A stretch of 64,000 bases of DNA. Source: Bugula neritina (lineage: Eukaryota > Animalia > Bryozoa). The notes beneath the pieces were generated by a model. That model was given only the letters and a program-made list of their open reading frames with translations. It searched no databases and had not been told where the DNA came from. The DNA lies in assembly GCA_964035545.1 (NCBI GenBank), contig OZ037766.1, positions 19,456,767-19,520,766 of the forward strand, in the 5' to 3' direction. Shown piece after piece: positions 1 through 64,000 of this stretch. The position numbers were made by a program, and so were the translations under genes. Numbering within the stretch: position 1 is the first letter of the stretch; every line of letters begins with the position of its first letter.

Positions 1-939
1 TGTGTAAAAGAGACTGTGAGGGTGGCTGACCATGAGAAACCCTTTTTGGTATTTAGTCATTGTTAAGCAAAGTTGAATGCAGTTTTGCTGTTTAGGGCAG
101 TCAGGTTAAATGTATTCAATAACTAGAACCAACATACAATGACCTAGTTGTTGGGGCAAGCTTTTACAATTTACACTGACAGTTCACCAAAGGCCAGGTC
201 ACATGGAAACAATAAGTAAAAAATATCAATGCAGTTTTGTTTAGCTTGATTGCAGTTGCACACTGAGCAAAAGTGGAACTGCAACAAATCAAAATCTTGC
301 AAATATTTTTCAAAATACATTGTGAAATTGCAAATATGCACATAGCAACAAACTCTTTTAACCAATAACCTAAAACACATTATTTACGAGGAGGGAAACT
401 TTAAAAAAAGTGAAAGATCATCTCCAAAACAGTCCTAAAATATTTTATAAACTGATTAGAAGAATATTTATTTAATCCTTATTATAGATGAAGGTTTCTT
501 GTAGTAAATTTGATTGCATAATAGTAATTAATAAATGTAAAACTGTAACAAAATTTTTATTACTATGACTAAAAATTTGCATATTTCTTTAAATATTAAA
601 AGATGTATTACAGATTTATGTTAATGCATCAACATGTGATTAGCTGAAAAAAAGTTGCCAGAAAATGAGCCAGATTGAGTAGGTTATGGTTAAGATTAGA
701 AAAGAAAATAGCTATGTTGTGCTATAAATAAAATTTGTATTGTTATACTCAATCAGGTTGAATAAATTTGTGATTATCAAATCCAATTACTTTTATAAAT
801 AATTTAATCTACCATGACAATACAGCATTTGACTTCCGCAATCAGAGTAATCTTGATCCTATATTTAAGTTGTTAGTATCATAATTCATTTTATAAATGT
901 TAATACTAGTTATTGTTAAAAATATTTCATTTAAATTTA

Positions 940-1830
940 ACTCATTAATTAAAACAATAAATAGTCAAATCTCATGATTAATTATAATGATTATTATAAT
1001 GATAATTACAATTATATCATAATGATATTATAGTTATCATTTTGATTATAATTATTTCACACAATTACCTATTGACATATATGATACATCTATTAGTATT
1101 ACTATTAGGCTAGTACTTCAATTTACTATGACATGACTGTATCACCAAACACTATAACTATGGCTCTCACTACCAATATGAGTATGAGTACAAATAATTG
1201 TAAATCACTAAATGTAACCAGATATTGATATAGATAATATTTATATAATTATATTGTTATACTCATTACATTATCAAATTCAATATCATTATTATTATAA
1301 TTATGACTAAGATTACATTACCCAACTCTTACAGTTATAGTGATCACCTTACATGACAGCATTAGCCCTATAGCTATACGAATAGTACTACTTATAGTTA
1401 TACTTATAATGTATACAATAATACATTAACTTATACTGCAAGTGGGAGTCAAAGTGTATAACTAATAGTAATGGTAATATTATTATTAAAAGTACTAGTA
1501 TAGGTTATACAGTTTTAGTTCAACTTTATGTTATGGCTTATAACCTACAAATAATACACTTACAAGTTGAAGTAAATATTATTCAATAGTTATTTATAGT
1601 CATATTAAATCTAATAGCAATATTAATACTAATATATTAACTATAACTTTAAGATAATTTATTAATAGTATTACTCACTTATACAATACAGTTATTTTAC
1701 AATTCTACTATTAGTATTACTATAAATTTTGATTTACTAATTAATAATAGTAAATCAAAAGGCGTTAGTTATTACTATGTCTATAAGCATAACTATAATT
1801 TAAAATATTATATTTATTAACTATAATTAT
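940..1830. repeat. Degenerate AT-rich triplet (AGT/ACT/AAT) low-complexity tract
   Basis: Runs of tat/act/agt/aat; no credible ORF. Confidence 0.7.
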
Positions 1831-1834
1831 TGTA

Positions 1835-3507
1835 ATTATAGCTGGAAAAATCTTGGCAAGGATACTATCTAAGAGACTTTTTTATGTTGCAGAAGATATT
1901 CTTCCAGAGTCACAATGCCGATTCCATACCGGGAGGGGTACAGTAGACACGTTTTTGTCTCAAGGCAAATATAGGAAAAATGCAGTGAACGACACTAAAA
2001 TTTCTATATGGCCTTCATTGACCATACCAAGGCATTTAATACCGTTAAGAAATCGCTATGAAGTATAATCGGGAAGATTGGCTGTCCTTCAAAATTCGTA
2101 ACCATAGTTCATCTTCTGCATGATGAAATGACGGCCTCGGTTCTAGTTGATAGTCAGATATCTGAATCCTTCAAGGTGCAAACTGGTGTCAAACAAGACC
2201 GTGTAATTGCGCCAACACTGTTCTCCAGATACTTATTCGCTGTGCTCTACCTTGTGAAGCTTGAATTACCATTAGGCATAGGATTGAACTACCGTATTGG
2301 TGACTTGTTCAATTTACAAAGACTCCGAGTGAAGATATTAACATCAACAACTTCTGACAACAATGTTCTTGTGACTGACTCAGAGGAACAACTCCAGATT
2401 GCTATGACTGCTTTTGAGAAGGCTTATAATGCTTTTGGATTGAAGCTAAATGCTAAAAAGACCCAGGTTTTATGTCAACCAAAACCAAGAAAGCACTTAG
2501 ACCTACATTACTAAAAAACTCACGCAAGTTTATAGTCACTATCCCTGTGACAAACCCCTGATAGAAAGGGTTTTTATTAAAGCGGGCTAAAGACTTATTT
2601 AAATGAGGCACAGGAGCAATTATGACTGGATGCTCTTCCTAACATCACCAATGGCCTTTGCCAGGGCTCGAATCCATGACTTTCGTGTTTACTAGGCAAA
2701 CGCTCTAACCCCTAGACCACAGCTGCTCCCCTACATTGTATTACTGCTGGTGGCAAAATACTATGTGTGGTTGATGCATCTGTAGCCACCTATCTTCAAA
2801 GGCAGATTTAGGAAGAGAGATCGACAGATGGTTTCAGGCTGCCAGCATTGGTCTCAGCAAATTGAGGTGAGTATTTGACAACAACGATCTATAAATGACT
2901 ACAAAACTAAAGGTTTATAAAGTGATCAGTATTCCAACACTACTCTATGCCTCAGAAGCTTGGACCACCTACAGTATGGATATTAAAAATCTGGAAGATT
3001 ATCTTATGAGGAGTTACAAGGTCCCTCGAAAATCAAATGGACCAATAAGTGCAAAAACTTTGATGGGCCGGAGATTTGGTCAGAATAAACAACAAACATA
3101 TACCGAAGCAAACCCTCTACAGTCTACAGAAAGATGCAAAATTGAAAGAGATCCCAAGGTCGACAGATGAAGCGCTTCAAGGATTGTCTCAAAGACAGCT
3201 TGAAGCACCGCCATATCAGAACTAAACCTGGAAATGGAATGCTACCAGAAGGACCAGCTGGCGATCTATGCTACATAGTACATAGTGATAGTGGTGTGCA
3301 GATTTTTGAAGACGAGAGACACAGAGAAAAACTAAGAGCAAGAAGAAAGGCTAGGCTCAACTCAACAGACACTCAGGTGAATGATGACCTCTCATGCCAA
3401 CAGTGTGAGTGTGACCACATATGCAGGTCACGGATTGGATTCTGGAGCCATCTAATAACTTGCAAGCAGACATCGTACTCTATCTAGAGGGTTTGCTAAG
3501 ACTAAAG
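1835..3507 (+). mobile_element. 5'-truncated, decayed RTE-clade LINE (reverse transcriptase and C-terminal Zn-knuckle region)
   Basis: Frameshifted ORF pieces: GKILARIL..ILPESQCRF..GRGTVD, TGVKQDRVIAPTLFS, GLKLNAKKTQV, TKLKVYKVISIPTLLYASEAWT, KRFKDCLKDSLK, CQQCECDHICRSRIGFWSH; all typical of RTE-clade ORFs. Interrupted by a SINE at 2513-2730. Confidence 0.9.
2513..2730 (-). mobile_element. tRNA-derived SINE inserted in the RTE LINE
   Basis: Reverse complement of the copy at 44022-44225; flanked by near-duplicated cctacatt. Confidence 0.85.
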
Positions 3508-4005
3508 AATACCAATATATTAACTTTAACTTTAAGATAATTTATGAATAGTATTAGTATAACTTTAAGTATTACTGACTTATAATTATACAATAATACA
3601 GTTAGTGCTATTACAATTTTACTACTACTAGTAGTAGTACTACTACTAATACTATTACTATTAGTATTACTACTACTAGTAGTAGTAGTAGTAGTAGTAC
3701 TACTACTATACATTTTGATTTACTACTAAATACTAAATAGTAAATAGCTATACTTATACTTATAGTTAAAGTTATAGTAGTAAATTAAAACGTATTGCTA
3801 TTAGTATTACTGTATTAGTAATAGTATAAATACAATACTAATAGTAATAGTAATAATATCAGTATAAGTATCACTATGACTATTTAATATTAATATTATT
3901 AATATTATATTTATTATTTATTAATAAATAATTATATTTATATTAATATATTATTATAATTAATAATATAAATATGACTATGAGTATCAGTATCAGTATG
4001 AGTAT
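3508..4005. repeat. Degenerate AT-rich triplet tract including (CTA)n/(GTA)n microsatellite
   Basis: actactacta/gtagtagta runs at 3620-3710. Confidence 0.75.
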
Positions 4006-4288
4006 GGCACATGTGACATTGGCAGCTAATAAATAATAATAGGCTCTGCATTCTAGTGTTTATACTGTTGCCGACCTAAATGTTAATCACTTGTTACACT
4101 TAATGTGAGGTGAAAAATAAACGTGGTGGTAAGTTGTAACTTGGTCAATCCACGCCTCAAACTAATGCTTCGTTCAGTGGGTTTACCTCAATCCTTAAAT
4201 CATCACCTGCTGCAAACTATGTAGTTCCGCAATTAAGAAAAGATAACTCCGTAAACAAGTTAACACTTTTCCGTCTTCATATTATTTT

Positions 4289-4327
4289 CATTGAACTATA
4301 ACCTATAGTTATAGTTTCAGTTCAGTG
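4289..4327. mobile_element. Ultra-short hAT-like MITE (same family as 20619-20653)
   Basis: cattgaactata...tatagtttcagttcagtg with degenerate 8-bp flanks attatttt/aatattct. Confidence 0.6.
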
Positions 4328-4774
4328 AATATTCTATTCACTACTGGTTTATAATTTAGTATGTTCTACTTCTTTTTTCGAATTCAAAGCAAAAATCGCA
4401 TTGGTGAAAATTATAAAAGCTTCATGTGACTAAATGTAAAAGGCTGATAAAATAAGCAATCATTATTGCAATACTCATTTCAATTTGGCGTGGGATATGA
4501 ATGAAATTTTAGGACCCCGACCATTGAAACAACTATAATACATGTACACTTTTGACCCCGTCAATGATGGCCACATCGCTTCAGTTTGTCTTCATTACAT
4601 ATTGGCGCGTTTTTGCGTAGAGGTATGTGGTTTAGCAGTTTATTGAATTTATATCTTAAAACAACAATATTGATATTTTTCTCATTAAAATATTGCTATA
4701 AATTTTACTAAATTTTTTCAAGATATTTTTATAAAAACTAACTGCTAATAGCAATGTCAGCTCCGTGAGTCAAC

Positions 4775-4787
4775 GTTACTTAGCAAC
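4775..4787 (+). promoter_or_regulatory. Candidate RFX X-box in the putative promoter of the IF/lamin-tail gene
   Basis: GTTACTTAGCAAC is a near match to GTNRCC-N(0-3)-RGYAAC; lies in a CpG-richer island (about 4010-4990) with nearby splice-donor-like sites. Confidence 0.45.
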
Positions 4788-5189
4788 CAAATGGGAACAT
4801 ATTCCTATTACAGACGGTGACTAGTTGGTAAAATATTTTTATTTCAGTAAAATTAAGCTGGTTCGTGCTATCTTTTGCATAAATCTAACATGTTTCTAGT
4901 TTATTTATATAGTATAAAATTGCTAAGCATAGCAGTACCTCAACTTGTAAATGACTATGCTATAGTGATTACAAAGATAAACTCGTAATGAATATTATTA
5001 TTATAATTATGATAATGATTATTTTATTGGTGTTAATATTAATAATATTTATATTATACGCAGAGTTAATAAAATTAAATACATATAATTATAATGGTGA
5101 CCGTAATGATCATCACAATCACAATTATTACTGATAACTAAGAACTGCTAAGAGTATCAATAAGTAGTAACTGTAAGTACTATGAGTAT

Positions 5190-7533
5190 TGTAGTTTCGT
5201 GAATTACGACTACTTGCAGGTATTATTGTATGTGATTGATTACTGCATCATTAGCGAGGTTATAACAGAACCGAACGTGTTGATTAAATGCGATATAATT
5301 ATATTAGTTACAAAAGATACAAAGCAAAATAGGTTACATCAGTTGATAAAATAACAAGAGTTACAGCATTGCATTAGTTACTATCCAGTTCCTAGCAGTT
5401 CCTGACGTGGACTCGTAAGTGCCGCAGGTGGGGCAGCTGGAGTTGAAGATCCAGCTCTGGTTCTTCCTCCATCCTCAATAATGGAACCTTTTTCTGCCAT
5501 AGGGGTTCTCACTTCCGGACCTGGGTCAGGTTCCAGAAGTGACGGTATTGGGGCTGGAGCAGGAGGCGGCGGACTCACCTCCGGCGGGAGAGGTGGTTGC
5601 TCGTCGTCTCTTACTAGGTCCCTGTCTCGCTGCACTACCACCTCATACTCAGGTCCGTGCCGTAGCCGCCCTCGCGTTGCCGTCTGCCTCCTGGGCTTGA
5701 GCAACGGGGGTGCTTCTCCTACCGCATCGGGGCTAGCCCTATACGGTTTTAAGCGAGCCTCATTCTGGATTTACACCTGTCCTGAACGCTCAACCTTGTA
5801 CGTATGATTGGGCATAGCCTCGACTACCAAGTAGGGTCCTACAAACTTGGGCTGTAGTTTAGCCGCTTGTCCGCGACGCCTGCGGTAGTTGGCTATTCAG
5901 ACCCAGTCCCCCACCTGATAGAGGGGAGGCTCATCGGAGTCTTCAGTCTACACCTGCCATTGCTTCTCGCGAAGCATATCATGTGCAGCCCTCATACGTT
6001 CTACCAACTCCCCCACATACTCATGTACAGGATTATCGTGTAGGAAACATAGTAGGTTCGATGGTCGGGGACCCGGGTCTCTCGACCGAGCATCAAGAGG
6101 TTGGGAGTTTTACCAGTACTGGTGTGTGGGGTGCTGCGCAAAGTCTGGTATGCACTGCCGATAGTACCCTACTAGGCCCAAGAATGCTCGGAGTCCAGTC
6201 AAATCCTGGGGGGTGACCTGGTCTTCCACTGCCCGTACCTTCTCAGGATCCGTCGCCACGCCGTTTCGGCTGACGACGTGCCTCAGGTACTTAGCCTCCG
6301 GCTGTAATAAAGAGCATTTGGAGGGTTTCAGTTTCAGACCGGCATCTCTGAGTCGTTCAAAAACCTTCTTTAGACGGCTGACATGAGTCGCGAAGTCTCG
6401 GGAGATTACGATGACGGCATTGAGGTTAATGAGCAGTGTCTTCCAGTGTTCCATAAGTCTTTGAAGAGTGGTCGGGGCAAAGGTCAACCCGAACGGCAGC
6501 ACCTTCCACTTCCAGAGCCTGTCCTGCATTATAAACGCAGCCTTATCTTGAGCATCAGGGCTAAGGGGAACCTGCCAGTGCTCGCTAAGCAAGTCTAATG
6601 TACTGAAGTACTTGCTACCGGCCAGGGCGTCCAGAGACTCATCAATGCGAAAAAGAAGGTAGGCGTCCTGTATGGTCACGCTATTGAGCTTGCAGTAATC
6701 TACACAGAACTGCCAACTTCCGTCTTTTTTTCGGACCAGTATGACCAGCGAGCTCTACGCACTGTGTGCTGGCTCTATGAGGCTGCGGTCCAGAAGATCC
6801 TCTTTGAGTTGGCTGACAATAAACGTCTCCCAAATAGCCTGATCCCGGACACATCCTGTCAACTCAACTATACCATAGAAAGGGACACACGACCCATCCG
6901 CCAACGCACGGTGTTCCCCATTGCATGAAACCAGTTCAGCCTTATCTTTAGCGCTGAGGGTGTCAAAGAGCTGGCGGCTTAGGAGGTTCGTGGTACACCC
7001 TGAATCCAACAGGAAGGTGACAGTTTTACCGGCTACCTTGCCTGGTAAGAAGTAGCAGTTCCCGTGAGGTTGTACGTGCACTCCCCTAGTGCGCTCTGTC
7101 TTTGCAGGAGACACCTCATTCGCTTTGAGTTTCGGCTGAAGTAGCCTGCGGCGTTTGTGAACAGGTCTTCGAAGGGGAGGAAGCATTCCACCAGACGCTA
7201 GGTCATTAGCGAGGTTATAACAGAACCGAACTTGTTGATTAGATGCGATATATTTATATTAGTTACAAAAGATACAAAGCAAAATAGGTTACATCAGTTG
7301 ATAAAATAACAAGAGTTGCAACTTTACATTAGTTACTATCCAGTTAATAGCATGGTCCTCTGTCTGCTGTAGGTGCCGGCAGGCGCTGTTTATAAATGCT
7401 AGGTCAACCCTCATTGGTTGATCTCCCCACATGTTATGGTCAGTGTTAATTGGCGGGTAGATCCACAGTGTTATTCATCAACTCACGTTGCCTGCCGCAT
7501 GTGAAGTGGGAAGACTGGGATAGAAACGTTATA
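5190..7533 (-). mobile_element. Internally deleted Ty3/Gypsy LTR retrotransposon (protease-RT-partial integrase)
   Basis: Protease FLLDSGCTTNL (6755-7186); RT YFSTLDLLS..WQV..LPFGL..APTT..GLKLKPSKC..LRAFLGLVGYYR (6110-6750); integrase C-terminus KLQPKFVGPY (about 5830-5860); 143-bp direct repeats at 5248-5390 and 7203-7345; gag and RNase H missing. Confidence 0.92.
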
Positions 7534-9131
7534 ACTGATTATAACTATAAACTATATGTTAAGCAGGAGACAGGGATGCTCCCACTTCTGCTAGCCATTA
7601 CAGTATGTCTAATATTTATATTATTATTAGACTTGATAAATATAATAGTATAACTATAAGTATAACTATGTGTATAACTATATTCCTATTGATGTAATCA
7701 TTTAATTTTAATGATGTGTAATACTTATACTAATAACAATATGTGACATGATAAAAAGGCGTATTTATTGTTGCCTGTGTCACTAGAAACCACAGTCCGA
7801 ATTCTGCATATACTGCCTATATGTGGAATTGAAAATGTGGCTTTCAGTAATATGGGTCATTTGTTTCTGACAAAGATATTACAGAAACATAATTATGTCA
7901 AAATCCGGAAAATCTAGGCAAGCTTTAACAGCACAGCAATACATGCTCAACCCAAAGAAGGGCTAAAAAGGTGGCTCAAAACTCATTTTCTCTATTCCTG
8001 CTAAACAAAGCTTTCATTTTCTCTACAAGAAGATACGACGATCAAGCTAAGTTTACTCTGAACCACTTGGGCAGCACGGTGGCATTTTGGACTGAGCTCA
8101 TTTTCGACCATGCTGCTTACCAGGCTCTCTATTCTTCGTGCTGTTTTGACATATAAAAAATTAGAATCATTGATGTCAAAAAACGATCAAAAAGAAAGTA
8201 TCTATATATTCGACCAACACTGACTCATCATATTATTGTGTTAAATGAGTTCTCACTTGCTTCTTGTGCATCGGGCTAATTAGCCACCTTAACATGCTTG
8301 TAAAAAAACTCATGTGTATTTCACATACATTAGCACCTTTTCTCCTTTACATTTTGGAGACTACATTTTTTGTTTATGTACTTTCGTTTATCTTTGTTTC
8401 AGGTTTAGTTCTTATGCGCACTTTTCTCTAATCTATTTTCGGTTATGAAGTTTTGTTTTGCTACTCCTACTAGTAGTTTCCTTGCATGCCAGGAGTCATT
8501 GAAATAACTCTTTTGGCATTACATCAACCTAGGGAATGAGCTTAACATAGGCTAACAATCATAAGTTTTTATCCATATAGAAATAAATCACAATAGACAA
8601 TGGTTTGACGTATTGCCTACTTTTTATATTTTTATATATTATTACATTAATCAAGGGTACACATTATTTTATAAGTGCTGCTAATGTAGGCAGTTTTCAT
8701 TAAAATTTTGCAAAATAAAAGAAGTACATCCTTGACTTCTATTACTGCTATTGAGAAAGTATCTTTAAACTTTACATTTCTATTTACTTGCAAAATGCTT
8801 TTCTTTTTCAAGACTAAATAACTTTTAGCAGTTAGTTTAGGCTTTCAAGTGAAAGTTAGAAAAGATTAAGTTGGCACTCTCATTTGTTGAATATTCTCTC
8901 AAATTTGAATTTTGCTGAAGGATTTTTTTACTTAACCAAAACATTGTTTAGGACATTCTTACGTATAAATCATTGCAATATTACGAATTTTACAAAATTT
9001 GAAATTAATTTTCATGAACATATTGCTGAAGCCGTATAGTTTTAATAGTGATGTACTTAATTTAACCTAATATTGTAGAGGCACAACTGGAAGTATTTTA
9101 ATAATTTAATGTAAAGCCTAAATTAAAAACA

Positions 9132-10773
9132 ATGATGGAGCCAACAGGAATCACAATGACTAGCTTTAGCACTGAGGCTAATGAGTCTGAGTTCAAAGAA
9201 TTGTCAGGTAGACTCTATGCATACATCAAGAAAATGAGAGAATTGAGGAATGGTGCTCCACAATTGGACTCTCATAATTTCTTCAAGGTGAAGCTGAGGC
9301 TGTAACACACTGATTTATAATACCATCTTTCTAATAATTTATAACTGGTGTTCTTTGTTTTTACAATATGGCAACTATACACTTTTATTGAGATAATTTT
9401 TTTTATTTGCTAATTCTTGACATATGTAAAAAATTTGAAAATTCACAGTCTTATTGCATTTCACCCATGTAAAGTTTTAGCTTATTTCATGGCTGCTTGA
9501 TATACTGGAAAATGCTAAATTGTTGTGTTTTTCACTAATTATATCCTATGGTGCATTATAGAAATATTAACCTGCTAAAACTGCATTTCTGATGAAAATG
9601 TGTCCTATTATAGTCTCAAATGTTTTCAAATGTTGTGTTCAATGTTGCCGACTTGTTGCATTCAAATGACAGTGGATATTAAATTTTTTTCTTTGTTTGC
9701 AATAATTGTAGTCTGTTGATTCTATGGAAAGGGAAATGGTTAATCTCAAAACATTGTATGAAAAGGAAATAATGAGGCTGAGGCAGCAATGTGAAGAAAT
9801 GAACAGGCAGCGATATCAACTTGAGCTTCAAAATAATAAGTTAGAAGTTAGTGCATCAGAACTGCAATCCCAGTAAGTTTGATTTATGATCATATAAAAG
9901 GGTTTCTAGTACACTGCATTGTTTTATTATATCTGATATATTGTATTTGTTGCAACGAGATAGACCATTATTATATTAACAGATTTTCACAGTATATATT
10001 TCATTATTCATGTTTCAAGGTTTGCAGCTGAAACACAGAAGAGCAATAGTTTGAGTGTGGAGTTAACAACCCTCCAAAAGGAATACTATGCTAAGGAGGA
10101 AGAGTATCAGAAATCAATGAGAGAAGTTGTTGCTTCTGCTTCTGGCCAGATGGAAGTCAATGCAGCCAATAGGAAGCTAGATCAAACTTTGAGAGAAAAC
10201 ATGGATCTTCATAGACGGTAAGCTGCCATACCCTACACAGGTAATGATCATATAAAACTGTGATATGTAGAAAAAAGATACTCAAATCTGTCATACTTTT
10301 TAATAGAGGTGATAATTAAACAGACCTAATAAAAATTATAGTAACAGGCATAATAACAGAGTGTTAGCTAGTTAGATAATTATTTTGTTATATGACTATC
10401 ATTTTCAAAGAATATTAATAAAAGTAGCCAATCATAGAAACTAATGTTGAGCTAAAACATAACTTGATTAAATTTTGCTGAAAACTTGGTTTTAATGATT
10501 ATGAAATGATTGAAATTTTTGTGATCAAAATGTCGAAGTAAATTTTAAAATTATAAATAGCAAATATTTATTTGGGAAATGGGGCAATTCAAAAAATGGC
10601 TGTTTTAAAGTTTTACCTTAATGATAGCATACATACTTACATATGTTTTCAGATACACTCAACAATTAGGAAGGTAAATTGTGTTGTAGTTCCACCAGAC
10701 TTGAACATTCCTCTCCATGTTTACATAATGTTTTCTTACCTACTAGCCTGAACCCTTGTTACTTATATATATG

Positions 10774-10804
<31 letters not shown>

Positions 10805-13800
10805 GTATGTATATATATATAATGTATTCAAAATTGAGATATTTATAATGATTCCAAATGATATCCTGGGTAACATCTACTCTATTATCATATTGTTTGC
10901 ATGTTTGTCTTTTTACTGTTTCAGGTATGAAGCTGAGCTGCTGTTGCGTCAAGAACATGAAGAAAAAGTCCAACAACTGCAAGAGCAAATGAATTTCAAC
11001 TTGAATGTCAACAAGCAGCAGCAGCAGGATTTGCAGGTCAGACAGACTTGCTACTCATGTGCATTGTAGTTGTATTCTTCAAATACTATTAATGACTTTG
11101 GATTTACTGAGAGAAGTGACCACCGCATAATTTTAAAAAGATGTATAATGAACTACTTTTGCGTTACAAAATTGCAAACACAGTTGATTTTTTAACAAAA
11201 TCTCACCTATGCTTAAAAACCACATGGTTTTTTGAAAACCATGTGGTATTTTGAGAACCATGTGGTATTTTGAGAACCATGTGGCATCTTGACAAGCACA
11301 TGTTACCTTACAAGCTATGTCAAAATATTTGGATAGCGGTGAGCAATTTAGTTACTGCATGATGTTTTGCATATCCATATAACAATGCTTCACCTCTGCA
11401 ATAGATTACTTCACAAAAAGATGTTTATTTCATTTTGTTAATAACTTTAGTTACCAGAAACATGTGACTGCACATCCTTCGTACAATTGTAGCTGTAGTC
11501 ATGATTACCGAATCCTTTCTGCATCGTTATGAGTTTTCTCCCTTTTTTATCTTGAAAGAGTTGTTGTTTGATTTTACAGCTTTCTTTGCCTGATTGCATC
11601 TTTATTTACAGAAAAGTGTCTTGTCTTTTCTAAAGCCAGTTGTTTTTATTTTACCAGGAGCGTTTGGCTGCGGCCAATTCTGCTATACTAAGCTTGGAGA
11701 GTAAAGTGAGAGTTCTCAACCGCCCCGACTCAGAAACTAATGTTGGTGAAATGCTGGCAAATATCAAAGCCGCTGCGGAAAGAGACATTCAGCGATATAA
11801 AGAAGAGGCTGAGGCTATGTTTGCTAAGAATGTGGGTACTTGGTTAAGCGTATATCTATACCTAGTGTAAATCATGCTAATCTAAGCACTGGAGACCTAG
11901 CAGCATTACACATACAGACTGACTAGGAACTCAATTATGATTATAAAATAGTTTTATCCTCATACTATTTAATGAAGGTCATTCAACCTGAATGGACCAT
12001 ATGACTGCCTTAGTAAAGTTGTCTTTGATACTAGCCATGTTGTATATCTGTAGCAGTATATACTAGCCATGTTGTATATCTGTAGCAGTATATACTAGCC
12101 ATGTTGTATATCTGTAGCAGTATGTACTAGCCATGTTGTATATCTGTAGCAGTATATACTAGCCCATGTTGTATGACTGTAGTACTCTGATGAGCTCAGG
12201 TGAACTTTGCCTTTGTAGCAAGACAGAGTTCACCTGTATTAATTGTAACTATATAATTTGACTATGATACTTTTTTCATTGTTATATAGTATTGGAAATG
12301 TTTACGTTACTTTTAAGCATAGGTTTACAATACTTTCACACTATTATTGTTGACAATAATAAAACATGCTCTAGTAATTGATAGTCTAAAAATAGGTAGT
12401 AAAAAGTGTTTTGTTTCAACGATGGCTTATTTTTCTACTTGAATAAAAGTTATCAGGTGTAGAAATATATTCAAATTTAATTGGCTTTTATCTTTTATTA
12501 TTTTACTAAAAAGACTGATATTTTTTACATCTCTTTACAATAAGTCATGGGTTCCACATATCACACTTTTTCTACAAACTGCACTTCGATACTTGTGTTG
12601 CTTCAACTATACATTCCTATTAAAAGCTTCTGGCAACAAATTCTTTCTACATGCAATTTTACAACTTTACTCATAATTTGTTAGTTAACCATTTTACTAT
12701 CATTAGACAGCTTTGGGGTTACATTCTGAACAATGGCAACTGTTTGTTAAATACAGTTGGTGACTAAATATTAGAAAACCTGGGCTCTAAAATTTATCTG
12801 ATGCTCTCCGTGTTGCAAAACCAGCTAACATTGTTTGCAGGTATCCATGTTGCAAGCTCAAATGACTGCTGATAAAAGAGCAATAGAGTCTCTCACAGAA
12901 GAAAATCAACAACTTCAAACTAATGTTGAAGATCTGAGAGCACAAGCTAGAAATCTACAAGGGGAGGTAATTGTTCGTTTGCTGATTTTACTACTAACAT
13001 GTCATAACACTATGTATTCATTACAAACTATAGATACAATGAGTTTTTTCTGGGAAACAGTATTACTATATCTATTACTTTTGTAGATGACGCATGTACT
13101 GCAAATGAAGCGAAATGCTGAAGATAGCATAAACTCAGAAAGAGAGAGGTCATCTAAGCATATCCGGGTTATGGAAAGTATGCTTGTTAATATATGCTTA
13201 CATGTATTTACTTAATGACACTAATTATCACCTAGCATAAAATAGCAGCCTTTGGTCATTATATACTACACATCACTCAAGCAATAGTTTGACCACTTTA
13301 AGAATTCAAATGCTAAAAATGTACAATATATATCAATTAAAAAGTACTCAATACCTGTCAATGATAAAAATTGTAAAGCAAATTTAAACTTGTCCGGCTA
13401 AATTGTATTCCTTGAAACTAATTGAAATATATTTTTGAAATCCTATTTTGTTATTTAAAATACGTAGCGTTAAAGTAGTTCTGTTAGTGTTTTAATTGGT
13501 CATTCAATCATTGTTCAGGCCACTAGGCAAGGCAACTGAAAATACTAGTTCAAACATGGATGTACCTTGATGTTAGAACATTAAAATGTAAAATTAACTA
13601 TGCTGTGTAAAATGGTATGTCCACACACTAATACAATAAAGAAACACAGGTCAAATATATTGCTTTTTTATATATTGTATATAAAATACTTTACAGATAG
13701 GAGCTCAGAGGTTGAACAATAATATTAGTGAACTGATATTTACTATTGGAGTCTAATGGTTCACATTTTCTTTTCATTACTGACTGTCTCATAATTTTAT

Positions 13801-16800
13801 GAATATATACTATAAATAGGAATAGTAATATTAACCTGAAACATTGCCATGAAATTAGCAAGGATACAAGTGGCAGAGTTAATGGAAGTCATTGGTTGAG
13901 TTGGTTGCACAGAACCCTGTTACCAGCAAGGACTAAAGCTGATACGATGGGAAATCGTGCAAATTGCTGTAAAACTATGATAGGGGGCTATTACAAGTTT
14001 ATGTATATTGACAGGTAAGTTGAAAGAAATTCAAGACATGTTGTTTGAAAAAATGAAGGAGTTGAACTTAGTGAAAGTGGAGGCTCTTCCACTAAAGGCT
14101 GAAGTAGAAAGTTTGAGAGCTCTGATTGCAGAAGAAGAAAGGCGGTAGCTATACTTTACAGTCTTTAGCCCCAATCTATATAATATACACACTATATAAC
14201 TAGTGTTTTTGTTATATGTGTGTGTGCGTGCTTGCGTTTGTGTATATATATACACAAGTATATATGTGTGTGTGCATGTGTGTGTGCAGCTATCATTCAC
14301 GACTACACTTCTGCTTTGCGTTATAACTGATAAAAAGTGTGCATCATGTTAGCATTAATCATTAATTGTCTTGCTTACTTACGTTCTAAATAGCACAGAA
14401 TAATCCTTGTGTACAATATTTTGATTTACTCAATTTTTTCACAGGCTTGATATGGAGCTCTCGAAGCTGCCACCTATTTCTTCTCCAACAAAATTACCAG
14501 AGAGCACTTTCAATATCCAAGCTTCCAACTTAGCTCAGACATACAGATCTGGTGTTACAGAGGCATCTGGTAATACTAATTATATCTTGGGTCTCTGTAA
14601 ATAGACAATTTTATGTTAGAAATTTACTATAAGCTGTGTGCTTGTTTATTTATTATTAGCATATCAGTCATCCAAATCTTTTAACCTCCATAAACTTATT
14701 ATTCAACAGTTCTTTACATAAGTATGAATTGATATAGTTGTAGCTGCAGGGCAATGCTAAATAACAGCACAAAAGATTAAGTAACTTTATTGATTATGGT
14801 TGGCTGACACATCAACTATCCCTTAGCTTGTGGGTTTTTGAAACTAGCTAAAAGTTGCTTAGAATATTGAAACATTTTCTCATAGTCCTAAGCAAATAAA
14901 TTAAATTTTGCTACTAATAACTACTTTACTACTCCAGAATAGTATCGGTGATATGAATTACTTAGTTTGATTTGTGCATGCTTTCAGCTGTGCATAATTG
15001 CTGGGCAAAACTAAAGTTTAGTTTAGTTGTGGCACCAGTCTTAATATTGGCTTATGTTTAGCAAAAGCTTATTAGTGGTTTAATATTTGTAAACAATGAT
15101 GGCCAGCAATCAATATACAGTCTACAACTGAATTCAATGTAATTACAGCACTTCATGTTATCAATTCTCCTGTCTCAGGAAATGGTTGTAGTAAAAACTG
15201 CAAGCATGATAGTGTATTCATAGTAAAAACCCATTTATTAGTAAACCAGGGAAGACAAGAAGCATTTATACACTGATATATAAGCTTAAATGAATGAAAT
15301 AATAAATTATTACTTGTAGTGCAGTCAATTTCAAATTTAAATATACTGATAATTAATAAACAGAATTGAAATAAAAAAATTAAAAATTTAATCTAGTTCC
15401 TCTATACTACCGCCATAAAATCTCGAAACTTGTTATAAGAGCTATACTAGTAGCACAATTTTTTTCAGAAATTATTTCCAGTTACTAAAAAATATTTAAG
15501 TCAAGTCAATGTTTCAAGGGTGTCAATTTAATTTGATAGTTTTAAATACCCAATTTTGCGAACTTGCTGCTTAAAGTTTGCTTACTAAATGCTTCAAGTA
15601 AAGTTTACAGTTGGCCATAATAGAAAAAATTGTTATCATTCTGTTACAGCTATTATTAATCATACTTTTAGTTAGGGCCATGACTGATGCTGTAACAAGA
15701 ACTGTTCAAGTAGAGCCTGCTGCTAGATTAGACACGCTGGCATTTGACACAACTAAGTACCAGTCCTTTAGCACTGAAGCAGGGCACACTTTTACCAGCG
15801 CTGCTAAACCCATTGGTCCAGTCCGAAGTAAATCTGCTCAATGTGAGTAATATTAATTCTAAACTTCTTTTTCACTATTTTAACAAACCATAGCATTTTA
15901 TCAACTTGCTGTTCATAGGAAGAGTGTTCTATCTGTTTAACTTGGATTTTACATAATAAAATATCTTTGTGATAAATTAATTACTTCCATGAAATACTAC
16001 ATAATTATACTTTGCTATAAATCTTGTATATAAAACATAATATATTATTCATGTTTACAGCAGCACTTTTTCAAGAAAATAATATGCTGTTAATATTGCA
16101 TAGTGTTGTTGCTGTGACTCAAATAGTATGTTGTTTATAACTGGTTAATATTCAGGTAGAGTGGAAGCTGCTCAAGCAGGTATATAAAGCATGCAGCCCT
16201 ACAGTATAATTTGAGGCTTCAAGCATGAACAGTGTAGTAATTTTATATAATTAGCTATTGAGGCATGCTTATAGCATTGCAACTTGCTCTGACATTCTTA
16301 TTCAAAAATGAATTTCATTCACTGCTTTCAGTTGATTTTCTCTACTTTTATTATTTATTATGATGCACCAATTATCAAACATGCAGTGCATGGAATCTAA
16401 AAGACAATGTGTAAAATAAGCATCACACAAAGCTAAGAAACTTGAAGAGTAATACACAATACATTTAAATTTAGATTTCATGCTACATAAACCAAATTGC
16501 AACAAAACAAACAAACAAAAGTTGAAGCAGTTGAGTATATTTGTATACAAATTCTAATTGTCATGCTTCTTTTGTCTCTCTTGTTGCAATTCTCTTGTAG
16601 ACCTTGTCTGAGGTACAGCTTTCACATCATGCACTGTTTAAGTTTGTTGTAACTGCAAGTTTCATTTTTGTTAAAATCATGTCATTAAAATAATCTTGAT
16701 GAAAAATTATTGTAATTGAAATGATTGATTATATAAATTTAGACCTAAAGATGATTTAAAACTAACGGAGGCAATGTCTGTATTATTTTTTTATGGTGTG

Positions 16801-19800
16801 AACTAGATATAAGAGCATAGGAATAATAATACCATTGTTTTTGGTAACAGCTTGAGAGTTTAAAGATAGACATAATAGTTCATATATATATATATATATA
16901 TATATTATAGCTATGCCTAACTGTTAAATTCATTCTAGCCTTTTTAACAATGCTGTGCTACATGTAATTATTTAAATGTTGTAGAGACTAGTAAATAATT
17001 GTAAATTCATTGATGGGGTAGAACATAGAATACTAGTTCACACTGTTTTAGTGGTTGCTGTAATGCATATCACAGCATGTCTAAGAATAAACTGCTGCAA
17101 TCTTCTATATTTCAGTCCAATCAGGTGACGAAGGCAGCCTATCTGTGCTCCAGACTCGTGCAAACACTCAAATACTTAACTTACAGGATCCTGGTGCGGA
17201 GGATATGACTGAACCTGAAGGTCCTGAAAGTGTGTCACTGCCAAAGCCTTCAACTGTTGTTTCTCATGATTACAATCAGCACTCCAGCAGGTGAGGTTGT
17301 TAGCAATGAGTGTAAATTTTGTCCTACATATTATTTTATCCACACCTAAATATAATTAACTTATAACAGTGTCAACGGTTGCAATTTTTATAGCATTTGA
17401 AAATGTGTAGCCCGCACTAAGTTTAGAAGGTGATGTTGAATTCTGCAGAAAAATAATGTAGCATATGTCATTGCCCATTGGATAGTAGAATAGTTAGAAT
17501 ATAATATGGTATTTGTGCTGTTTCAGTGCCACAGGAGATATCCGAATTCATGAAGTGAAGCCAGATGGCAAAAGCATTTGTTTGGTCAACATGTCTGATG
17601 ATAAGGCAAGTCTTTCAACAGTTTTACTTTGCTGCCATGACAACAACTTAAACTACTTGTAACCAATCAGCTTTGATGACATTAACATTAACAATACTTC
17701 CAGTTTTCTCGCATGAGGTTTGCAACCTACATGTTAGAAGCTTCTAGTAAAAATAACTGATGGTTTGCTAAGAAAATTTATTTTCTTTAGTTTTTGTCTG
17801 AACTTTTATTTGCTAAAAGAAATGTATTTAAAAACAATTCACTCGTGGTTTTATTCTGAATTTTGTAGGACATCGACTTTAGTGGATATACATTGAAGCA
17901 GCAAGTGGGGGGCTGTCCAGTTGCTCTTTACCGATTTCCTCCAAAAACAATGTTTGCTGCTAAAAGTTACATCACTGTGTATTCTGGTTGCAATGATGTC
18001 ATTCTCCACCAGCCCCCAACGCAGTTTGTCTGGAGGGAGCAAGACAGATGGGGTACAGGCCCTGAGTGCACTACCATACTCTGCAAACCTAATGGCCAGG
18101 TATCTTATGACTCAAAGTGCAGTTTTAGAAGAAGAGTTCAATTAAGACCATATTTTACTTTAAAAATTATAATCATCTGTAAGACTTCATGGAAGTGAGA
18201 TAGTCTCCTACAGTATTACTCAAGTTCTTTGTGAGTACCAGCAATAGCAGTTGCGTCAGATGCATTTCCTGACAATACTAGTCAGCTTAGTATTTGATCA
18301 GCTTAGCCACAGCAGTCTGTGTGTTAACCTGATAGCAATAGATGAGTTATTATTGTGTAACAATGTAATAATAATAATAATAAAATAGTTTGACAATTGT
18401 TTAGAGCTATTATAAAATAAAAACTACATATTAGCTTTGTTGAAATGATATTTAGTTTACAGTTAAAGTGCCTATAATGTGAAATTATAGCATAGCAGTA
18501 TATTAGTAGACAGAAATGCAACTTTGATCACATAATATCTTTCCTGCAGTAATATTGTTAGCAATACTGTTACATTCTCTTAGTGATAATATTTTGTAAA
18601 ATGGTACTTTTCCTGGTTGATCAATGATATAGTAACTATAATAAGTGGGACAATTATTAACAACCTAGTAATATTAGAGTTCTTTTGTAACCACACTACA
18701 TGTTCATTAGCAGAGAAGGAAGACTAAATAATGATACAATATTATGACAGCTATAATAAGGTCAAATAGAAGGCTCAAACTACTAGGTGAGAGAAGACTG
18801 ATAACAATAATAGACAAAACCACACAATGTATCTGTACTTATAATACTATTTATTATTACACACTCACTGCACCATACAGAAGTTAACTGGAAGCTATTT
18901 ATTCTAACAGTGATTTGTTTAGCTCTGGTTATTATACTTTGAAATAATAATTCACTTCTTGTCATGAAAATTTAGTACACAATTATTTTCTAGCAACTTT
19001 AAAAACAATGAATTAAAACAGAATTAAAAATAGATGTTAATAGTATTAATTTTATCTCATAGAAATATGAATTCTAGGCCGTGGCATGGATGACAGCTGC
19101 CCACCGGTTTGGTGATATCTCTATGGAGACGAAGAATGTAGATGGCCTATCCTCAGATCTACCAACGTTTACAAGAAATTTGAACGCCCCGCAACAAGAA
19201 ATGCTTTTACTCAAAAGGTTAGCTAGTGTAATTTAATGTTTTTTTTGTGTCTCATATTCTTATTGATAGAAAAAATAAAAAGTGCCCAGCAAGTTTTATC
19301 TTATTATTTATTTTTAGCTCTACAAACAAAGCTATGTACCCTAAAATACCATCATACTGTTTTCTTTAACTTCTAAAATCCAAAATTGTTTGATTGTCTA
19401 GAAATATTTATTTTAGTAGTATTACTACTAGCAGTAACAAATGATTTAGTAATAACTTCTAGTGTAGCAACTAGTAGCTCTGCGCCATGTAGTTAGTTGA
19501 CGAATAGTTGTGTAAGTTAGCTGGTTGCTGCTGCATGTTCACAGACAGAAGGAGAGCCCACCATCCTTAGCTCCACCCAAGCAGCCTCACGGCAATGCAT
19601 ACTGTCAAGTGCATTCCAGTTACAACGAGAAGAGAGTTAAAGATCTTGGAAATGACAACAGCAGCAATCATAGGCAGGCGAGATGCCAGACAATGGCAGT
19701 TCCCGACAAGGTGCCAGGTCAGCTGCTCAACTTGTAGTTATGAGTGATATTCTTATAGAAATTCGTCTTCAATTATCTTTATAATTTGAACATATAATTT

Positions 19801-22800
19801 CAATGATAATATTTTTTAGAGTAACTAATAATTAATAAGTAATTAATTAGGCTGTACAGGATGAAGTTATATAAACTTTACCAATTATACATGGGTAAGC
19901 AGTATAGACAAAAAATTAATTGTGGTTTTAATTGATATTGACCATTTACTTAAAGATTTATGCAATTTTCTAATATAAAATAACTACATATTAAACTGGA
20001 CTTGATTATTATATATCATCCGGCAATACCAATTCATTAAAGTGTTCACCTAGACAAATTGAAGCAAAATAACTTTTTCTAAATTACAATAATATTTTAT
20101 ATAAAATCTATTAAGAGTCAAAAACATCAAAGCCGGTTGATAAAAAAAGTGTGCCATTTCAAATTCCTCTTCTTGGAATTTTTTTGCATTCAGGTACCAG
20201 GTTATCTACTATTTGTACACACTTCTAATTATGACTGGTTTATTAAAATACCTTCACTCTATTGCAAGTACATGGCTCTTGTGCTTGTATATAGTATATG
20301 GGTTTCAACACACAACACACGCATACATGCTAGCGTAGTTGCTTAAGATCTTAGCATCTGTGTTGATAATAATTAATACCTCCTCTTGCTTTTCATCAAA
20401 TTTGTAACAAAACTGCTTCACATCTGTTTATTCATTTGAGCTACAGTACATACTTGGCCAAATAGCCTTGTTTAGGCTGTATTGTTATTTTTGTCTTTTC
20501 AATACACTTGACAATATGGGAAGATAATTCCAAGATATATGTTCATGGCACATTAGTGTATAAAAGAATAACTCTTAATTAGCAATTGATTTATTGCCGT
20601 GAAGTGAAAGTGTCACCCCATTGAACTATAACCCCTTATAGTTCAGTTCAGTGTGTCACCCATTGCAACATTTATCATCTTCTTATATTTATAATGCTAG
20701 ATACAGCTTAAACAAATGTTAAATATTCTTTATTTTATATAGTTGAAAATTAACAAATACATTTGATTTCACATGCTAGCTTCAGGAAAAATATTGTTGA
20801 AGCAGTTGACATGGAAACACCTATACATTAGTCTAATCTGCATCAGTATTCCAATATTCAAAGAAACTATATTAAACCATATAATGTGAAGAAAAGTATT
20901 GTGAATTTAATTAGTTCCAAGCAGTTAGGTGTATTATTAATAAATAGAAGTTAATGTTGGGCAGAGTTGCAAAAGAGTAGGACGGGCAAATATAAGATAA
21001 TATAATATAATGTAACAAATTATTACACACTACCAAAAGCTTTAGGTTAAACATCCATTGTACCATTTTTTTCACTCAGCTATCAGTGTTATTGAGGTGA
21101 AGGTTAATTTTTACTGTTTGTCTTACTTGTAAAGCTGCTGCAAAGCACTTTTGCATTAACCAGTCCAAAACTGGACAATTTTTGGAAACAAACTATTTAC
21201 TTTGCTAATTATTTTTACAAGGGAATAGTAATATTTAATTTATTAGTAAAAGAAAGAATTGTACATGAATGGTTAGAATTTTGTCACTGTAGGAGAACCG
21301 TATGCAGGAATTAAGGGACAGACTATGGGAAGTTCAACTATGAGACGGTACACACCTCTCAATCCAAGATCTGGCAATGTGCGAATGAATGGCTCTATCA
21401 CCAATAGAGTGGTAAGTCTGGTTATTCAACCAATCACATTTATAGCTGTTCATGTAAAATAATTATTTTAGACTATAATATACAAAATCTAAATATTTAT
21501 CTCTCAGTTTCAACATGCAAAGTACTTTAAATCGCTATAGCCTTCAGCAGTATTGCTTCTGATGTTTTGACTTTGAACTTGTAGGAAAATATTTTTAAAG
21601 AAAAGATTGTATGATGTTCATGGTGTTTCAAAATTTGTATTTAAATTTTTCTCATGTATTTAAATATAGCAGCTGAATGGGTCTGAACGTACCTACAAAA
21701 ATGTGGTAACTGTGTAACTGTGAATTTTCTACTAATATATTATACCTAATTAGTTTGTCTAGTTATAAAAACCGTTTCTGCTAATTTCTATCTTCTAATA
21801 GCTCTATGTTTATTTTCATAAGTTTGTTGCTTACTTTCTTTTGATGTGTTGATAAAAAATATTTATATTAACAATGTTATAGTAAGGTTAACTCATTGTG
21901 TAGTTTTTTCACGAAATTTCTCTAAAATAGTTTGGATGTTTAAGGTAATCATGTAAATAATGTTCATACATTATTTTACAGGATGGTAATATTAGGTTTG
22001 GATCAGTTTCACCCTTTAATAGTCCACAGCAACAAGAGTTTTCCAGAGCACTAGAAAACAAGAGCACTCTACTCACTACAAGTGTTCAGTTTGTGTAGCC
22101 ACAGCACCTAGGCATATTGTGCATTACTAATAGCTAATTAGGTATGTGTGCTGTATGTTCAAAATGGCAGTGGAGTTACTAATGTGTATCACTCAGTAAC
22201 TTTGCATAACATGCTTTATGTCACATTTGTGATAAAAATATATAACCACAATTTTTATCATTTCTGTAGCTTAACCAGGTTTTGCTTACAAGCCGTAATA
22301 TGATAGTAATGGTGCAGTGCTCTTGGTTTCTGCTCTAACTTTTACTTATATACACCGAGGTTTTAGTCAAATGTAGTTTTTTGAGAAACTCAAATAAATC
22401 AACTCTAAATTATTGAAAAAAGAAATTGTTTGAAGGGAAATGTATCATTTAGAGTGTAGCCTAGCGTAGTCATTTAGTTAGCATGATGCATGCACTAAGC
22501 TGGCCTAGGTTCGAACCCTGTTAGGTCACCTGTGATGCCTGGAGTACCTCACTATGAGTTCTACTGTAACTTTGAAATCTTTTCACACCATATTGTCAGT
22601 CTGATTTGATTGAGTTAATAGCATATAGCCTGTAAAAACCCTGGTCATCATGGTTTTACAGTGTTTGTGACAATATATGTGTACAAACATTTAGCTGCAG
22701 TAAGTGAGAGTAATATAGTTTGTAAATTAATTGATACCATAATTTATAACATGGATAATATTTTTATTAGCAAGTTAATTTTAAACTTGCAGTAAATTAC

Positions 22801-23093
22801 TCTTTTTAGACTTTAGCAAGTTTAATGTTTTATAACTATTGTTTCCTAAAAATTGTGAAAAATTAGCCTGTAAAGTCCCTTAGTAAGATTTTATAAGTCA
22901 GAAGGAAATATAATAACTGAGTAGCAACTTACATACTTTACTGTTTCAGGACATTGGAGAAACTTCTGAACCACCAAATCCATTCATGACTAGTAAAAAA
23001 AAGCACTCCTTTGGCGTGAAGCAAATACAGTCTCAACAGCATATCGATTTTAACCCTCCAATGCCCCGCCCTCCACTTTTCTGCTCATGGTGA
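9132..23093 (+). CDS. Intermediate filament/lamin-like protein with coiled-coil rod and LMNTD1-type lamin tail domain (multi-exon)
   Basis: Spliced exons approx 9132-9287 (FKELSGRLYAYIKKMREL, coil 1A), 9712-9872 (LKTLYEKEI), 10020-10217, 10926-11036, 11658-11831, 12841-12966, 13087-13177, 14015-14144 (LKAEVESLRALIAEEERR, rod end), 14445-14569, 15671-15842, 17116-17290, 17526-17605 (ATGDIRIHEVKPDGKSICLVN), 17869-18099 ([45 protein letters not shown]), 19078-19217 (AVAW), 19544-19717, 21293-21411, 21982-22098, 22950-23093 (IDFNPPMPRPPLFCSW*). Phases checked at most junctions; the 3' exon connection is uncertain. Confidence 0.85.
11217..11290. repeat. 19-bp tandem repeat (aaccatgtggtattttgag), about 4 copies, intronic
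   Basis: Direct inspection. Confidence 0.7.
12029..12184. repeat. 32-bp minisatellite, about 5 copies, intronic
   Basis: Unit tactagccatgttgtatatctgtagcagtata starting at 12029, 12061, 12093, 12125, 12157. Confidence 0.9.
20619..20653. mobile_element. 35-bp hAT-like micro-MITE with perfect 8-bp TSD
   Basis: tgtcaccc|cattgaactataaccccttatagttcagttcagtg|tgtcaccc. Confidence 0.75.
22453..22530 (+). mobile_element. Decayed tRNA-related SINE head
   Basis: A-box-like tagcgtagtc..gttagc and B-box ggttcgaaccc; no intact cloverleaf. Confidence 0.4.
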
Positions 23094-24037
23094 AAATAAT
23101 CAGACCGTCTTGCAGTTTTCTCTATTAGCAAATGTAGTAATTTTTGTGTTTGCTATAATTATTGGTGAGCTTTGTGAGTTCTTTTATTTTTGTAGACCAA
23201 TTATATTTTAAAGAAAGAAATATTCTAAATATTGAATTTATTGTGGGTTTGCTTTTCTATTTTTGATCTCAAAGTAAAAAAAGTTGAATAAATTTTTCTC
23301 TATGTATTTGGTCAACTCTTTCAGTATGCTATTATGAACCATGCAGCAACTTTTTACTGTGTGATGTGAAACATATATGTTGTTTAATTTTAAATCCATC
23401 AAAATATACAATAGTTTTCAATCATTTAAAAGTTTTAATTTTCATATGGTTTCAAAGAAGTTGAAGGTTCTAAAGTTTTTATTTGTTCACAATATGCTTA
23501 GATAATTAGTTACCTATTTCACATGTTACCTAAGCAGCTTATTTACAGCAATCTTTGAAAAATATTTATTATACAACACTTTGTTCATGGTAACTAAAAC
23601 ATATCCAAATCAAAGTAATTGATGCCAAAAAATAAATATGGAAGTAAGAATAGAGTAAGCTAAGACAATGTAGTAATAAACTACCACCATAGAGGTGTGA
23701 ATTGATAGTAGTATAAATATATTTACAAATACGAAAAATAAATGCAGTGTGAAATAAATCCGAGTATTCTCATAATTGGAAAAATATTTATATTAATTAT
23801 TCGAAAGATACATAATGTAGATAAGAGATGACTAGATTTTAATATGTTGAACAATGGCTGTTGTACAAATGATATTATTGCAATTTTAGAAGTTATCTAC
23901 ACACCTCTATGTCCCACAATATTACAAAAATACTATTTAAATTTTAATTAAAGCTACATGTAGGTTTAAGTTTTTGTTGTAGTCCAATGGATGGAGAAAA
24001 AGGACAGGTTATTCTTTTTGATACAAACTCAAGAGCC

Positions 24038-27000
24038 TCAACTTGATAACACAGCATTAGCAAATCTTCTGTAACGATCTTGGCGCTCACTAAGCTCTGC
24101 CAATGTTTGACGGCAGCAATTGGTGAATTCTGTAGCTCCATAAATTCCCCCAACGCATTGGTAAAACTGTTCCACTAACGTTCTGCCTAATAACCAAACG
24201 TGAATAACAGGTTTCTTTTTTTTTGTTTTTAATATTGTAGAACTTATTATTTTAACATTAATCTAGTAGTCTATATACACAAATGCACGCACGCAAATAT
24301 ATAAATATATACATTATTTATAACATGTATTTTCAAGCTTCTCATAAACTCAAAGGATATTCCAATATTCAACAATTTTTAGCTGACTTACATTGAAACC
24401 TTGAGCTTTACTTATTTACATGAGGTATGTGCATTGAAAGTATAATGTATTTTAACATAAAACATTGAAATAGACCAAAAAGATTATATGGGATCATCTA
24501 TCCACAATGTATTTTTACACGGCAAGACTGACACTAAAGACTTTTTCATATGAAGCTTTGATGGGACTAGGATAAATTTCGATTTGAAGCTTTAGGCTCA
24601 AAAATTTCTTTCCAATAGATGGGAATTGGCATATGTTAGTGAACAGAACAGCTATCTTTAATTCATTTTTATGAATATTTCGCAATGCTAGAAATTTTTG
24701 TAATACCTGCAAACATTTAAATTAAATTTATTATTAAACAGTTTATTTGGCAGCGCAAGGCAACATAAAATGCAAGTAATAAAATAAAAACATTCTCAGC
24801 ATTTAAAGAAGCTTTATTAGTTATTGTTAGTAGTTGTAGAAGTTGTATTCACCTGTATCAGTAGCCTGGCCATTAGTAAAGTAGCGACCAGCTAAGCGTC
24901 TGTTATAAACTCTATTGGGTAGCCTGTCTAGCAATTGACGCTGGTTGTAAAAATCAGCTCGACAGTAGAATCCTTTATCCCCAGCTATTTTTCCTAGACT
25001 GCAGCAAGATAGATGCTCAGCAGCTATACCTATGAATGACAAATGCTCAAAAATAGATACATAGTTACGATATGTATATATGTATTATTTTAACTCAATC
25101 TCGAAATTCCCAATCAAAAAAAGTTATATTTTATTATTCTAAAATTATTATATTTGTAAGCAGTATAGATATTTAATCAGACAGACTACTAGGAGTAGTA
25201 ACTAGAAAAACACCTTTCAGGTTTGACTGGTGAAATGAAGGCAAAATATTATTGTTCTATTAAAGACACCTGCATGGAATTTAAAGCTTTTCTAGTTGAG
25301 GAGCTGCAGCATAGAAGCCTCTTGCTTGCGCAGCCCTTTGATCTAATTGAATTTCTGCAGGGGATGAATTAAGCTTTGTGCAAGACCCTAAGTTGCTAAA
25401 AAGATCAGCTATCAGTTCCATTGGCAAGTCTAGAGAACTGAAAAGTCTGCTTCTATAAGGATTTATAGCAACTTAAGGTTTTTATAATAGTGTATCACAG
25501 CTACAGGAAGCCCTGGGAAGCATCAAGTTCTTACTATAAAAAGTTTTTAATTACTATACAGACACTTTGATAGTTATTTGCTAGGGTACACACCACCCAA
25601 TCTACACACCGCCTGATTTACAATCTAGTTGGCACATGCAAACAAGCAATCAAATTTTTAAAAACTAACATCAGAAGTATTGGGATAAAATTAAAGGTTT
25701 TTATAGTATGTGGCTACTGTGGGCTGAATATCAAACCCCTTTTCCCAATTAATAAATTACTACTTTATGACAGTCAGCCTTTATAAATTAAAGTACAATA
25801 GACCCTGTCTGGCTTTAGCAGTTAAAATATTCTGCAAAAATATTGATCTCACAATAGCATTGTTCCATTATAACATAAAAACTTGTTAGATGTCATGGGA
25901 TTGGCTCACCTCTGGCAGAATCAAGTATTTCAAGGTATGAGTCATCATCTACATTTCTCCTCGAGTGTCTACGCACTGGCTCAGAGGATGTGACACCATC
26001 TTGACTACCAGTTTCTTGTGTCAGTGAGCTTTCCAACTCACTTTCAGCTTGCAGAATACCAATGACACTCCGAGATGATTGCCTTCGGTGGTGGCGTATG
26101 TAATTTCTCATTGAAGATCGCAAGTCACTCCTAGTTTCATTGGCTACTGGCTGCTCCTACGATTCAATATGATTATATTCTTGGAAGAGTTATCTTGTTG
26201 ATGAGCATTATATTATAATAACAGTTGAATACTAATAACATTACACCAGCAGCAAATAAACTGTCAGTGATCAATGAAATAATAAAGATTAATTTCTATG
26301 GGTTGTTATGGTAATTAATCTTGGATAACCGTTTCCAATGACTTACTGTAGTAGGGGCACTGGATATCTCAAAGCTATCATCAGAGCTATACTCCTTTGG
26401 GATCTTTCCATTTTTGACTATCATTAGCAGGAACTCTAGAACAAAGCATTGTAATTTTTGCAATACAATGTTGAGCAGTCTTCAAACATTTCATCACTTT
26501 TAAATCATCATCTGTTACAATTGTAGGTTGTATTACCTTCAGTCTTATAGCAAAAACAAATCAATACTTTGTTTCCAATGAGAGTATGGCATTTAGCTTT
26601 AGGCAAATAAACCCTTCTGAGACAGGCATAACCATGTATGTGCACACCAGCATACATGTGCTACCATTTTATGCAGAAGATGAGTTCAACACAAGCATAT
26701 GAAATATGAGGGGTAATTAAATATTATATGGAGCAGTTATGGGCCAGTGCCAAAACATTCTTATGAGAATTAGAACTAGCCTATATGTATAAATACTATT
26801 ATTTTCTCATTCAGCTTAGGTCATCGTCAACACCATTTGGTTTGAGCATGTATGGCAATGGACAATAACCAACAACCACAATGATGCCAAAAAGCCTGTT
26901 TTTCATCATATCTAGGATGATGGCGCCATAAGGAATTGCCCACTTAATCCTAATGGGACAGCTGCATGTTACATTAATTGAGCCAAGAACTAGAAACTTG

Positions 27001-27376
27001 AGTTAGTTACAAGAGTTTTTAGCATTAAGGTTAGCCATCAGCATTGTGATTGTGTAGAACAAAAATTAGATAGTCTTTTAACTTGACAGGATACTTGGAT
27101 AATATTGATTATTATTATACCAAATAAAAATACTCAGGAAACATGCAAAACTATACAATAATACATACCGTCAAATAACCTTGGAGGTCTTCGATTTCCT
27201 GAACTGCCGTCACTATGGCTACTGTTAGTGTTGGGTAGAATTGTGGAATTTTGTCTCTCGGTTTGGGTATTAGCCCCTGGTACCAGCCCAGTTATCATTG
27301 GAGAAGCCCTTGTTATAGATACAATGATGAAGATAACTGTATAAAATGCTGTAGAGTATAGGTTGTAGATATTCAT
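24038..27376 (-). CDS. Secreted precursor protein with C-terminal six-cysteine (CC-C-C-CC, anaphylatoxin-like) domain
   Basis: Exons approx 27376-27169 (signal peptide MNIYNLYSTAFYTVIFIIVSITRA|SP), 26436-26348, 26156-25910 (RRHSRR), 25029-24854 (HLSCCSLGKIAGDKGFYCRADFY), 24186-24038 (EQFYQCVGGIYGATEFTNCCRQ..SS*); phases are compatible. Confidence 0.8.
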
Positions 27377-29171
27377 TATTCGCGTAACTTCACTAACACT
27401 TTTCAATAGGGGAGTTCCAGCAAATTCACAAACTGCAATGACTGTAATATCTGTGAACAGTATAAATAATTATGATTTCAAAAAACCGCAATCCTATCAT
27501 CTTATACTATTTCAAAGATATGGCCTGATGTTTGACTAGGTCTGTTCATTCTCAGAATTAGCCAATAGGAAGGAAGGATTAATGACGATCCCACGGAGGT
27601 ATTTTAAGCCCGCCTCCTGCAACTCGTGTTTTTATGAGCTACTAAAGTAACCAAGGGAAATACCTGACCATATGAATATTTTCAGTATTCATCCATTGTT
27701 TTGAGCATAATCTCCTGACAACACAAATGGCCTGATACATGCAAACATAATTATTCATATTATTCATTCATAACTTATATTAAATATTGGAATATAGCTG
27801 CTGTATTCATCATTTTATAAAGCAAGTTATGCATACTGTGGTTATGTTGCAAGGTTTTTAATGTATAAAATTAAAGCAAGAATATGCAGCTGTTAGTTCT
27901 TTTAACTGATGAATTATCATTACAATTTGCATTTTAATAAGGAAATCTTTTACATCATGTCACAACTTGCAGGGCAAGGTGGCCTGCCCAACAGGTATGC
28001 TATTGTCTTGGGCAGCTTTTGGCTGACATGTAGGCAGAAAGCTCATGTAATGCTGCAATGCTGTCATATAGAAGTCACTCGGAGACAATAAATGAGCATT
28101 TGTTTGGTAAGAGTCATAAATACCAACAATTATCTTTCCATCTTTCCATTTGAGTGAGATAAACAACTAGAATATAACAATGGTTAACTTTGAGGATAGA
28201 GTAACAATGTTACATAGAAAGAAGGTTCCATCTGTCATAATAATAATAGATTTGTAAAATGTGAAAAAAGCAAATAGAAATAACCGAGCTTAAATTCAAA
28301 GTATACCTTCTTTTTGGAGTTATAAAATTTAATAAAGAAAAATCAAAGTGACTTTTCTAGAAAACTCCAAGAGTCTGAATTATAGTTTTAAGCTCATTGC
28401 ATTTCAAAGATTGAAAATGTTGAAAGATGTCAAGTCAGCACAAGTGGTAAACTGGTAGTATATTATTTGTATTTGAATAGACAACAATTTATAAATAATT
28501 GCTACTTCAGACACCACAGTGCTGTTTATAACAAGTTGACATAAATTTTATAACTAAAAGTGTTGGAGTGCAATTAATTCAATAAACTTTATGGGTTATT
28601 CAACCCAAACTTAGTTGCACGTGTGTTGCTTGCTACTATTATAAACTTGACAGAGATTCAATTATTAACTTATATTAAATATTTATCGCACTTTTATTTC
28701 TTAAGCTTGACAGTAGTTTGAAATCATTTTCAGATATAAGCTTGAAGTCTTGTTTTGCCTAAGGTTCATTTGAGATCAAGATAAAGTTACTGTATTTATT
28801 AATGGTGGCTGACTGTAAGTAATGGCTGGGTGCTAACAAATCCTCAATAACACTGAGGTAATTTACAAAAAAGTTAATCAACGGCTTACAATTAAATTTA
28901 AATTTACAGATAGCAAAAAGGTTGTCTTTTAATAAATTCAGCAATTTCGATTATTTCATTATAAATAGAATGTTTAAACAGTGCTACAGCTGGTGACACC
29001 ATCAGTCATGTAGGCAGGTACATAAATTTTTGCTCAGAAAACTTATATGAGAACAAGGTAGTGGTGGCACTTTGTTTTCCAGACAAAAGTAGGTATGGCA
29101 TTTCATCTAAGTTACGCTGTGTCAAACTTTCATGGGAGTACAGCTATACAAACTCTGTTACTACAAATCAC

Positions 29172-29229
29172 TTAGGACTTGAGACTTAGGACTTGAGACT
29201 TAGGACTTGAGGCTTAGGACTTGAGACTT
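29172..29229. repeat. 14-bp tandem repeat (ttaggacttgagac), about 4 copies
   Basis: Direct inspection. Confidence 0.8.
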
Positions 29230-29323
29230 GGCCACAAGGAGTCTGTGCAACTACAGACATTCAAATTCAATAACAGCTAATTTACTGATCAAGGCTTCTC
29301 GATAACTAAGACAGAATAAAGAG

Positions 29324-29434
<111 letters not shown>

Positions 29435-29439
29435 TTATC

Positions 29440-29551
29440 AGGCTAAAAGTTTGTCTTCTAATGTGGAAAAGGAGCAATTATGACTGAATGCCCTTTCTAA
29501 CATCACCAATGGCTTCTACTGAAATTTGAACCACCGACTTATGTTTACTAG
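29440..29551 (-). mobile_element. Partial SINE of the tRNA-derived family
   Basis: ggagcaattatgactgaatgccctttctaacatcaccaatggc core shared with the 2513 and 41687 copies. Confidence 0.75.
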
Positions 29552-32500
29552 TTTACTATTTTTTAGTAGTGAGTTTTGTGTAGGAAATCTTTTGTACGCA
29601 CCATTTGCTTTCTCAGGTTATAAAATATTACACCAGTCTGCATTATAGTTTAATAAAATGTCTGCAATAACAAAAGTTAGTGGAAAGCATAACCAATATT
29701 TATATTTATACAATGACTGTAGCAGATGTAAAGCTACAAGAAACTCTAAAAAGATAGGAGATGCCAACTTTTTAAACTACAACAACACTACCTTGGCAGC
29801 TGCATCCTTCTACTCAGCTCAAACTCATGTAATCTGCAACAATCATTGTAATAATAAATATTGCATAATGTCGCAGCTCTACCAACAATAACACTTTGCA
29901 AGAGTTGAAAGTCTATTGAGAAACTATGGTTGGCCGATGGCAGATTGCCTAGGATTTTCCTATAAGTTTGATGCAAATATTCTTTCCTTGTATACCTAAA
30001 TATCAAACACAGCAGATATGAACTATTCATTATATTCACCCAAAATATATTTTTCTGCTAGTTTTTGAATATATGAGTGAATTTTCTTTTCACCAAACTT
30101 AAATAACAGTTTAAACAATTATTGAAACAGCTCTATAAAGTAGGATTTAGTTTAAATAATAACCACTGATACTTTAAATGCTAAACTTAGTCAGATACTG
30201 ATTATTGGATTAAACAAGGAAAACTCATAATTGCCTATTAGTAGAATATGGGTTTTAATTGAAACTGGTGAGTATTTAGGAAACCAATCACTGAGCAACA
30301 AGTAACTTGTTTACTAGACATAATTTTTGTTTCTAAAATTGGCAAACTGCCCTTCAGCACTGCTAGACTCAAGCTGTTCAGTTATATTATACTATATAGT
30401 AGTTGTTTGTTGCAGTATATAATTCAAATTATTAATAAATTGTCTATCATTCTGTAATATGAAAATCCTGTTTCCAACTATAAATAACATGTACATAACT
30501 ATAGTTAGAGTAGCAATAATGACCATATGAGGTTCTGTAGTGTAAAGTTATACTTATGATAATGGTATTGCATTTCATAGTAAGAAATCTTTAGAGAATA
30601 AATGCTAGGCACCAGAAACATATTCACAGGGCAGCCTGAGTTTGTTAAGTTACCTAAGTATTTCATTAATTATTATTATTTATTCATTTTTCCTTACTTG
30701 TTTTTCTACTTTATTAATTAATTTTATACACGTACACTGTACAGTATTAAAATATTGGAAATAAGTGTGAGAATAGATTTGTACTTTAACTGAGCGTTAA
30801 TCTATTGTTGCCAAGCCTAATTATCTTTCCTTTAGTAAAACTAAATAGAAAAGACAACTTCAAAAAACAAACCCTTTAAATACGAAGACCGGTGTATGCT
30901 TACACTTGAAGTAAAGTTCTGTAGTAAAGTATCTGGTTTAGTTAAAGCAGAGTCAAACATTATTTTTTAAGTTAGCTCTTTTTGAGCACTAAAAGATGGA
31001 CAAAGGCATTTTTATTTAGAAAACACACAGAGATATGGACTATTTGTAATGCTTATTATCATGGTGTAGCATACAGGAGGATTATAGGTGAATACAAGAG
31101 TTGTCTTAGTTGTAGTATAAGAATAATAGAGGAATATACAGGTGTATGTGTCAAACTGTTTTTCATTAATTGGTAAGAAATTGATTTTATGTAAAATTAA
31201 TTCAATCAATAAAAAGAATAAATACGCCAATGCATGCAATCTCTTGGAAATGATGGCATAAATTAAAATTAAACATTTTCATCAGGGCATGCATGCATCT
31301 CAATTGATTGCATATACTATTATATATCAATGCAATAATAGGACTTTCAAATTTTAATTGAATACATGCATGTCTAATCTTGTCTTTGGCAAAATACTTT
31401 TTGTTTCCTAATAATATGAATGATAACTGCGCTTTTGTGTTACAATTCCGGGCCAATTATTAGACATATATGAGTTATTACCTACTATTATAGCTAACTA
31501 ATACTTATGCTCAGATGACCTATATTAAGAGTAATATCTGTGCACTTTTATAACAATTGATAAACATAATATGTAAAAATTGCTACAATTATAGTTAGGA
31601 TATAATATGCTAATACAGCATCTTGAAAACAATGTATTAACTATGGGTAAAAAACTAATGTTTTTTAAATTATACTTGCTACGAAAAACGGTTATTTCAT
31701 GCCATGCAGACATGGTAAAATCGCAGCTACTTGTATATGTATGAATTATTTTAAAAATAAGCCGTTTTGTTTACCCCCACATAATATAGTAGCCAGTGTA
31801 TTTATAAGTAGCTACTTGTACTATTTCTTAATCACAGTTTTTACATGCTACCCAAATACCATAGAATGTATTCCTGCACCTTATATTTGAAAAAAGAGTG
31901 ATACCAGAATATAATATATATGCGTGTGCGGCTATAAAATTTGGCATAATATGATGTTACTACTTTTATTGTTGATTTTTGAAAACAAATGTAGGAAGCA
32001 AAATATAACAATATAATTAAAGGAGATATTGCATGCATTAAAAATAGCGCAACTAGCTTTTATTAGTAAGTAGATTTAACTTGTATAATGTTACAATATA
32101 AAATGGCTCTTCTTGCTAGTGCTGATATCTACACAGCATGCCGGTTATTGGGTGGCCTATAATGCTTTTATCAATTTTATATGTTTTCTAATGAGTCAGC
32201 CATAAATCTTCTTCTGCATAGATTATTGTTACAAAATTCAAAACCTTTTTGCACATGATCTGTAATATTTCTAAAACACTACGCAGTATCTCTAAAATAT
32301 TAAGATAATTATGTTTTACATTACGATACATGCTTGCCTACATAAAGGTGCCTGTGATCTAGCTATTTGAAGTACCAAACGCAGAAAATCATAGATGATG
32401 CCAAAGGTAGATTTGTTTTCTTCAGTTTTAGTTTAGAGCTGAGTTGCTTCTACTTTTATAGCTTTAAAACTAGACGTACACCTTTAAATCTTGAAAGGAG

Positions 32501-34599
32501 AGATTGAGATAGTTATTATAGCAAGCATAATCACACAGGGACATAGACAGCAAGCAAACAGAAGCACCCGGAAATTTTGTTGCATCCTTAAAACTTTATT
32601 AAAATATATTCACAGTTTTGCAGTTTTTAGGAGCATGTACTTTGTGTAGCAAATGCCATGATTATATCTAAAATTAGCAGTAAAAAGTTGCTACTGAACA
32701 GGTGAACAGTATATAAATACTGAGTATATACATACATACTGAGTACTAGATACTCTGCATAGTAGTATATATGCATGTACATAGTGAATAGTTAATAGGC
32801 CTACTATGTAAAATGTAGTTTAAAACCATTATGAAGTAAAACCTGTTGAGTAATTTACCATATGCATGGTTATCGTTGTGTATTGCAATAACATATATAG
32901 CCAGCAACATCTAACAATTTTGTTTCACTCGAGTAAACAAAACAACTGGACAGCAGATAGTGAAACAAACTAATATATTTCACAGAGAAAACCTGAAATT
33001 TGGCTAATTATGCTTATTTAACTGTATATAAATAAATGAAAAATGTGAGTTCATATCCTATTAACAAGACAATAAACAGGACAACAAATGTTAATAAAAA
33101 ACTTTGTCACTTCTCAAACATAAGCACAGACTCTTGAAAAACATGCATAGTGACCATTATAAATCCTTTAGCTCAGCAAATATATGTTGGTTTGACTGAG
33201 ATTGCTACATGAATGTTATAATGCTGTTAAAAAGCCATTACATTTGCACTATTAGCCTACTTACAAAATTAAAACATAAACAACTTTATAAAAGACAAGA
33301 TTCGTGCTAAGAGCAAAAACAGTTGGAAAAAAAAACAGTATACATTTGCCATAGATAAAAAGTCTACATCTTACGGTTTTACTTCAAGTCTTCTTTGATC
33401 TTAGTGAGACTTTTAAGACAGCACACTGAAGCTAGAATGGTTTTAGTCAGCAAGAAGCTGAACCCTTGGGATTTGCACCCAATCAGTGTTCCATCTCTTA
33501 TCCATGGGTTCAACTTTAACAATTTCAAACTGTTTTTCTATCAACAACTTAATTTGTTGAAAAGGCAACTTCACAGATTCTGTTAGAACAAATAAAATGA
33601 TGACAATCACTTTGGTCAGTATATTATTTTAAATAAATTAGCAAGTTGTTATTTTTATACATATTCCACTATTTTAAACAGACATTATGTATTTTGAAAT
33701 GATTAAATACTTGCAAATAAATTCAAATTGACTGGAGACAATCAAGTTAGTTAATGGTTCAACTCAGATTTGACAGAATATTGTCTGAACCATGACTCAC
33801 AAAGACTGCAACTAAACTCTGCTATTCACTATTGCATATTGTAGCGGACTTGGCCATATACTATGAGCCCCCTTATCTAGCCCAGTGGCCCTATATACTA
33901 TTAACATGTCCCAAGTATTAAGTAATTGTGCACTCTGTTTGTTGATTGGCCAATTGTAAATGTTAATGTAATGATAATGCAATCCATAAGGGAGCCCGAC
34001 GCCGAGTGAAACTTTTGTTGGATTTCTGGCGCTGGATTCGGCCACCTTATCAGGTTGAGGCATTCCAATCATATATTAGTAAGGTGGAATACCTCAGTCA
34101 GTGAATTGGAGTAGAAGTAGAACTATTTAATGTTCCACCCTCTATATAATTATATGTGATTATAATTATCTTTATATTGTTGCGAAGAGTGAGACCTAGG
34201 CTCTATAATCAGCAGGTCTGCAATACATTATATCTAACTAGCAAGTTTCGTCTTATCCCTCTTATTCTCTCACAAAAAGTTCTTGTGTTCTGGTTGCAGC
34301 ATTAGCTTCTTACGAACCTTCTAGTAATTTTACTCCTGCTTAGACAACAAACGAGATATAAACTCAACATAATTTTAATAATTAAAAGCATAATTAAATA
34401 ACTTGAACAAATACTTGAGCAAAGGTTTGTAAGTCTTTCCAAATATATAAAAATGAACCCTGGCTGGGTTCTTTTAAAGATAAAGATAGAAAACAAGTGA
34501 AGTTGCATTGAATTTTCCTTATAAATTCATATAAAAAACTAAAAATTGTGCATTTAAATGTTGTACAAATTTATTAGTTAAAAGTAAACCTGTCCAATA

Positions 34600-35175
34600 A
34601 ACAATTAATATAAGTATAAACTATAAGAATAAGGATTTTAGCTCATATATTACTCACTTACCTACTACTACTAGTACTAGTATTGCTAATCATAGGGTTA
34701 GCTGTAGCTAATTCCTAGAGTGACTGAAACTCCAACAGCTCAACTATAAGCCTCGCTCTTATGACTTATAAATTTGAAACTCAATTGCAAATGGCAATGC
34801 AACCATCGTTAGTCACTACGAATTATATATAAATAATAATAATAATTATAAGACTTACTGTTAGAGTTAGACTAAATTGTTTTGCTAACAGTAACACTAA
34901 CTCAAACAGCAAATAGTAAGCAACTATTCACAATTAATATCACTATGACTATGAATCTAGAGTCTAGGAGTATGACTATGAGTATCAGTATGACTATGAG
35001 TATGAGTATTACCATTATGATTATTATCAATCAGTATCAGGATGATAATCACAGATCACTGTGAGTATGACTATCACTATTAGTATGACTATGAGTATCA
35101 CTATCAATTAGTATTACTATCAGTATTAGTAATACTATTAGTATTGGTTAGTATTAGTATAAGTATTAGTATTCA
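34600..35175. repeat. Degenerate AGT/ACT triplet tract upstream of histone H1
   Basis: agtatgactatgagtatc.. runs. Confidence 0.7.
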
Positions 35176-36165
35176 ATGCAACTGTGTAGTGTTTACAACA
35201 TCATGATCAACATGATGAGTACTAAATCAAAATGCTTTAAGCTCAGAATAAACATGACATTACTTGAAATCGTCAACATATCAAAACGATGAACCAGGTC
35301 AAGATCTTAGCTTGCAAATTTTTTAAGAACTTTATAGTGATAAAAATTGTAATTTTTGAAACCAAAATTAGGTTTAACTGCAACTCACCTCCAGTCTGAG
35401 TGTAAGTTTTAATTTGAATTTGCTAGTAGAGAGTTCTGATTGGCCAAAATAAAATTGCCAATATCTTTCTTGTCTAACAACTTAAAAAGTAAAATTATAA
35501 AATAACAATTTCTTCTCAGCTTTATGTGCCAGCTCCACCTTTTAAAAACATATTTTTGATCAAATAATTCTGAAAAACCAAGTAATAACTTTGCAAAATT
35601 TGAGTCCGGAAGTCGACTTTTTTGCGATCAACATCTCGCGAGTGTTTGGAAGTAAAATTTAAAAACACTTGAAAACTTATGTAGAGAGTGGAAATCAGCA
35701 AAGTTGGTTTAGAAAATTGCAGAAAACACATTTTAATTTCTAGAAATAACCTGTTTCACGATGAATAATATGCATATACTTTGTAATAAAAGGCCAAAGT
35801 AAGTGTGTCCAAAACTTTCACGCATAAATTCCAGCTTTCATCAAAAAAATATGCAATATAATTCAATTATAGATAATCAATGATTACAAAAATAAATACA
35901 AAAATATCTTAACATTTTATTTGTGCCATCTTAACACAAAAATGTTAATCTGTGTAAAAGAAAATGAATAATACATACACCTATGTAGGCACAAATATAG
36001 TCAGATGCGCGTAATGTATGAAAGAGAATACCGAAAACTTACTCGATTCCTCCAAGACGTCCGTTTGCAAAATATATATTTCAGCTTTGCCGTAGCATTC
36101 ATCAAACTTACATTCACTGCCAGAGGAAATTAATCGGAGAGTAACAAACAACTGCAATCGCCACT

Positions 36166-36768
36166 ATGTCGGACACTCCAGCAGCTGCTTCACCAGTCAA
36201 ATCCAAGCCAGCAAAGAAGGCTCCAGCAAAGCCGAAGACTCCAGCTGCACACCCTCCAGTAGCCGACATGGTAACGGCAGCTATTAAAGCCTTGAAAGAC
36301 CGCAAAGGCTCTTCTTTACCTGCCATCAAGAAGTACCTGAGTGCCAACTACAAAGTAGATGTTTCAAAACTGGCGCCTTTCATCAAAAAGTTTTTGAGAA
36401 GCGCCGTTGCTAGTGGTAAATTGGTGCAAGTTAAAGGCACTGGCGCAAGTGGCTCTTTCAAACTCAGTGCAGCAGCCAAAGCTGAAAAACCCAAGAAGCC
36501 AGCTGCCAAGAAGAGCCCAGCTAAAGCCAAAAAGCCAGCTGCCAAGAAGAGCCCAGCTAAAGCCAAGAAACCAGCAGCCAAGAAAAGCCCAGCTAAAGCC
36601 AAAAAACCAGCAGCTAAGAAGAGCCCAGCTAAAGCCAAGAAGCCAGCAGCCAAGAAGCCTGCTGCAAAGAAGCCAGCAGCCAAGAAGCCTGCTGCCAAGA
36701 AACCAGCAGCCAAGAAGCCTGCTGCCAAGAAACCAGCAGCCAAAAAGCCTGCTTCCAAAAAAGCATAA
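36166..36768 (+). CDS. H1: Histone H1 (intronless, replication-dependent type)
   Basis: [45 protein letters not shown] globular domain; Lys/Ala/Pro-rich tail. Confidence 0.98.
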
Positions 36769-36810
36769 ACTGAATATACTTGCTACTTTTTCTAGTAGCT
36801 ACACCACAAA

Positions 36811-36826
36811 GGCCCTTTTCAGGGCC
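36811..36826 (+). promoter_or_regulatory. Histone mRNA 3' stem-loop
   Basis: aaa-GGCCCT-TTTC-AGGGCC-accc, followed by purine-rich aaaaag (candidate U7 HDE) about 15 nt downstream. Confidence 0.95.
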
Positions 36827-37069
36827 ACCCCAAGTTACACAAAAAGTTTGTAGTTCAGTGCTACATGTATATATTGTTGTGCATGAGTAGCATGGTGATT
36901 TCAGAATAACTGTAATATATTGTATATATATGTGTGAATTGATATTCTATATTTATTTGTAAAATGTAATGAGATGTATATAATTTTTGTCAAGCTTAAT
37001 TGAGATATATATATATTTATATATTAAGTAAAATATTTTGCTGTATACAATGTATAAAATAAAAGCTGC

Positions 37070-47543
<10,474 letters not shown>

Positions 47544-48809
47544 GTTCTCACTTCCCTTTCAACAACGTTTGTATATACCTACAACACATGAACAACCTTT
47601 AAAATCGGCAAACACATGTAGCCTATGCAATTTTATAACTGAATTTAGTTTAATATATCATTTAGTAAATCCACAACTAGATAATCGGCAATTAAGAAAC
47701 ATAACAAACTAAATGTATTTTGAAACTAAAACTTAATTGACAACTAATGCAGTGCTCTCTATTAACATAAAAGAGAAGAGAAAGACCACGAAGCAACACT
47801 GGCTGCACTAAATTACTGTAAAAACTAACATGGTCACATACTGAATCACCTATCAAACAGTCTGTAAACTGCACCACACTAACAGATAGATACAGGAAAC
47901 ATAGAAAGAACATGGCACAACATTCTAAAAGCTGCAAATGTCAGCAATAAACAGTTTTGGTTCTGCTCCTCAAAATATTCTTTATTTCCTTTCTGCAAAC
48001 TTGGAAAATAGCAGAAACACTAATAAACGAGAAAGGATTGAGCTTAAATGAATATGTATATGGTACTTTATAGGTAATTTGAAATTATTATGGTTACATA
48101 TCATGTTAAAGGCCTAATAACTGCAAGTGCTACAGTCTAAAGACAACATTAGTCATCTTGGTCATAACGTAGAATTACTGTATAAAGTAGTATATGAAGT
48201 CTGCTTATCAGCATAATATACTGAACCTATGAACTAGAAATCAATAACCACTAGGGCTGCCTTAAGAGAAAAACCAACTTCAATTAATCCTGCCAAAGCT
48301 AAATCAGCAAATCATATTAATTGTAACTGTACACCGTGATTGCTTTAAAAAGCTATAGTGTTGGAGTCAGGAGGTCTCTAAGCATTTGGGAAGTACAAGT
48401 ACAAGTTTAGTATTCTTTGAGATGAGAGCTATGGCAACACGCAGGGCTGAAGTTATAACCACAATAATGATACAAATAACCATCACCATTGTTGTGATAA
48501 CCACAATAACAATTGTAGTTAAAGTGATAACAGGCTGAAAGCATACTGGACCTACTATGTCCTATGGCAATTGTAGATATTAAATAAAGTAAAAAGCTGA
48601 AACTCAATTAAACCACATGATTATAAGCAATTATAACAAACGCTTTATAAAAAATCAACCTATCTACCCATCCCTGAAAGATATTTTTAGTAGTCCTAAG
48701 GGGCCTGTAGGAATAAAAATGTGCAAAACTTTGAAAAGCAAAATTATGAAAAACAAAAATTTGTAAAACTTTAATACCCTGTTAAACTATACCACTAGCC
48801 CTAGGCACT

Positions 48810-49300
48810 AACAATATAAGTATGAGTAATATTACTCATCAGTAATACTAATACTAGTAATACTAATATTACTAGTACTATTACTAATAGTACTAGTAAT
48901 ATTAGTATTACTATTACTATTAGTTTATTACTATCAGTATTAGTATCAGTATAAGGCTTATAAGATATAAGCTATGTTAAATAATAATACTTATACTGGT
49001 ATTACTATTAATAGTAATACTAATACTAATATTAACATTGGTAACACTTATAGTTATACTAATACTAATAGTAATACTAATAGTAATAATAGTAATACTG
49101 TTAGTGTTACTGTCAAAGTTATTACTACTAGTATAAGTATTACCATTAGACTTAGTATTAGTATAACTATAAGTATCAGTGATACTGATGCTTATACTTA
49201 TACTAGTATGGTGATACTGATGTTAAATTTAATAGTAAAAGTAATAGTAATAGATTTAGTAGTACTAATACTAGTCTAATAGTAATAGTACTTTCAAATT
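48810..49300. repeat. Degenerate AGT/AAT/ACT triplet tract
   Basis: agtaatactaatact.. runs. Confidence 0.75.
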
Positions 49301-49787
49301 ACTCATACACTTGGAGTTACATTTAAACCCTAAAGCTAAGTCCCTAACCCTTAGATTTACTTTCATTTTAACTTTTACTTGTAGACTAAAACTCTTGAGT
49401 CTTGAACTTGAAGCCAGTCATTTCATAATGATAATGATCATAATATTCTTTAAATTTTAGAAATCGTAGTTCTCTGGTTTCTCTTAGTCTTATTTATACC
49501 TTAGTTAAACTTTATTTTGGAAACTCCAGTCTAAACTCAGCAATAAAAGTCTAAATCAAAGCACTACCCTCATTTAGTGTTACAGACACAGTGACACTGA
49601 CTGTGAGTGAGAGAATGTTAGTGCAAATGTAACACTAACAGTAATCACTAAAGAGAGCTTTGAACCAATCGATTAACAATTAACGATAAAGTTACTCAGT
49701 TTCCTGCAATTACTTGACGAATCAGAGCCCTCATTGCAATAAATTTCAGCATATCGGAGCTCAAATACTGGTGATGTTGTAACAAAA

Positions 49788-49958
49788 TTATTTTATAAGC
49801 AGCTCCGAATTGGAGTGACTAAGTGTAGTGATTTAAGTTTATCAAGTTTAGAGTTCGAGGAGGGGGAGGGAGTTCAACTTAGAACTCCTAACGCCAAACT
49901 TGAGAATCTCAAATTAGTGCACGCAGTCACTCCCAACTTGAAGCTGCTTATAAAATAA
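49788..49958. mobile_element. Foldback/MITE-like element with long imperfect inverted repeats
   Basis: ttattttataagcagct..ggagtgact..tcaagttt mirrored by aaacttga..agtcactcc..agctgcttataaaataa. Confidence 0.7.
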
Positions 49959-50399
49959 ATAAGTCTTACAGAAATGTAATACAATATTATAGTAGGCCTA
50001 TATTACAGTACCTTGCTTAGTTTTCGCCGTTTAAATGTCGAAATTGAACACCAAAAACCTAAGGCTAAGATATAGCGGGGAACAAGAAAGCGCGTTCAAC
50101 ATTCACATTGCTTCATCAATCATCAATGAATAATCGAACCATTCAAATAAAACTTTTAAATGAGTGAATCGAACATTTATAACAATAATTATTTAAATAA
50201 CGTTGCTGTTGCACTTAATCCTTGATTTTGCGTAGAAATAAAATGAAAAATGCTGCAAAAAGCTGCGCCAAAGGCACAAATTAAACACTAGTCTTAAACT
50301 TAAAGACTAAAGTAAAAATATAACTTCAACTTCAAGTTTGAAAGTTAAACTTAAAGTTAAAGTGAAACTGAATCTCATCAACTTGATCAACTTCAAGTT

Positions 50400-50722
50400 A
50401 AATAATAATAATAATAGTTTAATAATTATACTATACTATTAGATTTAGTCTTATTACTAATACTAATAGTAATACTAATAATATTAATTATATTTTACTA
50501 ATAGTAATACTAATACTAATAGTAATAGTAATACTAATAGTAATAGTATTAATATTATATTTTAATTTATTAGACGATTACTAAATTAGTATTACTATTA
50601 CTTACAAATTGAAATTATTATAATTTAATAATAATTGTTAAAATAAATGTTATTAAATAATGTTATTAAATTTAATTAAATTTACTTATATTATTATAAT
50701 TATTATTAGTAATACTAATAGT
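50400..50722. repeat. Degenerate AT-rich triplet tract
   Basis: aataat/agtaatact runs. Confidence 0.7.
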
Positions 50723-50869
50723 ATCACCTCACTTTAAGTTTATTACTTCAGTTGAGGTAGGGTTTCTGCAGCAACTGGAATGTGTATAAGGAAGCCTCTA
50801 TTGACAACTTATATTGCCATTGCTGATTGCATTAGACCAGGGTTAGCATTTGCTACAGCATTTGCTGTT

Positions 50870-51900
50870 GTGTAATTATTTATTATATATTCTCGGTGCA
50901 TATGACGAATTGTTCGTGTCAGAAAACTAGTGTGGAAGTTGGAACATGTTTTTCCTAGCTGATATTGAGATGAGCTCTCCTCTGGCAGCCGCCCGGGTGG
51001 TTACAGTTACAAGCTTCCTGTCTTCAATAATCCTATCATAGGTTCTAGATAGAGTTTGGTGCTGATCATCATTCTGAAGAGTTCGGGCCGGTAAACACAG
51101 TCAATGTTTTTTTCTTCTGGCTTTCAGCAACCGCAGTCCTAACTTATTCCCTGCCTCAGATACACTGTTAGTGCATACTTCAGATTGCTTATGAACCGTA
51201 TGGCACTGTTCTGGACCAGCTCTATATCATGCACCTTGCTTTTGGTTGCAGGATTTCAAACCACATTTGCATAATCAAGTGTAGGCCTGCATAGACTTGT
51301 ATAAGCCAGTAGCTTAGCTTTCTTTGGGGCATCTTAAATTAAGGAGTTGATTACTCCAAGGACTTTCCGGAACTTGTTACACTTCTCATTTATGATTAAA
51401 TAATAGGTGTGACTGGTTTGTTATCCCAAGGTATTCGGTGTTTTCAGCCTATGCAAGTAATGTGGTACCGACTTTGTAATGTGATATAGGGGTTACTTTA
51501 CCAAAATTAATTGCCTGGCATTTTTTTCACCGAAGGGCATTTTTTATTCTATAGACCATTCATAGACAGTTGGTGATGCAGCACGTTGTGTTCCATCATT
51601 TTACCGGGAATGCTTGTCAAGAATATGAGCCTGAAATTGTTTGGAGATTTGCTGTCACCGCCCTTATGTATTGGTGTGACATTTGCAAGTTTCCACTGTC
51701 TTGGCAGTCTATAGGTGTCTAACGGCCTTTTGTAGATCAGTGCCAGATGTCTTGCAGTACCATTCAAGTCTATGAGCGTGCCAGGCTTTCGAACTCTATC
51801 AGGTCTAGTGGACTTCATTTGGAAAATTTTGAAATAGTTTGGCAAGCCTTTCCGGTGTAACATCAATGAAATCCTGGGCATCACTTTAGATACCCGAGAA
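50870..51900 (-). mobile_element. Decayed, internally deleted CR1-group LINE RT fragment
   Basis: LPRQWKLANVTPIHKGGDSKSPNNFRLIFLTSIPGKMMEH; downstream LLAYTSLCRPTLDYANVV and ELVQNSAIRFI motifs. Confidence 0.85.
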
Positions 51901-52199
51901 GTCTCATGTCATACACCCCAGCTGGAATTGACTCTGGAAGAATGTGTTTAACAACTCAGCGTATTGGACAGGATCTCCCGTCATTACATTCTGTTTGTCC
52001 TTCAGCACCAATTACCCTTGCCTCTATTTTGTCTGCTCTGAGCAATTTGATGCTGATACATTTACAATAATTAAAGTTTTAAAGTTTAAAAAATTGCAGA
52101 CAGTTGATACACTTTGTCTATGCAGTATTAAATTACACACAATCACACACATATATTAGCTACCATTTACAGATTGTTTGAGGGTTGTACGCTCAAACA

Positions 52200-53560
52200 A
52201 TTTTTTTATAATAATGTTGTGTAAACATGTCTTGAATTGATTTGGTTCCCTCCTTTCACAATTTTTTCGGCTAACTTTCTGGAATATAGAGATGATACTA
52301 GCATTTGTCCTATGCTGGGGTACACTCTGCTCCTTCTAAACAAAAAGAACTAGCTGGTGCAGTTTAAACATTATTTTTGCTCTTTCGTATGTCCGTATCC
52401 CTGATGGGATCCCACACTGATATTCCAGGTGCTTTACTTTTTCCTGATGCATCAATTTCATCCACAACTTCCGTCAAGTCTGGAGGCTCAAAGAGACAGT
52501 GTACCTCTGGTCCTTCCTAAATAACCACGGCAGTCTTTGCATTCAGAGTATTAAGTATAGTCAGGAGTTTGTCAAAATGGTCAGTAAACCTGTTGATGAT
52601 TTCTGACTACTTTACTGCTATCTAGAGCCGTAAGCTGGGTTGTACTTCATCTAACAGGCCCATATACTTTTTGTAGTCTACCATAAAATAGTAGTCACAT
52701 AATTCAATAGGTGCTAGTGCTTGGACCAATGATGAATCTAAGTGACTGTGATGTTCCTTGTGCTCTTGTGCTTAAAAACAATGTTGGTGATCCCTAATCC
52801 ATACCCGCGGCACAGTGCCAACATTAGTTCTCCATTGGAGTTACACTTCCCAGTCCTGTGTAAGCCAATAATGCCATCCCATTTATCCTGTTCACATCCA
52901 AACCTTGCATTGAAATCTCTTGTTGAGATTAGCTTATTTTTCCTAGGGACCTTAGAAAAACCTTCTCTACAGTGGCTGTAGAAGGTTTCCTTGTTTTCAT
53001 GGGATTAGTCATTGTTGGTACAAAACATTTGCAATTGTAACATATGCATTCTAGAGGCAAGCACATTGTCATTAACCTATCAATAACAGGTGATGGGTCT
53101 CCTTTCAGAAGGTGTAAAATTGTGCTTCTAATTGTGTAACCTACTACAAAACCTCTCCTTTCTTCTTCACTCTCGTCACTCCAGAATAATGTACACTTAC
53201 CATCCATTAGACTGTTGAAGCACATCAAGCAAGTTCTACTGAGTGCAGCTTTGTCTACTGTATATCCAGTGAATTTCTTTGCAATCAAAGCAGCCTGTCA
53301 TTTAAGATTCTTTTCTAGATTCGCTTTCAGCATATATGTAAGAGTATATTGACCGGCAAAGACAAGCCAAAATGTGTCATGAGTCATTATTAAGCTGCTG
53401 TGATTGACCAGCAAACTAGTTTGTTTCCACTCGTGAAGGTGTTGCATACCCCTTTCTTAGCTGGCCCACCAGAGGCCTTTATGACAGATGTGATTTTTGT
53501 TTAGTCAGGATGACTAGATCACCTTCTTTATTGGGCAGGCCTGATAAATTGTCATTGGAG
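52200..53560 (-). mobile_element. Decayed RTE-clade LINE 5' portion (AP endonuclease region)
   Basis: TLFWS..RRGFVVGYTIRSTIL..IDRLMTMCLPL..PTM, DFNARFG, CNSNGELM..ITNI motifs; KAPGISVGS-like motif near 52420. Confidence 0.8.
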
Positions 53561-54337
53561 TCGCCGATAATTCGTTCTGAGACTGATTGTACTGGGCTAC
53601 ATGTTTACCGATATAGACATCAAATGTACACCTTAAACAAATGAAACCAGCTGCTTTGCATTTCTAGGCATTTTAAAATATTCTTGAAACAAAACAATTC
53701 TTGATTCTAATGCCTCAAATTTGTCATAATTTTTTAAAAATAATTGTCTGGTATTCCTTAGCTCGCATTATTACTGGAGTTATACCTCATGTAAGATTTT
53801 AAGTGATGTTTATCATTAGACTTTTAGTTGCACAATAAATCCATGATAGTGGGTAAAAATACTTTAGTTATTACATGACTGCTTATTATAATTTATATTA
53901 TTTATGGTAGAATAGTACGAACACTTTTTATGTAATATTCAATACCATCCTATTCTCTTTAATATTTGTGGACGTGCATATGTGAATGTGTAAATAGTTC
54001 ATAAAGCAATTTGTAGAAGACACTTATTTATTAACCACCGACTTTGTATCTCTTAAGCCAGCGCTCTAACTCATAGGCTACGGCTCTCCTATAACCTTTA
54101 CAATATAAAACATACAAATATTCTACAATTGGCAGTTTAGATAATATTTCCCAAATAGCAAAATTAGGCATTATCCTAGTTTCTTTCATAAATTGATCAT
54201 TGGCTATGAATTGCAGAAGTTAGAAATCTGGCTGGTTGTTGAAGCTAAATTTATTGACGTGTTGGTTAAATATACTGCTAATTTGCTTTGAGAGGAAATT
54301 GAAAAAACACATACTTCTACTTGCAGATGCTAAATAC

Positions 54338-57300
54338 ATGAGAATGGAGATGAGCAACACTGCATCCAATACGGCTTTAGTGAAAATAGTGAACTTACAG
54401 ACCACAGGTTAGATTTTTGTCCCAAAACTGTTCGACTTGTCCATTCCTTCAATCACATATATATTGGTATTATTAAATACAACTAACTTATGTTTATAGT
54501 CTCCATCTCTGCGATAAACCTTGATGGTAATTTTTAAGCAGGCTATTGACTTGTTTCTATTGTGGCAAAGTAGCAACTATGACTGAATTACCTTTCTAGC
54601 ATCATCAATGGCCTTCACTAGGATTCGAACCACTGACCTTGTGTTTGCTAAGCTCATAGACCACTGCTGCTCCATTATCATATTGTTGAATGCAACTGTG
54701 GTTCTTTTTATTATTAATTAAAATGTTTTTGCAGTACTAGGAGATTGGCCTAAACCTACAAATTTGCCAGTTCCAGACACCCACAAGGCAACACTAGAGG
54801 GCAGAATTTATATTCCAGCTGAGTTTAATACTTTTTTGAAGAAGTTAAGAAAAGAATCATCAAGTGAGTTAAAAAATAGTTATAAAGGCGCCCCAATTAC
54901 ATTAATACTGAGCAACATAAGGACTTGTACATTATTCACTACTTACTAATAATGTAAATCACTTACCTTATAGTGTTTCTTGTGTTGTATAGTATTATTT
55001 GCATCTAGCATACAGGCGATGAAAATTCTGATTGTCATTTATTCAAAGAGCTTGCAAAATACATTTTGCCATTTAACAGATTTTAATCCAGACTCCAATG
55101 TTTTACTTAACAATAATATATTTATTAAATGAATCTCATATCTGTATATATGTCAGCACACAGGAGCCTTTCAAAGTACTCATCTATGCTACAACTTTTT
55201 CTCAAATATGAAAATGTAGACATATAAAGGCAGTTTTATACCGTTTAGAGTAATTTTAAGTGTACAATAGCTTTAATTCATATATCTACTTTACTTTTAG
55301 TAGCAAGAGCCTGTTAGTTATAGCATTTCCTACTATTTTAGTTGAGCATGATTTGAAGAATAGCCCGGAGTCTGCTAGACTTTCTATTGAAACATATCGA
55401 CATGAGTTACCAGCTGACTTCTTCAATGTGTGCATACTACCCACAGATCATGCTAATAATTTTCATGGTAAGCATCACTAACAGCTGCTTGTCAAAGAAA
55501 ATCATATTTGTCACAAAGTTTGCAGAATGTGATCTTGTGTTGTGTGGTTTCTTCCAGAGAATGTTCACATTCATTCTAAGGTGTTAAAAGACAGGAGACT
55601 GATGAAGCGAAGTAGACCAGCAGTAAAAGCCAGTTCAGGCGAAAAGTTAAACACTCACAACTCACTCCTACCACATTGGGCTTCTTCGTCTTCATTGTAT
55701 GTAGACACAAAGTTTATCATAATTGATAATGAACAATAATGTAGTTGTTGGTATAAATTTTAAACACAAATTGATGTAAATTAAGAAGTATTATGCATGG
55801 TTTTTATGAGCGTGTGCATTCACGGTAAATCTATATTTAACTTTTTAGGCATCGGAGTATAGTTTTCAATTGATAATCTTATCCCCATTTTCAGTTTTTA
55901 GAGTGCAGTGTAATTTTTATTTTAGAAAGCTATCAGTGTCATCTGATTCTTCTCAAGGTGCTCGTGGAGCAAGGTCTAGAAATATGCTAGCCAATCACCG
56001 CAATCACCATGTTATCCCACCTTTTCTGATGCATATCAATGATAAAACCCAGTGCTGGTACCGCGACCATCAATCTGGTACTGCTGATACTCCTTTACAA
56101 TTGTTTACGCAGTATTCTTCATGTGCATCTGCGTCTTTAATCTCACCTGAGGTATAGTTTGTAGTTCAACTGGTAAATTACATATACTGATAGGATTAGG
56201 GCCACTGTCAGTATTATATAATTTTATGTCACAGTATTGGGTGTTAGTTAAAACCAGTGCTATTGATCTGCAGCCGCTCAACTTGGCATTCTCAAAGTCA
56301 TGCTGACTGCAATAAGTGAAACTTGATATATCTAATTCAATTCTTCTGTGTGATAATTTAATTTCATAGTTGAACTAGATACTTATTCTAACAAAAAGTG
56401 TATGAACTATTAAGTATTAAACACTAACATTGTTCGTAATATTATTATTCCATCAATTAGCTGTGGTCAACTTGAGATTTAGACATGAAGAACTATCATG
56501 TGCTCACATAACAAACCTCTATACTGTGTTATATACTCTTAATATTTCAATGCTCTGTTTTTAGTCCAAAAGATTTTCTAAGCAAGAAGTGACTACCCAA
56601 TCAGTTCATGCTGACTATCAGTTTGTAAGTAGTCACTGATTCATGCTGACTAACAGTTTGTAAATAGTCACTGATTTTGTCTTTTTTACAGACATAATTT
56701 TCTAACATAGTACTTTATTTCAAATTTTAACCCTAAATTTTTATTATTTTTTTAATAAAAAACCAGTTAAAGTCAGCTAAAATTATACATTTTAGCGCCT
56801 AGCATACTACTCGTATTTACTCATTTTCAGTTTGTATGTTCCATGTATGTCATCACTTATTGATTATGTTTTTGTCAGGGTTTCGTAGGAAAATCACAGT
56901 CACTATTTTCTCACCAACGATCTGAGACTGGTTTCAAAAGATGGTTGTCATTGCTTTTGCATGCTAGAAGAAAGCAACAACCACTGCATCTTATAGAATC
57001 TGATACAGCTAGGTAAGTTGCTATGCTTTTTCTATATAAAAACTTCATAATTTGTGGTTAAAAGATGTTTTATCATTTAAATATTATATACTAAAATTGT
57101 ATTATTTGTCCTGCTTAGTATGTTGCTTGCATGTATATGAAACAAAATTTTTATAACTACTCGCACACTTTTCAAGATTACATGATCACATTGTAAATAC
57201 TTTATTCAGCAATAATGACTGTGTTTTGTCATAGTTCTATAATAACTACTTTCATCATAATTGCTCTTTATTTATACTGTTGAAAAGTGTTAACATCTAT

Positions 57301-60300
57301 TGCTGTGTAGTAGAGTTTATCAAAATTAGGCTTTACAAGTTTCTTGCAGCATTACCTTTACAAAGTTGAGTGTAATGTACATTTAATGAGATACAATTCA
57401 TTGTTTTATAAAATGTACATGCAAAATCAGTGCTAACATCATCTGCTAAGATTAGTGGATCTGATTTTAGCCCTGAAGTTTCATCAGAGAAGCCATTATC
57501 TGTAGCATCTTTACCTTCGGATCCACTCATACCTAAAATGCTCAGTGCCCCTGCCTCTCTTCCACGCATGAAAGGTCCTCTTCCACGAGTCAAAAGTCCC
57601 ACTGAACTTTCTCTCCGAGCGTCTGTTTTGCCACAAGGTACACTAATTATGGTTAGGATTTTCATTTTCATTATAGTTATTTTGTACATTGAGTTGACAA
57701 TGAGTTTTCACTTTTGCATCTTATTTTTATATAATACTGTATGTTTCAATTTTACGCACATTTGTGGTGAAATCAGCAGTATTTTGGAGTTGCCTTTTCT
57801 TTTTTTGCTCTGTCTTTGGACAAGCGACTACTAATTATAGTTGTTTTCTCAACACAATTTATTATTAAACTTTTGTTTTTGATGCCAGGTTTCACGAAGT
57901 GCTTCAACGCTGCTTTGTATAACTGCATTAATGAGCAAATAAATTGTGGCGTCTCTGTAGCAACTGATGGATCTGTTTTAAAAGAGAATTCTGTATATCA
58001 CTTTTGGTGAGTTAGTCTAAAGAAAAAAAGAAATATTTTTTTGGTATCTCTGTTTGATGATTTTGTTGTTGAAAAACTAGTAAGCTTTAGTCTTTTAAAA
58101 CTTATATTAATTAATAAATTGTTATGTCTATGCTATATTGACCATATCTTATGTATTTTAACCCAGTCGGCATATCAAAGGGATAGACTTCAGCAATTTA
58201 AGCTATCGTATTTGCCACGCAGGAGCTATTCAATCTTATGTTCCAATAATTACTGGCAAGTTAGAAGTTGAACTTCCAGGTTTTATGGCTGAAGAGTGGT
58301 TCAAGGCACAAAACTTATCCTCTGTACCTATCAAATCGTGCATACCTGGCCCTTTCACTATCATACAGATGCTTTCTATATGTGGGTATTTTATTAATTG
58401 GTACTGTTTTAAATATCTTAAATAACATTTTCTAGCAGTACATAAATTTAGCGTTGTAAATTTAATAGTGACTGATATAAAAATGTAAAATGATGAATAT
58501 ATTGTGTCTTTTCAGTTGGTTACTGAGGCTTATTTAACCTAATAGCTTTGCAATGAAAGTGTTATACTTTGATGTACCATTAGTAGTTTTTTTGTCTCAA
58601 AGCTATACTATATCATCTATTAACTATGTGATGTAATTTTGCTGTTTTTTTTTAATTTTTTTGGTTGCTAACCTACTGAATAAAAAGTAAAGTCTTGATG
58701 TGACTATTTGTACATAGATTACAAGTGCTAACATTTTAGTATTCATGTCACAGGTGGAAAGGCCTACCCTTATGGTAGCTCTGCTACTTTGTTATCTGAT
58801 CTAATAGCCATCATATCAAAAGAGGTGCTCTTGCTGTATAGCAAAGGTTGTCGACATGTTCAAGTAGATGAGCCATATTTAGCTGACATTGGAGAAAGTG
58901 TAGGTGCTTCTGAGTTCATTGGCAAAATGAAGAAGATGGCTGCATGTTTTGAAGTAAGTTATTCTATTTATATGGCATGAAAATGCACGATACGAATTGT
59001 ACTCATCTTTAAATGCCAACGTAGCTAAACTAACACAGCAAGAGTTTGAACAATTGGCTTGAAATTTACCAGGGAAAAGCAGCTAAGGGAATGCTTTTTT
59101 TCTGGCAACTAATATTGCCCATCAAATATGTCACTTTAATTACATGATGGTATTATGTGACAGGGTGGCATTTCTTTATTGGAGTTTCTGTACAGTTAGA
59201 TTTAATGATTTCTCGGAAGTACCTCATTAAATTAAAAAGGTTACTTATACAATTTATACAATTACATGAAACATTTAAAATGTGTATTAAAACAGCAATA
59301 CATTTTTAGCTCTAATCCTCTAGTCATCCTTCAGAATGAAAAAAGACTAGAGATGATGACTCAATGTTTGCTTCTTATAAACATTCACTTACACCAACGA
59401 CTCATTAATGAAGATATGGCATAACCATCCAAATACACGACATTATTTTTTCTTTTAGAAAGTCAGCTCATTGCCTTTATTTAGCAACAAAACACTTGGT
59501 TGACTTAAATTGGACGAACAATGCTTTGCTCAACTTTAGCAGCATAAGAGTTGACTGTGTAGGCTGCTTAAATACAGTAGGAGTTGTTTACTCTCTGAAC
59601 ATGGCGCTGAAAAGAACTAAGAAAAGCCGTAATACTCTTGAAATGCCACCTACAAATATTTAAAAGAATTAGCTTATGTTGAATTGACTGATCACTTGGT
59701 TCAGATTGATAGCTTAGTAGTGAGTTGTTAACAGATGAAATGTTTATGCTATTTTATATGTCGTTCATTTTCTCATTAAATTTTTTCTCAACTTGTCAGT
59801 AGTGCTTAGCTGGTATACTCTAATTTATATGGTAATGTTTATTACTAGAAAGTTCCATGGAACTCATCAGCTAGACCAGAATCAGGTGAAAAGACAAAGC
59901 CTCCTGTGATGAAAGTCTATCTCCATGCATGCAGCAGACTCAATATAGTGAGTTGAAGCTGATTGTCTGAGTAAAGTCTAATCTACAGTCTCCAGCAATC
60001 ATCCGCAGCAAACATATAAAATGACTGAGTTATGTCTGCCTCTTCTCTACTACTAGTCCTACATACGTGTTGCATGTGACATTATGATGTTGTAGTATGG
60101 AAGCGAATCCCGAGTACAACAGAGCAGCCCTTCACTCAGTCTACTTCTTGAAACTGCTGATAAACTGGGCTTCTATGCTGGTGAGTTATTGCGCTGGCTA
60201 TGACTGGTGCACTATACTTGGTAATTGTGTTATAGTATGAATACTAATTATATGTTATGATATATGCTTGATTCTTGTGAAACATACTTTAATATATTAT

Positions 60301-62932
60301 TATTGTATTTAAAGTGTATAATTTACTATAGTATACTATATGTATACTCACAGTGTGTGTAGAATATATTGTAACTTACTATAGTGTATATACTTGGGGT
60401 GTGTAGAATATATTATAACTTACTAAAGTATATGTATTTACAGTGTGTAGAATATATTATAACTTATTATAGTATATGTATTTACAGTGTGTAGAATATA
60501 TTATAACTTACTCTAGTATATGTACTTACAGTGCGTGTAGAATATATTATAACTTACTCTAGTATATGTACTTACAGTGTGTGTAGAATATATTATAACT
60601 TACTCTAGTATATGTACTTACAGTGTGTGTAGAATATATTATAACTTATTATAGTATATATACTTACAGTGTATGTAGATTATATTACAAGTTACTCTAG
60701 TATATGTACTTACAGTGTGTGTAGAAGACATAGGTAACCTTGACCTCAAGCAGTTGCTACACACTAAGAAAACTAAGATAGTCCTGGGATGCAGCGACTC
60801 GTTTGATAAGACTGTGGAAGCTGTATCTGATATACGTAGACGTCTTCTGGAAGTACTGCTCTATATACCAGCTAGCCGTCTCATCACTAGTGTCACCTGT
60901 GGACTCAGCTCTCTCTCTCAGAGTAAGCTGCTCAGACATACACTGTTGTTCCTGTGCTGCAAGATATAGAGTACAGAATACTGAACTGAGAACAACATAA
61001 CTATTCATTGTTGAAATTTTGGTTTTAAATAACTTTGATAACAGTTTGAAACTATTGCCTTTTAGTTTTCCTTTCATGCATATCAACATAAACAATGAAG
61101 TATTTATAAACTGCACCCACAGGTCTGGCATCCAGAAAGCTACTTAATGTATGCGTTGCCTCCCAACAGCTTGTAGTTCCCTCCCATACTTATTATAATG
61201 CAGACAATGCTCATCGAAAGACAACGTAAGTTTAATATAAACAATTAGTATGCTTTTATTATGGTATTGATACGCTACTAGAAAAAGCTATAATATTACA
61301 TTATTTGGTTGAGGTTGAATTTTGATTTCAAATATGTGTCGGTATTACATTATGACATAAACTGTAACAATCGACCAGCAAAAGGGCTATGCAAGAAAAT
61401 GGTTGAGTTTTATTGATCGAAACTGAGCCTTAGTATGCAACTGTAGCTTGGAACTGTATGTTCTTGGCTGTTTCTGTAGCTCGTCTAAGAGGTTTCAGAA
61501 ATCTCCAAGACCAAAGCCGGCATTCAAGTCTGCAAAGAAACACCAACCTGTGTACTCTGTTAAGAAGAAGGACAGCAGACAAAAAGTAAATCTATTGAGC
61601 ATAAGGTCTAGTCACTAGCAGTCAGCGACAAACAGCCACAAAGTTTGTTGTTTTTAAGAGATTTTAAAGTTTCAAAACACAACTTTTTGAAGCCAACCAC
61701 TCTGTTGCAGAAGCTTGCAGCTGCTGTTGATCTGCTTGCATCCAGAAGTCAAGATGATAGGCTAAACATAGATTCACTGGAAAGCCAAAGTTCTTCTATT
61801 GCTGAGATAGATTCCACAAGGTGTGTTGGTGCTGCTGATAAGACAAGTGACAGCACTGTCAGTATAGCTAGTAACATAACCACTTCGCCTGGTGGCATCA
61901 GCAGGTCACATGATGATGTAGAAGTTGCTGACCAATCAGTGGAGAGTGGTGGTCAGCCTAGTAGTCCTGCTATGAGTGTTAGTATGGGGGACACCAAGAA
62001 TAGTAAGCCTCACTATGAGAGAGAAGATGAAGTGGAAGATGCTGCAGGTACAACTACTTGTATATATATAACTTTAGCTTCAACATGAATAAGTAGGAGC
62101 TTCGTATTAGGGCTTTAAAAGTGGTCAGTGGTTCAAATCTCAGTAAAGGCCATTGGCGATGTTATGATGGGCATTCAGCCATAATTGCTCCTTGCAATAG
62201 AAAACAAGTCATTAGTCTGCTTAAAAGACCTTCACCACCAGGGGACCTAACAGGGATAGAGACTATCAACATACTAGAGTAGAGCAGAATATTACATCTA
62301 AACCAAAAGAAAGCGAATTGTAATGACGAAAAATCCTATAGTTTTGTTTTTCCGCTATTATCAAGGCTTTTGTTCTATATTAATAATTTAAATTATAAAA
62401 ATAAATTTATTAAACTTACTGATACATTTGAAAAAAAGGCTAAAATTATCGAATTCGTTAACTATGATTCTAGTAGTTTTAGTTATTGCTAAAGACAATG
62501 AATAACGACTTAGTAAAATTTTCACGATAACTGTCATGGGTTAGTGAATAACTCAAAGTAGTTTTTTAATATATCGTTATTCATCTGATTAAACTTTTAT
62601 TCTTTGTTCTATTTTACTATTTAAAATGCAGTTGTTATATATGTTACCTTAAATTAACTTAGCATTTGTATGTGCTATGAAGTAATATTGTTTTAATGTC
62701 TTTAAAGTTGTCCTCTTTTTTTAACTGTGTTCTAATCATTTTGCCTATATTATTACCTACCTCATAATGCGAATTTTATCTTTAATTAGACCATGGTTAA
62801 AGTTGCTACACTGTTCATAACTCTATTGACGTGTGTATCTGAACTATAGGTGAATCAACTCTTGTCAATCTACAACAGCCGTCAGTTACCTGTGGTAGTA
62901 TTAATACAAGTACATCAGCTACTTGTTCATAA
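54338..62932 (+). CDS. Cobalamin-independent methionine synthase catalytic-domain (MetE C-terminal/core type) protein with large internal insertion and C-terminal extension
   Basis: Exons approx 54338-54407 + 54735-54863 (LQTTVLGDWPKPTNLPVPD); insert exons 55342-55467, about 55558-55640, 55926-56151, 56565-56624, 56879-57011, 57471-57637; then 57889-58006 (EQINCGVSVATDGSVLKENSVYHF), 58167-58381 (CRHIKGIDF..EEWFKAQ..PIKSCIPGPFTI), 58754-58953 (GCRHVQVDEP), 59849-59947 (YLHACS), 60096-60180, 60716-60921 (VCVED..IVLG..VEAVSDIRRRL..IPASRLITSVTCGL), 61124-61224 (ASRKLLNV), 61480-61585, 61711-62047, 62850-62932. The start may extend upstream. Confidence 0.8.
54495..54672 (-). mobile_element. tRNA-derived SINE, diverged subfamily
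   Basis: Shares head and core (ctatgactgaa..catcaatggcc..ttcgaacc..agaccactgctgctcc). Confidence 0.75.
60320..60725. repeat. About 46-bp minisatellite overlapping an intron 3' splice site, about 8-9 copies
   Basis: Unit cagtgtgtgtagaatatattataacttactctagtatatgtactta; the last copy runs into the exon VCVED. Confidence 0.9.
62096..62270 (+). mobile_element. tRNA-derived SINE, diverged subfamily
   Basis: ggttcaaatctc B-box-like; ggccattggcgatgttatgatgggcattcagccataattgctcc core; cagggatagagactat 3' part. Confidence 0.75.
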
Positions 62933-64000
62933 TGTTGCAGTGTGAATAAAGAAGTAGCCTATGTTGTTCTATTTTCGTTTTCATCTTATGTCCTCCAGAT
63001 GTTAAGAAAAGATTTTGGCAGTCTGTTGGCGTGTTTGGAGAAAAGGGTGCTCTGCAGCAAATGATTATCAGTATGACTGAGCAACTGTTATCTACAACAA
63101 GAAGGACAATGTTTATCTATAGAAAGAAATACTCCAACTGCTCACTTCGTAAAGGACTAAAGAAATGGAAGTATGTCCAAGTCTTGCCACTTCTATATGA
63201 GAGTTGTGTACCAAATAAATAGTAAACCATGTGTGATGTAACACATGCATGCAGTTTGTCATGAAAATTTTGCTATAGGAGTTTTCTTCTTCTATAATGT
63301 ATAAACAACTCATCCATTGCTCATAACATTAGGGGTGGCTCAAAATCTTGTGCTGGAATCCTGACATCACCTGTTTAACTTCTGGTTTTAAAAACAAAAC
63401 ATTAGCTTCCTTGATTGTGAAAATAACTCTGAGAGGGAAAATTCCAAATCACAGAAGTGGTGCCATTCGCCAGTTCAACTCACCATATTGTATGATGTAT
63501 CCATACTTTATTATTGTTAGCGTTTTTCAACACTGTCATCTCAACAACTTAATTAACTCAAGATTTTTACAATTCTATTTGCATTATAAAGCATCGTGTT
63601 GTGAACTACCAACAGGAATGTGGGAATCTATATGAAGAAGTTGTTAACTGAAGCACAGCACGACCTGTCCATAGGGCCTTCTCTACTATTTAAACATTAC
63701 GATGCTGTGAATATTTCAACTGAATTCATTGGTGAGTTTATGATAGATAACCTAACAGAAACATACTTCGAGTTTATTAATCATTTATATTTAACAACTG
63801 TACCAATACAAATCAGTAATTTAGTTCAGTAATATTTTTAGTGTTATTTATTTGGTTGTATAGAGATGTAGAAATGTCACTAAAGGGCACCTGCAATAAT
63901 CTATCAATAAATGGAATGGAATTGACAATTTCCTTTAAAAAGCAAAGTTAACAAGTTCAAAGCATGGGATATGTTTTCCTCTTTTAGGTATACCTGAATT

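Follow-up and report, generated by a model that had tools for sequence, protein, structure and literature searches.

What does a methionine synthase barrel do in an animal whose other genes already cover methionine synthesis? This question is raised by a gene on the + strand of a 64-kb stretch of DNA, called the window in the following, from whose first letter all coordinates are counted. A first-pass annotation had described it as an intron-rich animal gene for a barrel of the MetE C-terminal type, a description that is borne out by a collinear profile match of 183 bits and by eleven RNA joints. The anatomical part of our explanation is near certain: the gene is real, spliced, conserved and protein-coding, and it belongs to a marine invertebrate, probably a bryozoan. 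As an additional, fast-evolving paralog, it is a member of the single-barrel, MetE-C-terminal-like family, which is widespread across marine invertebrates, protists and alphaproteobacteria and whose proteins go by the annotation 'cobalamin-independent methionine synthase II / 5-methyltetrahydropteroyltriglutamate-homocysteine methyltransferase-like'.

For the family assignment, 28 canonical single-barrel homologs were used to build an HMM, which was searched against the 2,847 open segments in the six frames of the whole 64-kb window. Just five of these matched at E<1. All five are + strand segments in the order of the gene model; they belong to exons E2, E3, E4, E5 and E7, cover HMM positions 6-53, 48-84, 85-155, 160-216 and 263-337 with 12.0, 23.7, 64.4, 34.4 and 48.7 bits, respectively, and total 183 bits (best single-exon E = 2e-18), with no further match among the 2,847 segments. 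Exon-wise searches likewise reveal collinear similarity to the Meth_synt_2 / URO-D_CIMS-like single-barrel superfamily across the barrel, and the NCBIfam single-domain methionine synthase models (PRK09121/PRK04326) match E4, E5 and E7 collinearly. In the Meth_synt_2 profile check proposed with the first-pass annotation, the family HMM gives significant matches; Pfam PF01717, applied exon by exon, reaches only 12.4 and 14.6 bits, under its 21-bit cut-off. The motifs quoted there are all found on the + strand, in order and within open exon frames: TT|VLGDWPKP bridges E1/E2, ..VATDGS..EN..YHF|CRHIKGIDF bridges E3/E4, PIKSCIPGPFTI lies within E4, GCRHVQVDEP within E5, HAC at exactly 59924-59932 in E6, VCVED and VTCGL in E7, and ASRKLLNV in E8. 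Such a set is far beyond chance expectation.

The gene comprises eighteen exons, all in frame and bounded by canonical splice sites, and their phases agree throughout, E1 to E12. Transcript evidence comes from an RNA-seq run of a near relative of the sequenced individual (~95% identical) and covers the gene from the 3' end of exon i4 on, downstream of E1, E2 and i1-i3. Its intron-less contigs contain eleven GT-AG junctions; no RNA reads fall in the introns (depth 0), which a DNA run covers like everything else. E1 (54338..54407) leads from the start codon to ..NLQTT and a phase-1 donor, G|GTTAGA, and the same exon, with the same intron position and phase, is found in species C (L017; ..NIQTT|GTAAGT). 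E2 (54735..54863), with an ortholog in L017 (E=4e-10), starts with (V)LGDWPKP and encodes barrel strand 1 and the beginning of helix 1.

At this point, after strand 1/helix 1, the TIM barrel is split by an insertion of ~264 residues, largely rich in Ser, Pro and Lys. Its first three exons are predicted. Putative i1 (55342..55467) has an AG acceptor, a G|GTAAGC donor and phases that fit E2 and i2, and L017 has a weak match in the collinear position (E=0.027); putative i2 (55558..55696) has a CAG| acceptor, a TT|GTATGT donor and fitting phases; putative i3 (55926..56151) is suggested by splice sites, phase and a weakly conserved ..PPF..YRDH.. motif, to which L017 and L014 add weak matches in collinear positions (E 0.15-0.9). 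The remaining two are joined in RNA to one another and to E3: i4 (56879..57012; CAG| acceptor, AG|GTAAGT donor), whose 3' end is matched by the 30 loose letters ahead of 57474 in RNA record 1, and the Ser/Pro-rich i5 (57471..57637), whose joint to E3 (57635/7 to 57887/9, GT..AG) has a depth of 225.

From i5 on, the contigs connect the barrel exons in one open frame. E3 (57889..58006; ..VSVATDGSVLKENSVYHF) has RNA joints on both sides and is followed by E4 (58167..58381; CRHIKGIDF..PGPFTI..; joints 58006|58167 and 58381|58754), E5 (58754..58953; ..KGCRHVQVDEP..) and E6 (59849..59947; ..VYLHACSRLNI; joints 58953|59849 and 59947|60096). From E3 on, the RNA thus joins the barrel exons of the original model, but that model had omitted a further barrel exon, E6b (60096..60180; ..LLLETADKLGFYA; joints 59947|60096 and 60180|60716), which left E6 and E7 out of phase. 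E6b, which has an ortholog in L017, restores both the phase and the spacing between the His and Glu zinc ligands (40 residues versus 41 in the canonical paralog). E7 (60716..60922; (V)CVEDIG.....SVTCGLSSLSQ) is covered by RNA record 3, and E8 (61123..61225; (S)LASRKLLNV..) supplies the last barrel helix.

The protein does not end with the barrel. The donor of E8, AC|GTAAGT, overlaps an in-frame TAA at 61227-61229, which is removed by splicing (61222/5 to 61480); species B has the same phase-2 donor over its stop (AT|GTGAGT). The frame then continues through at least four exons (joints 61225|61480, 61585|61711, 62047|62999, 63170|63616, then beyond) and yields a C-terminal extension of >260 residues, made up of a charged, Ser-rich linker of ~150 residues and a conserved C-terminal domain. 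RNA record 4 covers the Lys-rich linker exon E9 (61480..61585; splice sites), the linker exon E10 (61711..62047; 112 aa, Ser/Asp-rich and of low complexity by composition; GT..AG at its 62047|62999 joint) and E11 (62999..63170; ..RFWQS..ERLL.ATRRT..), the first exon of the C-terminal domain. E12 (63616..63800, the 3' limit being provisional) is matched in frame, from 63616 onward, by the RNA loose end behind 63176. The gene runs past the end of the window, and a further conserved piece lies at G000:C2:19521410-19521487. Position 62932, previously given as the gene end, is accordingly not an exon end. Nor is the product a stand-alone 'core' synthase, i.e. a barrel alone of ~340-360 aa, given the 264-residue insertion and the extension in the RNA contigs. 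Searches with the E11-type domain gave no Pfam or Atlas lead, but the E11-type exon is conserved and syntenic downstream in L014, L015 and L017 (E 5e-8 to 1e-11); the fusion of barrel and C-terminal domain is thus conserved.

The gene is under purifying selection, since synonymous exceed non-synonymous changes among the differences listed (25 versus 10; 20:6 in the barrel exons alone). At least four further taxa have orthologous exons, which are 57-72% identical, with no similarity in the introns; orthologs in other taxa share its intron positions. The same genome encodes MetH (on C3) and, as a search for canonical paralogs showed, two tandem canonical single-barrel copies (G000:C2 at 29.706-29.721 Mb); these canonical paralogs score 345 bits on the family HMM, carry TDGE, HICC, SIEGA and PDCG, and differ from the window gene in almost all intron positions. 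A bacterial origin had been considered earlier; a recent one is not supported for this gene, because annotated canonical homologs of ~350 aa occur throughout marine invertebrates, with examples from corals, echinoderms, hemichordates, amphioxus, nemerteans, annelids and brachiopods. E3 and E7 find their closest relatives among animal proteins (43-52% identity), and in the exon trees, the phylogenetic check that had been proposed, the window exons group with animal homologs, on a long branch in every tree.

These animal proteins (e.g. XP_074652062.1 from Tubulanus, ~350 aa), like their alphaproteobacterial counterparts, have the same barrel, collinear over HMM 6-337, the same Zn-ligand positions and likewise no folate-binding Meth_synt_1 half; no experimentally shown function was found for the animal members in the literature searched. 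Compared with a canonical copy, the window gene attains about half the HMM score, has lost the equivalents of Glu484 and Ser433 (E. coli numbering), has V/P-T/S-CG in place of PDCG, and features the insertion after helix 1, the spliced-out stop and the extension. Canonical two-barrel MetE (E. coli, T. maritima, plants, fungi) shares the C-terminal catalytic barrel with its His-x-Cys/Glu/Cys zinc site, but has an N-terminal Meth_synt_1 barrel in addition. Because no such barrel was found anywhere in the genome (PF08267 had no match there, whereas eight control genomes gave matches), direct use of methyltetrahydrofolate-triglutamate by the window protein is unlikely.

Among solved structures, the single-barrel MesD of Shewanella (PDB 3RPD; Price et al. 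2021, PMC7857596) is closest to the canonical family (E=1e-34), and E7 aligns to its residues 275-331, with Cys on the Cys of TNCG. A MesD in the strict sense shows at least ~55% identity to ACIAD3523 and has a MesX (DUF1852) partner (PMC7857596); the corresponding PF08908 has no match in this genome, nor in any control genome, and on PRK09121 (cut-off 392) canonical animal proteins score 168-208 bits and the window exons 20-24. MesB, the core-MetE of anaerobes with the Wood-Ljungdahl pathway, is also a single barrel and obtains its methyl group from corrinoid proteins (PMC7005905, PMC7857596); it resembles the window protein in individual features. In haptophytes and other marine protists, a core MetE-type barrel forms part of a bigger eukaryotic protein with several domains, as here, with PP-binding/PKS domains upstream and CzcO/Pyr_redox_2 downstream (PMC10861871); the exons flanking our barrel and their orthologs match no Pfam family.

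How, then, has the active site fared? All four predicted Zn-ligand positions are retained, as annotated at first; by alignment, they are His 59924-59926 and Cys 59930-59932 in E6, and Glu 60724-60726 and Cys 60898-60900 in E7. The ligand motifs read HAC/VED/TCG in the window, HMC/VED/SCG in species B and HLC/IDD/TCG in species C, and His-x-Cys, Glu/Asp and Cys are retained in every ortholog where readable. The motifs flanking the active site, PGPxT, (K/R)EN..YHF, DE(P/T) and VE(A/S)V, are kept as well, with DEP changed to DET in species C. The homocysteine contacts are a different matter. In E. coli, Glu484 binds the amino group, Ser433 the carboxyl group, and Asp599 is a further contact (PMC7857596). 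Only Asp599 is retained (Asp 58867-58869, E5); Glu484 corresponds to Ser 57972-57974 in E3 and to F, W and F in orthologs, and Ser433 to Asp 54743-54745 in E2 and to Ala in species C, although some canonical relatives, the paralogs in this very genome among them, already have Val or Ala in place of Ser433. The change from PDCG to VTCG, taken at first as telling, is not diagnostic, as 3RPD has TNCG there; the replacements of Glu484 (S/F/W/F) and Ser433 (D/A) across orthologs are more telling. The reported change from TDGE to TDGS is real and plausibly alters substrate recognition.

We therefore favor, with a probability of about one half for its mechanistic part, a neofunctionalized Zn-thiolate module that recognizes its substrate differently and is fused to a further domain. 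His-x-Cys, Glu (Asp in one species) and Cys would still coordinate Zn2+ in the barrel, and the metal would act as in MetE: by lowering the pKa of the bound thiol, it would allow the thiolate to accept an alkyl (methyl) group. In the thiol, or in the way of binding it, the protein has probably departed from canonical homocysteine methylation, and the fused C-terminal domain may provide a partner or targeting function. Since the canonical paralogs and MetH cover methionine synthesis, the extra copy would have been free for a new role. Against an altered substrate, the MesB methionine synthases lack Glu484 too, so that its loss is compatible with homocysteine (PMC7857596), and Ser433 is also replaced in canonical relatives; the variable Glu484 site could also reflect relaxed constraint in a non-catalytic domain.

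A rival reading is a pseudoenzyme, in which the zinc site is structural, no alkyl group is transferred, and the barrel is a binding or scaffold module in a large, partly disordered protein that owes its function to the C-terminal domain. The loss of two of three homocysteine contacts, the variable Glu484 site, DET in species C, the halved HMM score (183 vs 345 bits) and the long disordered insertions and linkers would suit this reading, which we nevertheless consider somewhat unlikely: the four Zn-ligand positions persist in every readable ortholog despite 40-60% sequence divergence, as do the active-site motifs, and pseudoenzymes usually lose residues of this kind. It is clearly improbable that the protein still methylates homocysteine, as a B12-sparing methionine synthase isoform with MesB-like binding that receives its methyl group via the C-terminal domain or a partner. 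The conserved Zn tetrad and Asp599 would allow this, and MesB is active without Glu484, with a Trp nearby and with Asp permitted for Glu665, the residue that is likewise Asp in species C (PMC7857596); the protist fusions show that core barrels can function within larger proteins (PMC10861871). Yet the genome already has two canonical copies and MetH, an Asp at the Ser433 position would face the substrate carboxylate, and all exon trees place the gene on a long branch. Finally, divergent motifs and weak per-exon Pfam scores (12-15 bits, cut-off 21) might suggest a pseudogene in decay, an artefact of assembly or contamination, or a gene recently acquired from bacteria. This is very improbable, being already contradicted by the spliced RNA, the eighteen exons that keep the frame and have canonical splice sites, the synonymous excess and the orthologs with common intron positions; the animal affinities of E3 and E7, and the animal-type histone H1 and retroelements that the window also carries, argue against it too.

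A more specific scenario, less likely than not, can be offered tentatively. A bryozoan-lineage duplicate of an ancient single-barrel enzyme may have been rebuilt as a large multidomain protein, whose conserved Zn-thiolate site would alkylate or tightly bind some thiol that is not free homocysteine, for instance a small sulfur metabolite or a cysteine in a protein or peptide; the substrate or the methyl donor would be brought in by the new, conserved C-terminal domain. If true, this would be the first animal case of substrate switching in a MetE barrel, comparable to the archaeal CoM methyltransferases of the same superfamily.

A minor observation concerns the start of E7. A 46-bp minisatellite of 8.7 copies (60332..60726, + strand) repeats the E7 acceptor and the first bases of the exon in each copy (unit ..ACTTACAG|TGTGTGTAGAA..), and its last copy is the acceptor actually used.

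The gene that starts at 54338 on the + strand encodes a barrel of the type found in the catalytic part of MetE, embedded in a larger expressed protein. All motifs quoted in the first-pass annotation were found on this strand within 54338-61229, in open frames flanked by GT-AG, with HAC exactly at 59924-59932. The gene was searched exon by exon, with all family scores given per exon. Pfam alone yielded sub-threshold Meth_synt_2 matches (12-15 bits per exon) and was replaced by a model specific to the family, an HMM based on 28 canonical homologs of the single-barrel kind found by searches. To gauge how often matches arise by chance, it was run on every six-frame open segment of the window, 2,847 in total. 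Just five reached E<1; each of them lies on the + strand, and they follow the order of the gene model, namely those of exons E2 (hmm 6-53, 12.0 bits), E3 (hmm 48-84, 23.7 bits), E4 (hmm 85-155, 64.4 bits), E5 (hmm 160-216, 34.4 bits) and E7 (hmm 263-337, 48.7 bits). NCBIfam models of single-domain methionine synthases likewise matched E4, E5 and E7 collinearly. The family-specific models bear out the proposed MetE-type barrel.

The exon structure was compared with one public RNA-seq library, labelled 'symbiont metagenome', whose contigs are ~95% identical to the window and show zero intron depth; an 'organism A' DNA run covers the whole stretch. The comparison spanned 6 kb, and E1, E2 and the insertion exons i1-i3, which lie outside this stretch, are hence predicted. 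From 57637 on, the contigs join the exons in one frame on the + strand, at 57637/57889, 58006/58167, 58381/58754, 58953/59849, 59947/60096, 60180/60716, 60922/61123, 61225/61480, 61585/61711, 62047/62999 and, by the loose end of a contig, 63170/63616. The GT-AG joints agree with the original description of an intron-rich gene, but its exon set was incomplete. E6 ends in phase 0 and E7 starts in phase 1, and their direct joint would place His-x-Cys ~10 residues from the Glu, compared with about 40 in the canonical paralog. An overlooked exon at 60096-60180, present in the RNA joints, fits between them, restoring the phase and a spacing of 40. The intron before E7 contains a 46-bp minisatellite (60332-60726, 8.7 copies), the unit of which repeats the E7 acceptor and the first bases of the exon (..ACTTACAG/TGTGTGTAGAA..), so that there are ~8 decoy acceptors; the one used in the RNA is the last copy.

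The gene also does not encode the stand-alone 'core' enzyme that had been proposed, as its barrel is interrupted and its frame continues beyond it. In an RNA contig, E3 is preceded by the Ser/Pro-rich exon i5 (57471-57637, +) instead of E2. This contig of 1,360 nt has 663 further upstream letters, the last 30 of which match the 3' end of i4 (56879-57012, +), an exon otherwise defined by splice sites and phase, as are i1 (55342-55467, +), i2 (55558-55696, +) and i3 (55926-56151, +). Together, i1-i5 comprise 792 nt, or 264 amino acids; they keep the frame from E2 to E3 and explain the length of the RNA contig. The direct E2-E3 joint of the first model is in frame as well, but is not the one seen in the RNA contig; an isoform that skips the insertion may exist. 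Evidence that the insertion is conserved is weak, since a tblastx comparison of intron 2 with the orthologous contigs gave no match at E<1e-3, while a laxer tblastn search gave weak collinear matches.

At the other end, a TAA at 61227 is not used, because the donor AC/GTAAGT overlaps the stop and the frame continues into E9, a Lys-rich exon, the Ser/Asp-rich E10 (112 amino acids), and E11 and E12, which lead past the end of the window; the 3' end formerly placed at 62932 is therefore wrong. Species B has the same arrangement, with a phase-2 donor AT/GTGAGT over a TGA. The C-terminal domain is conserved among the orthologs; neither it nor the insertion exons matched a Pfam family, and the ESM Atlas gave no usable lead. 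Two repeats lie in this region. A short interspersed repeat in the E10-E11 intron (62123-62195) has a ~30-fold increased DNA-contig depth (2,900 vs ~105) and is flanked on either side by numerous loose ends in each of the two runs, and a 24-bp minisatellite of ~4 kb (G000:C2:19521650-19525570, 0.9-4.8 kb past the window end), which reads ..LILPTLLS.. in one frame, directly follows the likely gene end.

A comparison of E4 with 1.8 billion representative sequences gave two kinds of match: fragments the size of an exon (72, 63, 63 and 57% identical) and canonical proteins of ~350 aa (35-48%). An annotated full-length product of this gene was not among the matches in this library. Three of the fragments lie on contigs (L014-L021, L027) whose orthologous gene keeps the exon order of the window, and in species C the position and phase of the E1/E2 intron are identical to those in the window, while no similarity was found within introns. 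In two species C contigs (L020, L021), ORFs with an NRF domain (PF20146) take the place of E6 downstream of E4 and E5, whereas the usual order is seen in L017 and L019; structural variation, a truncated second copy or an assembly error could explain the difference. Among the best-supported 40 of the 186 differences between RNA contigs and window, 25 are synonymous and 10 non-synonymous (20 and 6 in the barrel exons), and this excess indicates purifying selection. Taken together, the splicing, the consistent phases, the orthology and the synonymous excess rule out a pseudogene or an artefact.

For the roles of active-site residues we followed Price et al. 2021 (PMC7857596), in E. coli MetE numbering, and transferred them by alignment. 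The zinc ligands are His641-x-Cys643, Glu665 and Cys726 (PMC7857596), and all four positions are retained, as had been claimed: the window protein has HAC, VED and VTCG, species B has HMC, VED and PSCG, and species C has HLC, IDD and PTCG, with Asp in place of Glu665. As judged from the aligned sequences, the metal-ligand positions are shown to be kept under selection. The homocysteine amino group is contacted by Asp599 and Glu484 and the carboxyl group by Ser433 (PMC7857596). Asp599 is kept (DEP in the window and species B, DET in species C), while Glu484 is replaced by S in the window, F in species B and D, and W in species C, and Ser433 by D in the window and A in species C. The alignment hence upholds the suggestion of an altered substrate site, although Val or Ala also stands at the Ser433 position in some canonical relatives, among them the host genome's own copies. 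By contrast, the change of the PDCG motif, also read as a sign of altered function, is not diagnostic, because 3RPD, the structure of MesD, has TNCG at this position.

Judging from this pattern, the barrel may still bind Zn and activate a thiol, with a changed recognition of the amino-acid end of its substrate, and the conserved C-terminal domain may supply a partner function. The same residues bear on two other explanations. The protein could be a still-functional methionine synthase like MesB, which resembles the window-gene family at the Glu484 and Glu665 positions and is active with Asp in place of Glu665 and without Glu484 (PMC7857596); the window protein, however, also carries Asp at the Ser433 position. 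Alternatively, the barrel could be a non-catalytic Zn-binding module, which would agree with the altered substrate contacts, while the metal-ligand positions kept in every ortholog where they could be read speak against it. MesD is the nearest solved structure, though scores against its equivalog model lie far below the cut-off; a search for MesX was uninformative, with no match in the host genome and none in control genomes either. The animal/alphaproteobacterial 'methionine synthase II' family, among the closest to the window gene, is itself uncharacterized. A protist MetE fusion embeds its barrel analogously, with other partner domains (PMC10861871). If a new thiol is its substrate, the barrel would widen the Zn-thiolate alkyl-transfer chemistry of animals and offer a handle on bryozoan sulfur or methyl metabolism; bryozoans are known for unusual chemistry. 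Even if inactive, the gene is a clean example of a stop codon bypassed via an overlapping splice donor, of a large disordered insertion tolerated within a TIM barrel, and of a near-complete turnover of intron positions relative to its paralogs, with which hardly any coincide.

These paralogs are two canonical copies, found in tandem on the minus strand of the 216-Mb host genome (G000:C2:29706158-29721188, i.e. 29.706-29.721 Mb; L012, L013). They carry TDGE, HICC, SIEGA and PDCG, and copy A scores 345 bits. For copy B, ~3 kb of upstream sequence did not reveal the first exon, and one intron of this copy holds a ~2-kb AT-rich minisatellite (L013, ~3200-5400). MetH is also present (G000:C3:2857537-2861544), with its activation domain in five exons and up to 106 bits, while the host genome has no Meth_synt_1 domain.

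A word-index search with a Tubulanus protein listed canonical ~350-aa homologs in many animal groups, including corals, a hydrozoan, sea urchins, starfish, a brittle star, hemichordates, amphioxus, a brachiopod, nemerteans and an annelid, intermixed with marine protists and alphaproteobacteria (46-54% identity). E3 and E7 have animal proteins as best matches, and four trees, each built from a single exon, place the window gene together with its orthologs on one long branch among animal sequences; these trees comprise 37-71 columns without support values, leave out most paralog exons as too fragmented, and permit a coarse reading only. To judge from these matches and the tree placement, the gene is an old, fast-evolving paralog within the animal family and not a recent bacterial acquisition, a bacterial origin having been raised as possible in the first-pass annotation. 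Textbooks describe animals as dependent on B12-dependent MetH, and our literature searches for animal core MetE found nothing relevant; yet uncharacterized single-barrel MetE-like genes are annotated across marine invertebrate phyla, and the window locus is one such gene, duplicated and remodeled with its metal site kept. For experimental work, the canonical animal family probably matters more than this gene.

The remainder of the window is as expected for animal DNA, being AT-rich (~33% G+C), with an intronless histone H1 gene (36166-36768) that has a long repeat tail and is overlapped by a spurious antisense ORF, and with ORF fragments of retrotransposon reverse transcriptase and protease at 2128-2514, 6110-7186 (-) and 51549-51884 (-). 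A trinucleotide microsatellite of ~500 bp (45469-45980) gives rise to poly-Val, poly-Ser/Gly and poly-Thr ORFs and coincides with a strong local spike in GC skew.
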